A stretch of 64,000 bases of DNA from Sphingomonadales bacterium 28-55-16 (GTDB lineage Bacteria > Pseudomonadota > Alphaproteobacteria > Sphingomonadales > Sphingomonadaceae). Position 1 is the first letter of the stretch; each line of letters starts with the position of its first letter. The stretch is from positions 31,685 through 95,684 of the forward strand of contig NCGG01000015.1 of assembly GCA_002278855.1 (NCBI GenBank). Reading direction: 5' to 3'. The notes under the pieces are model-generated. The model was not told where the DNA came from. It was given only the letters and a program-made list of their open reading frames with translations, and made no database searches. Both the position numbers and the translations under genes were made by a program. Positions 1 through 64,000 of the stretch are shown piece by piece.

Positions 1-326
1 TGCATGACATCAAGCAAGGCGGCTACGCGTGGCGCAATATTCTTACCGTTCGATGTGGCAGGTGCCAGAAATGCGTCATGTGTTGCCATCAAAGACGCAA
101 TCAATGGTGCGACATTTTCGGCCAATTGCTGCGCGTAGGCGGCATCATCGGCAACATGCACAGTGGTCACGCCAGCGATTTTGGCCGCCTGCTGCGCAAC
201 TGCGCCGCAGCCTGAACCCGCAACGAGCACATGCACTTCGCCCAGTTGCGACGCAGCGGTGACGACAGCCAATGTTGCATCCTTCAATGATGCGTTGTCA
301 TGTTCGGCATAAACGAGGGTCTTCAT
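1..326 (-). CDS. etfA: Electron transfer flavoprotein alpha subunit (5' part; runs off the left edge)
   Basis: Manual translation from ATG at 326: [37 protein letters not shown]...[14 protein letters not shown]; ATGA overlap with the etfB stop; absent from the ORF track because it is truncated. Confidence 0.95.
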
Positions 327-1069
327 GCTGCCACTCCCATTTCCTTAAGCTTTGCAACCAGCGCATCGACGTCGGCAACCTTGATACCGGCGCTACGCAC
401 GGGTGGTTCGACAACCTTCAACGTCTTCAGGCGCGGGCTTACATCAACGCCATAATCTGCAGGTGTTTTCTGCGCGAGTGGCTTTGACTTTGCCTTCATG
501 ATGTTCGGCAACGATGCATAACGTGGCTCGTTCAAACGCAAGTCAGTGGTGATGATGGCTGGCATCTTCAGCGACAATGTCTGCAAACCGCCGTCGACTT
601 CGCGTGCAACATGCACGGAATCGCCCGATACGTTTACGGTATTGGCAAAGGTGCCTTGCGGACGACCCGTCAACGCAGCGAGCATCTGCCCGGTTTGGTT
701 GGAGTCATCGTCAATCGCCTGTTTGCCAAGAATGACAAGGCCAGGCTGTTCTTCGTCCATGACCTTCGCGAGGATCTTGGCAACGGCCAATGGCTCGACA
801 TCTTCCGCAACAACGAGGATCGCGCGATCAGCACCCATGGCGAGCGCAGTACGCAGCGTTTCCTGCGCCTTGTCGGGTCCAACCGACACTGCGATCACTT
901 CCGTCGCAACGCCCTTTTCACGCAAACGCAACGCTTCTTCGATTGCGATTTCGTCAAATGGGTTCATGCTCATTTTGACGTTCGCCAAATCGACACCCGA
1001 ACCATCGGGCTTAACCCGCGGTTTTACGTTATAATCGATGACCCGCTTAACGGGGACGATGATCTTCAT
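323..1069 (-). CDS. etfB: Electron transfer flavoprotein beta subunit
   Basis: [16 protein letters not shown]...[32 protein letters not shown] motifs. Confidence 0.97.
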
Positions 1070-1133
1070 ATGTTCATCCTTCCTTACCGACTCAAGGGAC
1101 GGGTGGATGCCGTCCCATTTTAAGAAACCTATG

Positions 1134-1157
1134 CTTGACGTTTACGTGAACGTCAAG
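1134..1157. promoter_or_regulatory. Palindromic LiuR (MerR-family)-like operator overlapping the etfBA promoter
   Basis: CTTGACGTTTACGTGAACGTCAAG, a near-perfect 24-bp palindrome containing ACGT-N2-ACGT-N2-ACGT; minus-strand TTGACG is followed 19 nt later by TAGGTT. Confidence 0.65.
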
Positions 1158-1881
1158 CGCCAAAGCGGCGACGAATGCGATTTAGCGCGTTGTCCGCTAC
1201 CGCTGAAACCCGTGTTTTTGCTGTGAAGGCATCAGGGTGGATGACGTCAAGCAACGCTGGCGTCAAAGCGTGTCTTTGCTCCAAAATGTCAATGATGCGA
1301 TGATTATTTTCATCAACAAAAATGACCATGTTCTGGCGATGCCACCACTGCACAGCATCGTCGTGCCAAAATACCGGACGGATGATGTCAAACAGGCGAT
1401 AGCCCTGCTGCGCAAAATGTTCGGCCCAATAGGACAAAGGCTGCTCGTTCACATGATGGGTGCCACCTTGTCCCGGAGGCGCGGCAGAAAACAGAATGAC
1501 AGGGCTATGCCTGCACAACAACTGCACAAATCCGGCTGCCCGTTCCGGTTCCAAATGTTCCGCCACCTCAATGCAGGCAACAAGATCATATGTGCCCAAA
1601 TCACCGTCAAAATTTGCCAGATTAACCGGCGTGAAATGCGCTGCGTCAATCAGCAAAACGGCGCGTGCGTAGTCACCATCAACGGCGCGCAAGGACGTTA
1701 CATCATTTTCAAGAAATGCCTTAGACCAAGCGCCCGAACCACATCCTACATCAAGCACCGATTTCGGTGCGATCAGCTCAGTAACAAATGGCACGATCCG
1801 ACTGGCGGACCGCGCCGATGTCCCATTTTGTCGCCGAAAAAAGCCAGAACGATAGACGTTCGTAAGAGCGCTATCGTTCAT
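1153..1881 (-). CDS. Class I SAM-dependent methyltransferase (Methyltransf_23-like)
   Basis: SVLDVGCGSG motif I, YDLVACIEVAEHL, HHVNEQP; likely start MNDSALT at 1881, 4 nt after the sucC stop (the track ORF extension to 2019 overlaps sucC). Confidence 0.85.
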   Translation of the reverse strand: MNDSALTNVYRSGFFRRQNGTSARSASRIVPFVTELIAPKSVLDVGCGSGAWSKAFLENDVTSLRAVDGDYARAVLLIDAAHFTPVNLANFDGDLGTYDLVACIEVAEHLEPERAAGFVQLLCRHSPVILFSAAPPGQGGTHHVNEQPLSYWAEHFAQQGYRLFDIIRPVFWHDDAVQWWHRQNMVIFVDENNHRIIDILEQRHALTPALLDVIHPDAFTAKTRVSAVADNALNRIRRRFGA

Positions 1882-1885
1882 GCGA

Positions 1886-3094
1886 TTAAGCTGCCTTGCG
1901 CACTTCCGCGACGATCTTCTCTGCCGCATCGCCCAGATCATTGGCGGAAACGATCGGCAGGCCGCTATTGGCGAGGATATCCTTGCCCTGCTGCACATTG
2001 GTGCCTTCAAGGCGGACAACCAATGGTACCGAGAGGTTCACTTCCTTTGCGGCGGCAACGATGCCGTCGGCGATAATGTCGCATTTCATAATGCCACCGA
2101 AGATGTTGACCAAGATGCCCTTCACGGCAGGGTCCTTCAGGATGATCTTGAATGCAGCCGTTACCTTTTCCTTGGATGCGCCGCCACCCACGTCAAGGAA
2201 GTTGGCAGGGAATTCGCCATTCAGCTTAATGATGTCCATCGTCGCCATCGCCAGGCCAGCGCCGTTGACCATACAGCCGATGTTGCCATCCAATTTGATG
2301 TAGGCAAGGTCATATTCCGACGCTTCAACTTCAGCAGGGTCTTCTTCGGTCAGGTCGCGCAATTCGGCGAGATCCTTGTGACGGAACATAGCATTGCCAT
2401 CAAAGCTGACCTTGGCGTCGAGTACCAATAGCTCGTCACCATTCTTACCTTCGCAAACAGCAAGCGGGTTGATTTCAATCTGCTCGGCATCCGTACCGAT
2501 GAAAGCGCTGTACAGGCCAGCCAGCACGGTTTGCGCTTGCTTGGCAAGATCGCCCGTCAGGCCAAGCGCCTTTGCAACGCTGCGGCCATGGTGCGGTTGA
2601 AGGCCCGCGGCAGGATCAATGACGATCGTATGTATTTTCTCCGGGCTGTCATGCGCGACGTCTTCAATATTCATGCCGCCTTCGGTCGACGCAACAACCG
2701 CGATACGGCTGGTCGCACGGTCAACCAGCAACGCGAGGTAGAATTCTTGCTTAATGTCGGCACCGTCGGTGATGTATAGACGGTTGACTTGCTTGCCTTC
2801 TGGACCCGTCTGGATCGTTACCAGCGTGTTGCCCAACATGTCCTTGGCATGGGCTTCAACCTCATCCAGATTGAATGCCAGACGAACGCCGCCTTTTGCA
2901 TCTGGGCCCAGTTCCTTGAACTTGCCCTTACCGCGTCCACCGGCATGAATTTGCGATTTCACCACATATAAGGGACCAGGCAATTGCTTAGCGGCGGCAA
3001 CCGCCTCTTCTACGCTCAGCGCTGCGATACCGGCAGGACAAGCCACACCGAATTTTGCGAGCAGTTCTTTGGCCTGATATTCATGGATATTCAT
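1886..3094 (-). CDS. sucC: Succinyl-CoA synthetase (ADP-forming) beta subunit
   Basis: [58 protein letters not shown]. Confidence 0.98.
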
Positions 3095-3260
3095 GGGAGA
3101 TTACGTCCTCGGGAAAATAGAGTTTCGGCGTTCGCTTAAGCACAGACGCGCGCTGAATGGAAGGGCCTGCGCCCATGTTTTTTGGCGCACGCAGAGGCGG
3201 GGAGATTGGAGAGATTTGATTATTGTCCGCTGGGACCACCGCACCTCTGCATGCAAACTT

Positions 3261-3872
3261 TCAGATGAGCAAATTGAGCGCAGTTAGTTCGGCGCGGAGT
3301 GACGCTGCATCCGTGAAATGATGTGCTGCAAAACCATTGGCTCGGGCACTCACGACATTGTCGAGATTGTCATCGATAAAAATGGCCTCACCTGGATTAA
3401 GTCCGAAGCGATCTAGGGCAAGCGCATAAATGGCTGGGTCGGGCTTAACCAATTTCTCCACCCCAGATACAAGGATATCGCCGAAGTGATCGAAGATTGG
3501 CTGCGTAGCCCGAAATCTGTGCCAAAATTCCGCGCCGAAATTGGTGATGACAAATAATGGGATGGCATTGCCGGCCAGTTCTTGGACGATGTCATGCGTG
3601 CCAGCGACGGGGCCGGGAATGGTTTCCATAATCCGCGCCGCATACGCCCGAATCAGCTCCGCATATTGTGGAAATTGGGCAATCCGCTCTGCGACCATAT
3701 CGTCCAACGATCGGCCCGCATCATGCTGGTAATGCCATTGTGGGGTCACGACATGCGTGACGAAATATTCGCGTTCGGCCGCATCGGCAATCAGCTTCGC
3801 GTATAGATAGCGTAGGTCCCATTCGAACAGGACTTTGCCCACATCAAAAACGACGGTGGTAATATGGGTCAT
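3261..3872 (-). CDS. HAD family phosphatase (HAD-IA)
   Basis: VVFDVGKVL motif I, TN motif II, KPDPAIY, FIDDNLDNV. Confidence 0.9.
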   Translation of the reverse strand: MTHITTVVFDVGKVLFEWDLRYLYAKLIADAAEREYFVTHVVTPQWHYQHDAGRSLDDMVAERIAQFPQYAELIRAYAARIMETIPGPVAGTHDIVQELAGNAIPLFVITNFGAEFWHRFRATQPIFDHFGDILVSGVEKLVKPDPAIYALALDRFGLNPGEAIFIDDNLDNVVSARANGFAAHHFTDAASLRAELTALNLLI

Positions 3873-3905
3873 GTAACTGCCTCGCTAGAGAGGTCGAATT
3901 GGCAC

Positions 3906-3940
3906 AAAAAAACCGCCCGCGAATCAGATTCGGAGCGGCG
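3906..3940 (-). terminator. Rho-independent terminator downstream of ykgO
   Basis: Minus strand CGCCGCTCCGAATCTGATTCGCGGGCGG followed by T7. Confidence 0.7.
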
Positions 3941-3983
3941 TTTTGCCTGAACCATCTGCCCGCATTGCGCAGGCAGGGCCAAA

Positions 3984-4109
3984 TTAACCCTGGCGCGCCT
4001 TAAAGCGTGGCTGAGTCTTGTTGATGACATAAGTGCGGCCACGACGACGAATCACGCGGTTATCGCGATGGCGGCCCTTGAGTGACTTCAGAGAATTAAC
4101 GACTTTCAT
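3984..4109 (-). CDS. ykgO: 50S ribosomal protein L36, type B (no Zn ribbon)
   Basis: Manual translation [41 protein letters not shown] (41 aa); too short for the ORF track. Confidence 0.96.
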
Positions 4110-4156
4110 CGGATTTACCCGTCTAATAAATGCATGAAGCTTGAATTGAAGGGGCG

Positions 4157-4185
4157 CTCCTATGGATCGAGCGGCGGAAAGTCAA
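4157..4185 (-). promoter_or_regulatory. Putative sigma70 promoter of ykgO
   Basis: TTGACT-N17-TAGGAG; shares GCTTGACTTTCCGCC with the rpmG promoter. Confidence 0.55.
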
Positions 4186-4263
4186 GCGCGATTGGCGGCA
4201 TCTTGCGGATTCAGCCGCCATAGATTGTTTGATCTGCTAGAGGACAGCCTTAAGGATCTACCG

Positions 4264-4668
4264 ATGAAGAAAAATGCACGGCTATGGCCGCTTCTTGCGC
4301 TGTCCCTCCTGACCGCTTGTGTCGTGCCAACGGGATCTGTCGAGGTCACCCGCTTTCATTGCGCTGCCGAAGGCATGCCATATGGCACGGGCAGCTTTGC
4401 CCTCGCGCTTGTAGGCGAATCGGTTTCGGACCGGTCACTTGCTGGATCGCCCTATTCGGCTGCTGTCGCGCGCGAAATGCAGCGCATTGGTTATCGCGAC
4501 GACATCGGAAATGCGGACGTGATCGCCGAAGTGCGTTTTGGCGCGACCGTGATTCGCGCTGACCGCCGCGCGCCTGCCACGCAAACCGGTATCGCAGCGT
4601 CCAAATTGGCTGCGGCGTTGTTTAAGGACTTCCCCGGTGTGTCCGGTGAGACTATCCGCATAGCTTAA
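4264..4668 (+). CDS. DUF4136-like lipoprotein, apparently with an in-frame internal deletion
   Basis: Lipobox LLTAC, VEVTRFH N-terminus and [23 protein letters not shown]-terminus, but only 134 aa; likely start at 4264. Confidence 0.55.
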
Positions 4669-4721
4669 ACTTAATCGCGGTACCGGGCAGGCACCGCCCT
4701 TTGAACGAGAGCGAACCCAAA

Positions 4722-5858
4722 ATGCCGATTACTGACATCAATGCCGCCTTCGACAGCGGCAACATCATAGTGCATGCCATCGATGGCAATGCGGCGACGC
4801 TGGCCATCCGCACGGACAAGGATTCGGAATTTGCGCAATGGTTCCATTTCCGCGTGGCATGCACCGCGGGCGAAGAACTGGAACTGCGGATAACAGGGCT
4901 TGAAGGCAGCGCCTATCCGGGCGGCTGGCCCGATTACCGCGCCTGCGTGTCCGAAGACCGCGATTATTGGGGCCGCGCCGAGACCAACTATGACAAGGCG
5001 AAGGACGGCGGCACGCTGACCATCCGCTATACGCCCGCAAGCAATATCGCGTGGTTCGCCTATTTTGCACCGTACAGCATGGAACGGCACCATGATCTCG
5101 TCGCAGAGACTGCATCGCTTGAAGGCGTGACCTATCGCTGCCTTGGCCATAGCATCGAAGGCCAACCGATTGACTGCCTTGAAATGGGCAATGGCGAAAC
5201 GCAGGTCTGGCTGTACGCGCGCCAGCATCCCGGTGAGACTCAAGCCGAATATTGGATCGAAGGCGCCATTGATATGCTCACGGACCTCAGCGATCCGCAC
5301 ACGCGGGTGTTATTGGAAAAATGCCACTTTCATATTGTGCCCAACTGCAACCCGGATGGTAGCTGCCGTGGGCATTTGCGGACCAATTATCTGGGTGTGA
5401 ACCTGAATCGCGAATGGGCCGAACCGTCTGCAGAGCGCAGCCCCGAAGTGCTTAGCATCCGCAACGCGATGGATGAAAAAGGCGTGCATTGGGCCATGGA
5501 TATTCATGGCGATGAAGCCATTCCCGCAGCCTTCATGGCAGGTTTTGAAGGCATTCCTTCATGGACCGATGATCAGGGTGATCGCTATAATGCCTTCATC
5601 AACCGTCTTTCCGCGCGGACGCCCGATTTCCAGACTGTGTTGGGTTATACCAAGGCTGGCCCCGGCAGGGCGAATCTGACGATGTCGACGAACCAATTGG
5701 CCGAGCGGTTCGGTCCGTCGCACAATTGCGTCTCTATGACCCTTGAAATGCCTTATAAGGACACCGTCCATGGCAACGACCCCGACCAAGGCTGGTCCCC
5801 CGAACGCTGCCGCTTATTGGCGCGCGAATGCCTCGCGACCTTGGCGGAGATGGTGTAA
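4722..5858 (+). CDS. M14 zinc carboxypeptidase (cytosolic carboxypeptidase-like)
   Basis: ARQHPGE (HxxE), NPDG, NLNREW, DIHGDE, TLEMP. Confidence 0.9.
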
Positions 5859-5866
5859 ACTGAAAC

Positions 5867-6322
5867 ATGCGGATTATCGAGGATGACCTAACAGGCATCG
5901 AAATCCGGGCCCTGCTGGAGACTCACTTTGCCGGGATGTTGGCCAGCTCGCCTGCTGAAAGCTGCCATTTTCTAGACTTTGATGGGTTGAATGCGCCGGA
6001 TGTGACCTTTTGGTCGATCTGGGATGCTGGCACGCTTGCAGGATGCGGTGCGTTGAAAGCGCTGTCATCGACGCAGGGCGAGATCAAATCTATGCGGACC
6101 CATGCCGATCATTTGCGCAAAGGTGTCGGCGCGGCGATGCTGAAGCACATCATATCGGTAGCGCGGCAACGCAGCTATGTGCGGCTAAGCCTCGAAACGG
6201 GTTCGTCCGATGTTTTTTTACCGGCGCGCGCCTTATATGAAGCATATGGCTTTACATATTGCCCGCCCTTTGGCGATTATGCCGCGGATCCGTTCAGCTG
6301 TTTCATGACCTTGGCGATTTAG
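5867..6322 (+). CDS. GNAT N-acetyltransferase
   Basis: GCGALK, GEIKSMRT, RKGVGAAML acetyl-CoA motif, LSLETG, ALYEAYGF. Confidence 0.9.
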   Translation: MRIIEDDLTGIEIRALLETHFAGMLASSPAESCHFLDFDGLNAPDVTFWSIWDAGTLAGCGALKALSSTQGEIKSMRTHADHLRKGVGAAMLKHIISVARQRSYVRLSLETGSSDVFLPARALYEAYGFTYCPPFGDYAADPFSCFMTLAI

Positions 6323-6365
6323 CGAACTTGCGTTAGTGCGCGGTCAAACGATTTAGGAACAACGC

Positions 6366-7049
6366 ATGCCCAAACTCATCCTCATCCGCCACGGTCAATC
6401 GCAGTGGAACCTCGAAAACCGATTTACAGGTTGGTGGGACGTGGACGTCACCGAAAAAGGCGCAGCCGAGGCATGGGCGGCAGGTATGCTCATGAAGGAC
6501 AAAGGCATTGCGCCGGACGCTGCCTTTACCAGCGTGCAGACCCGCGCGATCAAAACGCTCAATCTTGCGTTGGAGGCTATGGGACGTTTGTGGGTTCCAG
6601 TGACTAAAAACTGGCAATTGAACGAACGGCATTATGGCGGGCTGACAGGGCTCGACAAGGCAGAGACAGCGGCACAGCATGGCGCGGATCAGGTGAAGAT
6701 CTGGCGCCGCAGCTTCGACATTCCGCCACCACCGCTTGCGGCCGGATCGCCTTATGACCTGTCTTCTGATCCACGTTATGCGGGCATCAAGATCCCGGCT
6801 TCGGAGAGCTTGAAAGACACGATTGACCGCGTTTTGCCCTATTGGGGAAGTGCGATATGGCCCGAATTAAAGGCAGGTAAAACGGTTTTGATTTCGGCAC
6901 ATGGCAACAGTTTGCGCGCGTTGGTTAAGCATTTGTCGGGCATTTCGGATGCCGACATAAGCGGGCTCGAAATCCCTACCGGTCAACCCATCGTGTATGA
7001 GTTGGACGACAATATGACCGGCGACTATTACTATCTTTCCGAACGATAA
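6366..7049 (+). CDS. gpmA: 2,3-bisphosphoglycerate-dependent phosphoglycerate mutase
   Basis: [28 protein letters not shown]. Confidence 0.97.
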
Positions 7050-7164
7050 TTGCACATTTTCCCTGCGTCTTAGCACTAGAGCGGCAAATGCGACGTTGCT
7101 GGATTGCGCCTTTTGCGTCACGCGGCTAAGGCCCGTGGTATCGAAGTTGTCAGGGGAGTGACAG

Positions 7165-7653
7165 GTGACCGAAGCAGCGCCGCTTATTGGCATTATCATG
7201 GGAAGCCGTTCGGATTGGGAAACCATGCGTGAGGCTTCTGCGACACTGACGGCGCTCCATATCCCCCATGAATGCAAAGTGGTATCCGCCCATCGCACCC
7301 CCGAACGCTTATATGATTACGCAAAAGGCGCCGTTGGGCGTGGCCTGAAATGCATTATTGCCGGCGCAGGCGGTGCCGCGCATTTGCCCGGCATGGCGGC
7401 ATCCATGACGCGGCTGCCCGTGCTTGGCGTGCCGGTGCAGTCCAAGGCGCTGGACGGGATGGACAGCCTCTTATCTATCGTCCAGATGCCCGCCGGAATT
7501 CCCGTGGGAACCTTGGCGATTGGCAAGGCGGGCGCCACAAACGCAGCCTTGCTGGCAGCGGCAATGCTGGCGAATGAAGATCCCGCGCTTGCCCATCGGC
7601 TCGATGCATGGCGTGCGGCACAAACGGCGTCGGTCGCCGAAACGCCGGAATAA
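7165..7653 (+). CDS. purE: N5-CAIR mutase
   Basis: [27 protein letters not shown]. Confidence 0.98.
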
Positions 7654-7662
7654 GTTTGCGCG

Positions 7663-8733
7663 ATGGCTGCATTACCCCCGGGCTCGACTATTGGAATATT
7701 AGGCGGCGGTCAGCTTGGCCGTATGCTTGCGGTCGCCGCTGCGCAATTGGGCTATCGCTGCCATATCTTCGCGCCACCGGGCGATAATGTCGCGTGCGAT
7801 GTGGGCGCCGCATATACGGTCGCCGAATATGATGATTTGACCGCACTGAAGGCATTTGCGCACGCATGCGATGTTGTAACTTTTGAATTTGAAAATGTGC
7901 CCGTGCCTCCGCTTGAAACGATCACTGGCCTTGTTCCGGTTTACCCACCCATCAAAGCGCTGGAAGTTGCGCAGGATCGCGCTGCTGAAAAGAATTTCGT
8001 GCGCATGCTTGGGGGAAAGACGGCGGAATTTGCAGTGGCGCAGGACGCGCGCGCATTGCCCGCAGCGATTGATGCGGTGGGCATACCCTGCATCCTGAAA
8101 ACCATTCGCTTCGGCTATGACGGCAAGGGGCAGGCGCGCATCATGGCGCAGAGCGACATTGCCGGCGCGTGGGAACGGACGGGTGGCCAGCCCCTGATTG
8201 CCGAGGCGATGGTGGCGTTTGAGGCGGAATTCTCCGTGATATTGGTGCGTAGCCAAGATGGCGAAATCCGTTTTTGGGACAGTTCGCGCAACCTGCATGT
8301 CGGTGGCATCCTAGCGACATCGACGCTGCCGTCCGGCCCCTTGGTGGAAAGCCAGCAGCAAGCTGCGCGTGACATGGCAGCAGCCGTCGCATCGGCGCTG
8401 GATTATGTGGGCGTGTTCACCGCCGAATTCTTCGCCAGCGCGCATGGCCCTTTGTTCAACGAAATCGCGCCAAGGGTGCACAATAGTGGGCATTGGACCA
8501 TTGAAGGGGCAGCGACCAGCCAATTTGAAAACCATATCCGCGCCATTTGCGGCCTACCGCTTGGCGCGACGGACACCGTTGCTGAACGGGTAGAAATGGA
8601 AAACCTGATTGGCGATGATGGCGACCGATTTGAACAGATTTTGGCGGATCCTGCCGCAAGTCTGCACCTATATGGCAAGGCAGAAGCGCGGCCGGGGCGT
8701 AAAATAGGGCACGTGACCCGCTTGTATCGGTAA
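7663..8733 (+). CDS. purK: N5-CAIR synthase
   Basis: GILGGGQLGRML, FEFENVP, GYDGKGQ, NEIAPRVHNSGHWT. Confidence 0.98.
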   Translation: MAALPPGSTIGILGGGQLGRMLAVAAAQLGYRCHIFAPPGDNVACDVGAAYTVAEYDDLTALKAFAHACDVVTFEFENVPVPPLETITGLVPVYPPIKALEVAQDRAAEKNFVRMLGGKTAEFAVAQDARALPAAIDAVGIPCILKTIRFGYDGKGQARIMAQSDIAGAWERTGGQPLIAEAMVAFEAEFSVILVRSQDGEIRFWDSSRNLHVGGILATSTLPSGPLVESQQQAARDMAAAVASALDYVGVFTAEFFASAHGPLFNEIAPRVHNSGHWTIEGAATSQFENHIRAICGLPLGATDTVAERVEMENLIGDDGDRFEQILADPAASLHLYGKAEARPGRKIGHVTRLYR

Positions 8734-8756
8734 GAAAAAGGCGGCAAGACGGGGGC

Positions 8757-9254
8757 ATGAATCATCCCGAAATCGTTCTTGTCCTCGCCCGCGCCATCAA
8801 TGGAACAATCGGGAAGGATGGCGCAATGCCATGGCATATTCCGGCTGACCTGCGCCATTTTAAGCAGGTCACGAAAGGACGGCCAATGATCATGGGACGC
8901 AAGACCTTTGATAGCCTGCCGGGCCTGCTGGAGGGCCGCCGCCATATCGTGTTGACCCGCGACACCACCTGGGAAGAAGAAGGCGCAGAGGTTGCCCATT
9001 CGGTTGAGGATGCGTTGAAGCGTGCCAATGGCCCGCATGTGTGCGTCATCGGTGGGGCCGAGATTTATGCATTGTTCTTGCCGCTGGCAGACCGCATTGA
9101 ACTGACCGAAATCGCAGCAAGTCCTGCAGGCGATACATCAGTGCCCGCTTTTGATATGTCGATCTGGGAAGAAACCGCGCGCACGGAGCACGAAGCCGAT
9201 GGCGGCGCTCCGGCATTTGATTTTGTAACGCTGGTGCGGCGCACCATTGCCTAA
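8757..9254 (+). CDS. folA: Dihydrofolate reductase
   Basis: IGKDGAMPWHIPADLRHFK, IMGRKTFDSL, VIGGAEIY. Confidence 0.96.
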   Translation: MNHPEIVLVLARAINGTIGKDGAMPWHIPADLRHFKQVTKGRPMIMGRKTFDSLPGLLEGRRHIVLTRDTTWEEEGAEVAHSVEDALKRANGPHVCVIGGAEIYALFLPLADRIELTEIAASPAGDTSVPAFDMSIWEETARTEHEADGGAPAFDFVTLVRRTIA

Positions 9255-9277
9255 ATATAGACGTTCACGGGGGAAAT

Positions 9278-10462
9278 ATGCGTAAAATATTTTGGATACC
9301 GGCAACATTGATTGCCGCTGCTGCTGTGGGTTTCTTTGGCTTCTTGCCTGGCTATGTCGAAGGATCAATGAACCAGGTCGACGGCAAAGCGTTGATCGCC
9401 GTCAGTGCCGAAGCCAAGGCTTTGCACAAGACGTTGAACATTGTTGATTTGCACAGCGACACTTTAATGTGGGACCGCGATCTCAACGACCGAGCGTCCC
9501 GCGGCCATGTGGATTTGCCGCGCTTGCAAGACGGCAATGTTGCGTTGCAGTTGTTTTCGTCGGTGACAAAGACGCCAAAAAACCAGAATTATGATGGCAA
9601 TGGCGCCGATAGCGACAACATCACCTTGCTCACCTTTGCGCAGCTGCAGCCTGTAAAGACATGGCATTCTTTGGTCGAACGGTCCTTATATCACGCAGCG
9701 AAGCGTGGCGATGCCGTTGCGGGTGCGAACGGTGCGTTAGCAGCGGTCGATACAGCGGCCCAATTGGACCAGTTGCTTGCTGCACGACAAACAGCTCGGC
9801 GTCCGGTCGGCGCAATGCTCACGATCGAAGGCCTCCAGAATCTGGAAGGAAAGGCGACCAATTTGGATAGGTTGTACGATGCCGGTTTCCGTATGGCTGG
9901 ACTCACCCATTTCTTTGACAATGAATTGGCCGGATCAATGCATGGCCTGAAAAAAGGCGGACTTACCCCCTTTGGCCGTGATATTGTCCGGCGAATGGAG
10001 GCAAAGGGCATGATTGTCGATATCGCGCATCTCAGCCATGCCGGGGTTGCCGAAGTGCTCGCTATGGCGACGCGCCCCGTGGTCTCCAGCCATGGTGGCG
10101 TGCAGGCGACATGTAAGGTCAACCGCAACCTGACCGATAATGAAGTCCGCGGCGTCGCGAAAACGGGCGGTGTTATCGGCATTGGCTATTGGGACGGGGC
10201 CTTATGTTCAACCGATCCACGCGCGGCCGCCAAAGCGATGAAGCATGTCCGCGACCTTGTCGGCATTCAACATGTGGCGTTGGGGTCGGATTATGATGGC
10301 GCAACCATCGTGCGTTTCGACACGTCGCAATTGGTTCAGGTCACGCAAGCGTTGCTGGACGAAGGCTTTACGGCGCAAGAAATTCGGGCCGTCATGGGTG
10401 AAAATGCGCTGCGGGTCATTCGCGCGGGGTTGGTTCCGACGCCAAAGGCTTCCGCAGTATAA
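9278..10462 (+). CDS. Membrane-anchored dipeptidase (peptidase M19)
   Basis: N-terminal TM, DLHSD, IEG, LTHF, VDIAH, SHGG, GSDYDG. Confidence 0.9.
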   Translation: MRKIFWIPATLIAAAAVGFFGFLPGYVEGSMNQVDGKALIAVSAEAKALHKTLNIVDLHSDTLMWDRDLNDRASRGHVDLPRLQDGNVALQLFSSVTKTPKNQNYDGNGADSDNITLLTFAQLQPVKTWHSLVERSLYHAAKRGDAVAGANGALAAVDTAAQLDQLLAARQTARRPVGAMLTIEGLQNLEGKATNLDRLYDAGFRMAGLTHFFDNELAGSMHGLKKGGLTPFGRDIVRRMEAKGMIVDIAHLSHAGVAEVLAMATRPVVSSHGGVQATCKVNRNLTDNEVRGVAKTGGVIGIGYWDGALCSTDPRAAAKAMKHVRDLVGIQHVALGSDYDGATIVRFDTSQLVQVTQALLDEGFTAQEIRAVMGENALRVIRAGLVPTPKASAV

Positions 10463-11391
10463 TGACCATTCCGCGCCTATCTGCCAAAGACCGGATGCCC
10501 GACGCGCTGCGCGGCGGTGTCGCTGCTTTGGGCAATTTTGATGGCTTTCATTTGGGGCATCAGGCCGTCGCTGGCGAAGCGATTGCGCAGGCAAAGGCGG
10601 CCGGTAAGCCAGCCATTATCGCTACTTTTGATCCACATCCCGTGCGCTTTTTTGCGCCGGAATCGCCTTGGTTTCGTCTGACCACGCTCGATCAGCGCCA
10701 GCGCTTGTTTGAAGATGCCGGTGCCGACGCGATGCTGGTGTTTGACTTCGATGCAGAGCTTGCGGGGACCAGCGCCGATGATTTCATCGTCAAATTGCTG
10801 ATCGAGCGGCTTGGGTTTTCGGCGGTGGTCACTGGCCAAGACTTTACGTTTGGAAGCAGGCGTGGCGGCAATATCGAATTGTTGCGCGCGATTGGTGGCG
10901 CGCATGGGCTCTCCTCCACCGCTATGGGGCCAGTGGTCGATCACGCTGGTGTGATATCCTCGAGCCGTATCCGAAACGCGCTGAAAGATGGGGACTGCGC
11001 GACGGCAACCGCATTGCTCACGCGGCCTTTTGCCGTGCAAGGCATTGTGCAGCATGGCGACAAAAATGGCCGGCTCTTGGGCTTTCCCACAGCCAATATC
11101 GACATGGGCCATTATCTGCGCCCGCGTTACGGCATTTATGCCGTGAAGGGGCGATTGCCCGATGGCCGCGTGTTAAACGGTGCGGCGAACCTTGGCATCC
11201 GCCCGACCTTTGACCCGCCAAAGGAATTGCTTGAGCCGCATTTCTTCGATTTTGCCGAAGACCTTTACGGCCAGAATATCGAGATTGAGTTCCACGCCTT
11301 CATCCGTGGCGAAGCCAAATTTGATAATCTTGATGCGCTGATGGCGCAGATGGCAAAGGATTGTGATCAGGCGCGCGCCATTTTGGCGTGA
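10462..11391 (+). CDS. ribF: Bifunctional riboflavin kinase/FAD synthetase
   Basis: ALGNFDGFHLGHQ, TFDPHP, ISSSRIR, LGFPTAN, NLGIRPTF. Confidence 0.97.
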   Translation: MTIPRLSAKDRMPDALRGGVAALGNFDGFHLGHQAVAGEAIAQAKAAGKPAIIATFDPHPVRFFAPESPWFRLTTLDQRQRLFEDAGADAMLVFDFDAELAGTSADDFIVKLLIERLGFSAVVTGQDFTFGSRRGGNIELLRAIGGAHGLSSTAMGPVVDHAGVISSSRIRNALKDGDCATATALLTRPFAVQGIVQHGDKNGRLLGFPTANIDMGHYLRPRYGIYAVKGRLPDGRVLNGAANLGIRPTFDPPKELLEPHFFDFAEDLYGQNIEIEFHAFIRGEAKFDNLDALMAQMAKDCDQARAILA

Positions 11392-11485
11392 CTTTTAATT
11401 AGGCAGCGTACACCGACTTAACTTCGCCAGCGTTGCGCTCAAATAGTTGTCTAAAGCGCCAAGCTCCCCTAAGCACCGGCGCGAT

Positions 11486-14248
11486 ATGACCGAACCAGCT
11501 GACTCACCGAAACAAGACTATCGCGACAGCGTCTTCTTGCCCAAAACCGATTTTCCGATGAAGGCTGGCCTTCCGCAGAAGGAGCCTGGGATATTGGCGC
11601 GTTGGCAGGCGCAGGATTTTTATGCGGAGCTGCGCAATCGCCGCCGTGGGCGGGAAAAGTTCATCCTGCATGATGGCCCGCCTTACGCCAATGGCGACAT
11701 GCATATCGGCCATGCGCTGAACCATATCCTCAAAGACATGGTCGTCCGCACGCAGACTTTGCTTGGCAAAGACGCGCCTTATGTGCCCGGTTGGGATTGC
11801 CACGGCCTGCCCATCGAATGGAAAGTTGAAGAGCAATATCGCAAGAAAAAGCTGAACAAAGACGAAGTACCTGCTGTCGAATTCCGCGCCGAATGCCGCG
11901 CTTTTGCCCAGAACTGGGTCGATACACAGCGCGAGCAGCTCAAGCGGCTGGGCATCAATGCCGATTGGGACAATCCCTATCTCACGATGGATTTTCAGGC
12001 CGAGGCAACGATTGTTGCTGAGCTGCTGAAATTCGCCGAAAGCGGCCAACTCTATCGTGGCGCAAAGCCCGTGATGTGGTCGCCGGTGGAAAAGACCGCC
12101 TTGGCCGAGGCTGAGGTGGAATATGAAGACATCGTGTCGACGCAGATTGATGTGGCGTTCGAGATTGTCGAGGCACCCAACGAGCCTTCGTTAGTTGGTG
12201 CGTTCGCCGTCATCTGGACAACGACCCCTTGGACCATCCCCGTCAATCAGGCTTTGGCTTTCGGGCCAGAGGTTGAATATGTCGTTTCTGAAGTGGCTGG
12301 CCGTCGCTACATCTATGCCCTTGATCTTGAGCTTGCATTCTTGTCTCGGCTAGGCGTTGAGTCTGTTAATCAAGGCCATGGAACGCTTAAGGCTGGGGCG
12401 CTTGCTAATGCCACCGTCCGCCACCCGATGCATGCATTAGGCGGTTTCTTTGCCAAGCCCCGCCCAATGCTCGCAGGCGACTTTGTTACCACCGACAGCG
12501 GTACGGGCCTCGTCCATATGGCGCCTGACCATGGGGAAGATGATTTCGATCTGTGCAAGGCAAACGGCATCGATCCGGTCTTCGCGGTCGAAGGCGACGG
12601 CAAATATCGCGCCGACTGGCTCTGGTTGGGCGGTGAGGGCAGCGTCATCAACCCCAAGTTCAACGCGCCTGATGGGCCGATCTGCACGGCCTTGCGCGCG
12701 GCGGGCGGGCTGATCGCAGCGTCGGCGGATTACAAGCACAGCTATCCGCATAGCTGGCGGTCAAAGGCGAAGGTTATCTTTCGCTGCACCCCGCAATGGT
12801 TTGTACCCATGGATAAGGCGGCGGCCGATAGCACGCTGCGCGAAAAGGCGATGACCGCGATTTCGGATACCCGCTTCATCCCCGAAAAGGGCCGCAACCG
12901 TCTGTCGTCAATGGTCGAAGGCCGCCCCGATTGGGTGCTTTCCCGTCAGCGCGCATGGGGCGTGCCGATCACCTTGTTTGTGAAAAAGGGAACCAACCAG
13001 TATCTTGACGACCCCGCCGTGCATGCACGTATCATTGCCGGTGTACGCGCGCAGGGTGTTGATGGTTGGTCCGACGACCGGGCGCAGGAGTATCTGGGGC
13101 CCGACTACGCACTTGCGGATTATGAGCGCGTCACCGACATTCTCGATGTTTGGTTCGATTCGGGCTGCACGCATGCCTTTGTTCTCGAGAGCGGACGTTG
13201 GCCTGACCTGCAATGGCCTGCTGACTTGTATTTAGAAGGCAGCGACCAGCATCGCGGCTGGTTCCAGTCTTCTTTACTGCAAAGCTGCGGCACGCGGGGC
13301 CGCGCGCCCTATAATGCGGTGCTCACGCATGGTTTTACAATGGACCAGAAGGGCATGAAAATGTCCAAATCGTTGGGCAATACGATCAACCCGTTGGACC
13401 TGATGCGTGATAGCGGCGCGGATATCTTGCGGTTGTGGGCGCTGACGGTCGACTTCACGGAGGATCACCGCATCGGCAAAGAGATTTTGCAAGGCGTGTC
13501 CGACCAGTATCGCAAATTGCGCAACACCTTCCGCTATTTGCTGGGCGCGCTCGATGGTTTCTCCGAGGCCGAAAAGGTCGCAGTCGCCGATATGCCTGAG
13601 CTGGAGCGTTATATGCTCCATCTGCTCGCCGACATGGACGTGAAGTTGCGGCAGGCGGTCGATGACTTTGACTTTAACAATTATGTCCGGCTGCTGACCG
13701 ATTTTGCGAACGAAGACCTGTCGGCCTTCTTCTTCGATATCCGCAAGGATTGCCTCTATTGCGATGCGGCGACCGATCCCAAGCGCATGGCCTATCGCAC
13801 GGTGTTGGACATATTGTTCCACGCGCTCGTCCGCTATGCGGCGCCTGTGTTGGTGTTCACCAGCGAAGAGGTTTGGCACACGCGGTTCCCCGATGCGGAC
13901 AGCGTGCATTTTTCGGAATGGCCGGATGTTCCAGCAGCGCTCGACGCAGGTCTGGCCGATAAATGGACCAGCGTGCGAGCGGCGCGAATGGTCGCTACCG
14001 AACAGATCGAGCCAATGCGCCGCGAAAAAATCGTCGGTTCAAGTCTTGAGGTCGAATACACCCAAAGCGGTGGGTTCCAAGATGTGGATCTTGCCGAGAT
14101 ATTTATCGTTTCGGCAGTGCATCTTGGGACAGAAACAGGCGCAGTTAAAACCACCAATCACAAATGCGGTCGCTGCTGGCGGCACTTGCCCGAGGTCTTG
14201 GACGACGGCGCTTTGTGCGGACGCTGTGCGGATGTGGTTGGCGGGTGA
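11486..14248 (+). CDS. ileS: Isoleucine--tRNA ligase
   Basis: DGPPYANGDMHIGH (HIGH), KMSKS, C-terminal CGRCW..C..C zinc finger; start probably MTEPAD at 11486. Confidence 0.98.
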   Translation: MTEPADSPKQDYRDSVFLPKTDFPMKAGLPQKEPGILARWQAQDFYAELRNRRRGREKFILHDGPPYANGDMHIGHALNHILKDMVVRTQTLLGKDAPYVPGWDCHGLPIEWKVEEQYRKKKLNKDEVPAVEFRAECRAFAQNWVDTQREQLKRLGINADWDNPYLTMDFQAEATIVAELLKFAESGQLYRGAKPVMWSPVEKTALAEAEVEYEDIVSTQIDVAFEIVEAPNEPSLVGAFAVIWTTTPWTIPVNQALAFGPEVEYVVSEVAGRRYIYALDLELAFLSRLGVESVNQGHGTLKAGALANATVRHPMHALGGFFAKPRPMLAGDFVTTDSGTGLVHMAPDHGEDDFDLCKANGIDPVFAVEGDGKYRADWLWLGGEGSVINPKFNAPDGPICTALRAAGGLIAASADYKHSYPHSWRSKAKVIFRCTPQWFVPMDKAAADSTLREKAMTAISDTRFIPEKGRNRLSSMVEGRPDWVLSRQRAWGVPITLFVKKGTNQYLDDPAVHARIIAGVRAQGVDGWSDDRAQEYLGPDYALADYERVTDILDVWFDSGCTHAFVLESGRWPDLQWPADLYLEGSDQHRGWFQSSLLQSCGTRGRAPYNAVLTHGFTMDQKGMKMSKSLGNTINPLDLMRDSGADILRLWALTVDFTEDHRIGKEILQGVSDQYRKLRNTFRYLLGALDGFSEAEKVAVADMPELERYMLHLLADMDVKLRQAVDDFDFNNYVRLLTDFANEDLSAFFFDIRKDCLYCDAATDPKRMAYRTVLDILFHALVRYAAPVLVFTSEEVWHTRFPDADSVHFSEWPDVPAALDAGLADKWTSVRAARMVATEQIEPMRREKIVGSSLEVEYTQSGGFQDVDLAEIFIVSAVHLGTETGAVKTTNHKCGRCWRHLPEVLDDGALCGRCADVVGG

Positions 14249-14300
14249 CAGCGGGGTTTTTCAGGGTGACGATGCGCGTTTGGTGGGTTAGAACAAAACC

Positions 14301-14849
14301 ATGAACACCCACCCCAAATTTCGTCTTCAGGGCCTCATGCTCGCAAGCCTTGTGTTTATCACTGATCAGATCGTGAAATATGCGATGCTTGGGCCGCTGC
14401 AGCTGCAAAGCCGTGGCGTCATACACATCATCTCGTTCTTTGACTTTCGCTATGCTGAAAATCGGGGCGTTTCGATGAGCTTTTTAACCGCAGACAGTGA
14501 CGGCGAGCGTTGGGCGCTGGTGGCGCTGACCGCCGTGATTGCGGCCGGCGTGGCCATCTGGATGTGGCGTGAGAAACTGCGCGGCGATGTGCTTGCTTTG
14601 TCGCTGGTGCTGGGCGGTGCGCTCGGGAATATCGCCGATCGCGTGCGTTATGGCTATGTCGTGGATTATGCCGACCTGCACTTTGGCGCTTTCCGGCCCT
14701 TTTACATATTCAATCTGGCCGACGCCTGTATCAGCATGGGCGTGTTGATATTGCTTGCCCGCGCCTTTGTGATAAGCAACAAGGCGTCCGATAGCGGGTC
14801 TGATGTTCAGGAACCTGCAAGCATCGCCGACATAACGGAGAAGTCATGA
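14301..14849 (+). CDS. lspA: Lipoprotein signal peptidase II
   Basis: NRGVSMS, GGALGNIADR, VVDY, FNLAD. Confidence 0.95.
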   Translation: MNTHPKFRLQGLMLASLVFITDQIVKYAMLGPLQLQSRGVIHIISFFDFRYAENRGVSMSFLTADSDGERWALVALTAVIAAGVAIWMWREKLRGDVLALSLVLGGALGNIADRVRYGYVVDYADLHFGAFRPFYIFNLADACISMGVLILLARAFVISNKASDSGSDVQEPASIADITEKS

Positions 14850-15109
14850 AGCGGATACCTATCTTAGCGGCGGCGTCAGTTGCTGTCCTCGCGCTCTCTG
14901 GCTGCGGCACGACAAGCGTTTACGAACGCGATCGGCCTGATGAATTTGCCGTTACCCGGTCCGTACCCATTCAGGTGCCTGCTGCGTTTAACTTGCCCGT
15001 GCCGACACCCAATGCGCCGCGTCCGCAGGATGGCGATACACAGCAGCAGGTTTTGGACGCCATGTTTGGCGGCAATGTGCCCACGTCACGTCCGCAGTCC
15101 GGCCAGTAA
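14846..15109 (+). CDS. DUF3035-like lipoprotein, short paralogue
   Basis: Lipobox LSGC, RDRPDEFAV, VLDAMFGG; ATGA-coupled to lspA. Confidence 0.75.
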   Translation: MKRIPILAAASVAVLALSGCGTTSVYERDRPDEFAVTRSVPIQVPAAFNLPVPTPNAPRPQDGDTQQQVLDAMFGGNVPTSRPQSGQ

Positions 15110-15121
15110 ATGGATATGCAT

Positions 15122-15535
15122 ATGAATAAGAAATCTGTCCTTTTTGCTATGGCAACGCTCGCACTTCCGCTCCTTTCGGGATGCGCATCGGTCGGCAACT
15201 TACTCGGCGGCGGTGGATCGGCTGCGCCAGTTGCAAGCCGCGCTGCGCCGCTTGTGGTTCCGCCGGACTTCGCGCTTGAGCCAACAGCGGCAACCACTGC
15301 GCGTTCAGCCGATGCAAATCAGGAACAAACATTAGAGGCCTTGTTTGGCGGCACAGCAACGCGCTCGTCGGCTGAACGATCGATTTCGACAAGCTCTGGA
15401 ATTGCCGAGGCTGGCATCCGTTCTTCTGTTGGTGACCCGCAGACGAATACAGTGAACAAGGGCAGCATCACCCGCGATATCATCGCTGCCCCTGAAGGCG
15501 ACGGTCAAACCGCTCAGGCGATCATTCCAAATTGA
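15122..15535 (+). CDS. DUF3035-like lipoprotein, long paralogue
   Basis: Lipobox LSGC, APLVVPPDFAL, LEALFGG, IRSSVGDP, TRDIIAAPEGDG. Confidence 0.75.
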   Translation: MNKKSVLFAMATLALPLLSGCASVGNLLGGGGSAAPVASRAAPLVVPPDFALEPTAATTARSADANQEQTLEALFGGTATRSSAERSISTSSGIAEAGIRSSVGDPQTNTVNKGSITRDIIAAPEGDGQTAQAIIPN

Positions 15536-15556
15536 GGCATTGAAAGCGGCGCGCCT

Positions 15557-17488
15557 TCAAGCGCGCACGCTTGCTTCCTCCACGCCAGCGCTGTTGTGGC
15601 GCAGGGCTTTCAGCACAGTTTCGACAATTTGCGGCGCGTTCAGGCCGGCTTGGTCATATTGCCTTTGCGGCGAATCATGTTCCTGAAACATGTCCGGCAG
15701 ACGCATTGTGCGGATCTTCAGCCCTGTATCCATCAACCCTGCGTCACTGGCCAGCGTCAGCACATGCGCGCCAAGACCCCCGACAGAGGCTTCTTCGACC
15801 GTCACGATCACTTCATGTGTGGCAATCAGGTGGCGGATCATTTTCTCATCAAGCGGCTTGGCAAAACGCAAATCGGCAACGGTGGTGCTCAGGCCCTTCG
15901 CATCTAGCGCATCGGCTGCTTTCATAGCCTCGGCCAAACGTGTGCCGAGTGAGAGAATTGCGACCTTCTTTCCTTCGCGCATGATCCGGCCTTTGCCGAT
16001 TTCAAGCTGCTCGGGCACTTCGGGCAACGCAACGCCCGTACCGGTGCCCCGTGGATAGCGGAAAGCGATTGGCCCGCTGTCGTGCAGAACGGCGGTGTAA
16101 GTCATATGCACCAATTCGGCTTCATCTGCTGGCGACATCACGACCATATTGGGCAAAGTAGCAAGATAGGTGATATCGAACGAGCCTGCATGTGTGCTGC
16201 CGTCGGCGCCAACCAAGCCAGCACGATCAATGGCGAAGCGTACGGGCAGATTTTGGATAGCGACATCATGCACCACTTGGTCATATGCGCGTTGCAAGAA
16301 GGTTGAATAAATCGCACAAAATGGACGCATGCCTTGTGCGGCAAGACCAGCGGCGAAGGTCACGGCATGCTGTTCAGCGATACCCACATCAAAAGAGCGT
16401 TCAGGGTGCGCTGCGGAGAATTTGTCCACGCCCGTTCCGCCAGGCATAGCGGCAGTGATGGCGCAAATTTTAGGGTCGGTTTCCGCAAGCTTCGCGAGCG
16501 TTTCGCCAAAGACATTTTGATATGCAGGTGGACCGCCGCCAGGGCCTTTTTCCTGCTTACCTGTAATGACATCGAATTTTACAACGCCGTGATATTTGTC
16601 GTCCGCTGCTTCCGCAGGGGCGTAGCCCTTACCCTTTTGCGTGACGACATGGATCAGCACTGGACCTTCGGCATTGTCGCGCACATTTTCGAGGACAGGA
16701 ATAAGCTGGTCAAGATTATGGCCATCGATTGGGCCAACATAATAAAAGCCAAGCTCTTCAAACAAAGTGCCGCCCATGGCCATGCCACGGGCAAATTCCT
16801 CTGCCTTGGATGCGGCAGTGTAAATCCGACGCGACAGTCTTTTGGCAAGCTTGCTGGCAAGGCTGCGCAGGCCGAGATACTCGCTGGAGGACACCAGACG
16901 CGACAAATATGCCGACAGGCCACCAACAGGCGGGGCAATCGACATGTCATTGTCGTTCAGGATGACGACCAAGCGGTTACCGGCGGCCTGGGCGTTGTTC
17001 ATTGCTTCATACGCCATGCCGGCGGACATCGAACCGTCGCCGATGACGGCTATCGCCTTGCCGGGCTTGCCCGCGATTTTGTTGGCGACAGCAAAACCCA
17101 ATGCCGCCGAAATTGACGTCGAGCTATGTGCAGCGCCGAACGGATCATATTCGCTCTCGCTGCGCTTAGTGAAGCCAGATAGCCCGCCACCCATGCGCAA
17201 TGTGCGAATACGATCGCGCCGTCCGGTGAGAATCTTGTGCGGGTAGCATTGATGGCCGACATCCCAGATCAACCGATCATCAGGCGTGTTGAAAACATAA
17301 TGGATCGCAGTTGTAAGCTCGACAACGCCCAGACCGGCGCCCAAATGACCGCCTGTTACGGACACGGCAGAGATGGTTTCGGTGCGCAGTTCGTCGGCCA
17401 GCTGGCGCAGCTGCGACGCGGCAAGATTACGAAGGTCCGAGGGCACTTTAACCGTATCAAGTAACGGCGTGTCAGAGGAATGTGTCAT
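15557..17488 (-). CDS. dxs: 1-deoxy-D-xylulose-5-phosphate synthase
   Basis: [52 protein letters not shown]. Confidence 0.98.
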
Positions 17489-17542
17489 ATGGTGAGCTTA
17501 GCGCTGTTTTATCGGGCTGTCGAACGGGTAATTACCGCGCGT

Positions 17543-18010
17543 TCATCCGCAATCGGCACAAATTCCGCGTACTTCGATGACGGGGCGCACTTCTGCGAAC
17601 CCTGCTTGTTCTGCTGCCGCGCGCACATGCATTGTCAGCGTGTCGTCATCAATATGGGTGGCCGTGCCGCAGCTGTCGCAGATCAGGAAAATGCAGTCGT
17701 GCAGGCATCCGGGGTGTGAATTGGCAATATAGGCGTTGGCGCTCTCGACACGGCGGGCAAGGTTCGTCGCCACAAACAGGTCCAAGATGCGGTAAACGCT
17801 ATTGGGTGCAACGCGCTTACCGCGCCTTTGCGACACAAGGTCGGCGATATCATAAGCGGAGGCCGGTTTTACGAATGTCGTAAGCACCGCAAAAATGTCG
17901 GACCGCATCTCGGTCCATTGCTCCCCCGCCGCAACCAGTGCGCTTTCTGCGGCCTGCGCGAGCGATGCGCCTTCATGTTCGTGGTGATGATGTGCTGCCA
18001 TATCCCCCAT
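17543..18010 (-). CDS. Fur-family transcriptional regulator (Zur-like)
   Basis: His-rich N-terminus HHHHEHEG, SVYRILDLF helix, LICDSCG and CADC CxxC pairs; alternative start at 18001. Confidence 0.85.
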   Translation of the reverse strand: MGDMAAHHHHEHEGASLAQAAESALVAAGEQWTEMRSDIFAVLTTFVKPASAYDIADLVSQRRGKRVAPNSVYRILDLFVATNLARRVESANAYIANSHPGCLHDCIFLICDSCGTATHIDDDTLTMHVRAAAEQAGFAEVRPVIEVRGICADCG

Positions 18011-18064
18011 GTAAGCCGAGGCAAGGGGATGGTCAATTAGCGGTCGGGTGCGTTTCGTTGGCGC

Positions 18065-18430
18065 TTAGCTTCTGGCCCGCTGGTTCAGCAAGTGACCCAC
18101 GCCCAGCAAAATGACGCCAACGACCGTGAAGGCAATCTCGACGCCGCCATGGGGTAGTGTCAGCGCCCCGCCCATCATGCCGATGCCAATCGCGCCAACG
18201 GTTGCCGGAAGGAATAGTCCGTGGTCCTGAAACCCTTGACCCAATGCTATCATACCAAGAATGATCGCCAGCCAAAGCCCGACTTCATGGATCACAGGGT
18301 TAAGAAACGCGCCGCTGGCAGACGCGAGCACCGCCAGCAATATCGTGGTTATGATGCAATGGAGCAGGCACAGACCAGCAATGCTGAGGCCAAGACCATC
18401 CCATCGCCATTTATTCCATGCGCGCGCCAT
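18065..18430 (-). CDS. MerC domain-containing membrane protein
   Basis: WDGLGLSIAGLCLLHC motif, four hydrophobic segments, C-terminal GHLLN. Confidence 0.85.
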   Translation of the reverse strand: MARAWNKWRWDGLGLSIAGLCLLHCIITTILLAVLASASGAFLNPVIHEVGLWLAIILGMIALGQGFQDHGLFLPATVGAIGIGMMGGALTLPHGGVEIAFTVVGVILLGVGHLLNQRARS

Positions 18431-18459
18431 AGGGGTGGCCCTACACCGATTCGCTGCAC

Positions 18460-18473
18460 GTTACAACATTACA
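18460..18473 (-). promoter_or_regulatory. Candidate Zur box upstream of the merC-fur pair
   Basis: Minus strand TGTAATGTTGTAAC, 30-43 nt upstream of the merC start. Confidence 0.45.
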
Positions 18474-18555
18474 TCGCTAAAATTGCAGTCAGGATATCAG
18501 TTTTTGCAACCTCCGACGCTTGCGATTGGCGTTAATCCGGCGCATATCGCCGCTT

Positions 18556-19617
18556 ATGATTAACTCACGCAACTCTACCACTCCAGCTGTCGAAACTGCG
18601 ACGTCACGGCCCGCCGCGCTGATCATATGGCTGATATGTGTCGCTGCCCTTGTCTTTGCGATGGTGGTGGTGGGTGGCATTACGCGGCTGACCGAGTCCG
18701 GGTTATCCATCACCGAATGGAAGCCAATCGCGGGTGCATTGCCGCCACTGAACGAGGCAAGCTGGCTGTCTGAATTCGAGAAATATAAGCAAATACCTGA
18801 ATACACGCAGATTAACGGCCCCGCGGGTATGACGCTGGCGGAGTTTAAGTTCATCTATTTCTGGGAATGGGTCCACCGCCTGCTTGGTCGGGTCATAGGC
18901 CTGGCATTCGCATTGCCGCTCGCATGGTTTTGGCTGAAGAAGGCAATTCCAGCAGGTTATAAGCCCCGTTTGTTTGCGCTCCTTGCTTTGGGGGGACTTC
19001 AGGGCACGATTGGCTGGTGGATGGTGTCGTCTGGCCTTTCGGCGCGCACAGATGTCAGCCATTACCGTCTTGCCGTCCACTTGCTGACGGCGCTGACGAT
19101 CCTGGGTGGCTTGGTCTGGACTGCACTGGATTTGAAGGCGCTTGCAAAGGATCCATCGGCACGGCCAGCAACGATGACGGGCTATGCGGCGATTGTGCTG
19201 GCCATTCTGTTCATCCAGCTGCTGTTTGGGGCTTGGGTTGCTGGCTTGAACGCGGGCTATGTCGCCAATACTTGGCCATTGATGAATGACAAAATATATC
19301 CCGATGGCGTCGACACCACGCAAGGTGTGCTTTTTGCGCTGATCAACGATCCATATCTCACACATTTCGTGCATCGTTGGTGGGCCTGGGTTGCGGTGGT
19401 CGCGCTTGTATTGTTGTCACGTCGCGTGAAGAAAGCTGGTGCTCGCGGGGCTTCTGTTGCCATCCACAGCATGATTGGCATCCAGATCATCTTGGGCATT
19501 GCAACGGTCATGACGGGCGTCAACATCGTGCTCGCGGTATCGCACCAGGCGGTCGGTGCTTTGGTGGTCGCAGCGAGCGTATGGGGCGCGCATGTTCTGG
19601 GGCGCAAAGCGGCTTAA
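18556..19617 (+). CDS. ctaA: Heme A synthase (COX15/CtaA type 2)
   Basis: VGGITRLTESGLSITEW, FWEWVHRLLGR, GWWMVSSGL, HRWWA, HQAVG. Confidence 0.95.
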   Translation: MINSRNSTTPAVETATSRPAALIIWLICVAALVFAMVVVGGITRLTESGLSITEWKPIAGALPPLNEASWLSEFEKYKQIPEYTQINGPAGMTLAEFKFIYFWEWVHRLLGRVIGLAFALPLAWFWLKKAIPAGYKPRLFALLALGGLQGTIGWWMVSSGLSARTDVSHYRLAVHLLTALTILGGLVWTALDLKALAKDPSARPATMTGYAAIVLAILFIQLLFGAWVAGLNAGYVANTWPLMNDKIYPDGVDTTQGVLFALINDPYLTHFVHRWWAWVAVVALVLLSRRVKKAGARGASVAIHSMIGIQIILGIATVMTGVNIVLAVSHQAVGALVVAASVWGAHVLGRKAA

Positions 19618-19662
19618 ACACTAGAGGTATTATTATACCTGCCGTAAAACACCCGCTTTTGC

Positions 19663-19691
19663 TTGACTATCACGGCTTTCATCGTCATTGG
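19663..19691 (+). promoter_or_regulatory. Putative sigma70 promoter of rplM-rpsI
   Basis: TTGACT-N17-CATTGG, same architecture as the rpmG promoter. Confidence 0.55.
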
Positions 19692-19758
19692 CACCGCTTC
19701 GCGTGCAGTGTCGTCATGATTCTGCGCTTCTACAAAATTTCGAAAGGTGTGATTAGCG

Positions 19759-20210
19759 ATGAAAACGCTATCCAGAGTTACGAAATCGATCCGTCCACAG
19801 GACGTCGAGAAATCGTGGATCCTCATTGACGCAGAAGGTTTGGTTGTTGCCTGCGTGGCAAGACTAAGCCAAGCTATACCCCGCACGTTGATTGCGGCGA
19901 CCATGTTGTCGTCATCAACGCGGACAAGGTGAAGTTCACGGGCAAGAAATTGACCGACAAGGTCTATTATCGCCACACCGGTTACATCGGCGGTATCAAG
20001 GCAATCACAGCCGGCAAGATACTGGACGGCAAATTTCCTGAGCGTGTCCTTGAAAAGGCCGTAGAGCGCATGGTTCCACGCGGACCATTGGGCCGTGCAC
20101 AAATGCGTGCACTGCACCTCTACAACGGCACTGACCATCCACATGCGGGTCAACAGCCAACGACGCTCGACGTCGCTTCCATGAACCGCAAGAACAAGGT
20201 GGGTGCATAA
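19759..20210 (+). pseudogene. rplM: 50S ribosomal protein L13, frameshifted by an apparent ~28-nt deletion at 19849-19850 (real lesion or assembly error)
   Basis: Frame 1: [30 protein letters not shown], then out of frame to TGA at 19930-19932. A second frame resumes at 19851 with [31 protein letters not shown]...VGA*. The conserved GRLA helix is missing. Confidence 0.85.
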
Positions 20211-20701
20211 TGTCTGAAACTGCAACTTCGCTCGCTGATCTCGAAACGCTGGGCGCCGACGTTCAGGCACCTGCGCAGATCGCTGCTGTCATCCGTGAAC
20301 AGGAAATCGACGCACAAGGTCGTGCTTATGCAACCGGTCGCCGCAAGGATGCGGTTGCCCGCGTATGGCTGAAGCCTGGCACTGGCAAGATCGTTGTCAA
20401 CGGCCGTGACCAGGAAGTGTATTTCGCACGTCCTTCGCTTCGCCTCGTCATCAACCAGCCGTTCGGTGTAACCGAGCGCACGGGTCAGTATGACGTTATC
20501 GCAACCGTTAAGGGCGGTGGCCTTTCGGGCCAAGCCGGCGCGGTAAAGCATGGCATCGCACAGGCATTGTCGAAATTCGAACCCTTGCTGCGCAGCGCAG
20601 TAAAGGCCGAAGGCTTCCTGACACGCGACAGCCGCGTTGTTGAGCGTAAGAAATACGGCAAGGCCAAGGCGCGTAAGAGCTTCCAGTTCTCGAAGCGTTA
20701 A
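20210..20701 (+). CDS. rpsI: 30S ribosomal protein S9
   Basis: [39 protein letters not shown]; TAATG overlap with rplM. Confidence 0.98.
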
Positions 20702-20740
20702 TTCGTTTCGGCACGCAAGCGCCTATGCTTGCACTTATAC

Positions 20741-20773
20741 AAAAAGGCGGCTCCGATTGGGGTCGCCTTTTTT
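20741..20773 (+). terminator. Rho-independent terminator after rpsI
   Basis: AAAAAGGCGGCTCC-GATT-GGGGTCGCCTTTTT. Confidence 0.8.
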
Positions 20774-20801
20774 CGTTGTGGACGAGCACTTTGCTTGGCA
20801 C

Positions 20802-21692
20802 ATGGTGTCCATGATCAAATTTATCCTTAGTGCATTGCTTCTCGCTCTCATCGTTTCCGGCTTGTGGTTCTGGAACAAAACCGATCCGCAGAAACTGGAT
20901 TTCGCAGATCGGATGGCGCCGGGTGCTGCGGAATTTAAAAACCCGCCGTTGACGGGCATCGCATATGGCCTTGATGAACGGCAGAAGCTCGACATTTACG
21001 CGCCAACCCCAAAAGCCAAATCGCCGCTTCCCGTGCTTATCTTCTTTCACGGCGGTTCATGGCGCGATGGCGAACGGGAGGGCTATGGTTTTCTAGGGCG
21101 TGCCTTTGCATCGCGCGGGTTTGTTACTGTCATCGCCGACTATCGGAAGTCGCCAAAGGTGCGCTTTCCTGCATTTGTGCAAGACACGGCCGCCGCTATT
21201 GCCTGGGTCAATGCCAATATCGCTAAGCATGATGGCGATCCCAAGCGTATTTTTATTATGGGACATAGCGCTGGCGCGCATATTGCTATGATGGCAGCGC
21301 TCGACCCGCAATGGCTTGCCGCGAACGGTCTGCAGACGGACGTCATCAAGGGCGTCATTGGGCTTGCCGGGCCTTATGATTTTCTGCCGCTGACGAGCGA
21401 ATCGTCGCAAATCGCCCTGGGCCAATGGCCTGACTTGACCGAGACGCAGCCCATCACCTATGCGCGCGCCGACGCGCCGCCACTTTTGCTGCTCACCGGA
21501 GATAAAGACACGGTTGTTAAACCGCGGAACAGCAAAGCATTGTCGGACAAGATCCAAGCTTTAGGCGGACAGCAGCAGTTAAAAATCTATCCCGATGTGG
21601 GCCATGCTGACATCATCATGGCGGTCGCGCGGCCGTTCCGCACCAAGGCACCTGTCGTGGCGGATGTGGTCAACTTCATAAAGGCGCACTGA
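20802..21692 (+). CDS. Alpha/beta hydrolase (HSL/BD-FAE-like carboxylesterase) with N-terminal anchor
   Basis: FHGGSW oxyanion motif, GHSAG nucleophile elbow, GDKD, VGH; real start 20802 or 20811. Confidence 0.9.
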   Translation: MVSMIKFILSALLLALIVSGLWFWNKTDPQKLDFADRMAPGAAEFKNPPLTGIAYGLDERQKLDIYAPTPKAKSPLPVLIFFHGGSWRDGEREGYGFLGRAFASRGFVTVIADYRKSPKVRFPAFVQDTAAAIAWVNANIAKHDGDPKRIFIMGHSAGAHIAMMAALDPQWLAANGLQTDVIKGVIGLAGPYDFLPLTSESSQIALGQWPDLTETQPITYARADAPPLLLLTGDKDTVVKPRNSKALSDKIQALGGQQQLKIYPDVGHADIIMAVARPFRTKAPVVADVVNFIKAH

Positions 21693-21696
21693 TGCC

Positions 21697-23016
21697 TTAA
21701 GGCAAAGCTTGGGGTCTTTGGCCGACGATCTTTTGGCGATAGGAGATGATGAGCAATGCTGCGTTCACTAAAGCCGCACCAAGCATGGCAAATGCCGCGC
21801 CGACTTCACCATAAATCGGCATCAGCCAAACCAGCAGCAAAGCGACCGTGATTGCGCCGACGAAGCTGCACAGCATCACACGTCCAGCTTTGCCTGCGGT
21901 CAGCAACGCGGGCTCTAACCCAAGCGTAGCAAATTGTACGGCGGTGGCCGCGCCCAATATCATCACCAGCGGGTAAGCCGCGACGAAATCAGCACCGAAT
22001 ATCCATATAATGACCGGCTGACCGGCCAATCCTACGATCGCCAATACCAGCACGGCTGCAACGCCGGAAACTTTCATCATCCGATTGAGCAAATTGCGGG
22101 CATCTTGTGGGTCGCCCGTATGCGCAACCCGCGCATATTCGGTGAAAATGGCCATCGATATCGCGTCGCCAACGCGCGCAAAGACTTGCCCCAATTGATA
22201 GCCCAGCCGGAAGAACCCGGCCGCCGTAGCGCCGACATAAAAGCCGACCACCACGGCCACCATTTGCTGGCTCGTCAGTTTAAAGCTGGACCCGATGTTT
22301 GACCATAAGGCGAATTTGGCGATGCCCGGAAAACTGTGCTGGAAAGCCATGGGTGTTGGCAATGTTTTCAATCGCAAGGGCAGTTGCAGCTTTCGCAGCA
22401 CATTGGCCCAAATCCAAATCGTTGGGACCATCTCAGAAATCAACCAGACCGCCAGAAAGCCACAGACCGTGGGTTCCGTTAAAATCAGCAGACCCGTGCC
22501 ACCCAGACGGATGATCGGGACCAGCATGTCCGGAATGGCGGCGTCGCCAAACCGATCGCTTATCCGCAATAGTCCCGTCGGCGTTGAACGCGAAGACAAT
22601 ACCAGAAGAGCGGTAAAGACGATGACTGCGATGGCTTCCCTATCTTCCCAGCCTTGATTGTTGGCAAGCGCCCACGCACCGACAGCCGCAACCAGGAATG
22701 CAATTATGGCGCCAGCCAGGTCAAGGATCAGGCAGAACCACGTCAATTCCGCCAGCTTTGCATGCGCACGGTCGTGAACAAGCGTGGTCCCGTACCGGAT
22801 CAGTATTTGCCATGTCTGAAATGATGTAAAGCCGGATATGGTCTGGGCGAAACTAAAGATCAGCATGAACTTGCCGAAATTTGCCGCCCCCAGCGTTTGC
22901 GTGGAGACAGCAAGATAGACAAGGCTTAGGACCGCAGAAACCGTTTTGGGTAAAAAAAGCCACGCGCCAGATTGCAATATGCGGCGCCCACTCCCCTGTT
23001 GCTGCTCATCCGTCAA
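21697..23016 (-). CDS. Wzx/MATE-like polysaccharide flippase
   Basis: About 12 hydrophobic segments, LGAANFGKFMLIFSF, GATAAGFFRLG, YGEVGAAFA; probable TTG start at 23016 (ORF extends to 23073). Confidence 0.85.
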   Translation of the reverse strand: MTDEQQQGSGRRILQSGAWLFLPKTVSAVLSLVYLAVSTQTLGAANFGKFMLIFSFAQTISGFTSFQTWQILIRYGTTLVHDRAHAKLAELTWFCLILDLAGAIIAFLVAAVGAWALANNQGWEDREAIAVIVFTALLVLSSRSTPTGLLRISDRFGDAAIPDMLVPIIRLGGTGLLILTEPTVCGFLAVWLISEMVPTIWIWANVLRKLQLPLRLKTLPTPMAFQHSFPGIAKFALWSNIGSSFKLTSQQMVAVVVGFYVGATAAGFFRLGYQLGQVFARVGDAISMAIFTEYARVAHTGDPQDARNLLNRMMKVSGVAAVLVLAIVGLAGQPVIIWIFGADFVAAYPLVMILGAATAVQFATLGLEPALLTAGKAGRVMLCSFVGAITVALLLVWLMPIYGEVGAAFAMLGAALVNAALLIISYRQKIVGQRPQALP

Positions 23017-23144
23017 GTTAACATCCCCAATTTGGTGCGGGCCTAATGCACTTCGGCTCCTAATCAAAGACATGTCATTATATGCTAGCTAAAAAATTGA
23101 AGCTGGTTAAGCGGAACGGACATCGACGCTAGGCATTTGTTCTC

Positions 23145-24191
23145 ATGGCACACCCAATCTGGTTAAGTGTTTTATTGCCGGTGTATAATGTCGAAGGCTA
23201 TCTTGCCGCATGCCTCGACTCCCTTTTGGACCAGATTGGGAAAGATCATGGTGTGCAGATCGTCATCGTAGATGATGCGTCAACTGATGCATCCCATGCA
23301 ATTGCGCAAAGCTTCTGCAGCCAACACCCGCACATAATCAAAGTGCTGCGCCACGGTGTGAACCAAGGCGTAAGTGCGGCCCGAAATCGCTTGATTGACG
23401 AAGCCGAGGGTGAACATATCTGGTTCGTCGATCCTGACGATTACATTTTGAAGGGTGCGCTAGGGCAGCTTCGCACTGTCCTCGACACCTATAATCCCGA
23501 CCTCATTTTATGTGATTACCGCAAATCCCGCTTTGCCATCACGCGGTCTTTTTTTGGCCCACGCAAGCAGCTTTCATTAGACACTGGGCACTTGGTCTCC
23601 GGCGTGTTTAAAAGTCGCAAAATGTATTGTTGGCTGAAAATCAGTCGACGGTCCTTGTGGCGCGATGGTCCACGCTTTCCGGAGGGCAAGATTTTCGAAG
23701 ACATCGCCACGACGCCTTGGCTGCTCTTGAAGGCACGAAATCATTATCATGTACCTTCGCCTTGGATTTTCTACCGGCAGCGCGCGGGCAGTATCATGGA
23801 CAGCGTCAAGCGCAAGTCGGGTATTTTTGACGCCCGAAAGCATCAGGATTTGGCCGAAGCGCTCAGCGGATTTAAAGAGGCAATGCACGAGCGGTTGGGC
23901 GGCATCCCCCATTCTGCGGCCTATTATGTGTCAGACTTTTGCGCAAAAGAATTTGTCAAAACTGCTCTGCGCTTTGTGCGTTATGGGCATGGAACCGACG
24001 GTGGGCGCACAGTTGGACTTGATCATTATCTGGAGCAGTTCGAGAAATGTGCGCCAATGCATTTTGACAAACTGGCCGTCCACTATCTGAAAAGGCTGAG
24101 GTTTCTGCGATATTTGCTTTTGAAATATGCTTTGTACTTGGCAAATCGGTCGCACACATCCGATTTAGGCGATACGGGCTTGGCACCATGA
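23145..24191 (+). CDS. Glycosyltransferase family 2
   Basis: SVLLPVYNVEGYLAACLDS, VDDASTD, NQGVSAARN, FVDPDD, FEDIA, YRQRAGSI. Confidence 0.92.
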   Translation: MAHPIWLSVLLPVYNVEGYLAACLDSLLDQIGKDHGVQIVIVDDASTDASHAIAQSFCSQHPHIIKVLRHGVNQGVSAARNRLIDEAEGEHIWFVDPDDYILKGALGQLRTVLDTYNPDLILCDYRKSRFAITRSFFGPRKQLSLDTGHLVSGVFKSRKMYCWLKISRRSLWRDGPRFPEGKIFEDIATTPWLLLKARNHYHVPSPWIFYRQRAGSIMDSVKRKSGIFDARKHQDLAEALSGFKEAMHERLGGIPHSAAYYVSDFCAKEFVKTALRFVRYGHGTDGGRTVGLDHYLEQFEKCAPMHFDKLAVHYLKRLRFLRYLLLKYALYLANRSHTSDLGDTGLAP

Positions 24192-25426
24192 TTCAGCGAC
24201 AAAATATGCACGGTGAAGCACCCATAACATTTCTGTTCAATCACGACGCAGGGCATCAGGCTGCGCATCTGGCCGGGATTGCAGGCGCACTCGCGTTACA
24301 ACAAAAAGGACGCAAGGTCGTGGTGGCTTTCGGCAGCGATGCGACCCGAACAGAGGTGGAAAAATTGCTGTCGCAGGGTCAAATTGCGGCTCTCGACTGG
24401 TATCCATTGGCCCTTCCGAAAACACTCGAATGGCTCACGCGCGGCTTGAACAAGCTGGTGCCGATCCACCGGTTGCTGCGGCTATATTATCATAATGCGC
24501 AATTGCGTGAATCCGCTGCCATCGTTTCGACCGAGCGCACATGTCTAACCTTAAAGCGCCATTGGTCGAAGCACCGACCAAAGGATCATGCCCCGGCATT
24601 TGTCTATGTCCCGCATGGCTCGGGGGACCGAAACGTGGCGGTTCACCGCGCGCTTAAGGCGTTCGACTTATGCTTGGTCAGCGGGCAAAAGGTACAGGAC
24701 CAACTTGTCGAAGCCGGCGTAGCAACGCCAGATAAATGCCGCGTTATCGGCTATGCAAAATTCGATATCTTGCGTGGGCGCGTCCCCGAGAGATTTTTTG
24801 AAAATGGCAAACCAACTTTTTTATACAACCCCCATTTCGACCCCCATATGTCGAGTTGGTTCGACCATGGTGCCGCTATTCTGGAGTATTTTTATCAAAA
24901 TCCGGACCGATACAATCTGATCTGCGCGCCGCATGTCATGCTCTTCTACAAGAAAGTGCATATTTCGCCCGAATATCGCGTCACCCGCAAACGGCCAGAT
25001 ATTGACCCGAAATATTATAATGCGCGAAATATCCGGATTGATGTGGACAGCGCACGCCTGTTTGACATGAGCTATACATGGTCTGCAGATGCCTATATCG
25101 GCGATGTTTCAAGCCAGGTGTATGAGTTTCTGTATCGCCCACGCGCGTGTTTCTTCATTGATACACATAGCAAAACTGCACCGGATGCACCGCCAGAATA
25201 TGATTTCTGGAACAATGGTCCTGTGGTCAGAAATGCGCAGGAGCTGTTACCTCTGCTCACGGATTATGCGGCGATTGCGGTTCAATATCGCGACGCCCAA
25301 GAACGCAGAATGGCCTATACTGCCGATCAGAGCGACCCGCGCCCCGCATCCGAGCGTGGGGCCGAGGCATTATATACATATGTCGAAAGCTTGAAATCCG
25401 CGGTCCGCGACGGAGCGACGGCATAA
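24188..25426 (+). CDS. TagF/TagB-like CDP-polyol phosphotransferase-family protein (GT-B fold)
   Basis: YVPHGSGDR, IGYAKFD, FLYNPHF, APH, AYIGDVSSQVYEFL resemble CDP-glycerol glycerophosphotransferase motifs; ATGA-coupled to GT2. Confidence 0.6.
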   Translation: MIQRQNMHGEAPITFLFNHDAGHQAAHLAGIAGALALQQKGRKVVVAFGSDATRTEVEKLLSQGQIAALDWYPLALPKTLEWLTRGLNKLVPIHRLLRLYYHNAQLRESAAIVSTERTCLTLKRHWSKHRPKDHAPAFVYVPHGSGDRNVAVHRALKAFDLCLVSGQKVQDQLVEAGVATPDKCRVIGYAKFDILRGRVPERFFENGKPTFLYNPHFDPHMSSWFDHGAAILEYFYQNPDRYNLICAPHVMLFYKKVHISPEYRVTRKRPDIDPKYYNARNIRIDVDSARLFDMSYTWSADAYIGDVSSQVYEFLYRPRACFFIDTHSKTAPDAPPEYDFWNNGPVVRNAQELLPLLTDYAAIAVQYRDAQERRMAYTADQSDPRPASERGAEALYTYVESLKSAVRDGATA

Positions 25427-25429
25427 GCG

Positions 25430-26122
25430 TTACGTCTGTGCAGCATCCTGCATGCTGCGGAAATTCTTGATGCCCCAATGGGCCTTTACCGCTGCGGCTG
25501 CAAAGCTTTTGGACGGGTTTACCGCATAAGCTTGATCGGCGAAGTTCAGCGTAGGACTGTCGCTGATGTCGTCGGAGTAGAAGACGATATGTGCTGCCTT
25601 GCGGTCAATGCTGTTTTGCGCAAGCCAGCCTTCGACGCGGCGCAGTTTTTCGTCTGCGTAGCAATTATCCCCCAATATTTTGCGTGTCAGCCGGCCGTCG
25701 GATGCCCGGATATGGCGCGTGGCAATGACGGCTTGAAAGCCCAAAAGGTCACCGATTGTTTGGGCGTAAAATTCTGGCGCAGCGGTTGCCAGGACCAAAA
25801 TTGCGCCACGTTCGCGGTCCGTGCGCAGTTGCGCGACAGCGCCGGGCTGCAATCCCTTTGTGACGACGATATCTGCAAATTCTGCAACAATTTTGGTGCA
25901 TGTGTCGGTGCCCAATTGGCGCCCGATAAACATCTGAATACCAAATTGCTTCAATGGTTTGCGGCCATAAAGCCCAATACTATAGCCGATTAATGCCAAT
26001 ATCCAGATCGGCAGCCCCGCCAACCGAATGGGTGACGCGTAACGGGCGTAAAATAAGAGAAAATAGGTAAATGTAGGGCGACGGGTGATGGTGCTATCGA
26101 GATCATATATTGCAATATTCAT
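25430..26122 (-). CDS. HAD-IB family phosphatase with membrane segment
   Basis: YDLDSTIT motif I, ATAA motif II, NCYADEK, YSDDISDSP; hydrophobic cap region. Confidence 0.88.
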   Translation of the reverse strand: MNIAIYDLDSTITRRPTFTYFLLFYARYASPIRLAGLPIWILALIGYSIGLYGRKPLKQFGIQMFIGRQLGTDTCTKIVAEFADIVVTKGLQPGAVAQLRTDRERGAILVLATAAPEFYAQTIGDLLGFQAVIATRHIRASDGRLTRKILGDNCYADEKLRRVEGWLAQNSIDRKAAHIVFYSDDISDSPTLNFADQAYAVNPSKSFAAAAVKAHWGIKNFRSMQDAAQT

Positions 26123-26206
26123 ATTTGACCGCCAAGCCCCGCCTCAAGGGACTGCCAGGCGCGCTGACGTACCCTCCTGATTTTTGTCGCGTTTAGGAGA
26201 AGCGAG

Positions 26207-27001
26207 TTGCAAGCGCAATGGACCTGCATTGTTTTGGCCGGACAACGGCCCGGGCCTGATATTTTGGCGCGGCATTTTGGGCTAAGTAAAAAGGCGCTCA
26301 TTCCCGTACGTGGTGTGCCGATGATCAGCCATGTGGTCGCTACGCTGCATAAATCATCGCACATCGCCAAAATCATCATATTGTCGCAGGATATCGAGGC
26401 GTTGCGTCCTGCCGTTGATGCGGCGGGCGGGGGCATTTTGGTGGAAAGCCAAAGCAGCATTTCGTTAAGCATAAAGGCGCAGGTCGAGACTTTGGGCTTT
26501 GCCTCGCCGATTTTGGTGACAACGGCGGATCATCCATTGTTAAACGTTGAAATGATCGACGCATTCTTGAACCAAGCGGGAGGCGATCTTGCGATTGCGA
26601 TGGTCGAACGCAAAACGATGTTGGCGCAGTTTCCGGACGCAAAACGGACATGGTTACGGTTTTCTGATGGTGCGTGGTCCGGCGCCAATCTTTTTGCCTT
26701 AATCGGCCACAAGTCGGTCTTCGCGCTCGAATTATGGGCCGATGCAGAGCAGGATCGCAAAAAAGCATGGCGTCTGTTTCTGCATTTTGGTCCTTGCCTT
26801 GCCTTACGCGCGCTCACCCGGACGATTGGGCTGCGTTACGCATTGGGACGCGCGGGCAAACGGATTGGTTTGGAGGCAAGGCTTGTTGCCATGTCAGATC
26901 CAGTCGCCGCGATCGATGTCGACAAGCTCAGCGATCATGTGCTTGCGGAAAAAATACTCACGGAACGTGAAGGTCTAAGCGGACATAACTCCACCGCCTG
27001 A
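26207..27001 (+). CDS. MobA-like NTP transferase (nucleotidyltransferase)
   Basis: IVLAGQRPG, KALIPVRGVPMISHV, LVTTADHPLL, AIDVDKLSD; TTG start with AGGAG RBS. Confidence 0.85.
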   Translation: MQAQWTCIVLAGQRPGPDILARHFGLSKKALIPVRGVPMISHVVATLHKSSHIAKIIILSQDIEALRPAVDAAGGGILVESQSSISLSIKAQVETLGFASPILVTTADHPLLNVEMIDAFLNQAGGDLAIAMVERKTMLAQFPDAKRTWLRFSDGAWSGANLFALIGHKSVFALELWADAEQDRKKAWRLFLHFGPCLALRALTRTIGLRYALGRAGKRIGLEARLVAMSDPVAAIDVDKLSDHVLAEKILTEREGLSGHNSTA

Positions 27002-28492
27002 TCAACGCCCCATTTTCCGCTGACGGCGGCGCTGCACCGACGAACCAATGCCCATCGCTTCGCGATATTTGGCGACGGTGCGGCGGGCAATGTCAAAGCC
27101 CTTTGCCGTGAGCATTTCGACCAAAGTATCATCGGAGAGGATCTTGTCGCCTTCGGCCTCAATCAGCGTCTTGATATGGCTCTTTACCGCCTCTGCCGAT
27201 GCGCCTTCGCCATCGGCAGATTGAACACCCGATGAAAAGAAATATTTCAGGTCAAAAAGCCCGCGCCCGCAGTGCAGATATTTGTTGCTGGTCACCCGGC
27301 TTACTGTGGATTCATGCATCTCAATCGCATCTGCCACTTGGCGTAGCGTTAATGGTCTTAAATGCGCTACGCCCCGCCGGAAGAAACCTTCCTGTTGCTT
27401 CACGACTTCAGTGGCAACTTTCACAATGGTGCGCTGACGTTGGTCCATGGCCTTGATAAGCCAATTGGCGTCGGCCATGCAATCGCTGAGCCAAGCCTTG
27501 GTGGCCTTGTCCTGCCCAAGCTCGGCGACATAATTTCGGTTGATGAGCAACCGGGGCAAATTGGCGCTATTCAGCTCAATCACCCACCCATCGCCTCGCG
27601 GCGTAACATAAATGTCCGGTGTCACCGCCATGCTGTCTTCGCTTTCAAAGCGGCAGCCAGGTTTCGGGTCATAGCTGCGAAGTTCAATCAACATGTCGTG
27701 CAAATCTTCGTCGTCGACGCGGCACATGCGCTTCAGCTGTTCAAAGGCGCCTTTGGCAACCAAGTCGAGATTGTCGATCAACCGCGCCATACAAGGGTCA
27801 TAACGATCCGCGTCTTTTGCCTGAAGAGAAAGGCATTCAGACAGGTTGCGTGCGCCAACGCCCGTCGGGTCAAAGCGGTGGAGCGCTGCCAGCGCGTCCT
27901 CCATCTCCGCCATGGGCGCCCCAAGCCGTTGCGCCATCGCCAACAGATCTTCGCCCAAATAGCCCGTCGGTTCGATCTGCTCGATCATTTGCTGCACAAG
28001 GAAAAGCTGCCGGCCTGCAAGGCTTGACCCTGCCTGCGCAATCAAATGCTCCCGCAGGCTGAGGTCGCGTGCAGCAAAGCTATCGAAATCGGGCCCGTCT
28101 CCGTCAAAGTCGCCAGACATTGCGCTGGCCGAAAGGCCAAGCATTCCATCCGCACCGCTGACGCTATCCGATGGCGTGTCATGGTGAAAGGTTTCGGCGC
28201 TGAAATCGACATCAAGCGCTTCGGAGGCAGCATGGAGGTCACTGCCCATAACGTCGTCGCTTGAACGTTCATTGGTTTCCGGCGCAGTGTTTTGCGACAG
28301 GTCGTCGAACGACGTTTCAGGGGCGGAGTCGCCGCCGCCAACGTCAAGGACTGGGTTACGCTCGACTTCTTCTGCAATGAAAGCTTCAATTTCGAGAGAC
28401 GACAATGCCAGCAACTTAATCGCCTGTTGCAGCTGCGGCGTCATGACCAGCGACTGGCTTTGACGAAGATCGAGGCGCGGAGCTAATGTCAT
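27002..28492 (-). CDS. rpoN: RNA polymerase sigma-54 factor
   Basis: LVMTPQLQQAIKLL, HESTVSRVT, ARRTVAKYRE (RpoN box). Confidence 0.98.
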   Translation of the reverse strand: MTLAPRLDLRQSQSLVMTPQLQQAIKLLALSSLEIEAFIAEEVERNPVLDVGGGDSAPETSFDDLSQNTAPETNERSSDDVMGSDLHAASEALDVDFSAETFHHDTPSDSVSGADGMLGLSASAMSGDFDGDGPDFDSFAARDLSLREHLIAQAGSSLAGRQLFLVQQMIEQIEPTGYLGEDLLAMAQRLGAPMAEMEDALAALHRFDPTGVGARNLSECLSLQAKDADRYDPCMARLIDNLDLVAKGAFEQLKRMCRVDDEDLHDMLIELRSYDPKPGCRFESEDSMAVTPDIYVTPRGDGWVIELNSANLPRLLINRNYVAELGQDKATKAWLSDCMADANWLIKAMDQRQRTIVKVATEVVKQQEGFFRRGVAHLRPLTLRQVADAIEMHESTVSRVTSNKYLHCGRGLFDLKYFFSSGVQSADGEGASAEAVKSHIKTLIEAEGDKILSDDTLVEMLTAKGFDIARRTVAKYREAMGIGSSVQRRRQRKMGR

Positions 28493-28522
28493 GACGTTAG
28501 ATTTTCGTCATTGCCCCCCACG

Positions 28523-29302
28523 TCACATTGCAAAACTCTCGCCGAGGTACAGGCGGCGGACATTAGGGTCGGCAACCAACGCCTCGGGCGACCCCGCAAA
28601 CAGGACTTGGCCGCCGTAAATAATGCAGGCGCGGTCAACAATATCGAGCGTCTCGCGGACATTATGATCGGTGATGAGCACGCCAATGCCGCGCGTTTTA
28701 AGCTCCTTCACCAGATCGCGGATGTCGGCAATCGAAATCGGGTCAATACCGGCAAAGGGTTCGTCGAGCAGCATAATCGACGGATTTGCGGCCAATGCAC
28801 GTGCAATCTCGCAACGTCGCCGTTCACCGCCCGACAAGGCCATCGCAGGTGCACTCCGCAAACGGGTAAGGCCGAATTCATCAAGCAGCTTTTCCAACCG
28901 CTCGCCGCGCGAGTCGGCATCGGGCTCCGACATTTCAAGAACCGCGCTGATGTTTTGTTCAACCGTCATCCCACGAAAAATCGAGGTTTCCTGAGGCAAA
29001 TAGCCAAGCCCCAATATTGCACGGCGGTACATTGGCAGATTTGTAATGTCTGCGCCGTCTAGGGTAATCCGCCCACTATCCGGTTTCACCAGACCCATGA
29101 TGGAATAAAAGCACGTGGTCTTGCCAGCGCCATTGGGCCCAAGCAAGCCAACAACCTCACCCTTTGCGACAGAAAGCGAAACATCAGTTAAAACCGCACG
29201 TTTATCATAGCTTTTGGCAATGGAGACAACACCAAGTCCCGACTGCAAGCCCGCATCGGTGGTCGCTTCCGCGGCAGGGAGGGGGGCAGTCATGCTATCC
29301 AT
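28523..29302 (-). CDS. lptB: Lpt ABC transporter ATP-binding protein
   Basis: GPNGAGKTT, GYLPQETSIFR, LSGGERRR, LLDEPFAGIDP, LITDHNVRETL; lies upstream of rpoN. Confidence 0.97.
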   Translation of the reverse strand: MDSMTAPLPAAEATTDAGLQSGLGVVSIAKSYDKRAVLTDVSLSVAKGEVVGLLGPNGAGKTTCFYSIMGLVKPDSGRITLDGADITNLPMYRRAILGLGYLPQETSIFRGMTVEQNISAVLEMSEPDADSRGERLEKLLDEFGLTRLRSAPAMALSGGERRRCEIARALAANPSIMLLDEPFAGIDPISIADIRDLVKELKTRGIGVLITDHNVRETLDIVDRACIIYGGQVLFAGSPEALVADPNVRRLYLGESFAM

Positions 29303-29373
29303 ATTTAATATTCGTCCGCAATCACGCTGTTGTTTTCTATCTAATAGCTAGTGAATACTGAACCAATTTGCAA

Positions 29374-29390
29374 TTGGCATGGTTCATGCT
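29374..29390 (+). promoter_or_regulatory. Sigma54 -24/-12-type site, opposite in orientation to lptB-rpoN
   Basis: TTGGCATGGTTCATGCT (GG-N10-GC) in the lptA-lptB spacer. Confidence 0.45.
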
Positions 29391-29421
29391 GCGCAGTTTT
29401 GTATACAACCGCAGTTGAAAC

Positions 29422-29970
29422 TTAATTTTTGCGCTGCGGCACGCTAAAGCTACCGGTAATTCTGCCGCCTGAATTTGTCGTACCAGGCGCACCACCGCCG
29501 TTTATTGTCGACCGGCCCGAGTTAAGGTCAATCACTAGTCTCGCGCCAGCGAGGCGGTTGCTGCCTTGGACTAGGTTCACATTGCCGATCAGCGTGATTA
29601 AACTTGAGTCGAGGTCATAAATGGCTGAGCTGCTCGTTGCACGCAGGTCATCTTTGGTGACCGTGACACCGCCGGTTGCGTCGAGCCGGTTCACATCAAC
29701 CCCGCCATTGCTTGAATATGCGGCCGTGACCCGATTGGCTTTTAGCGTAAGCCCCGCTTGTGTCGCCGTTACGCCGCCGGACAATACAACGCGGTCCGCG
29801 CGGTCTTGCAACTCCATGGACGCCGCGGAAAAATCCACAGGCGCGTTGCTGTTGTGGTTACGGATGCTTTGGGCAGTTGATGCCGAAGACAATATTGCCA
29901 CGCCGACCATCGCCGCGCAGGCACCAAAAGAGAGAGAACGGATAGTCATGAGCGGCTTACTTAATCGCAT
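29422..29970 (-). CDS. lptA: LptA/OstA periplasmic bridge protein
   Basis: Signal peptide, HNSNAPVDFSA, LSGGVTATQ, GNVNLVQG, GARLVIDL; start 29970 or 29949. Confidence 0.88.
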   Translation of the reverse strand: MRLSKPLMTIRSLSFGACAAMVGVAILSSASTAQSIRNHNSNAPVDFSAASMELQDRADRVVLSGGVTATQAGLTLKANRVTAAYSSNGGVDVNRLDATGGVTVTKDDLRATSSSAIYDLDSSLITLIGNVNLVQGSNRLAGARLVIDLNSGRSTINGGGAPGTTNSGGRITGSFSVPQRKN

Positions 29971-30592
29971 TCTGGTCGATACGCAAACGAACCCCGCCGT
30001 CCAAACGCACAATGCGGGTGTCAAGATCGGCACGCAGACGTCCAGCATGGAACGTTCCGACCTTTGTTCGGCCGCTGACGGGACCAAAGCTTTGCATCGA
30101 ACGGTCTTTCAACGACAGCACGACGTTGCTGGCGACCATGTCATATCCAGCCGAGTCGACAGCCAAAGGTCCCTTTACGCGCATGGTTTCTTTATTGAGG
30201 TCGTAGACCCCACGCTGCGCGATGATCGAGGCTGGACCATCGCTTAGCGTGATCCTGCCAGACAAAGATGTCATGTCCAGCACTGGTTCAGCTGAAGTTT
30301 TCTGCACGGCGCTGCCAGCACGTAATGAAAATGGGCGTCCCTTGCTGTCATCGCCGCGGTATAATGCCTCGACCACACGCAGCCGTTCGCGGGAAAGGTC
30401 AACTTCATCTTTGTTCAGTACGAAGCTGAGTTCTTGCTTGCCGGTAAAAGGGCTGAACGCAAGCAATGCGACCAGCAAACCTATGATGCTTGGCAGGACA
30501 ACGCGCAACGTCCGGATCAAACGATCATGCTGCCCGCCGGGCAGCGCCCAGCGTTGTCTTTGTGTGCGTTCGAGATCGGCTTGTGCGGACAT
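29957..30592 (-). CDS. lptC: LptC
   Basis: Single TM followed by YRGDDSKGRPFSLRA and a beta-jellyroll-like C-terminus; position before lptA-lptB. Confidence 0.82.
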   Translation of the reverse strand: MSAQADLERTQRQRWALPGGQHDRLIRTLRVVLPSIIGLLVALLAFSPFTGKQELSFVLNKDEVDLSRERLRVVEALYRGDDSKGRPFSLRAGSAVQKTSAEPVLDMTSLSGRITLSDGPASIIAQRGVYDLNKETMRVKGPLAVDSAGYDMVASNVVLSLKDRSMQSFGPVSGRTKVGTFHAGRLRADLDTRIVRLDGGVRLRIDQNAIK

Positions 30593-30617
30593 TATAGATG
30601 CCTAACCAGATCGAACC

Positions 30618-31235
30618 TTAACTGTGCCCGAATATGTCGATTTCTGGCCAACCCGCAAGATCAAGGTCTGCGCGGTACGGCAGGAAATCAAAACATGCTT
30701 GGGCCAATTGGGTGCGGCCTTCACGTTCAAGGCGAATGACAAATTCGTTATGCAAGCGGTGCAGATAGCGCACATCGCTTGCGGCATAATCCTTTTGCGC
30801 TTCGGAAAGCACTGGGCCGCCCCAGTCGCTGGACTGCTGCTGCTTAGAGATATCGGTCCCCAGCATTTCTTTGACCAATTCCTTCAGGCCGTGGCGGTCG
30901 GTGTAGGTGCGGGTCAGGCGCGAGGCGATTTTGGTGCAGAACAACGGCGTCGCGACCACATGCAAATAATGCGAAATCGCGGCCAGATCGAATCGGGCAT
31001 AATGGAACAGTTTCACGCGTGCCGGGTCGGCAAGAACGGCGCGTAAATTGGGCGCGCTATAGTCACTGTCGCGCCCGAAACGGACAAGATGTTCATCGCC
31101 GCGGCCATCGGAAATCTGCAACAGGCACAGCCGGTCACGCGCGGTGATCAAGCCCATTGTTTCGGTGTCGACTGCGACTGGACCTTCGGCCAAAACGCCT
31201 GCGGGCAAGTCTTCTTCATGCAAATATACGCTCAT
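30618..31235 (-). CDS. rnd: Ribonuclease D-like 3'-5' exonuclease
   Basis: AVDTETMGL, RDRLCLLQ, FHYARFD, CTKIASRL, YAASDV (DEDDy); real start MSVYLHEEDL. Confidence 0.93.
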   Translation of the reverse strand: MSVYLHEEDLPAGVLAEGPVAVDTETMGLITARDRLCLLQISDGRGDEHLVRFGRDSDYSAPNLRAVLADPARVKLFHYARFDLAAISHYLHVVATPLFCTKIASRLTRTYTDRHGLKELVKEMLGTDISKQQQSSDWGGPVLSEAQKDYAASDVRYLHRLHNEFVIRLEREGRTQLAQACFDFLPYRADLDLAGWPEIDIFGHS

Positions 31236-31450
31236 GCATGCCCCTTGCCCGACAGCGCTGCCCAAGGCAAATGAAAGTACAGCGATGACACCGCGATTTT
31301 CAGCCACAATATTTGCTATCGCGTAACCTTTTAATACGATATAGATTATTCTTGCGTAATCAAAAACGGTTGCGCTTGTGACGTGCAGTACAGTCGCCCT
31401 CGACTGCATAACATAGTGGTACAGGGCGGTGAGAAGGCAAGTAAGAAGTT

Positions 31451-32254
31451 ATGGGTTTTGATCGCAAGCGTGCTGGCAAGGGCCGGGACAAAAGAGACGG
31501 TTTTGGTGATGAGAGCTACGACGGTTATCGTGCACCATCCCCCTATCAAAGTGATTTTGGTGGCGGCCGTTCAGGCGGCGGCGGGTATGGCGGCGGCGGT
31601 AACAGCGGCGGCAGTGGCGGCGGCGGAGGCTTTGGAGCCCCGCGTCGTGGTCCCGGTGGTCCCCCAATGCCTGCGCAAGTTATCGGTTCCGGCAAGGGAA
31701 TCGTCAAATTTTTCAATGGCCAAAAGGGTTTTGGCTTCATTCAGGTAGACGGCCGTCCAGACGACGTCTTCGTACATATCAGCGCTGTCGAGCAGGCTGG
31801 ACTAACCGGTCTTGCCGAAGGCCAACCGCTTGAATTCCAATTGGTGGAACGTGGCGGCAAAGTGTCAGCAACCGATCTCGTCATCGACGGCGAGCCAATG
31901 GCCGTTGCCGAGCGGGCTCCGCGTCCTGACCGTCCAGCATTTGATCGTGATCGTGCACCGCGCGGTGATGATCGGGGTGGATTCCGTGGCGGAGACCGTG
32001 ATTCGGCTCCACGTGGACCGCAGCGCGAATCGACTGGCGAACGTGCCAATGGAACTGTGAAATTCTTCAACGACATGAAGGGTTTTGGTTTTGTGCAGCG
32101 TGATGATGGCGGCGAAGATGTGTTCGTGCACATCTCTGCGCTTGAGCGTTCGGGCATGGGTCAAGTGACACAGGGCGACCGTCTTGCGTTCGATATCGAA
32201 ATCGATCGTCGTGGCAAATATTCAGCAACGAACCTGAGCACGCTTTCCGAATAA
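31451..32254 (+). CDS. Cold-shock protein with two CSDs and Gly/Arg-rich disordered regions
   Basis: Two KFFN..KGFGF / DVFVHISA (RNP1/RNP2) copies, Gly-rich N-terminus, RGG-like linker. Confidence 0.93.
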
Positions 32255-32271
32255 GCGCGTTTTAGACATTC

Positions 32272-32311
32272 AAAAAGGCGGGTGAAGCATTACGCTTCGC
32301 CCGCCTTTTTT
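32272..32311. terminator. Bidirectional intrinsic terminator between csp and dps
   Basis: AAAAAGGCGGGTGAAGC-ATTAC-GCTTCGCCCGCCTTTTTT. Confidence 0.85.
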
Positions 32312-32322
32312 GTATCCAGTGT

Positions 32323-32787
32323 TTATACGTTGCCGATTGTCGCTGCCAAGAACCAAGCGCGTTGCTCGGCTTGGTCGGTCCAGTCGTCCAGCAGACCGTC
32401 GGTCGCATTGTCGCCCGCTTTGTCCGCCAGGTCCTTTGCGTCCTTCAATGCCGTAATCAGCGTCTCGTTGTCTGCATGCAACTCCTTCAGCATGCTTGCA
32501 GCGTCCGTGGACGTTGAATCCTGATCCTTGATCCGCTGCTTGGATGCAATCGAACCAATCGAAGTCAGCGTGTCCTGGCCCAGTTTGCGGACGCGCTCTG
32601 CGACGAAATCAGTGGTCGCAATCAATTCCGTTGCCTGTTCGTCAAACAGCAAATGATATTCGCGAAAATGAGGGCCGGTTACGTGCCAATGGAAATTCTT
32701 CGTCTTCAAATATAGCGCGTAATAATCGGCCAGAAGGCCGTTTAACGCGTCGGCCAATGCCTTTTTGCTATTGTCACCAGCTGCCAT
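32323..32787 (-). CDS. dps: Dps/ferritin-like DNA protection protein
   Basis: LYLKTKNFHWHVTGPHFREYHLLFDEQ, AERVR. Confidence 0.95.
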   Translation of the reverse strand: MAAGDNSKKALADALNGLLADYYALYLKTKNFHWHVTGPHFREYHLLFDEQATELIATTDFVAERVRKLGQDTLTSIGSIASKQRIKDQDSTSTDAASMLKELHADNETLITALKDAKDLADKAGDNATDGLLDDWTDQAEQRAWFLAATIGNV

Positions 32788-32888
32788 GAAATCATTCCTT
32801 TTTGCGGGGGGAAGTGCATATATGGGAACGAAAGGGCGATTTTCAAATCTGCTGGCCTCAGTGCAGGCATTTAGCCCACGCTATGGAC

Positions 32889-33437
32889 TTAAGTTGCAAG
32901 CACGAAGCCCCAGATCAGCAACAGCCCGCCCGAGAGCCACCGGATGGGCTTTAGAGGCACCGCACGCGCCAGCCTGTCGCGAAGGATCACTGCTGGAACG
33001 GACGCGGCCATGATGCCGACAAACCCGCCAACCGCGGCCATTTCCCAAAATGGTGCGCGCGCGCTTTGGGCGGCGATGATGAACTGGCTCTTGTCAGCAA
33101 ACTCCAATATGAACAGCCCTAGAAATGCAGTCAAAAACGCGGGCGTTTTCCATGACAATAGCGGGTCGACATTGCGGCGCCAAAACAACATAGCTGCGCC
33201 AGCGAGCATATAAGATAATCCAGCAAACAACTGCACGGACCGATCGCTGATCCAACTGTCGATAACCGACCCAAATATTGCTGAAAGCGCACAATTCAGC
33301 AATGTCGCACATGCCAGACCGGCAATGATGGCATAATTTTTGTGGTAGCGCAGTGCCAACACGGCGACGAGGATTTGGGTTCTATCACCCATTTCGGAGA
33401 GAAAAACGGATAAGAAAGTTGTGAATGCTGCGTCCAT
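32889..33437 (-). CDS. TMEM165/GDT1 (UPF0016) Mn/Ca transporter
   Basis: SEMGDRTQ and EFADKSQ signature motifs. Confidence 0.92.
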   Translation of the reverse strand: MDAAFTTFLSVFLSEMGDRTQILVAVLALRYHKNYAIIAGLACATLLNCALSAIFGSVIDSWISDRSVQLFAGLSYMLAGAAMLFWRRNVDPLLSWKTPAFLTAFLGLFILEFADKSQFIIAAQSARAPFWEMAAVGGFVGIMAASVPAVILRDRLARAVPLKPIRWLSGGLLLIWGFVLAT

Positions 33438-33704
33438 AGGCGCTGCCCTAGCACATCAAGCTGGAAATGCGATTATTGCTGCAGCGGTAACGCTGTGCGA
33501 ATCAGCAGCTGGCGCCAATGATCAAATTCTATGCCAACCGCGCCACGCCCCAACTCCGTTTCGCGCTGGCGCGGACATAGTTCATGAATTGGAAAAGCGG
33601 GTAATGCAGCGACGAATCGGCGCGAATTCAGAGCCTCCACCGCGCGCGACGCCATCGATGGTCGAATATTGGTACGGTTGGGCGGGGTATTCCCGCTTAT
33701 GTGC

Positions 33705-33733
33705 TTGACTTTCCGCCTGCGAATCCGCATTGG
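33705..33733 (+). promoter_or_regulatory. Putative sigma70 promoter of rpmG
   Basis: TTGACT-N17-CATTGG. Confidence 0.55.
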
Positions 33734-33806
33734 CCCGCCTCTGTGAACAGCGCGGCTTTTTAACTGCGCAGTTTTTTGCGATATTTTTTGTACAAAGGAA
33801 TGGGCC

Positions 33807-33974
33807 ATGGCGAAGCCAGCCACGATTAAGATCAAGCTGCTCAGCACCGCTGAAACGGGCTTCTTCTACGTGACCAAGAAAAACCCGCGCAACATCACTG
33901 AAAAGATGACGTTCCGCAAATATGATCCCGTCGTGCGCAAGCATGTCGAGTTCAAGGAAGCCAAAATCAAGTAA
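33807..33974 (+). CDS. rpmG: 50S ribosomal protein L33
   Basis: Manual translation [55 protein letters not shown] (55 aa); not in the ORF track. Confidence 0.97.
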
Positions 33975-34005
33975 GCCCATGCGCTGCTTGAAAGCTTAAT
34001 CGATC

Positions 34006-34029
34006 AGGGCGCTTCGGGCGCCCTTTTTG
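34006..34029 (+). terminator. Intrinsic terminator after rpmG
   Basis: AGGGCGCT-TCG-GGCGCCCT followed by TTTT. Confidence 0.75.
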
Positions 34030-34063
34030 ATTCATGGAGGGGTCGCCCCGCAGATCCTTATGG

Positions 34064-34429
34064 TCACCCAATAATTCCGCGCACAGCCTCCAAAAACGCC
34101 ATCACGGACATGGGCTTGGACAGATATGCTTTGGCGCCGGCAGCCATGATTCGCGCGTCATCGCCTTTGCAGGTATAAGCGGTGATCGCCAAAACGGGGA
34201 TAGGCGATAGCTTTGCATTCTTTTGCATAGCTTCAATCAAGCTAATGCCGCTGACATTTGGAAGTTGGATGTCGATAACGACAAGGTCGGGCATGAATGT
34301 CTCGGCTTGCTTCAGCGCAAGGCGCCCGTCGCGCACCTCTTCGACGATAAACTGATGTGCGCGCAAAAGGTCGGTGAACAGCATGAGGTTGAGTGCATTG
34401 GCCTCAACAATCATCACCTTTTTACCCAT
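34064..34429 (-). CDS. Single-domain response regulator, DivK-like
   Basis: KVMIVEANALNLMLFTDLL, PDLVVIDIQLP (phospho-Asp), ITAY, YLSKP; rpmG/DUF3572 context as for divK. Confidence 0.85.
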   Translation of the reverse strand: MGKKVMIVEANALNLMLFTDLLRAHQFIVEEVRDGRLALKQAETFMPDLVVIDIQLPNVSGISLIEAMQKNAKLSPIPVLAITAYTCKGDDARIMAAGAKAYLSKPMSVMAFLEAVRGIIG

Positions 34430-34481
34430 GGCCGCATTTTCCCGCTTTGCGTTCGCGAAGTCCATGGCTTAAGCGAAAGCC

Positions 34482-34751
34482 ATGCATGAAACAAACAGCA
34501 AGTTAGACGCATCGGGTATGGCGTTCCAAGCATTGGCATGGGCGTTGACAGAAGAATCGCGGGCAGAACGACTCTTGTCACTCACTGGCCTGACCCCCGA
34601 TGGGTTACGCGGCAGCGTCATGGAGCGCAGCACACAGGCTGCGATCCTGTCGTTTTTGGAGGCTTATGAGCCCGACCTGATTGCGTGCGCGGCGGTTATT
34701 GGTGTTTCGCCTGCGACATTGGTGCAGGCACGGCAGGAGTTGGAAGCATGA
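34482..34751 (+). CDS. DUF3572 domain protein
   Basis: ALAWAL...RLLSLTGLTPDGLR...AILSFL...EPDLIACA. Confidence 0.85.
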   Translation: MHETNSKLDASGMAFQALAWALTEESRAERLLSLTGLTPDGLRGSVMERSTQAAILSFLEAYEPDLIACAAVIGVSPATLVQARQELEA

Positions 34752-35392
34752 GCCGGCCATTGTTGATCTCTGACTGCGACGAAGTGCTGCTGCATATGAT
34801 CGTTCCGTTCCGAGATTGGTTGGATGAAGCGCATCATATTCATTTTGATCTCGTCCACGGCGATTGGGGTGAGGCGTTGCGCCATAAGCATGACGGCACC
34901 GTCGTCGAACGCGGTCAAGTGTGGGCGTTGCTTAACGGCTTTTTTGACACTGAAATGCACCGGCAACAGGCGATTGACGGCGCAGTGGCTAGCCTGAACA
35001 GCTTGCGCGCGCATGCGGACGTCGTGATCCTTACCAACCTTCTGGATCACCGCGCAGGGCCGCGCACAGAGCAACTGCGGGCCGTTGGTATCGACGCGCC
35101 CGTATATTGCAATCAAGGTGGTAAGGGTGAGGCGCTTGGGCGGATACTTGACGCGTATAAACCAAGCGTTGCTGTGTTCGTCGATGACCTTGGCCATCAG
35201 CATGAATCGGTCGGCGAACATTATCCCGACGTGTGGCGCCTGCATTTCGTTGGTGAGCCATTGTTGCGGGAACGCGTCAATCCATCGAAGGCGGCGCACG
35301 CAAGGCTCGACCGATGGGCGGATGCGGAAGTTTGGATCAGGGATAAGCTGGTGGCAAACATGCCAGCGCCCACATTGGAAAAGGTAGCATGA
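34748..35392 (+). CDS. HAD-family hydrolase
   Basis: ISDCDEVLLH, ILTN, NQGGKG, FVDDL; ATGA-coupled to DUF3572. Confidence 0.8.
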   Translation: MSRPLLISDCDEVLLHMIVPFRDWLDEAHHIHFDLVHGDWGEALRHKHDGTVVERGQVWALLNGFFDTEMHRQQAIDGAVASLNSLRAHADVVILTNLLDHRAGPRTEQLRAVGIDAPVYCNQGGKGEALGRILDAYKPSVAVFVDDLGHQHESVGEHYPDVWRLHFVGEPLLRERVNPSKAAHARLDRWADAEVWIRDKLVANMPAPTLEKVA

Positions 35393-35853
35393 TGATTGAA
35401 GCAAAACTGGCTGAACTGGGCATCACATTGCCTGAACCTGCGGCGCCTGTCGCATCCTATGTGCCTGCCGTGGAAGCAAACGGCATGCTGTTCATTTCTG
35501 GCCAATTGCCCTTTGTTGACGGCAAGGTTTTAACGGGCCGTGTCGGCGACACCTGCACGCTTGAGGATGCTAAGGCGGCAGCCAAAGCGTGCGGAATCAT
35601 GCTGATAGCGCAGATGAAGGCCGCGTTGGGCGGCGATCTTGATCGTGTTGAACGGATCGTCAAGCTGGGCGTGTTCATCGCATCCGAACCAGACTTCACC
35701 GATCAGCCCGAAGCGGCCAATGGCGCATCCGATCTGATGGAAGCCGTGTTTGGCGATGCGGGCAAACATGCACGTGCCGCTGTGTCCGTGCCCGTGCTGC
35801 CCCGCAACGCAATTGTCGAAATCGACTGTGTTGTGCAGGTGCATGCTGCTTAA
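35389..35853 (+). CDS. RidA/YjgF family protein
   Basis: APVASYVPA, ISGQLP, ANGASDL, HARAAV, VEID. Confidence 0.92.
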   Translation: MMIEAKLAELGITLPEPAAPVASYVPAVEANGMLFISGQLPFVDGKVLTGRVGDTCTLEDAKAAAKACGIMLIAQMKAALGGDLDRVERIVKLGVFIASEPDFTDQPEAANGASDLMEAVFGDAGKHARAAVSVPVLPRNAIVEIDCVVQVHAA

Positions 35854-35868
35854 TGGCCTTTTGCTTTT

Positions 35869-35949
35869 CCGTTACTGTCGAGCGTAGTCGAGACAGCGGA
35901 GGCGCGAGCATATCTTCCAGGCATTTCGACTGCGCGCGATGCGAACAGG
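35869..35949. repeat. Degenerate inverted REP pair (REPIN-like)
   Basis: CCGTTACTGTCGAGCGTAGTCGAGACAG ... GCATTTCGACTGCGCGCGATGCGAACAGG; the second arm is an imperfect reverse complement of the first. Confidence 0.55.
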
Positions 35950-35961
35950 CAGGGCGTTCAG

Positions 35962-37092
35962 ATGCCTGATGTCACCGCCGAACTTCTAACCAAGGTCAGC
36001 GACATATCCGCTGACCACTGGGATGCGCTGAACCCGCGCGGCAATCCCTTTGTCAGTCATGCATTTTTGTCGGCACTTGAACAATCGGGCAGTGTTGGTC
36101 CAGGAACTGGCTGGTCGCCATCTCCTGTCATCATGCGCGATACAGATAGCGTTCCCGCAGCCGCGCTTCCCGCCTATCTGAAATCGCATAGCCAAGGCGA
36201 ATATGTGTTCGACCATCATTGGGCTGACGCATTTCATCGGGCCGGTGGGCAATATTATCCCAAGCTGCAAATCGCCGCGCCCTTTTCACCGGTGCCGGGA
36301 CCACGTCTGCTGCTGCGGGACAAGGGAATGGCGTTGCCGATATTGCGGGCCGCCGAAGCCGTGGTTGACCAGAATGGCCTATCGTCCGCGCATGCGACCT
36401 TTATCGAGGAAACCGAGTTGGAGCTATTTCGCGCAGCTGGCTGGCTGACGCGCGTGGGCACCCAATTTCATTGGCAGAACCGTGATTATGCCGATTTCGA
36501 GAGTTTTCTGGGGGCATTGTCGTCGCGCAAGCGCAAGGCGATCCGAAAAGAACGTGCCGGTGCACAGGCGGCCGTCCGCATACAACAGATTGCCGGCGCG
36601 GATATAACGCCTGAACATTGGGAGGCGTTCTGGATTTTTTATCAAGATACCGGCGCGCGCAAATGGGGAACGCCTTATCTGACGCGCGCATTTTTCGACA
36701 TTATTGGCGACAGCATGCGCGACAGCATTGTCTTGTTCTTGGCCTATGATCAGGACTGCGCGATTGCAGGCGCGTTGAATTTTGTCGGGCCCGATTGTCT
36801 CTATGGCCGCTATTGGGGTTGCACCCGCGACGTGCCATTTCTGCATTTCGAACTCTGCTATTATCAGGCGATTGATTATGCTATCGAACATGGCCTCGCC
36901 CGCGTTGAAGCAGGTGCGCAAGGTGAACATAAATTGGCGCGCGGATATGAGGCTGTGCCGACCTACTCCGCGCATTATATTGCCAATGAAGGCTTTCGGG
37001 CGGCCGTGGCCGACTTTCTGGAGCGCGAAACGCAGGCTATGGAACGCGAGATTGGATTTTTGGGCGAAATGGCCCCGTTTAAGAAGGGCTGA
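35962..37092 (+). CDS. GNAT/FemAB-like protein (COG3146/DUF482 type)
   Basis: YLKSHSQGEYVFDHHWA, YYPKLQ, LYGRYWG, FELCYYQAI, EAGAQGEHKLARG. Confidence 0.9.
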   Translation: MPDVTAELLTKVSDISADHWDALNPRGNPFVSHAFLSALEQSGSVGPGTGWSPSPVIMRDTDSVPAAALPAYLKSHSQGEYVFDHHWADAFHRAGGQYYPKLQIAAPFSPVPGPRLLLRDKGMALPILRAAEAVVDQNGLSSAHATFIEETELELFRAAGWLTRVGTQFHWQNRDYADFESFLGALSSRKRKAIRKERAGAQAAVRIQQIAGADITPEHWEAFWIFYQDTGARKWGTPYLTRAFFDIIGDSMRDSIVLFLAYDQDCAIAGALNFVGPDCLYGRYWGCTRDVPFLHFELCYYQAIDYAIEHGLARVEAGAQGEHKLARGYEAVPTYSAHYIANEGFRAAVADFLERETQAMEREIGFLGEMAPFKKG

Positions 37093-37122
37093 GGCCTGTC
37101 AAACGGCTCTTGCAATCCTCTA

Positions 37123-37140
37123 TTTAATCGCGCAATTAAA
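37123..37140. promoter_or_regulatory. Palindromic operator (copy 1) upstream of the acyl-CoA dehydrogenase
   Basis: TTTAATCGCGCAATTAAA; same motif recurs at 42365. Confidence 0.6.
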
Positions 37141-37160
37141 TGGCGAGAGAGGAATCATAT

Positions 37161-38372
37161 ATGAGCACGCCAAGCCCACAGGAACTCGCCGCCTTTGAAA
37201 CGCAATGCGATGCGTGGTTCGCCGAAAACACTGTCCGCGACCCGGGTTTCATGTTGCCACTGACCTTTATGGAAGTATCAACGGATCAACAGTTTGATTT
37301 CCTGCGCAACTGGCAGCGCAAGGTATATGAGGCAGGCTATTTCGGCATGTCCTGGCCAACCGAATATGGCGGCTATGGCATGCATCCCGAATATCAGCGT
37401 ATCGCCACACGGATCATGAAAAGCCATGACGCGCCGATCATGCTCAACGCGATTGCCAATGGCTGGACCGGGCCATTGTTGCTCGATATCGGTCGTGAAG
37501 AAGACAAAAGGCGCTTTATCAAGCCCATGCTGTCGGCTGAAGAAATCTGGTGTCAGGGCTTTTCCGAGCCTGAGCATGGTTCCGACCTTGGCAGCGCGCA
37601 GACCAAGGCGGTCCGTGATGGCGACGAATATGTCATCAACGGTTCCAAAATCTGGACCTCTTTGGGGGACCGTGCGGATTATATGATCCTGCTTGCGCGG
37701 ACATCAAATGATGGGCCAAGCAAATATGCAGGGCTGAGCTTCTTCCTTGCGCCAATGAAAATACCGGGTGTCGAAACCCGGCGTTTGAAGAAACTCACCG
37801 GTGAATATGGTTTTACCCAATGCTTTTTCACTGATGCGCGGATTCCGGCATCCGGCCTGGTCGGCGAAGAAGGGCAGGGCTGGATGGTTGCCATGAAGAC
37901 GCTCGAATATGAGCGCGGCGCCAAGGTTAATCCGGTCGGGGGCTATTTCGTCAAGGAAATGGACGTGATGGGCGTGGTCGACATGGCACGTTCCGCCAAG
38001 CGCGGTGGCAAGCCAGTGCTCGACGATCCGGTTATGCGCGATAAATTGGTCGATTACATGATTGAGATTCAGGCGCTCAACCTCAACAACCAACGCCGCC
38101 GTATGGCGCCTCTGACGAGCGATCGTCCTATGGGGCTTGCCCTGATGAACAAGCTGGCGCGGACCGAATTGGTGCGTGAGCTGACCGAATTCTCTTTGCA
38201 GTTCCAAGGCACGCGCGCTGGCTATTATGTTGGTGATGAAAATGCGGTCGATGATGGTTATTGGCACCGGTCTTATCTCAACAGCTTTTCCGCCACGATC
38301 GGTGGTGGCACCAGCCAGATTCAGAAAAATATCATCGGCGAACATGTGCTTGGCCTGCCCAAGGGGCGGTGA
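37161..38372 (+). CDS. Acyl-CoA dehydrogenase (PimC/FadE-type subclass)
   Basis: WCQGFSEPEHGSDL, INGSKIWTS, TLEYERG, TIGGGTSQIQKNII. Confidence 0.93.
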   Translation: MSTPSPQELAAFETQCDAWFAENTVRDPGFMLPLTFMEVSTDQQFDFLRNWQRKVYEAGYFGMSWPTEYGGYGMHPEYQRIATRIMKSHDAPIMLNAIANGWTGPLLLDIGREEDKRRFIKPMLSAEEIWCQGFSEPEHGSDLGSAQTKAVRDGDEYVINGSKIWTSLGDRADYMILLARTSNDGPSKYAGLSFFLAPMKIPGVETRRLKKLTGEYGFTQCFFTDARIPASGLVGEEGQGWMVAMKTLEYERGAKVNPVGGYFVKEMDVMGVVDMARSAKRGGKPVLDDPVMRDKLVDYMIEIQALNLNNQRRRMAPLTSDRPMGLALMNKLARTELVRELTEFSLQFQGTRAGYYVGDENAVDDGYWHRSYLNSFSATIGGGTSQIQKNIIGEHVLGLPKGR

Positions 38373-38514
38373 ACGATATTACACATCATAGCCCTGAGCG
38401 TGTTGAAGGGCGCTTTGCCGCGGAGTATATTTTCTGGCAACCAAGCGCCCCTTGAGGACGCAGCCCGATGGGGCTGTTGGCTAGGGGCTGGGGTTTTTGT
38501 TTGAGGAGAGTGAA

Positions 38515-39273
38515 TTGTCCGAAGTTCTAACCCAAGCCGAAAACGGCGTCCTGATCATCACCATCAACCGGCCCGAGGCCAAAAACGCCGTCAACCAAGC
38601 GGTGGCGCAAGGTATCGCGGCGGCAATGGAGCAGCTCGACAGCGACAAAAGCCTGAACGCGGGCATAATCACTGGGGCTGGCGGCACATTTTGCTCGGGC
38701 ATGGACCTAAAGGCATTTTTGCGGGGTGAGTTGCCCAGCATTAAGGGCAAGGGCTTTGCGGGGTTCATTGAATCGCCGCCCGCCAAACCTTTGATCGGCG
38801 CGGTTGAGGGCTATGCGCTCGCGGGGGGCATGGAAATCGCAATTGCCTGCGACCTGTTGGTGGCCAATGATAAGGCGCAGTTCGGCATTCCCGAAGTGAA
38901 GCGCAGCCTTGTCGCTGCTGCTGGGGGCCTGCTAACTTTGCCGTCGATCATCGGCAAGCGTATGGCGATGGAGCTTGCGCTGACGGGTGACTTTATCTCG
39001 GCACAGCGGGCATATGAGGTTGGTTTTGTAAACCGCGTTACCGAAGGCGCTGCCATTGACGCTGCGCTTGAGCTGGCGGCCAAGGTTGCTGCCAATGGGC
39101 CGCTGGCATTGATTGCGACCAAGCGCGTCATTAACGAACGGCCCGATTGGACGTCGGCAGAAATGTGGAAGAAGCAGAACGAAATTTGCGCGCCTGTTTT
39201 TAGTTCGCAGGATTCGCGCGAGGGTGCGTTGGCCTTTGCAGAGAAACGCAAACCCAACTGGCAGGGTGAATGA
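38515..39273 (+). CDS. Enoyl-CoA hydratase (crotonase)
   Basis: FCSGMDL, AVEGYALAGGMEIA, FGIPEVKR; TTG start at 38515 after GAGGAG. Confidence 0.93.
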   Translation: MSEVLTQAENGVLIITINRPEAKNAVNQAVAQGIAAAMEQLDSDKSLNAGIITGAGGTFCSGMDLKAFLRGELPSIKGKGFAGFIESPPAKPLIGAVEGYALAGGMEIAIACDLLVANDKAQFGIPEVKRSLVAAAGGLLTLPSIIGKRMAMELALTGDFISAQRAYEVGFVNRVTEGAAIDAALELAAKVAANGPLALIATKRVINERPDWTSAEMWKKQNEICAPVFSSQDSREGALAFAEKRKPNWQGE

Positions 39274-39306
39274 TCGCCGCAATCAGAATGTTGGAGGAAT
39301 AGAATA

Positions 39307-40842
39307 ATGGGTCATCCCGCCGTCCACGCCGCCGCCAATCCGCATAAACCTGCCGTCATCATGGCGGGCTCGGGTGAGATAATCACTTATGGTGCGCTCG
39401 ATACGCGGTCTAACCAGTGTGCACATCTGTTTCGCGCGCTAGGACTCCAGAATGGCGACACGGTTGCCTTCTGTCTTGAAAACCGGGCCGAGTTTTTCGA
39501 TCTGGTCTGGGGCGCGCAGCGGGCAGGGCTTGTGTATGTTGCGGTCAGTTGCCGGCTGACCCCGTCCGAAATCGATTATATCCTCAACGACAGCGGCGCA
39601 AAGGCGCTGTTCGCATCGCCCTATTTGGGCGCAACACTCGACCAGATTGAAAGTCCGGTGAAGCGGTTCATCGTTGGCGGGGAACATGCAGGTTGGGAAA
39701 GCTTCGCTGCCGCCGTGGCCGCACAGCCGACATCGCCAATCGCCGATGAGCGTGCGGGTACGGACATGCTGTACAGTTCCGGCACGACAGGGCAGCCAAA
39801 AGGTATCCGTTTCCCCTTGCCAGAGGACGCCGATATTGCGGCACCTAATGTGTTAGCCGGTCTCGCCATGATGGCGTTCAAATTTTCAGGCAACAGCATC
39901 TATTTGTCGCCAGCGCCGTTGTATCATGCCGCACCTTTGCGTTGGTGCGCGGCAGTCCACAGGCTTGGCGGCACGGTTGTGGTCATGGAGAAGTTTGATC
40001 CCGAAGCTGCCTTGGCGGCAATCGAGACATATAAGATCAACGCCAGCCAATGGGTGCCAACCCATTTCGCGCGGATGCTAAAGCTGCCCGAAGATGTGCG
40101 TTTGAAATATGACGTGTCGAGCCTGGAAACCGCTGTGCACGCAGCCGCCCCCTGTCCTGTTCCCATCAAGGAAGCGATGATTGCATGGTGGGGCCCCGTG
40201 CTCCGCGAATATTATGCAGGTACCGAGGGGCAAGGGATAACCTTCATCTCCAGCGAAGAATGGCTGACGCATAAGGGATCGGTCGGGCGGCCGCTTAACG
40301 CGGTTATGCACATTTGCGATGAAAATGGGGATGATGTGCCGGCAGGCCAAGAGGGCACAGTATTCTTCGAGAGCACCGCATCGTTCAGCTATCATAATGA
40401 TCCTGAAAAAACCAAAGGCGCGACCAACAAGCATGGCTGGACAACGCTGGGTGATGTCGGGCGGCTCGATGAAGAGGGCTATCTTTATCTCACCGACCGC
40501 AAAAGCTTCATGATCATTTCGGGCGGGGTGAACATCTACCCGCAGGAAATTGAAAACCATCTGGTAACGCACCCACGCGTTCGCGACGTTGCCGTTATCG
40601 GCGGTCCGCATGACGAAATGGGCGAAGAGGTCATTGCTGTCGTGCAGCCATTGGATATGGCGGACGCGGGCGATGCATTGCGCGACGAACTCACCATTTT
40701 TGCGCGGGAGAAGCTGTCGGGCATCAAAATTCCCCGCCGGATCGATTTTCGCGAAGAGCTTCCCCGCCACGATACCGGCAAACTCTACAAACGCCTGCTG
40801 CGCGATGAATATTGGGCGAAGCAGGACAAGCCATCAACTTAA
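39307..40842 (+). CDS. Acyl-CoA synthetase (AMP-binding)
   Basis: LYSSGTTGQPKG, EYYAGTEG, TLGDVG, LTDRKSFMIISGGVNIYPQEIE, GKLYKR. Confidence 0.95.
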   Translation: MGHPAVHAAANPHKPAVIMAGSGEIITYGALDTRSNQCAHLFRALGLQNGDTVAFCLENRAEFFDLVWGAQRAGLVYVAVSCRLTPSEIDYILNDSGAKALFASPYLGATLDQIESPVKRFIVGGEHAGWESFAAAVAAQPTSPIADERAGTDMLYSSGTTGQPKGIRFPLPEDADIAAPNVLAGLAMMAFKFSGNSIYLSPAPLYHAAPLRWCAAVHRLGGTVVVMEKFDPEAALAAIETYKINASQWVPTHFARMLKLPEDVRLKYDVSSLETAVHAAAPCPVPIKEAMIAWWGPVLREYYAGTEGQGITFISSEEWLTHKGSVGRPLNAVMHICDENGDDVPAGQEGTVFFESTASFSYHNDPEKTKGATNKHGWTTLGDVGRLDEEGYLYLTDRKSFMIISGGVNIYPQEIENHLVTHPRVRDVAVIGGPHDEMGEEVIAVVQPLDMADAGDALRDELTIFAREKLSGIKIPRRIDFREELPRHDTGKLYKRLLRDEYWAKQDKPST

Positions 40843-40877
40843 GGCTATAATGCCACAGACTCATCAGGAGATAGACA

Positions 40878-42299
40878 ATGACCACGCAGTATAAGAATCT
40901 CATCAACGGCGAAATGGTTGACAACGGCCAATGGATTGACGTCGTCAACCCCGCGACCGAACAGGTTATTGGCCAAGTGCCCGATTGCGGACAGGCAGAT
41001 CTGGACAAGGCTGTTGCCGCAGCGCGCGCTGCTTTCCAGACATGGAAGAAGACCAGCGTCGAAGAACGCCGCGCATTGTTTGCGAAAATGGCCGACGTTA
41101 TCAAGGCGAACAGCGATGAGCTGATGCGTTTGTTGACCGCGGAACAGGGCAAGCCGCACATGCAGGCGGGCAGCGAAATCGCTGGCTGCGTTGGCATGAC
41201 ACGCGCATTGCCGATGCTAAACCTTGAAGAAAAAATCACTGAGGACAGCGACAAGCGCCTCAGCCGCACGCGCCGCGTGCCCGTTGGCGTGGTTGGCGGC
41301 ATTGTGCCATGGAATTTCCCGGTGTTGATGGCGATCCAGAAGATCGTGCCCGCTTTGCTGTCGGGCTGCACCATGGTGTTGAAGCCATCGCCGTTCACGC
41401 CGTTGGCGACCTTGCGCTTGGCTGAACTGGTTGCTGGCGTGTTCCCGCCGGGCGTCTTGAACATCATCACTGGCGGCGATGCGCTTGGACCGTTGCTGAC
41501 CGCGCATCCCGATATCGACAAAATCACCTTCACGGGTTCAACCGCCACCGGCAAACGTGTCATGGAATCGGCATCGAAGGACTTGAAGCGCATTACGCTT
41601 GAACTGGGCGGCAACGACGCTGCGATTGTTTTGCCGGATGCAGACGTCGGCAAGGTCGCCGAAAAGCTGTTCTGGGCCAGCTTCTACAACGCGGGCCAAG
41701 TCTGCATCGCGGCCAAGCGCATTTACATTCACGAAGATATTTACGACGAATTGTCGGGCGCGATTGCCGCATATGCCAAAGCGGTCAAGGTTGGCGATGG
41801 CGCAGAGCAGGGCACTGCGATTGGTCCCATTCAGAACAAGCCGCAGTATAAGCGCGTGCTTGAGCTCATTCAGGACGCGAAGGACAAGGGCTATAAATTC
41901 TTGGCGGGCGGCGACCATGATGCTTCGATTCCAGGTTATTTCGTGCCTGTCACCGTGCTTGATAACCCGCCTGAAGATGCGCGTATTGTGGCCGAAGAGC
42001 AATTCGGCCCCGTCATGCCGTTGATGAAGTTTTCGACAATCAACGAAGTCATCAGCCGCGCCAATGCTTCGGATTATGGCCTTGCAGGGTCGATTTGGAC
42101 CAGCAACCCCGAAGCTGCGGTTGAAGTGGCAGAGCAATTGGAAACAGGAACAGTGTGGATTAACGAATCCATGCACCTTGCCCCCAACGCACCATTTGCC
42201 GGACATAAGCAGTCAGGCTTTGGTGCAGAATTGGGCGAGGAAGGCTTGCTCGAATTCACCTATCCACAAGTAATCACAATCGCACGCGAAGCGGCTTGA
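40878..42299 (+). CDS. Aldehyde dehydrogenase
   Basis: PWNFP, FTGSTATG, LELGGND (catalytic E), NAGQVCIA (catalytic C), EEQFGP. Confidence 0.96.
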   Translation: MTTQYKNLINGEMVDNGQWIDVVNPATEQVIGQVPDCGQADLDKAVAAARAAFQTWKKTSVEERRALFAKMADVIKANSDELMRLLTAEQGKPHMQAGSEIAGCVGMTRALPMLNLEEKITEDSDKRLSRTRRVPVGVVGGIVPWNFPVLMAIQKIVPALLSGCTMVLKPSPFTPLATLRLAELVAGVFPPGVLNIITGGDALGPLLTAHPDIDKITFTGSTATGKRVMESASKDLKRITLELGGNDAAIVLPDADVGKVAEKLFWASFYNAGQVCIAAKRIYIHEDIYDELSGAIAAYAKAVKVGDGAEQGTAIGPIQNKPQYKRVLELIQDAKDKGYKFLAGGDHDASIPGYFVPVTVLDNPPEDARIVAEEQFGPVMPLMKFSTINEVISRANASDYGLAGSIWTSNPEAAVEVAEQLETGTVWINESMHLAPNAPFAGHKQSGFGAELGEEGLLEFTYPQVITIAREAA

Positions 42300-42305
42300 T
42301 TTAAT

Positions 42306-42332
42306 CCTCCCCATCGCAAGTCGATGGGGAGG
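42306..42332 (+). terminator. GC-rich hairpin after ALDH (terminator or REP-like)
   Basis: CCTCCCCATCG-CAAGT-CGATGGGGAGG; no U tract. Confidence 0.5.
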
Positions 42333-42364
42333 CCAATCTCACCCTTGACTCTCCCCTTCCACAG

Positions 42365-42382
42365 TTTAATCGTCTGATTAAA
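42365..42382. promoter_or_regulatory. Palindromic operator (copy 2) upstream of the thiolase
   Basis: TTTAATCGTCTGATTAAA, downstream of TTGACT at 42345-42350. Confidence 0.6.
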
Positions 42383-42405
42383 TTTCGAACAACAGGAGAG
42401 AAAAA

Positions 42406-43575
42406 ATGGCAGACGCCTATATTGTAGATGCGGTCCGTACCGCTGGTGGCCGTCGCGGCGGTAAGCTTGCGGGTGTTCACCCGGTTGATCTGGGTGCTGC
42501 GGTTCTCGATTCCATTGCTGATCGCAATGATTTTGACCCTGCGGCGATTGAAGACGTCATCATGGGCTGCGTCATGCAAGGCGGTGAGCAAGCGGGCGAC
42601 GTCGGCCGCAATATCGTGCTTGCGTCGCGTCTTCCAAACTCCATCCCATCGGTCAGTATTGACCGCCAGTGCGGATCGTCACAGCAATCGATGATGTTCG
42701 CAGCGCAAGGCGTGATGTCTGGCACACAGGATATCGTGCTTGCCGCTGGCATCGAAAGCATGACACGCGTCCCAATGGGCTCAACATCCATGCTGTTCAA
42801 AAAAGAAGGCATGGGCACATATAAAAGCCCGCGTTTGGAAGAGGCCTATCCTGGCATCATGTTCAGTCAGTTCATGGGCGCAGAAATGCTCGTGAAGAAA
42901 TATGGCTTTACCCGCGAAGACCTTGACCAGTTCGCACTTGAATCGCATCAAAAAGCGATCGCGGCAACGCAAAGCGGTGCCTTTGCGAATGAAATCGTGG
43001 GCATGGAAGTCGATACGCCAGAGGGCAAGATCGTCCACAGCACCGACGAAGGCATTCGTTATGATGCGACCTTCGAAAGCCTCTCGGGCGTTAAGTTGCT
43101 TCAGGAGGGCGGTTCCATCACTGCGGCCAATGCCAGCCAGATTTGCGATGGCGCATCGGCGGTTCTGATTGTGTCGGAAAAGGCGTTGAAAGAACATGGC
43201 TTGACCCCGCGCGCGCGGATCGTGAACTTGACGGTGACGGCGGGTGACCCAGTGATCATGCTGGAAGAGCCATTATTTGCGACCGACCGTGCGTTTCAGC
43301 GTTCGGGCATGAAGATTTCGGATATCGACCTGTATGAAGTGAACGAAGCTTTCGCGCCTGTGCCTTTGGCTTGGCTGAAGCATATTGGCGGAGACCGGTC
43401 CAAGATCAACGTCCATGGCGGCGCGATCGCTTTGGGGCACCCATTGGGCGCATCGGGCACGAAGCTGATGGCAACGTTGCTGAATGCGCTTGAAGCACGT
43501 GGCGGTCGTTATGGCCTGCAAACGATGTGCGAAGGTGGCGGTCAGGCGAACGTTACGATTATCGAGCGGGTTTAA
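42406..43575 (+). CDS. Acetyl-CoA C-acyltransferase (thiolase)
   Basis: IDRQCGSS (catalytic C), NEAFA, GHPLGASG, TMCEGGG. Confidence 0.96.
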   Translation: MADAYIVDAVRTAGGRRGGKLAGVHPVDLGAAVLDSIADRNDFDPAAIEDVIMGCVMQGGEQAGDVGRNIVLASRLPNSIPSVSIDRQCGSSQQSMMFAAQGVMSGTQDIVLAAGIESMTRVPMGSTSMLFKKEGMGTYKSPRLEEAYPGIMFSQFMGAEMLVKKYGFTREDLDQFALESHQKAIAATQSGAFANEIVGMEVDTPEGKIVHSTDEGIRYDATFESLSGVKLLQEGGSITAANASQICDGASAVLIVSEKALKEHGLTPRARIVNLTVTAGDPVIMLEEPLFATDRAFQRSGMKISDIDLYEVNEAFAPVPLAWLKHIGGDRSKINVHGGAIALGHPLGASGTKLMATLLNALEARGGRYGLQTMCEGGGQANVTIIERV

Positions 43576-43593
43576 CGCGCAACCATCCACAAG

Positions 43594-43668
43594 CGTCATC
43601 CTGAACGTGTTTCAGGGTCTTAATTTTCACCGTCCAAAATAAGATGCTGAAACGCGTTCAGCATGACG
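43594..43668. repeat. Inverted REP pair (REPIN-like)
   Basis: 27-nt arms CGTCATCCTGAACGTGTTTCAGGGTCT and AGATGCTGAAACGCGTTCAGCATGACG, with 4 mismatches between them; each arm is internally palindromic. Confidence 0.75.
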
Positions 43669-43690
43669 GTCCAAAAGATCAGGAGTTTTT

Positions 43691-44473
43691 ATGAAATTGG
43701 ATTCAACAGTCGCAGCAGTCGTTACCGGCGGCGCATCGGGCCTTGGCGAAGCAACTGCACGGGCGCTTGCCGCCAAAGGCGTGAAGGTCGCTATATTCGA
43801 TTTGCAAGCCGACAAGGGCGAGGCGCTTGCCGCTGAAATTGGCGGCGTGTTCTGCAACGTCAATGTCACCAGTGACGAAAGCGTCGACGCTGGCTTCGCC
43901 AAGGCGCGTGCGGCACATGGTCAGGAACGTATCTTGGTCAACTGCGCTGGCACAGGCAACGCAGCGAAGACGGCGAGCCGTTCGAAGGAAGACGGGTCGA
44001 TTAAACATTTCCCGCTCGATGCCTTTGACCGGATCATTCAGATCAACCTGGTGGGGACGTTCCGCTGCATCGCCAAGTCGGCGGCCGGCATGCTGACGCT
44101 TGAGCCGATGGAAGACGGCGAGCGCGGCGCGATGGTCAACACAGCGTCGGTTGCGGCCGAAGACGGCCAGATGGGCCAAGCGGCTTATTCGGCATCAAAG
44201 GGCGGCATTGTGGGCATGACTTTGCCAATCGCCCGCGACCTGATGAGCGAAGGCATTCGGATCAACACGATCCTGCCGGGTATCTTTAACACGCCATTGA
44301 TGAATGGTGCACCGCAAGCCGTTAAAGACGCGCTCGCCGCATCCGTGCCCTTCCCCAAGCGCCTCGGCCATCCGCATGAATTTGCGCAAGTTGCGATGAC
44401 GATGATCGAATGTGGTTATTTCAATGGCGAAGATGTCCGCATTGATGGTGCGATCCGGATGGCGCCACGGTAA
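43691..44473 (+). CDS. SDR 3-hydroxyacyl-CoA dehydrogenase (HSD10/FadB2-like)
   Basis: VTGGASGLG, VNCAG, NTASVAA, AAYSASKGG, YFNGEDVRIDGAIRM. Confidence 0.93.
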   Translation: MKLDSTVAAVVTGGASGLGEATARALAAKGVKVAIFDLQADKGEALAAEIGGVFCNVNVTSDESVDAGFAKARAAHGQERILVNCAGTGNAAKTASRSKEDGSIKHFPLDAFDRIIQINLVGTFRCIAKSAAGMLTLEPMEDGERGAMVNTASVAAEDGQMGQAAYSASKGGIVGMTLPIARDLMSEGIRINTILPGIFNTPLMNGAPQAVKDALAASVPFPKRLGHPHEFAQVAMTMIECGYFNGEDVRIDGAIRMAPR

Positions 44474-44499
44474 CTGAAAGCAATTATGACACATAACCG

Positions 44500-44543
44500 A
44501 AGCCCTGAGTCGCAGCCGCTAGCCGGCGGCTGCTTAGGGCTTT
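44500..44543 (+). terminator. Hairpin after the SDR gene
   Basis: AAGCCCTGAG..GCAGCCGC-TAGCCG-GCGGCTGCTTAGGGCTTT followed by a T-rich tail. Confidence 0.6.
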
Positions 44544-44567
44544 GTTTTTATTGCGAGGCGCGCGGCT

Positions 44568-45440
44568 ATGAATGAGTTCACCCAAATTCAATATGATGTT
44601 GATGACGGTATCGCGACGATTATCATGCACCGTCCGGAAAAGATGAACGCATTCACCAACGTCATGATGCGCGAAATGTGCGCGGCGTTTGATTTGGTGG
44701 ACGGCGATGATGACGTGCGCGCTGTCATCGTCACGGGATCGGGCGATCGCGCCTTTTGCGCAGGGGCGGACCTTACCCCCGATTCAGGCGGTGATGTATT
44801 CGCGAGCAGGTCGGAGGTCGAATCACTGTCGGATGAACGCGTACGCGATTCTGGCGGGCGGCTGACGCTGCGGATATTCCAATGTACAAAACCCGTTATC
44901 GGCGCAATCAACGGCGCTGCGGTGGGCATTGGCGCAACTATGCAATTGCCCATGGATTTCCGCTTGGCCAGCAACACGGCCCGCTTTGGCTTCGTCTTTG
45001 CACGGCGCGGCATCGTGCCTGAGGCCGCCTCTAGCTGGTTTCTGCCGCGCTTGGTGGGTATGCAACAGGCTTTGGAATGGTGCATGACTGGCCGCGTTTT
45101 CGATGCTGCCGAGGCTTTAAACGGTGGCCTCGTCCGTTCAGTCCATGCCCCGAATGCGTTGCTGGAAGCGGCGCGCGCTTTGGCCCGCGAGATTGCGGAT
45201 AACACGGCGCCAGTGTCCATTGCGTTGACACGTGCAATGCTGTGGCGGCTGTCAGCGGCAGACCATCCCATGGCCGCACATCAAATTGATAGCCGCGCCA
45301 TTTACCGCCGGTCGCGGTCTGGCGATGCAAAAGAGGGGATAGCGAGCTTCCTTGAAAAACGCAGCCCTGTTTATCCCGACAAAGTTTCGACAGATTTGCC
45401 GGACTTCTTTCCATGGTGGGACGAACCTGCTTATAAGTAA
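44568..45440 (+). CDS. Enoyl-CoA hydratase/crotonase-family protein
   Basis: AFCAGADL, INGAAVGIGATMQLPMDFR, RRGIVPEA. Confidence 0.92.
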   Translation: MNEFTQIQYDVDDGIATIIMHRPEKMNAFTNVMMREMCAAFDLVDGDDDVRAVIVTGSGDRAFCAGADLTPDSGGDVFASRSEVESLSDERVRDSGGRLTLRIFQCTKPVIGAINGAAVGIGATMQLPMDFRLASNTARFGFVFARRGIVPEAASSWFLPRLVGMQQALEWCMTGRVFDAAEALNGGLVRSVHAPNALLEAARALAREIADNTAPVSIALTRAMLWRLSAADHPMAAHQIDSRAIYRRSRSGDAKEGIASFLEKRSPVYPDKVSTDLPDFFPWWDEPAYK

Positions 45441-45467
45441 CCCCATGTAAAGGGAAGCAGGGCACCA

Positions 45468-46106
45468 ATGGCTACAACAGGACCGAGACTGGCGAGCGAT
45501 TCAGCGGACGGGAACAGTGCGCGCGATCAGTTGATTGAAGCCGCCAGCCAGATCATGCGCGAGGGTGATACGCTTGACCTGTCGCTGTCCGAACTGTCGT
45601 TACGCGCTGGCCTGAACAGCGCGTTGGTTAAATATTATTTTGGCAATAAAAATGGCTTGATGCTCGCGCTGCTTGACCGCGACATGGGCAATATCGTGCA
45701 AAGCCTTAATGCGTTGATCGCAAAAGACATGCCGCCTGCTGACAAATTGCGGATTCATATCGGCGCGGTGATCGACACTTATCATGCCTTCCCATATCTC
45801 AATCGCTTGCTGATGCGGATGGTCCGCGACAGCGCCCCTGCCGAAGCAGCGCGGATAGCCGATTTGTATTTAAAGCCGATTTCCAAGACGTATGAAGTGC
45901 TCATTACCCAAGGCGTGAAAGCTGGAAAATTTCGCAAAACAGACCCGCAGTTTTTCTACTTCACCGTGACGGGCGCGGCCGACCGCTTTTATTCTTCACG
46001 GCTGGTGCTGCGGCATTGCTATAATCAAGACGATTTCGACGAGAATATGCGCGATGCCTATCGTGAGCATACGATTGACCTGATCATGCGCGGGTTGTTG
46101 GTTTAG
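45468..46106 (+). CDS. TetR-family transcriptional regulator
   Basis: N-terminal HTH SLSELSLRAGLNSALVKYYFGNK. Confidence 0.92.
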   Translation: MATTGPRLASDSADGNSARDQLIEAASQIMREGDTLDLSLSELSLRAGLNSALVKYYFGNKNGLMLALLDRDMGNIVQSLNALIAKDMPPADKLRIHIGAVIDTYHAFPYLNRLLMRMVRDSAPAEAARIADLYLKPISKTYEVLITQGVKAGKFRKTDPQFFYFTVTGAADRFYSSRLVLRHCYNQDDFDENMRDAYREHTIDLIMRGLLV

Positions 46107-46120
46107 GCGACCGCCGCCTC

Positions 46121-47314
46121 TCACATTCCCAATGCAGCTCTAATTTCATCGCCATCGGCATCCAGCATGGGTGGATGGGCGTAATTGGACACCGGCGTTC
46201 CGGCATAATGCACAGGATGCTTCATCGACCGATAGGTTCCAATCTCCGGCGACTCCATCTCTTCAAAAAATCCGACATCGGCCAAATGCGGATCCGTGAG
46301 GACATCGGCCATGCGGTTATATTTCATCGCTGGAATGTCATGCTCTGCCAGCAGGTCAAGCCATTCTGCGGTGGTCCGCGTGGCGCTGACTTCCTCGATC
46401 AAGGCATATAGCTCGCCTGTATGCTTGGTGCGTTCCTGATAGGTCGAAAAGCGTGGGTCATCGAAGACATTGGGCCTGCCGCCCAATTCAAAAAATGTCG
46501 CCCATTGCCGGTCATTATAAGGGACAATCGCAATAAAGCTGTCCTTGGTCGGATAGGGCCGGCGCCGGGGGTTTACGGACCGCGTATAGCCCATGCGGCC
46601 ATTGCCGGGGACAAAGGTTTCACCCCATAAATTCTCCACCATGTTGAACCAGGTGAAGCATTCGAACATCGGCACTTGGACAAATTGCCCGCCTTGACCG
46701 CCCGCGCGGCCAAGCAATGCCGCCATGGTTGCATTGGCTGCAAACAGACCGCTGACCTTGTCGGCGACAAGGCTGGGGGAATAAGTTGGCCGCCCGCCAT
46801 CGCGCTGCGCGCTCAGTGCAGCAAAGCCAGACGCGGCTTGAATAAGATCATCATAAGCCTGTCGCTCGCCATAAGCGCCGCCTGCACCAAAGCCAGCGCA
46901 GTGGACATAGACAATGTTGGGGTTGATTGCCTTCACCGCCTCATAGCCAAAACCAAGCCGCTCGACACCCGCCATGCGGACATTGTGGATGAAGACATCG
47001 GCCTCTTCCAACAACGCCGCGAGCACGGCTTTATCTTCAGGCTTTTTGATGTTCAGGTTGATGGCTTTTTTGTTGCGGTTCAGCGCGGTGAATATCGGCC
47101 CATGCTGCTTGGTAGGCGAATCACCGCCATGGCGCATCAGATCGCCGGGCGTGTTGCCTTCGCTGTTTTCGATTTTGATCACCTCGGCGCCCAAATCGGC
47201 CAATTGCACCGTCGCATAAGGCCCAAGCACTACCGTGGCCATGTCGACGACCTTAATGCCCTTCAATGGCCCGGTTGGCTCTTTGTCCCATGTCAATTTC
47301 GGCCATTTTGCCAT
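46121..47314 (-). CDS. CaiB/BaiF (family III) CoA-transferase
   Basis: GPLKGIKVVD, LGAEVIKIE, NRNKK, AYDDLIQA; start 47314 with AAGGAG RBS. Confidence 0.94.
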   Translation of the reverse strand: MAKWPKLTWDKEPTGPLKGIKVVDMATVVLGPYATVQLADLGAEVIKIENSEGNTPGDLMRHGGDSPTKQHGPIFTALNRNKKAINLNIKKPEDKAVLAALLEEADVFIHNVRMAGVERLGFGYEAVKAINPNIVYVHCAGFGAGGAYGERQAYDDLIQAASGFAALSAQRDGGRPTYSPSLVADKVSGLFAANATMAALLGRAGGQGGQFVQVPMFECFTWFNMVENLWGETFVPGNGRMGYTRSVNPRRRPYPTKDSFIAIVPYNDRQWATFFELGGRPNVFDDPRFSTYQERTKHTGELYALIEEVSATRTTAEWLDLLAEHDIPAMKYNRMADVLTDPHLADVGFFEEMESPEIGTYRSMKHPVHYAGTPVSNYAHPPMLDADGDEIRAALGM

Positions 47315-47352
47315 TTGCGCTCTCCTTATAGCTTGCATCGACTGCTAGCATA

Positions 47353-47370
47353 TTTAAGCGTGCAGTTAAG
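47353..47370. promoter_or_regulatory. Degenerate third copy of the operator in the caiB/TLP divergent spacer
   Basis: TTTAAGCGTGCAGTTAAG (TTAA-N8-TTAA spacing retained). Confidence 0.4.
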
Positions 47371-47389
47371 AGATAATCGGGAGTGGGTG

Positions 47390-48880
47390 ATGGGCAATTT
47401 TGATGCGAGCGCGCCAGTAATCATTGGCGTGGGTGAGGCCAGCCGGAAAACCGTCGCTGGCGAATGGCCAGCCCCGCGTGAACTGGCCGGTGCCGCTATT
47501 AAGGTTGCCCTTGCCGATACCGGACAAAGCGAGGGAGTGGCCGCCGCGATCGACACCATCGCGGCGATCCGCACCTTTGAGGATAGTGGCCTGAGCCTTG
47601 GCACAGGATCGCCGGATAATGCGCCGGAAGCTTTTGGCGCGGCAGGTGGGATCAGCGCGACGCGGCTAATCTACGCAGATGTCGGCGGACAAAGCCCGCA
47701 AGCGATGGTGAACGAACTGGCTGGTGATATCCGGCGTGGGGCTTGCGATATGGCGGTGTTGGTCGCGGCAGAAGCCACAGGCACTGCCAAACGCGCACGC
47801 AAGGCGGGCGTGACCTTGGACTGGAACCTGGCTTCAGACACTTCGTTCGACAATCGACTGTCGACTTTCCCGATATTGAGCCGCACCGAAATTCGCCATG
47901 GCATCATTTCGATGCCGCTTGCCTACAGCCTGATTGAAAATGCGCGGCGGATTGGCCTGGGGTTGGATAGCGCCGCATATGCGCAGGAGATGGCGGCGTT
48001 GTGGTCTGCCTTTTCTGCAAAAGCCGAAACACGGCTCCACGCGCAATTTCCCGGTTTTCGTTCACCTGAAGCCATGCAGAGCGACGACAATGCCAACTAT
48101 CCGCTGACGGATATCTACCGCCGCTGGCATGTGGCGCAGGACGCGGTGGATTTGGGCAGTGCAATCATCTTGACGAGCGCAGGCAAGGCGCGCGCACTGG
48201 GTGTGCCGCAAGACAAATGGGTCTGGCTTGCCGGCTCCGGCGAAGCGGCCGAGCCGCCCTTGTCCGAACGTGCGGTCATTCATCGTTCCGCCGCGCTTGA
48301 TTTTGCGGTTCCTGTGGCGCTGGATCAGGCGGGACTATCGCCGTCGGACCTTGGGCCAGTCGATATCTATAGCTGCTTCCCCTGTGCTGTCTTCGCTGCG
48401 GTCGACACCATGCATGACGCTGCGCGCGCGCTGGGTGATTATACGCTGACGGGCGGGCTCACTTTCTTCGGCGGTCCCGGCAATGGCTTTGCCATGTACA
48501 ATATCGCCGCGATGGTCGATGCGTTGCGGCAAGATGGTTCAAAACCTGCGATGGTCACCGCCAATGGTGGCGTGATGTCGAAGCAAGCGGTCGGCATTTA
48601 CACCGCAACGCAGCCGGTTGCTGCTTGGTCGGGTGAAGTTGCAAAGGGCTATGCGCCAAAACCGCTGGCAATGGATGATGCACCTAAGGGCAAGGCGCGG
48701 ATAGTCAGCTTTGTACGCCCAGCGGGCAAGGACGGCTTTGGCCCGGCAACGGTGCTACTGGAGCTCGAGCACGGCGCGCGGGCCATTGCAGTCATGGAAT
48801 GCCCGAACGATGCCGCGCTTGCGAATGCAATCGTTCACGTTACACCCGGGGAAAAGCGCCATATTGCGGCACTTATCTGA
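47390..48880 (+). CDS. Thiolase-like protein (TLP1 type, annotated as acetyl-CoA acetyltransferase) with extra C-terminal domain
   Basis: PVIIGVGE, GGQSPQ, DIYSCFP, TGGLTFFGGPGN, TANGGVMSKQ; real start 47390 (the track ORF's 5' extension overlaps caiB). Confidence 0.85.
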   Translation: MGNFDASAPVIIGVGEASRKTVAGEWPAPRELAGAAIKVALADTGQSEGVAAAIDTIAAIRTFEDSGLSLGTGSPDNAPEAFGAAGGISATRLIYADVGGQSPQAMVNELAGDIRRGACDMAVLVAAEATGTAKRARKAGVTLDWNLASDTSFDNRLSTFPILSRTEIRHGIISMPLAYSLIENARRIGLGLDSAAYAQEMAALWSAFSAKAETRLHAQFPGFRSPEAMQSDDNANYPLTDIYRRWHVAQDAVDLGSAIILTSAGKARALGVPQDKWVWLAGSGEAAEPPLSERAVIHRSAALDFAVPVALDQAGLSPSDLGPVDIYSCFPCAVFAAVDTMHDAARALGDYTLTGGLTFFGGPGNGFAMYNIAAMVDALRQDGSKPAMVTANGGVMSKQAVGIYTATQPVAAWSGEVAKGYAPKPLAMDDAPKGKARIVSFVRPAGKDGFGPATVLLELEHGARAIAVMECPNDAALANAIVHVTPGEKRHIAALI

Positions 48881-48940
48881 TCATCTACAGTTCATCCTTA
48901 CGCGCTTATGCTATGCCGCAGTACGCACTGGAGAAAAACG

Positions 48941-49366
48941 ATGCATATCCTGAAACTGGCTGCTTTTGCGCTTCCTCTCACACTTGTTGCTGCGTGCGGC
49001 GCAGTGGACAGCACGCCCGCGCCATTGACGGAGAAACAGTCGGCACTGTTGACGAAAGAATTGAACGGCAAAGTGGCGGGTGCGTCGATCAACTGTATCA
49101 GCGACTATAACGCCAACAACATCATCCGCGTCAGCGACAATATCCTGCTGTACCGCGTTTCAAGCCGCTTGGTGTATCGTAACAATCTGCGCTCTACCTG
49201 CTCTGGTCTTGCCCGCGACAATGACATCATCGTTTCCGAACAATTTGGCGGCCAGAAATGCCGTGGCGATATTATCCGCTTGATGGACCGGATCAGTGGT
49301 ATGACCGGCGGCGTCTGCAGCCTTGGCCAGTTCACCCCGTATCGCGCAGAAAAGACGGCGAATTAG
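48941..49366 (+). CDS. Small lipoprotein of unknown function (DUF6491-like)
   Basis: Lipobox LVAAC, four Cys (CIS, TC, KCRGD, CSLG), RBS GGAG. Confidence 0.7.
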   Translation: MHILKLAAFALPLTLVAACGAVDSTPAPLTEKQSALLTKELNGKVAGASINCISDYNANNIIRVSDNILLYRVSSRLVYRNNLRSTCSGLARDNDIIVSEQFGGQKCRGDIIRLMDRISGMTGGVCSLGQFTPYRAEKTAN

Positions 49367-49492
49367 CCGCGTTTTTCGCCCGACGTCTATCCCTGGGGCT
49401 AATCACATCTAAGGACAATGCTCCGCACTTGCGACTTCGCCTTTGGACTGGCAAAGGGACGCTTCCTAACGACGTTGAAAGCAAGATAGTCC

Positions 49493-51490
49493 ATGTCCGA
49501 GATGATCCGTGTCACCCTTCCCGATGGCTCTGCCCGTGAAGTTGCGCGTGGCACCACCCCAGCGGATATTGCCGCCGCGATTGGCCCCGGCCTTGCGAAA
49601 GCCGCGATTGCGGCGCGCGTCGATGGTGAATTACGCGACATCATGCGTCCGATTGAGGCTGATGCACAATTGGCATTGGTAACTGTACGGGATGAGGCGG
49701 ATGCTCTTGAACTCGCGCGCCATGACTTTGCGCATATCCTTGCCGAAGCGGTGCAGGCTCTTTTTCCCGGCACGCAAATCACTTTTGGCCCATCAACCGA
49801 TGACGGTTTTTATTATGACGTGATGGCACCCGTTTCGCGTGGTCCATTCACGATGGATGATTTGCCTGCAATTGAAGAGCAAATGCGCGCGATCATCCGC
49901 GCCGATAAACCGCTGCGCCGTGAAGTGATAGCGCGTGATGCGTTGATTGCGACGTGGCAGAATGCGGGTGAAAGCTTCAAGGCGGAATGGGCGGCTGAAT
50001 TGCCTGAGGGCGAAGAATTGTCGGTTTATTGGTCTGGCGATGACTGGATGGACATGTGCCGTGGGCCGCATCTGGCATCGACGGGAAAGCTTGATCCAGC
50101 GGCATTTCAATTGACACGCGTCGCCGGCGCTTATTGGCGCGGTGATCAGAAAAACCCACAATTAAGCCGCATTTACGGCACGGGTTGGCTGAACAAAAAG
50201 CAGCTGGATGCGCATTTGGTCCGGTTGGAAGAGGCCGCAAAGCGCGACCATCGTCGTCTGGGGCAGGACATGGATCTGTTCCATTTGCAACAAGAGGCGC
50301 ATGGTTCGGTATTCTGGCATCCCAATGGCTATCTGATTTGGCGTGAGCTGGAATCCTACATGCGCCGTGCCATTGACGGGGCTGGTTATAAGGAAGTCAA
50401 AACGCCGCAGGTCATGGACGCGCGGCAATGGGAGCAATCGGGACATTGGGGCAAATATCGCGCCAATATGTTCGTGATCCCTGACGAAGTGCCCAATGTC
50501 GATGACGAAGGCCCCGTGATTTCGGGTGACGCCGACTGGATGGCGCTGAAGCCCATGAATTGCCCAGCGCACGTCCTCATCTTCCGTCAGGGGATTAAGT
50601 CGTATCGCGATCTGCCGCTGCGTATTTACGAAAATGGCTGCTGTCACCGCAACGAACCACATGGCGCGTTGCATGGCCTGATGCGCGTGCGCCAATTTAC
50701 GCAAGATGATGCGCATATCTTCTGCCGCGAAGACCAGATTGTCGCAGAAGTTCAGGATTTCTGTGCGCTTGCAGACCGAGTCTACAAGGAATTTGGCTTT
50801 ACCTATTCGATCAAGCTCGCTTTGCGGCCCGACCAACGCTTCGGTTCGGACGCCGATTGGGACAAGGCCGAAAACGAGCTGCGTGATGCGGTGGTCCGCG
50901 CTGGCCTTGCGACCGAAGAATTTGGTTGGGAAGAACTGCCCGGGGAAGGTGCCTTCTATGCGCCAAAGCTGGAATGGCATTTAACCGATGCGATTGGCCG
51001 GACGTGGCAAGTCGGCACCATTCAATCCGACCGCGTGCTGCCTGAGCGTTTGGACGCAAGCTATGTCGGCGAAGATGGCGCGCGCCATCGGCCAGTCATG
51101 TTGCACCGCGCGATTTTCGGCAGCTATGAACGCTTCATCGGTATCTTGATTGAGCATTATGCTGGGCGCTTCCCCGTCTGGCTTGCGCCCGTACAGGCCG
51201 TGGTCGCAACGATCACGTCCGAGGCCGATGGCTATGCGCATGATGTGACCGCGAAGCTAAAGGCGGCGGGTATTCGCGTCGAGGCCGACACGCGCAACGA
51301 GAAGATTAACTATAAGGTGCGCGAGCATAGCGTCGCCAAGGTGCCGCATTTGTTGGTCGTCGGTATGCGTGAGGCCGAGGAGGGCAAAGTCGCGATCCGA
51401 AGCCTTGGCTCCGATGGCCAGCGCATCATGACGCTTGAAGAGGCGATTACGATGCTGTCGCATGAGGCAACACCGCCCGATATCCGCTAA
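49493..51490 (+). CDS. thrS: Threonine--tRNA ligase
   Basis: TGS domain, DMCRGPH, KRDHRRLG, KPMNCP, GEGAFYAPKLE, HRAIFGSYERF. Confidence 0.98.
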   Translation: MSEMIRVTLPDGSAREVARGTTPADIAAAIGPGLAKAAIAARVDGELRDIMRPIEADAQLALVTVRDEADALELARHDFAHILAEAVQALFPGTQITFGPSTDDGFYYDVMAPVSRGPFTMDDLPAIEEQMRAIIRADKPLRREVIARDALIATWQNAGESFKAEWAAELPEGEELSVYWSGDDWMDMCRGPHLASTGKLDPAAFQLTRVAGAYWRGDQKNPQLSRIYGTGWLNKKQLDAHLVRLEEAAKRDHRRLGQDMDLFHLQQEAHGSVFWHPNGYLIWRELESYMRRAIDGAGYKEVKTPQVMDARQWEQSGHWGKYRANMFVIPDEVPNVDDEGPVISGDADWMALKPMNCPAHVLIFRQGIKSYRDLPLRIYENGCCHRNEPHGALHGLMRVRQFTQDDAHIFCREDQIVAEVQDFCALADRVYKEFGFTYSIKLALRPDQRFGSDADWDKAENELRDAVVRAGLATEEFGWEELPGEGAFYAPKLEWHLTDAIGRTWQVGTIQSDRVLPERLDASYVGEDGARHRPVMLHRAIFGSYERFIGILIEHYAGRFPVWLAPVQAVVATITSEADGYAHDVTAKLKAAGIRVEADTRNEKINYKVREHSVAKVPHLLVVGMREAEEGKVAIRSLGSDGQRIMTLEEAITMLSHEATPPDIR

Positions 51491-51520
51491 GCCCGATGCG
51501 CGTCCCTTAAGGAGAATGTC

Positions 51521-51925
51521 ATGAAAACGCTTCCATTAACGCTCGCTGCGATATTGCTGCTCGCGGCGTGCCAGCAACCAGCGACGGAACAAACCGCTGA
51601 GATGCCAGATGCCACCGCCAGCTACAACGCTGCGCAAAAGGCCTATAAGGCCGCCAATGACAAGATGCATGCGGGCATGGGGATGATTGATGCCGACGCC
51701 GATGTCGCATTCATGCAGGCAATGATCCCGCATCATGCTGGTGCCGTTGACATGGCTAAGGTTGCGCTTGAGCATGGTAAGGACCCCGAAGTTCGCGCGC
51801 TCGCGCAAAAAGTCATCGCTGCGCAAGAGGCCGAAATAACGCAAATGCAAGCTTGGCTCGACAAAAAGGGCGTGCAGGCAGACAAGCCAATGACTGCGGC
51901 TGACCACGCGGCGATGGGGCACTGA
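51521..51925 (+). CDS. DUF305/CopM-like metal-binding lipoprotein
   Basis: Lipobox [31 protein letters not shown], Met/His-rich. Confidence 0.88.
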
Positions 51926-51936
51926 ACATTCACGGC

Positions 51937-52677
51937 TTGATTGGAATTTCGTCGACGCAATTGTTGCTGTTGGCGGCAGTGACCTTTGGCGCTGCCTATA
52001 TTCGCGGGCTAACCGGCTTTGGCATGGCGATCATTCTGGTGCCGTTGTTCGGCTTGATTGTGAAACCGGGCGAGGCGGTGGTCATCGCTATATTGCTGCA
52101 GGTCCTTATTGGGCCGGTAGGGCTTAAGGTTATCTTGGCTGATGCGCATAGGCACAGCGCTTTCTTGATTGCGGCATTTGCCGTTTTGGCAACGCCGCTT
52201 GGGATCGTCTTGCTGATGCAGACTACGCCAGATGTTGCGCGGGTCATGATTGCAGTGATCGCAATTGCGGCGTTTTTGCTTGTGCTTCTGCCGCAACGTG
52301 GCGCGCTGCGTCCTGGAACCAAGGAAACGGCATTGACGGGCATTGCGGCCGGCATTTTGACGGGTTTTGCTGCGATGCCGGGGCCGCCTGTCGTCCCCTT
52401 TTATCTGCGTCAGCCGATCCCACCGAAAGAGGCACGCGCATCCATGATGTTGGTGTTTTTCGCCACCGCGATTGCGGGTACGATTTCGGCATTTGTACTT
52501 GGACTGGCGAACGGACGGCTGATGTGGCTTTCGCTTCTGCTGTTTCCATCCGTGCTGCTGGGCAATTGGCTTGGCGCCAAATCCTTTGGCAAAGTCCCGC
52601 CTGCAGTGTGGCGCAGTTGCGTTGCGGGTATCCTTGGCCTTGCGGGCATCTCAGCGGTTGTTCGGTTGCTGAGTTAA
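51937..52677 (+). CDS. Sulfite exporter TauE/SafE family
   Basis: AAYIRGLTGFG, GFAAMPGPP, multiple TMs. Confidence 0.88.
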   Translation: MIGISSTQLLLLAAVTFGAAYIRGLTGFGMAIILVPLFGLIVKPGEAVVIAILLQVLIGPVGLKVILADAHRHSAFLIAAFAVLATPLGIVLLMQTTPDVARVMIAVIAIAAFLLVLLPQRGALRPGTKETALTGIAAGILTGFAAMPGPPVVPFYLRQPIPPKEARASMMLVFFATAIAGTISAFVLGLANGRLMWLSLLLFPSVLLGNWLGAKSFGKVPPAVWRSCVAGILGLAGISAVVRLLS

Positions 52678-52693
52678 AGCCGCAGGATAAAGC

Positions 52694-54880
52694 TTATTTC
52701 CCGAATTTCCGCTGCGTTTTGCCATAACGCATTTTGCGCGTGCCCGGCTGGCCTTCGGTCGCGCGGCCTTTAGGTGCAGCGACATGTTGCTGGTGAGGGA
52801 GACCAAGCTCGGTGGCCTCCAGCGAACGGATTTCGTCGCGCAGACGGCCTGCCTCTTCGAATTCTAGATCGGCGGCAGCCGCGCGCATCTTCTTTTCCAG
52901 ATCTTCAATATAGGCCCGCAAATTATGCCCGACGAGGTTGTTGGCGCCATCGGCGTCAATGTCGACCAGAACGGAATCCCGGCTGGCGGTGTCTGCGACG
53001 ATATCGTGAATGTCGCGCTTAATCGTTGCCGGGGTGATATTATGTTCGACATTATATGCATGCTGCTTTTCGCGGCGGCGGTCGGTTTCGCGGATGGCGC
53101 GCTCCATGCTTCCAGTCATGCGGTCGGCATAGAGGATCACGCGGCCTTCAACGTTGCGCGCGGCGCGGCCGATGGTTTGGATCAAAGACGTTTCGCTGCG
53201 CAGAAACCCTTCTTTATCGGCGTCCAATATGGCCACCAACCCGCATTCGGGAATATCCAAACCCTCACGCAGCAAGTTGATGCCGACAAGCACGTCATAG
53301 ACGCCGCGTCGTAAATCGCGGATAAGTTCGATACGCTCCAGCGTTTCGACATCGCTGTGCATGTACCGCACCCGAAGCCCCGCTTCATGCATGAACTCAG
53401 TCAAATCCTCGGCCATGCGTTTGGTCAGTGTGGTGACAAGCGTGCGGAAACCAGCTTCGGCCGTTTTGCGGCATTCGTTGATGCAATCCTGCACCTGATC
53501 TTCCACCGGCTTAATTTCGACTGGTGGATCAATCAGGCCAGTCGGACGAATAACCTGCTCTGCAAAGACGCCGCCGGATTGCTCCATTTCCCACCCGCCG
53601 GGCGTTGCGGAAACGCACACCGTTTGCGGGCGCATAATGTCCCATTCGTTAAAGCGCAGCGGCCGATTGTCGATGCACGAGGGCAAACGAAAACCATATT
53701 CGGCTAGCGTAAGCTTGCGCCTATGGTCGCCCTTGGCCATCGCGCCAATCTGCGGCACTGTTTGGTGGCTTTCATCGACGAACAGCAATGCATTGTCGGG
53801 CAAATATTCAAACAGCGTTGGCGGCGGCTCACCGGGCAAGCGGCCAGTCAGAAAGCGGGAGTAATTTTCGATACCTGCGCATGATCCCGTTGCGGCAATC
53901 ATCTCAAGATCGAAATTGGTGCGCTCTTCCAACCGCTGTGCCTCAAGTAATTTACCTTCGGACACCAATTCTTTCAACCGCTCGGTCAGCTCAAAACGGA
54001 TCGCTTCGCTGGCTTGTTTCATCGTCGGGCCGGGGGTCACATAATGGCTATTGGCGTACACCCGCACGCTGTTCAGCTTTGCACCGCTATGGCCCGTCAG
54101 TGGATCGAATTCGACGATTTCTTCAATCTCGTCGCCAAAGAAACTGACGCGCCAAGCCGTATCTTCATAATGCGAAGGGAAGATTTCCAGATTGTCCCCG
54201 CGCACGCGGAAATTGCCGCGGGCAAAGGCCATGTCGTTACGCTTATACTGCAGCGCGACGAGCTTGCGGATCAACTCGCGCTGATCAACGCATTCCCCCT
54301 TTTTCAGGTCGAAGATCATTGCGGAATAGGTTTCGACCGACCCGATGCCGTAAATGCACGACACCGACGCGACGATGATGACGTCATCACGTTCGAGTAA
54401 GGACCGGGTCGCCGAATGGCGCATCCGGTCAATCGCCTCGTTTACGCTCGATTCTTTTTCGATGTAGGTATCGCTGCGCGGGACATACGCCTCGGGCTGA
54501 TAATAATCATAATAAGAAACGAAATATTCGACCGCATTGTCGGGAAAAAAGCTTTTGAATTCGCCGTAAAGCTGGGCTGCCAAAATTTTGTTTGGCGCCA
54601 AAATAAGCGCGGGGCGCTGCAGTTTTTCGATGACCTGCGCGACGGTGAAGGTTTTGCCTGACCCGGTTACACCCAATAAAACCTGATTTTTCTCACCCGT
54701 TAAAGCGGTCTCAACCAGCTCACGGATCGCCGTTGGCTGGTCGCCCGCAGGCGCGTAATCGGAAACGATCTTAAATGGCCTGCCGCCCTCCAACTTGGAT
54801 GGGCGCACAGGGCGATGCGGAGTGAAGCTGCCAACCGTGTCCGGTTCTTCCAGTCCACGGCGAATGATAAGATCGGCCAT
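52694..54880 (-). CDS. uvrB: Excinuclease ABC subunit B
   Basis: [38 protein letters not shown] domain; start 54880 or 54889. Confidence 0.98.
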
Positions 54881-55197
54881 GTTCTGCATATGTGCCCTAG
54901 GCGGCGGAAGGGCAAGGGCTGTCCGGTGAATGTCCGGTTTCGATGCAGTTTTACTTTCCTACATGGCGGCAATTTGTTCAACGCATTGTTATGAAATCAA
55001 ACCTTAAATAAACTATTTTAGCCTGTCTGGGCCTATCATGGAGCAACGGGGTCTGTTGCGGGGTTATGTGCGGTAACGCGCATTGCTTTAGCCGAGACCT
55101 TAATGTGACTTTAGCGGTCGGGCCGTTTATCGATGTTGCGTTTTGGGATATGCAGCGACACAAGAAGATAATTACACATTAGCGAGAGGGTACATCC

Positions 55198-55740
55198 ATG
55201 CACAAATTCTTCCTTATCAGCGCCGCGGCGCTGGCGTTATCTGCTTGTTCCGACAAGGGCGCGGACGCGGACGGCAACGGTAAAATCAGCAATGCCGAAG
55301 CGACAACGGAAATGGCAAAGGGTGGCGCTATGGCGATGAAGCCTGGCCTTTGGGAAGCGCAAAGCAAATATGACAAGATAGAGGCCCCCGCTATGCCCGC
55401 CGAAATGCAGGCAAAGATGAAGGCTCAGATGGCCGAGGGCATGGCGCAGCGCAGCTGCCTTACGAAGGCGCAGGTTGAAAAGCCCGGGCTGGAATTTTTT
55501 GGCGCGCCGCCGGAAGCCAATTGCACCTTTGACGCGCTTGACCGTTCCGCCGATGGCGTGAAGATGGCCATGACCTGCAAGCCAACCGGACCGATCATTT
55601 TGAAAAGCAAGATTGAAGGCAAATTTGCCGCCGAAACCTACACGCTCAATGTCGAGCAGAGCACCGAAGGCACGCCCATGGGCGCTGTCAAAATGACAGG
55701 TAAGATAACCGGTAAACGGATCGGGGATTGCCCGACATGA
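55198..55740 (+). CDS. DUF3617-like lipoprotein with N-terminal EF-hand loop
   Basis: Lipobox LSAC, DADGNGKISNAE, MKPGLWE, CLT...C...C...C. Confidence 0.82.
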   Translation: MHKFFLISAAALALSACSDKGADADGNGKISNAEATTEMAKGGAMAMKPGLWEAQSKYDKIEAPAMPAEMQAKMKAQMAEGMAQRSCLTKAQVEKPGLEFFGAPPEANCTFDALDRSADGVKMAMTCKPTGPIILKSKIEGKFAAETYTLNVEQSTEGTPMGAVKMTGKITGKRIGDCPT

Positions 55741-56294
55741 CCGCTGGCTTTTTGAAAAGTGCAGCATCCGTGATCGCGTTGCTTCTTATCACCGGATGCG
55801 CCGACAACAGCGCGGACAAGGACGGCAATGGCGTAATCGACAGTAAAGAGCGCGCAGCGGAAATGGATTATGACGCCTTCATCCCCATGAAGGCAGGGCT
55901 TTGGGAAACCAAATTTGTTTTTGACGACATCAATGTGCCGACCTTAGGCAAGGCCCAAAAGCAGCAAATCATGAATGAGGTTGCCAAAAGCGCGTCAAGC
56001 CAGAGCTGCCTCACCGAACGCGAGGCCAAAAAGCCAGGTGCAGATTTCTTCGGCGGTGATGGCGCGGAAAAATGCGTCTATAAGGCGTTCGATGTGTCTG
56101 GGCAGAATGTAAATATGAAATTGTCCTGCACCATGGAAGGCATGGGTAGCGTCCACATGAAGCTGGCTGGCGTCATGGGGGAAACCGAATTCAATTATGA
56201 AAGCGCGGTGGATGTTCGCTTGCCCATCGTTGGGACTGTGGCAATGCAGGGCAAGGCAACGGGCAAATATCTAGGTGCATGCCCCGCGTCATGA
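55737..56294 (+). CDS. DUF3617-like lipoprotein, second paralogue, with EF-hand loop
   Basis: Lipobox ITGC, DKDGNGVIDSKE, MKAGLWE, CLTE; ATGA-coupled. Confidence 0.82.
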   Translation: MTAGFLKSAASVIALLLITGCADNSADKDGNGVIDSKERAAEMDYDAFIPMKAGLWETKFVFDDINVPTLGKAQKQQIMNEVAKSASSQSCLTEREAKKPGADFFGGDGAEKCVYKAFDVSGQNVNMKLSCTMEGMGSVHMKLAGVMGETEFNYESAVDVRLPIVGTVAMQGKATGKYLGACPAS

Positions 56295-57451
56295 TTGGTT
56301 GGCGTGGCCAATGCATTGCCGCCGCGGCGGTTGCGGCCATGCTGGTATCAGGATGCGCGTCCTCCAATGGACTCAATAACACGGCGCCTGCGGTCGCCAA
56401 AGTCAAACCAGCACGCGTGATGGTCAACTTTACCGTGGACAGTATTACCCCGGCAACGGTCGCGGGCGATGCTGGCGTTGCGGGTCGTCCAGTCACGATA
56501 GATGATCCGGCGCGCGTTGCGTCTATTTCAAAGCTTGTGGTGGCGATTGCCGTTATGCGGTTGGTAGAGCAAGGCAAGCTTGGTCTGGACCGCGATATAA
56601 GCGACTATCTCGGGTGGAAAGTGCGCAACCCTGCTTTTCCGGATGTGCCGATTACGCTGCGTGCGTTGCTGTCGCACCAAAGCGGGTTGCGCGACGGGGT
56701 GGATTATATCGTCCCGCTCGATGGCAGCTTGCAGGCTGTGCTTCTTAACCCACAGGCGTGGGATATGGGCCATCCGCCCGGGACATATTTCGCATATGCT
56801 AACATCAATTCGCCCCTGATCGCGTCCGTCATGGAAAGTGCGACGGGGGAACGCTTCGACCGTTTGATGGCGCAATTGGTACTCACGCCGCTTGGGCTTG
56901 ATGCGTGCTACAATTGGGGCGCTGGGTGCAGTGACGGGCGGCGGACACACGCCGTGACCCTGTTGCGACCGAATGGTGACCTTGCGCGTGATGCCGCGAT
57001 GACGGGCCCTGATCCATGCGCGGTCTACGCCGCAAGTGACGGCAGTTGTGACATTGATAAAATGTACAAGCTCGGCCGCAATGGCTCGGCGTTCAGCCCG
57101 CAGGGCGGCTTGCGCATTTCCGCGCACGACTTGAGCAGAATTGGTCAATTGCTGCTGCGCAAAGGTGCGCCCTTATTGTCGCCCAAAAGCTTTGCAAATA
57201 TGATCGGCCCTGTCTGGACATTTGACGGCAAAAATGGCGATGATGATAAAGGCTATTTCACGGCATATGGCCTTGGCGTGCACTGGTTGGTGGACAAAAA
57301 GGGACGGCAATGGTTCGGTCATGTGGGGGAAGCATATTCGCTTCGGGCCGGATTCTGGATCAACCCCGACGAACAGCGCGGATTTTATCGGTATGTGACG
57401 ATGGTTGATGAATTCTCAATAGTTGGCCATTGCTTTGACCGGTGCCCGTGA
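56291..57451 (+). CDS. Serine hydrolase (beta-lactamase/AmpC-like family) lipoprotein
   Basis: Lipobox VSGC, ASISK (SxxK), YAN (YxN), GHVG; ATGA-coupled. Confidence 0.88.
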   Translation: MIGWRGQCIAAAAVAAMLVSGCASSNGLNNTAPAVAKVKPARVMVNFTVDSITPATVAGDAGVAGRPVTIDDPARVASISKLVVAIAVMRLVEQGKLGLDRDISDYLGWKVRNPAFPDVPITLRALLSHQSGLRDGVDYIVPLDGSLQAVLLNPQAWDMGHPPGTYFAYANINSPLIASVMESATGERFDRLMAQLVLTPLGLDACYNWGAGCSDGRRTHAVTLLRPNGDLARDAAMTGPDPCAVYAASDGSCDIDKMYKLGRNGSAFSPQGGLRISAHDLSRIGQLLLRKGAPLLSPKSFANMIGPVWTFDGKNGDDDKGYFTAYGLGVHWLVDKKGRQWFGHVGEAYSLRAGFWINPDEQRGFYRYVTMVDEFSIVGHCFDRCP

Positions 57452-57533
57452 TAGCGTGAAACTGAGATCACCGGAATGACGGGCTATGGTGCGACAATAC
57501 AGCGCTATATGCAGATAAAAGGGGGAGTATATT

Positions 57534-58868
57534 ATGATTAAGAAAGCAATTTTTGGCGCACTTTTGGCCAGCGCGATCACCGCGACACCCGCGGCTGCGG
57601 AGCCGGATTACGCAGCTTCAGTGAAGGCGGACTATGACAAGTCGCTTGCGACATTGTGGGACCATTTCCATCGCAATCCAGAATTGTCGTTCCGTGAATA
57701 TAAGACTGGCGCGCGTATGGTAGAGGAGCTGCGCGCTGTTCCCGGCATGGTGGTAACCGACAAAGTCGGCGGCACTGGCGTGGTCGGTATGTTGAAGAAT
57801 GGTGCCGGGCCCGTCGTCCTCATTCGTGCGGACATGGATGGTCTGCCTGTGCAGGAACGCTCCGGCTTGGCCAATTCCTCCACGGTCCGGCAGGTCGGGG
57901 TTGATGGCCTCGAAATGCCCGTCATGCACGCGTGTGGCCATGATGTGCATATCACGTCAATGGTCGGCACCGCGCGGCAAATGGCGCGGATGAAGGACCG
58001 CTGGAAGGGGACGATCCTGTTCATCGTTCAACCTGCAGAAGAACGTGTTGGCGGTGCCAAAGCAATGGTTCAAGACGGCCTCTACACCCGCTTTCCTAAG
58101 CCAGATTATGCCTTGGCCTTCCACGTCGCAGCCGAACTTGAGACCGGCAAGATTGCCGCATCCGAAGGGATTCAATATTCGTCTGCAGACAGCGTCGACA
58201 TTCGCGTTCCGGGTATCGCGACGCATGGCGCTGCCCCGCACCTCGGCCGTGACCCCGTCTATATCGCGTCGCAAATCGTCGTAGGGATGCAGTCGATTAT
58301 CAGCCGTGAAAAGGGCCCATTGGACGCTGGTGTGATCACTGTTGGCGCGTTTCATGCCGGAACGAAGCACAACATCATTTCGGAATATGCTGACCTTCAA
58401 GTCACGGTGCGCGCCAACAGCCAGGCTGTGCGCGATCAATTGATTGCCTCGATCGAGCGTATGGCCAAAGGTATTGGCGCAGCCAACGGTTTACCAGCGG
58501 ACAAATTGCCCATCGTGAAGGTCAATGAAAGCACGCCTGTAACCGTCAATGACGGCGCGCTCGCCCGCCGCTTGAATACAGCGATTGCGAACGCACTGGG
58601 CAAGGACGTTGTAGTACCATTCCGCCAGTCCAACATGGGCGCAGAGGATTTCGCGTTCTTCGTAGATTCGCAATATGGCATTCCCGGCTATTATTTTGCC
58701 GTTGGTGGGACCAAGCCCGAATGGATCGCCGCAGCAAAGAATGGCGGCGCGCCTGTTGCTGGCCATCATTCACCCTTGTTCAAGATCGACCCGGAGCCAT
58801 CGGTGCGTTTGGGCATTGAGGCAATGACAGCAGCAGCGCTCGATCTGCTTGGCACCGGCAAGAGCTGA
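57534..58868 (+). CDS. M20D amidohydrolase, secreted
   Basis: Signal peptide, HRNPELS, RADMDGLP, MHACGHD, QPAEE, AEDF, HHSP. Confidence 0.93.
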   Translation: MIKKAIFGALLASAITATPAAAEPDYAASVKADYDKSLATLWDHFHRNPELSFREYKTGARMVEELRAVPGMVVTDKVGGTGVVGMLKNGAGPVVLIRADMDGLPVQERSGLANSSTVRQVGVDGLEMPVMHACGHDVHITSMVGTARQMARMKDRWKGTILFIVQPAEERVGGAKAMVQDGLYTRFPKPDYALAFHVAAELETGKIAASEGIQYSSADSVDIRVPGIATHGAAPHLGRDPVYIASQIVVGMQSIISREKGPLDAGVITVGAFHAGTKHNIISEYADLQVTVRANSQAVRDQLIASIERMAKGIGAANGLPADKLPIVKVNESTPVTVNDGALARRLNTAIANALGKDVVVPFRQSNMGAEDFAFFVDSQYGIPGYYFAVGGTKPEWIAAAKNGGAPVAGHHSPLFKIDPEPSVRLGIEAMTAAALDLLGTGKS

Positions 58869-58900
58869 TCGCTGCGAGCGGCAGGGTATAGGACGGCCAG

Positions 58901-59221
58901 ATGGCGCGAAAAATACGCGATCATTACGAAGCGGACGACGCAACAGCTGCGCCTGAAATAACCTGCTGGCTCTGTGCACGACCGATGGGTGATATGACCG
59001 AATGGCACCATCCTGTCCCGAAAAGCCGGGGCGGGAAAGAGCGGCAGCCGGTGCATCCGATTTGCCACCGCACTATCCACGCCAATTTCACCAACAGTGA
59101 TCTTGAAAAGCGCTTTGCCACCGTCGACGCGCTTTTGGCCCATGACGAAATCGGGCGGTTTGTTGACTGGATTGCCAACAAACCGCCCGACTTTAACGCA
59201 CCGACGAAGGACAGGCGTTAA
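58901..59221 (+). CDS. Small HNH endonuclease-domain protein
   Basis: CWLC, WHHPVPKSRGG, HPICHRTIH. Confidence 0.85.
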   Translation: MARKIRDHYEADDATAAPEITCWLCARPMGDMTEWHHPVPKSRGGKERQPVHPICHRTIHANFTNSDLEKRFATVDALLAHDEIGRFVDWIANKPPDFNAPTKDRR

Positions 59222-60211
59222 TCAATGCTGCACGTGTGAATGGCCGTCATCCCTGGTTTTCCAGAGGGAAAACAGGATGCCGCCCAAGATAAGGCCGAAG
59301 GTCACGCCAAGGCTCAACACGGGCGGGAATTTGTCGCCGTCCATGAGGAAATGGGACACAAAGATTTTTGATCCGATAAAGACCAAAACCAGCGCCAGCG
59401 CATATTTCAGATAATGGAAACGATGCACCATCGCGGCCAACGCAAAATACAAAGCACGTAGGCCCAATATGGCCATGATGTTTGATGTGTACACAATGAA
59501 GGTATCGGTGGTGATCGCAAAGATCGCTGGCACCGAGTCTACGGCAAATACCAAGTCGGCCAAGTTGATGACGACCAGCGCAAGGAACAAGGGCGTCGCT
59601 GCGCGGACCATCTTGCCGGTCTTCTCGTCACGCACCTTTACAAAGAACTTCTCGTCATGAAGCTCTTTGGTCACCCGCATATGGGTCGAGATATATTTAA
59701 CGACCGGGTTCTTCGCGACGTCCATTTCCTGATCACCACTGAACAGCATCTTGATCCCAGTGGCGATGAGGAAGCCAGCGAAAATATACAGGGTCCAACC
59801 ATATTCCTGCACAATGGCCGCACCCGCCGCAATCATCAGGCCGCGCAAAACGATGACCGCGATGATCCCCCAAAGCAAAGCCCGATATTGATATTTACGG
59901 GGTATCGCGAAGAAGGTGAAAATCAGGCTGATGACAAAGACATTATCAATCGACAGCGCCTTTTCGATGAAAAAGCCCGTATAATATTTCATGCCCATGT
60001 CGGCGCCCTTTTGGAACCAGACCCACAAGCCAAAGAGCAACGCGATGCTGATGTAGAAAGCAGAGAGCTTAAGGCTCTCGGCGATGCCCATTTCCTTGTC
60101 TTCCTTGTGCAGGATGCCAAGGTCGAAAGCGGTCAACGCGACCACTATGCCAAGAAACGATAACCAAAACCAGACCGGCGTCCCCAACCAGTCCATCAAC
60201 AAAAATTCCAT
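59222..60211 (-). CDS. TerC-family (Alx-type) membrane protein
   Basis: EKALSIDNVFV, ALLWGI..VLRG, DLVFAVDSVPA, YTSNIMAILGLRALYF. Confidence 0.93.
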   Translation of the reverse strand: MEFLLMDWLGTPVWFWLSFLGIVVALTAFDLGILHKEDKEMGIAESLKLSAFYISIALLFGLWVWFQKGADMGMKYYTGFFIEKALSIDNVFVISLIFTFFAIPRKYQYRALLWGIIAVIVLRGLMIAAGAAIVQEYGWTLYIFAGFLIATGIKMLFSGDQEMDVAKNPVVKYISTHMRVTKELHDEKFFVKVRDEKTGKMVRAATPLFLALVVINLADLVFAVDSVPAIFAITTDTFIVYTSNIMAILGLRALYFALAAMVHRFHYLKYALALVLVFIGSKIFVSHFLMDGDKFPPVLSLGVTFGLILGGILFSLWKTRDDGHSHVQH

Positions 60212-60236
60212 GAAATAATTCCCTGTTGCACGTGAA

Positions 60237-60286
60237 TGCTAGCACTATATGGGCCGAGCGCAGCCCGACCCAACGCAGTGCTAGCA
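60237..60286 (-). ncRNA. Strong two-stem hairpin in the terC 5' region
   Basis: UGCUAGCACU/AGUGCUAGCA (10 bp) plus GGGUCGGGC/GCUCGGCCC (9 bp); no U tail; ends 25 nt before the ATG. Confidence 0.5.
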
Positions 60287-60294
60287 CTTACAAA

Positions 60295-60489
60295 TTATAT
60301 TTTGCTAAATCGTATAGGCCGCCCAAATGAACCGTCAGCGCGGCCTTGCAGCCTATCTTTTATCGCCAGCTTAAGCCGCTTCAGCTTTTGTATCCGGAAT
60401 GCATTAGGCCAGCGCCGGGCAATTTCTGCGCGCAATTCGCGGTCTATTTTCTGGTGATATTGCATTAGGCGAAACGACGAAAAAGTCAT
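60295..60489 (-). CDS. DUF465/YdcH-like small protein
   Basis: HQKIDRELRAE...RIQKLKRLKLAIKDRL; RBS GAGGA before ATG at 60489. Confidence 0.8.
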   Translation of the reverse strand: MTFSSFRLMQYHQKIDRELRAEIARRWPNAFRIQKLKRLKLAIKDRLQGRADGSFGRPIRFSKI

Positions 60490-60523
60490 GATAGCATCCT
60501 CACTGAACATAGTTGAAGTTCAA

Positions 60524-60598
60524 TCGGATGCTCCGGGCTCGGCCAAACGTATTTCGGGGGTTTGAAGACCGCCTGACCAATGCACCGGAAACATCCGA
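60524..60598 (-). ncRNA. Candidate cis-regulatory RNA (terC-motif-like leader) upstream of DUF465-terC
   Basis: P1 UCGGAUGUUUCCGG/CCGGAGCAUCCGA, P2 UUGGUCAGGCG/CGUUUGGCCGA, loop GUCUUCAAACCCCCGAAAUA. Confidence 0.55.
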
Positions 60599-60723
60599 TG
60601 CGGCCGACATCACATTTCTTCCGAAGAAGCAAACGTCAGAGGGGCCCGGTCCGCCCACAAGTTATGGAGCGATTCGGTCTGAATTGCAAGATGCTTTGCC
60701 GCGTGCGCGATCGGTCTGCCGAC

Positions 60724-61563
60724 TTAATCCCTCAACAGGTCGTTGATTGCGGTCTTTGCGCGGGTCTGTGCATCAACGCGCTTAACGATGACGGCACAGG
60801 AGAGATTTGGTCCGGGGCTACCATCGGGTAACGCTTTACCTGGTACCGAGCCGGGCACCACGACGGAATAAGCAGGGACTCGTCCAACAAAGACTTCGCC
60901 GGTTGTGCGGTCGATAATTTTGCTGGTTGAGCTGATGAAGACGCCCATGGATAAAACGGAACCTTCCTCGACAATCACACCTTCGACGACTTCGGAGCGC
61001 GCGCCAATGAAGCAATTGTCCTCAATGATGACTGGGCCCGCCTGAAGTGGCTCCAATACCCCACCAATGCCCACGCCGCCCGACAAATGCACATTTTTGC
61101 CGATCTGCGCGCAGCTTCCCACGGTGGCCCAAGTGTCGACCATCGTTCCCTCATCCACACGCGCACCGATGTTGACGAAGCTCGGCATCAGAATGACGTT
61201 TTTGCCGACATAGCTACCGCGACGCGCCACGGCGCCCGGTACGACACGGAAACCTGCTGCCCGGAAGCGGTCGGCATCCCAGCCGCTGAACTTCGAGGGC
61301 ACTTTGTCATAAGCCGGCGCACCAGCAGACCCGTCATCGACAAGCACATTGTCGTTTAGGCGAAAGGACAATAATACCGCTTTTTTCAACCACTGGTTCA
61401 CCTGCCATGTGCCATCGCGCTTCTCTGCGACGCGAAGGGACCCATCGTCCAATCCTGCCAAGGCCGTCTGCACGGCATCACGTACTTCGCCCTGAGTGGC
61501 GCTGGAAACACCGTCGCGTGCGTCCCAAGCGGCGTCCAAAATTGTGGCTAGCTGGTCAGTCAT
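60724..61563 (-). CDS. dapD: 2,3,4,5-tetrahydropyridine-2,6-dicarboxylate N-succinyltransferase
   Basis: [46 protein letters not shown]. Confidence 0.98.
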
Positions 61564-62234
61564 ATTGCGCCTTCCATTGTGTGGATGGAGGAAAGCCAGT
61601 CCTTCAGATCGGCAATCTCGAGATCTACATATTCGTCTGTGCTACCGCTATCAGCTTCGGTGCCGTGATTCACCCAAATTGTTGTCATGCCCAACGCTTT
61701 GGCTGGCGCAAGGTTGTGCGCGGAATCCTCGACAAAAAGCGCCTGGGCCGGATTGATATCCAGTTCCGCGCACAGCCTGTCGTAGCTGGTTGCTGCGGGT
61801 TTTGGCACATGCTGCATCCGGTGAATATCGAAGATGTCTTCAAACAGCTGATCCAGTCCGCGCGCCGCCAAGACCCGGTCGGCATATGGCGCATCCGCAT
61901 TGGTGAAGATGAGCTTCCGACCAGGAAGCGACGTAATCTGACGGCGCAAATCGGGATCGGGACGCAATAGGTCCATGTCGACATCATGCACAAAGTCCAG
62001 ATAGCCATGTGGATCTACCTTGTGTTCGGCCATTAACCCACCCAACGTGGTGCCATATTTCTTCCAATATGTGTGCCGTATCTGATGCGCTTCATCGGAG
62101 CCGATATTGAAATGCTTTTCGACAAACAAAGCTATCCGGTCGCGTACTTGCGCCATGATATTCGCGTCTGGTGTGTAAAGAGTCAGGTCTAAATCGAAGA
62201 TCCAAGTATCGATATGTGAAAGCATTTTATGCAT
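61560..62234 (-). CDS. Pyrimidine 5'-nucleotidase (HAD-IA)
   Basis: [35 protein letters not shown]; precedes dapD. Confidence 0.9.
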
Positions 62235-62341
62235 GCTTTCCGCCTACCAAGCTGCGCCGTAATTCTCAACCTGGATGTTAAGAATTTGGAAAGTGAATCC
62301 TGCATAAGTGCAACGCGTCTCTCGCTGAAAGTTGCGCCTGC

Positions 62342-64000
62342 ATGCACATATCAAAATTTGATCATAAGGTCGCACTGACCAGTTCTGTTGTTTTTGCACT
62401 CACTTTGACCGCATGTGGAGGCGGTGGCGGGGTAAACTCGACGCCTTCGCCCGCCGGTTCGGCGCCGCAGATTTTCACCCCTCCCCCTTCTCCACCTCCC
62501 CCCCCACCACCGCCGCCGCCAACAAATTTCACTACGAACGAGTTTATGCGGTCGGCGGGTTTGGGCCTTCATAATGCCGCCACCGCTTACCGCGCAGGTG
62601 CATCGGGGCGCGGAGTCACCGTGGGGGTCATCGATTCGGGCATCGACCCCAACAGCCACGAATTTGTAGGCCGCATCCATGCACAATCAGGCGATGTGAC
62701 CGGCGCAGGTAGGCCACTGGGCGATGATGATGGGCACGGCACCGAAGTGACGCGCGTCCTGGCCGCTGCCAAAGATGATCGCGACGTGCATGGCGTGGCT
62801 TTCAACGCGACAATATTGGCGCTTCGGGCGGATCAGGCGGGAAGCTGCAATACGCCGGCCACAGGAGATGATTCTGCTGCCTGTTCGTTCTTCGACTCTG
62901 CCATTGCCGCAGGCGTCAACCGCGCGGTCGACAATGGCGCGCGGGTCATAAACATTTCACTCGGCAGTGCGGGCGGTGCAAGCAGCCTATTGCGATCAGC
63001 CATCAATCGGGCGACCGTGGCTGGAACCGTCATCATTGTGTCCGCGGGCAATGAAGGCAATAATACTGCGCCGGCTTTTGACCCGAACAACCCAAGCCCC
63101 TTTGCTCAGGCCCTGTTAGCCAGCGGGAATGGGCTCGTAATCATTGCGACATCGGTCGATGACAATAATGTGATATCCAATTTTAGTAACAAGGCGGGTG
63201 TTGCGCAAAATTCTGTTTTGTCCGCAATGGGCCAAGGCGTTTGCTGCGAATATCGGAATGACACGATCTATCGGTTCGTCGAAAATGGGCAAACTTTTGT
63301 CCGTGTTTTCAACGGTACGTCTTTCGCTGCGCCTCAGATTTCGGGCGCAGTGGCTCTGCTGGCGCAAGCCTTTCCCAATCTGACGGGGGCACAGATTGTA
63401 AACCTGCTCTTGTCGTCAGCGCGTGATGCAGGTGCCGCTGGTACCGATGCGATGTACGGACGCGGCATATTGGATATTGGCCGCGCCTTTGCACCCGCCG
63501 GAACCACGTCGCTTGCGGGCACAACTATGGCCGTTCCGCTGAGCGGAAATGGCGGCACGACGTCGGTGCCTATGGGGGATGCCGCTTTGTCCAACAGTCC
63601 CCTAAATGCCGTGGTGCTCGACAGCTATGGCCGTGCCTATGATATCAACATGGCTGAAGGCCTAACCGCAAGCGCGGCGCGTATGCGGCTTACGCCTGCG
63701 CTGGTCGATCAAGGACGTGCGGTCAGCCTGTCGCGGGGAACAACGGAACTTGCCTTCTCGATTAGCGCGCACAATGGCGGCAATGCCCAGCTTACGCCCT
63801 TGGCTCTGTCCCATGGGCAGCAGTATCAGGCGCGTATATTGGCAGGCCGCATCAGTGCCGCCATCGCGCGCGATACACGGTTTAGCCTTGGCATTCGCCA
63901 AGCAGCCGCTGGACAGGTTGCGGCATTGCAAGGCATGTCTGGTGGGGCCTTCCTGACCGCGACAGATGCGCGCATGGACAGCGGGTTCGAACGCGCACCG
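62342..64000 (+). CDS. S8 (subtilisin-like) peptidase lipoprotein, runs off the right edge
   Basis: Manual translation, open to the window end: lipobox LTACGGGG, poly-Pro linker, VIDSG (D), HGT (H), SAGNEG (N), GTSFAAP (S); absent from the ORF track because there is no stop. Confidence 0.93.
   Translation, partial: MHISKFDHKVALTSSVVFALTLTACGGGGGVNSTPSPAGSAPQIFTPPPSPPPPPPPPPPTNFTTNEFMRSAGLGLHNAATAYRAGASGRGVTVGVIDSGIDPNSHEFVGRIHAQSGDVTGAGRPLGDDDGHGTEVTRVLAAAKDDRDVHGVAFNATILALRADQAGSCNTPATGDDSAACSFFDSAIAAGVNRAVDNGARVINISLGSAGGASSLLRSAINRATVAGTVIIVSAGNEGNNTAPAFDPNNPSPFAQALLASGNGLVIIATSVDDNNVISNFSNKAGVAQNSVLSAMGQGVCCEYRNDTIYRFVENGQTFVRVFNGTSFAAPQISGAVALLAQAFPNLTGAQIVNLLLSSARDAGAAGTDAMYGRGILDIGRAFAPAGTTSLAGTTMAVPLSGNGGTTSVPMGDAALSNSPLNAVVLDSYGRAYDINMAEGLTASAARMRLTPALVDQGRAVSLSRGTTELAFSISAHNGGNAQLTPLALSHGQQYQARILAGRISAAIARDTRFSLGIRQAAAGQVAALQGMSGGAFLTATDARMDSGFERAP

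Follow-up and report, generated by a model that had tools for sequence, protein, structure and literature searches.

A five-gene module beside rpoN–lptBAC as a probable accessory part of the sphingolipid locus in a Sphingorhabdus-like bacterium

Five adjacent genes of Sphingomonadales bacterium 28-55-16, at positions 21697–27001 of the 64,000-nucleotide stretch of contig NCGG01000015.1 that we analysed (the window), probably correspond, in this bacterium, to the accessory genes of the sphingolipid locus of Alphaproteobacteria, judging from homology and gene neighbourhood. Their products most likely act in decorating and flipping a sphingolipid of the outer membrane rather than in making teichoic acid or an ordinary polysaccharide. 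A sequence-only reading had proposed an anionic sphingolipid pathway in a sphingomonad devoid of LPS, and this general idea holds on homology, synteny and co-occurrence; all the genes listed there were found at the positions given below, with the domains described.

The five genes alternate in orientation. On the minus strand lies the gene for a Wzx-like flippase of the MOP family (21697–23073; Polysacc_synt, PF01943, E 1.5e-13), followed on the plus strand by those for a soluble GT2 glycosyltransferase (23145–24191; PF00535, E 1.3e-29) and a 412-aa TagB/TagF-type phosphotransferase (24188–25426; Glyphos_transf, PF04464, E 0.0066, under the gathering score), on the minus strand by that for a HAD-IB phosphatase (25430–26122; TIGR01490, 105.9 bits vs. 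a cut-off of 98.3) and on the plus strand by that for a MobA-like nucleotidyltransferase (26207–27001; NTP_transf_3, PF12804, E 5.8e-13), referred to below as the NTP transferase. Next to these, on the minus strand, are rpoN for sigma-54 (27002–28492; Sigma54 AID, CBD and DBD domains; NF004596, E 1.4e-195), lptB for the Lpt exporter ATPase (28523–29302; TIGR04406, E 3.6e-108, 360 bits vs. a cut-off of 240), lptA (29422–30087; PF03968, E 1.5e-16) and lptC (29957–30592; PF06835, E 6e-5, under the NCBIfam cut-off). The lptC product has one N-terminal transmembrane segment, and lptC was the only LptC-like gene seen, with no paralogue found by tblastn in the genome. The long lptA ORF overlaps lptC by 131 bases unless a later ATG is used, and the true lptA start probably lies near 29949, at MTIRSLSF..., which would open a signal peptide.

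The proposed physical join to the Lpt block stands as regards the absence of any spacer, since the TGA stop of the NTP transferase gene (26999–27001) abuts the rpoN stop (27002–27004), but not as regards an operon: the two genes are convergent, so that zero spacer does not mean co-transcription, and G003, G018 and G007, more distant members of the genus, no longer show the adjacency. The contact with rpoN–lptBAC is a convergent, lineage-specific one and not an operon fusion; rpoN is a neighbour outside the module, and lptB likely represents the downstream export route for the module's lipid.

The host is a Sphingorhabdus-like, LPS-free bacterium. No lpxC was found in its genome, which is 100% complete, and Lpt genes are kept despite the missing LpxC, in keeping with the sequence-only reading. 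The genome has spt, cerS, cpgB, cpgC and lptFG, and these core sphingolipid genes lie apart from the module: contig 40 carries cerR-acpR-spt, cpgC, cpgB, lptF, lptG and cerS, placing lptF and lptG within the genome's own sphingolipid cluster, and aasR is on contig 18. Neither cpgA nor an orthologue of CpgD was found in the window's genome. The Caulobacter crescentus locus CC_1152–CC_1168 (CCNA_01210–01226), which also holds LptC2/F2/G2, has in common with the window the families IPR002797/PF01943, IPR007554/PF04464 and IPR025877/PF12804, and with its genome spt, cerS, cpgB, cpgC and lptFG. It differs in that CpgA (CC_1159), CpgD (CC_1152) and LPS are missing from the window's genome, where the three shared accessory genes are separated from the core cluster and joined by the HAD-IB and GT2 genes.

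The 412-aa protein is identified, on sequence and on its modelled structure, as a divergent TagB/TagF-type (GT-B) enzyme and the predicted counterpart of Caulobacter CC_1167/CCNA_01225, which has a glycerophosphotransferase domain, IPR007554 (PMC11324152, S1 Text). PF04464 is the sole Pfam family matched, both by this protein (15.9 bits vs. a cut-off of 22.1) and across its family; of 36 close relatives, 21 reach E <= 0.01, with 7.1e-7 as the lowest value. The protein shares 33% identity (E 5e-46) with the Brevundimonas gene product at the CC_1167 position, of which it is the best match in the window's genome, and forms a reciprocal-best-hit pair with the TagF-like protein encoded in the sphingolipid cluster of an Azospirillaceae-like genome (G213). 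A profile search of PDB sequences did not find TagF. Foldseek against the PDB, run with the AF2 model (pLDDT 89.8), placed TagF at the top (3l7m/3l7l; 3l7m_B, E 4.5e-11, TM 0.61–0.62), with UDP-GlcNAc 2-epimerases nearly tied as neighbours of its two-Rossmann GT-B fold, and the assignment as TagF-like is borne out at the level of fold. Across family members that are 25–61% identical, invariant residues include H143-G144-x-G146, H216 and H249, together with the block G305-D306-x-S308-S309-Q310-x-x-E313 (residue 307 is V here); the histidines and the D-x-S-S residues are putative equivalents of the TagF catalytic histidines and nucleotide-binding motif. The enzyme has the GT-B fold, at TM 0.61, in common with the TagF/TagB wall teichoic acid glycerophosphotransferases (PF04464; PDB 3L7I–3L7M), and its conserved HG and D-x-S-S-type motifs may correspond to theirs, whereas sequence identity to these is only 12–14%, the host is a Gram-negative bacterium in which no teichoic acid genes are seen, and the acceptor is likely a sphingolipid. 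Nothing points to the teichoic-acid-like polymer that had been considered.

The NTP transferase had been likened to CpgD, but it is not CpgD-like: homology places it in the CC_1153/CCNA_01211 family, which provides the sphingolipid locus of Caulobacter with its second nucleotidyltransferase. With the product of the Brevundimonas gene directly after cerS it shares 39% identity (E 4e-45), and it is the sole strong match for that gene in the window's genome. The family lay within sphingolipid clusters at all 80 named loci, directly after cerS in 47 of them, and the position after cerS recurs in G213, G177, G168, G092 and G033. Its domain make-up, MobA-like with weak CofC (PF01983, E 3e-4) and CTP_transf_3 matches, agrees with that given for CC_1153 (PMC11324152, S1 Text), a MobA/CofC-like protein needed for CPG2 (CPG to CPG2) according to the Caulobacter mutant phenotype (PMC11324152), in a pathway for which CpgA and CpgD are required as well. 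CpgD itself (CCNA_01210), a CTP:phosphoglycerate cytidylyltransferase (PMC12275187), resembles the window enzyme in being of nucleotidyltransferase fold and encoded in a sphingolipid locus, and is required for CPG2 in Caulobacter, as is CC_1153. However, CpgD is of the PF00483/IMPCT-like family, whereas the window enzyme, MobA-like with a C-terminal helical extension, does not match PF00483. In Brevundimonas, the gene in the CC_1152 position, which encodes a PF00483-like GxGxRLxPLT motif, did not hit the window NTP transferase even at E <= 10; over its full length it was matched best, at 26% identity (E 1e-6), by a sequence on another contig of the window's genome. The structural comparison led to the same outcome: the structure nearest to the AF2 model (pLDDT 95) was 2dpw (Thermus TTHA0179), followed mostly by cytidylyltransferases including TarI (CDP-ribitol synthase), and IMPCT 4JD0, the top structural match of CpgD, did not appear in the first 50 Foldseek matches.

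These results bear on the scheme as it was literally put forward, in which a CpgD/TagD-like NTP transferase would produce CDP-glycerate or a CDP-polyol for the TagF-like enzyme to add to a glycan built by GT2, and the set would be fused to the Lpt operon. We regard this scheme as quite unlikely. That CpgD is a real CTP:phosphoglycerate cytidylyltransferase speaks for it, as do the cytidylyltransferases among the structural neighbours of the NTP transferase and the overlap of the GT2 stop with the ATG of the 412-aa ORF (ccATGAtt, 24188–24191). It is opposed by the grouping of the NTP transferase with the CC_1153 family, the absence of detectable similarity to the Brevundimonas CpgD-type protein or of an orthologue of it in the genome, the absence of 4JD0 from the first 50 structural matches, and the convergent, inconstant junction with rpoN. 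It is also opposed by the distribution of GT2, which occurs in L015 and L021 and not in L016–L020 of the same genus, and is missing at five of the eight loci in other members of the genus. GT2 is a strain-variable accessory gene, and its proposed role as a core step falls.

The flippase, with about 10–12 hydrophobic segments and a single copy in the genome, is by homology the predicted counterpart of Caulobacter CC_1166/CCNA_01224, itself a putative flippase (PMC11324152, S1 Text). Reciprocal best hits link it to the flippase of the sphingolipid cluster in G213; homologues adjoin cpgA/cpgB/cpgC in Sphingomonas loci, and in G168 the flippase gene is 1 kb from cerS and the NTP transferase gene. 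The phosphatase matches PF12710 (E 2.5e-26) and has the nucleophile motif DLDST (YDLDSTIT, residues 6–13), of DxDxT type; the motif and a profile score above cut-off identify it as a member of the HAD-IB hydrolases (TIGR01490). Its description as a membrane protein would depend on a single, moderately hydrophobic stretch (residues 32–52) and is uncertain. Within the order, HAD homologues adjoin the NTP transferase or TagF-like gene (L013, L031, L036, L098 and L114), and none was found in five genomes outside the order; a paralogue lies elsewhere in the window's genome, beside an Mla-like transporter, and orthology across genera is ambiguous.

Homologues of the flippase, the TagF-like protein and the NTP transferase are encoded inside sphingolipid clusters in Azospirillaceae, Acetobacteraceae, Sphingomonas and Caulobacterales, across at least five families. 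The order in G213 is lptF-lptG-cerS-NTP transferase ... cpgA-cpgB-cpgC-...-wzx-TagF-like-aasR-cerR, and that in Brevundimonas is cerS-NTP transferase-[CpgD-type]-TagF-like. Nine Sphingomonas loci (L053, L059, L066, L070, L077, L084, L086, L099 and L106) have the co-directional arrangement TagF-like-cpgA-wzx-cpgB-cpgC-NTP transferase; the window, likewise from Sphingomonadales and with the same three accessory families, differs in its alternating orientation, in the lack of cpgA and in the presence of HAD and GT2. Among 201 sampled alphaproteobacterial genomes, cerS occurred in 32 and the TagF-like gene in eight, seven of which had cerS, the exception being a weak partial match (Fisher p about 1e-5, with related genomes not independent). 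Both synteny and co-occurrence with cerS thus tie the module to sphingolipid genes, in support of the sequence-only reading. They also weigh against an ordinary Wzx-dependent, undecaprenyl-linked polysaccharide or teichoic-acid-like locus with no link to sphingolipids, an explanation that we find highly improbable even though loci for O-antigen, capsule and teichoic acid commonly contain Wzx-like, GT2, TagF-like and NTP transferase genes and gene content differs between strains of the genus, as it does in glycan loci. Neither a Wzy polymerase nor an initiating phosphoglycosyltransferase, a chain-length regulator or an exporter is encoded from rpsI to rpoN, and the module's neighbours are rpsI, an alpha/beta hydrolase gene, rpoN and lptBAC.

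Whether the module acts as one pathway is a separate matter. The NTP transferase accompanies the TagF-like gene in 14 of 15 relatives and in all five distant genomes with that gene, and this one-way pattern is as expected if the TagF-like transferase needs the product of the NTP transferase. Most sphingolipid clusters without a TagF-like gene also hold the NTP transferase gene, so that the NTP transferase must have another role and need not feed the TagF-like enzyme. All may be sphingolipid genes and yet serve separate ends: the CC_1153-type enzyme would activate a lipid-bound phosphate in the CpgB/CpgC route, the TagF-like enzyme would use a donor from the common pool, such as CDP-glycerol, to give a ceramide phosphoglycerol-type lipid, and the HAD protein would belong to unrelated envelope lipid housekeeping. 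Such a division finds backing in the far wider occurrence of the NTP transferase, usually with cerS or cpgB/cpgC, in the HAD paralogue beside the Mla-like transporter, in the proposal by Olea-Ozuna et al. that CC_1153 activates the lipid-bound phosphate of 2-phospho-CPG (PMC11324152) and in the ceramide-phospho-glycerol of a Zymomonas mobilis mutant, a species with two CC_1167 homologues (PMC11324152, S1 Text). We nonetheless consider it doubtful, since four of the genes have stayed side by side in the genus despite several rearrangements, and HAD, TagF-like, wzx and NTP transferase genes are together again in Pelagerythrobacter (L098), and since the TagF-like gene hardly ever occurs in the absence of the NTP transferase.

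The reading that we prefer is that of an accessory sphingolipid module which, by gene content, appears to be a CpgA/CpgD-free variant of the locus with the addition of the HAD-IB phosphatase and the strain-variable GT2. Because cpgA and CpgD are missing here, its product cannot simply be CPG2. Against this reading stands the view of Olea-Ozuna et al., who counted CC_1167 among the genes 'probably unrelated' to the making of phosphosphingolipids. The CC_1153-type enzyme, with CTP as the probable substrate judging by its modelled fold, would generate a nucleotide-activated phospho-compound at the cytoplasmic face of the inner membrane, and the TagB/TagF-type enzyme would move the phospho-unit onto the head group of a ceramide-based lipid, the acceptor being either ceramide phosphoglycerate from CpgB/CpgC or a glycosphingolipid. 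The HAD-IB phosphatase may take off a terminal phosphate or supply a dephosphorylated substrate, and GT2 may add a sugar in strains that have it. The finished lipid would be flipped by the Wzx-like protein and carried to the outer membrane by LptB2FG-C-A-D/E, much as sphingolipid transport in Caulobacter needs LptF2G2C2 and LptB (preprint 10.64898/2026.04.12.717747).

The genes named in the sequence-only reading were all recovered by the ORF list and profile searches. They comprise a Wzx-like flippase (wzx, 21697–23073, minus strand), a GT2 gene (23145–24191, plus), a 412-aa ORF (24188–25426, plus) whose start codon is overlapped by the GT2 stop and whose sole Pfam match is a weak one to Glyphos_transf, a HAD-IB hydrolase (25430–26122, minus) and a MobA-like NTP transferase (26207–27001, plus), after which come rpoN, lptB, lptA and lptC, all on the minus strand. 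The five genes alternate in orientation and make up four short units, with divergent spacers of 71 and 84 bp and gaps of 3 and 0 bp at the convergent ends. Since the 0 bp separates the convergent NTP transferase and rpoN, the 'zero spacer' that had been taken as a physical join to the Lpt operon consists of back-to-back stop codons, with no shared transcript, and lpt adjacency alone is no evidence of a functional link. Promoter and terminator scans gave the same counts as shuffled sequence, neither supporting nor contradicting these transcription units. Among the terminator-like hits, which are no more frequent in the region than in shuffled sequence, is a hairpin with a T-run (26957–26971, minus) 31–45 nt downstream of the rpoN stop, within the final stretch of the NTP transferase ORF that converges on rpoN. 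The longest lptA ORF (29422–30087, minus) overlaps lptC by 131 bases; judging from its sequence, the true start more likely lies near 29949 (MTIRSLSF…, signal-peptide-like), which would abolish the overlap. Just upstream of rpsI, ahead of which rplM is expected, the opposite strand contains a 218-aa ORF without Pfam match (19614–20270, minus); tblastn found it conserved in relatives, probably reflecting a plus-strand gene.

The host assembly (2.35 Mb, 100% complete), whose nearest named protein matches are to Sphingorhabdus, yielded no LpxC. Its contig 40 (C40:5386–14655, outside the window) carries a typical sphingomonad core sphingolipid cluster in the order cerR-acpR-spt-(217-aa membrane protein)-cpgC(−)-cpgB(−)-(158-aa secreted protein)-lptF-lptG-cerS, with lptF and lptG inside the cluster as in S. 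wittichii, and aasR is on contig 18. We identified cpgC through similarity to cluster genes and not through PF09139 (Tam41), searches for which gave zero matches, control genomes included, and are hence uninformative. A CpgA homologue was absent from the genome in tblastn with the Sphingomonas, Pacificimonas and Brevundimonas proteins, and PF01066 was represented by three short ORFs and nothing else.

Three of the window's families correspond exactly to CC_1166, CC_1167 and CC_1153 at the Caulobacter sphingolipid locus. Olea-Ozuna et al. (2024; PMC11324152) describe this locus as a region of 17 genes, the orthologues of which lie dispersed in S. wittichii and Z. mobilis. Counterparts of the window's genes in laboratory strains are ccna_01225, ccna_01224 and ccna_01211 of C. 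crescentus NA1000 and ZMO1734/ZMO1777, ZMO1443 and ZMO0107 of Z. mobilis ZM4. There, CC_1166 is a putative flippase (IPR002797), CC_1167 has a glycerophosphotransferase domain (IPR007554) and no assigned function, CC_1168 is LptC2, CC_1152 is CpgD, and CC_1153 is a MobA/CobY/CofC-like nucleotidyltransferase needed for the sphingolipid CPG2 (PMC11324152). Sphingolipid transport in Caulobacter requires LptF2/G2/C2 and LptB (2026 preprint, 10.64898/2026.04.12.717747). Genomic studies of Sphingomonadales glycosphingolipids (PMC13318209, PMC13028669) and Zik et al. (2022) make no mention of these genes.

Synteny points the same three families to sphingolipid clusters. Scanning named genomes with a four-sequence alignment of the NTP transferase family returned 80 loci, every one of them in a sphingolipid cluster, with cerS (ceramide synthase) directly upstream in 47/80 and, within 9 kb, cpgB and cpgC in 58/80, cpgA in 48/80, wzx in 20/80 and the TagF-like gene in 17/80. 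Nine Sphingomonas loci share a co-directional TagF-like-cpgA-wzx-cpgB-cpgC-NTP transferase array, and Pelagerythrobacter groups HAD, TagF-like, wzx and NTP transferase genes. The Azospirillaceae-like genome G213 has lptF-lptG-...-cerS-NTP transferase and, a few kb further, cpgA-cpgB-cpgC-like-...-wzx-TagF-like-aasR-cerR, its wzx and TagF-like genes being reciprocal best hits of the window's. The broad sense of the sequence-only reading, outer-membrane sphingolipid biogenesis in an LPS-free host, was right; nothing indicates the teichoic-acid-like polymer it had also invoked. With neither a priming transferase nor a polymerase nearby, an ordinary Wzx/Wzy polysaccharide locus is an unlikely alternative for these genes.

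Co-occurrence with ceramide synthase, suggested earlier as a check on the sphingolipid assignment, was borne out. A sample of 201 alphaproteobacterial genomes (completeness ≥95%) contained the TagF-like gene in 8 and cerS in 32; cerS was present in seven of the eight TagF-like genomes, the eighth being a weak partial match (Fisher p ~1e-5, related genomes not being independent). Among 40 relatives, 15 have the TagF-like gene and 36 the NTP transferase family; an NTP transferase orthologue is present in 14 of those 15, as in 5/5 distant TagF-like genomes tested, and many relatives have the NTP transferase alone. Such one-way dependence of the TagF-like gene on the NTP transferase is the pattern that a donor synthase and its transferase would show, without proving that they are such a pair.

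The NTP transferase had been likened to CpgD (CCNA_01210), which converts CTP and phosphoglycerate to CDP-glycerate (PMC12275187), a resemblance that proved mistaken. In Brevundimonas, cerS is followed by an NTP transferase gene, a PF00483-type gene on the other strand at the CpgD position, which carries a GxGxRLxPLT motif, and then the TagF-like gene. The window protein matches the gene after cerS (39% identity, E 4e-45) and shows no similarity to the CpgD-type gene, of which the window's genome has no orthologue. It is therefore the locus's other nucleotidyltransferase, and a tempting CpgD mis-annotation is corrected. Homologues immediately follow cerS in five genomes, G213 among them, the arrangement of CC_1154–CC_1153 in Caulobacter. 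For the structure model (pLDDT 95), the nearest match is TTHA0179, an uncharacterised protein from Thermus (2dpw; sequence E 2e-16, TM 0.78); CMP-NeuAc and CMP-Kdo synthetases, IspD, TarI and GlmU rank next, so that a cytidylyltransferase is plausible. A second, more distant paralogue group (25–31% identity), seen at L030:4890–10610 (same order) and three other loci, was ruled out as CpgD because of its PrpD, ATP-grasp and Mla-like neighbours, which encode a protein of the PrpD/MmgE family, an ATP-grasp ligase and a STAS-MlaE permease. The window's genome has no member of this group.

For the 412-aa protein, the proposed TagF likeness held at the level of fold. Its confident model (pLDDT 89.8) had TagF as best PDB match in Foldseek (E 4.5e-11, TM 0.61), with UDP-GlcNAc 2-epimerases, also of GT-B fold, scoring nearly as well; the TagF link comes from the fold comparison only, as the family's profile picked up nothing meaningful among PDB sequences. 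PF04464 was the sole family matched by its relatives (21/36), and the protein shares 33% identity (E 5e-46) with its Brevundimonas counterpart. Residues invariant across proteins of 25–61% identity include H143-G144-x-G146, H216, P248-H249 and G305-D306-x-S308-S309-Q310-x-x-E313, which may be equivalent to the W-H-G and D-Y-S-S motifs of TagB/TagF. In Gluconacetobacter azotocaptans (L074:9815–13395), a tandem TagF-like pair and a wzx-like flippase immediately follow the sphingolipid-cluster NTP transferase, which suggests that in Acetobacteraceae the transferase was duplicated and the copies diverged.

Other parts of the locus vary. Within the genus, the wzx, TagF-like, HAD and NTP transferase block is kept beside rpsI and an alpha-beta hydrolase gene, with rpoN on its other side in closer relatives only (the contact is absent in G003, G018 and G007); GT2 is limited to the window, L015 and L021, and at two loci (L016, L017) the TagF-like gene is a variant of 40% identity and the flippase is another one. 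Five genomes from outside the order yielded no HAD; within the order, HAD adjoins the NTP transferase at three loci and the TagF-like gene at one. The window's genome encodes a second HAD-IB paralogue (C30:46062–50359, outside the window; 40% identical), divergently adjoining an Mla-like ABC transporter (STAS-MlaE, MlaF, MlaD, lipoprotein), and this copy, rather than the window's, is the closer match to the HADs that adjoin sphingolipid genes in Sphingomonas melonis, Pacificimonas and Altericroceibacterium. The role of HAD is therefore the least certain.

The description that fits best is a variant of the sphingolipid locus already known from Alphaproteobacteria, without CpgA and CpgD and with an added HAD-IB gene and, in some strains, GT2. 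The module's step-by-step chemistry is inferred. On the most far-reaching reading, which has the odds against it, the NTP transferase, TagF-like protein and HAD-IB of LPS-free sphingomonads without CpgA and CpgD would constitute a separate, undescribed route to a phospho-decorated anionic sphingolipid, glycosylated in some strains, which a dedicated Wzx-type protein would flip and Lpt would export as a functional stand-in for LPS. Outer-leaflet lipid assembly and export in LPS-free bacteria are still largely obscure, and CC_1167, CC_1166 and CC_1153 are among the genes of the Caulobacter sphingolipid locus without an assigned reaction. In the window their families travel together, accompanied by a phosphatase gene, and the genome lacks the known CPG2 enzymes CpgA and CpgD, which gives a cleaner genetic background for probing their role. 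The suggested pairing is of a nucleotidyltransferase with a TagF-type transferase that would consume its product and modify a sphingolipid; if true, the route would provide the first biochemical roles for these three orphan genes of Caulobacter.
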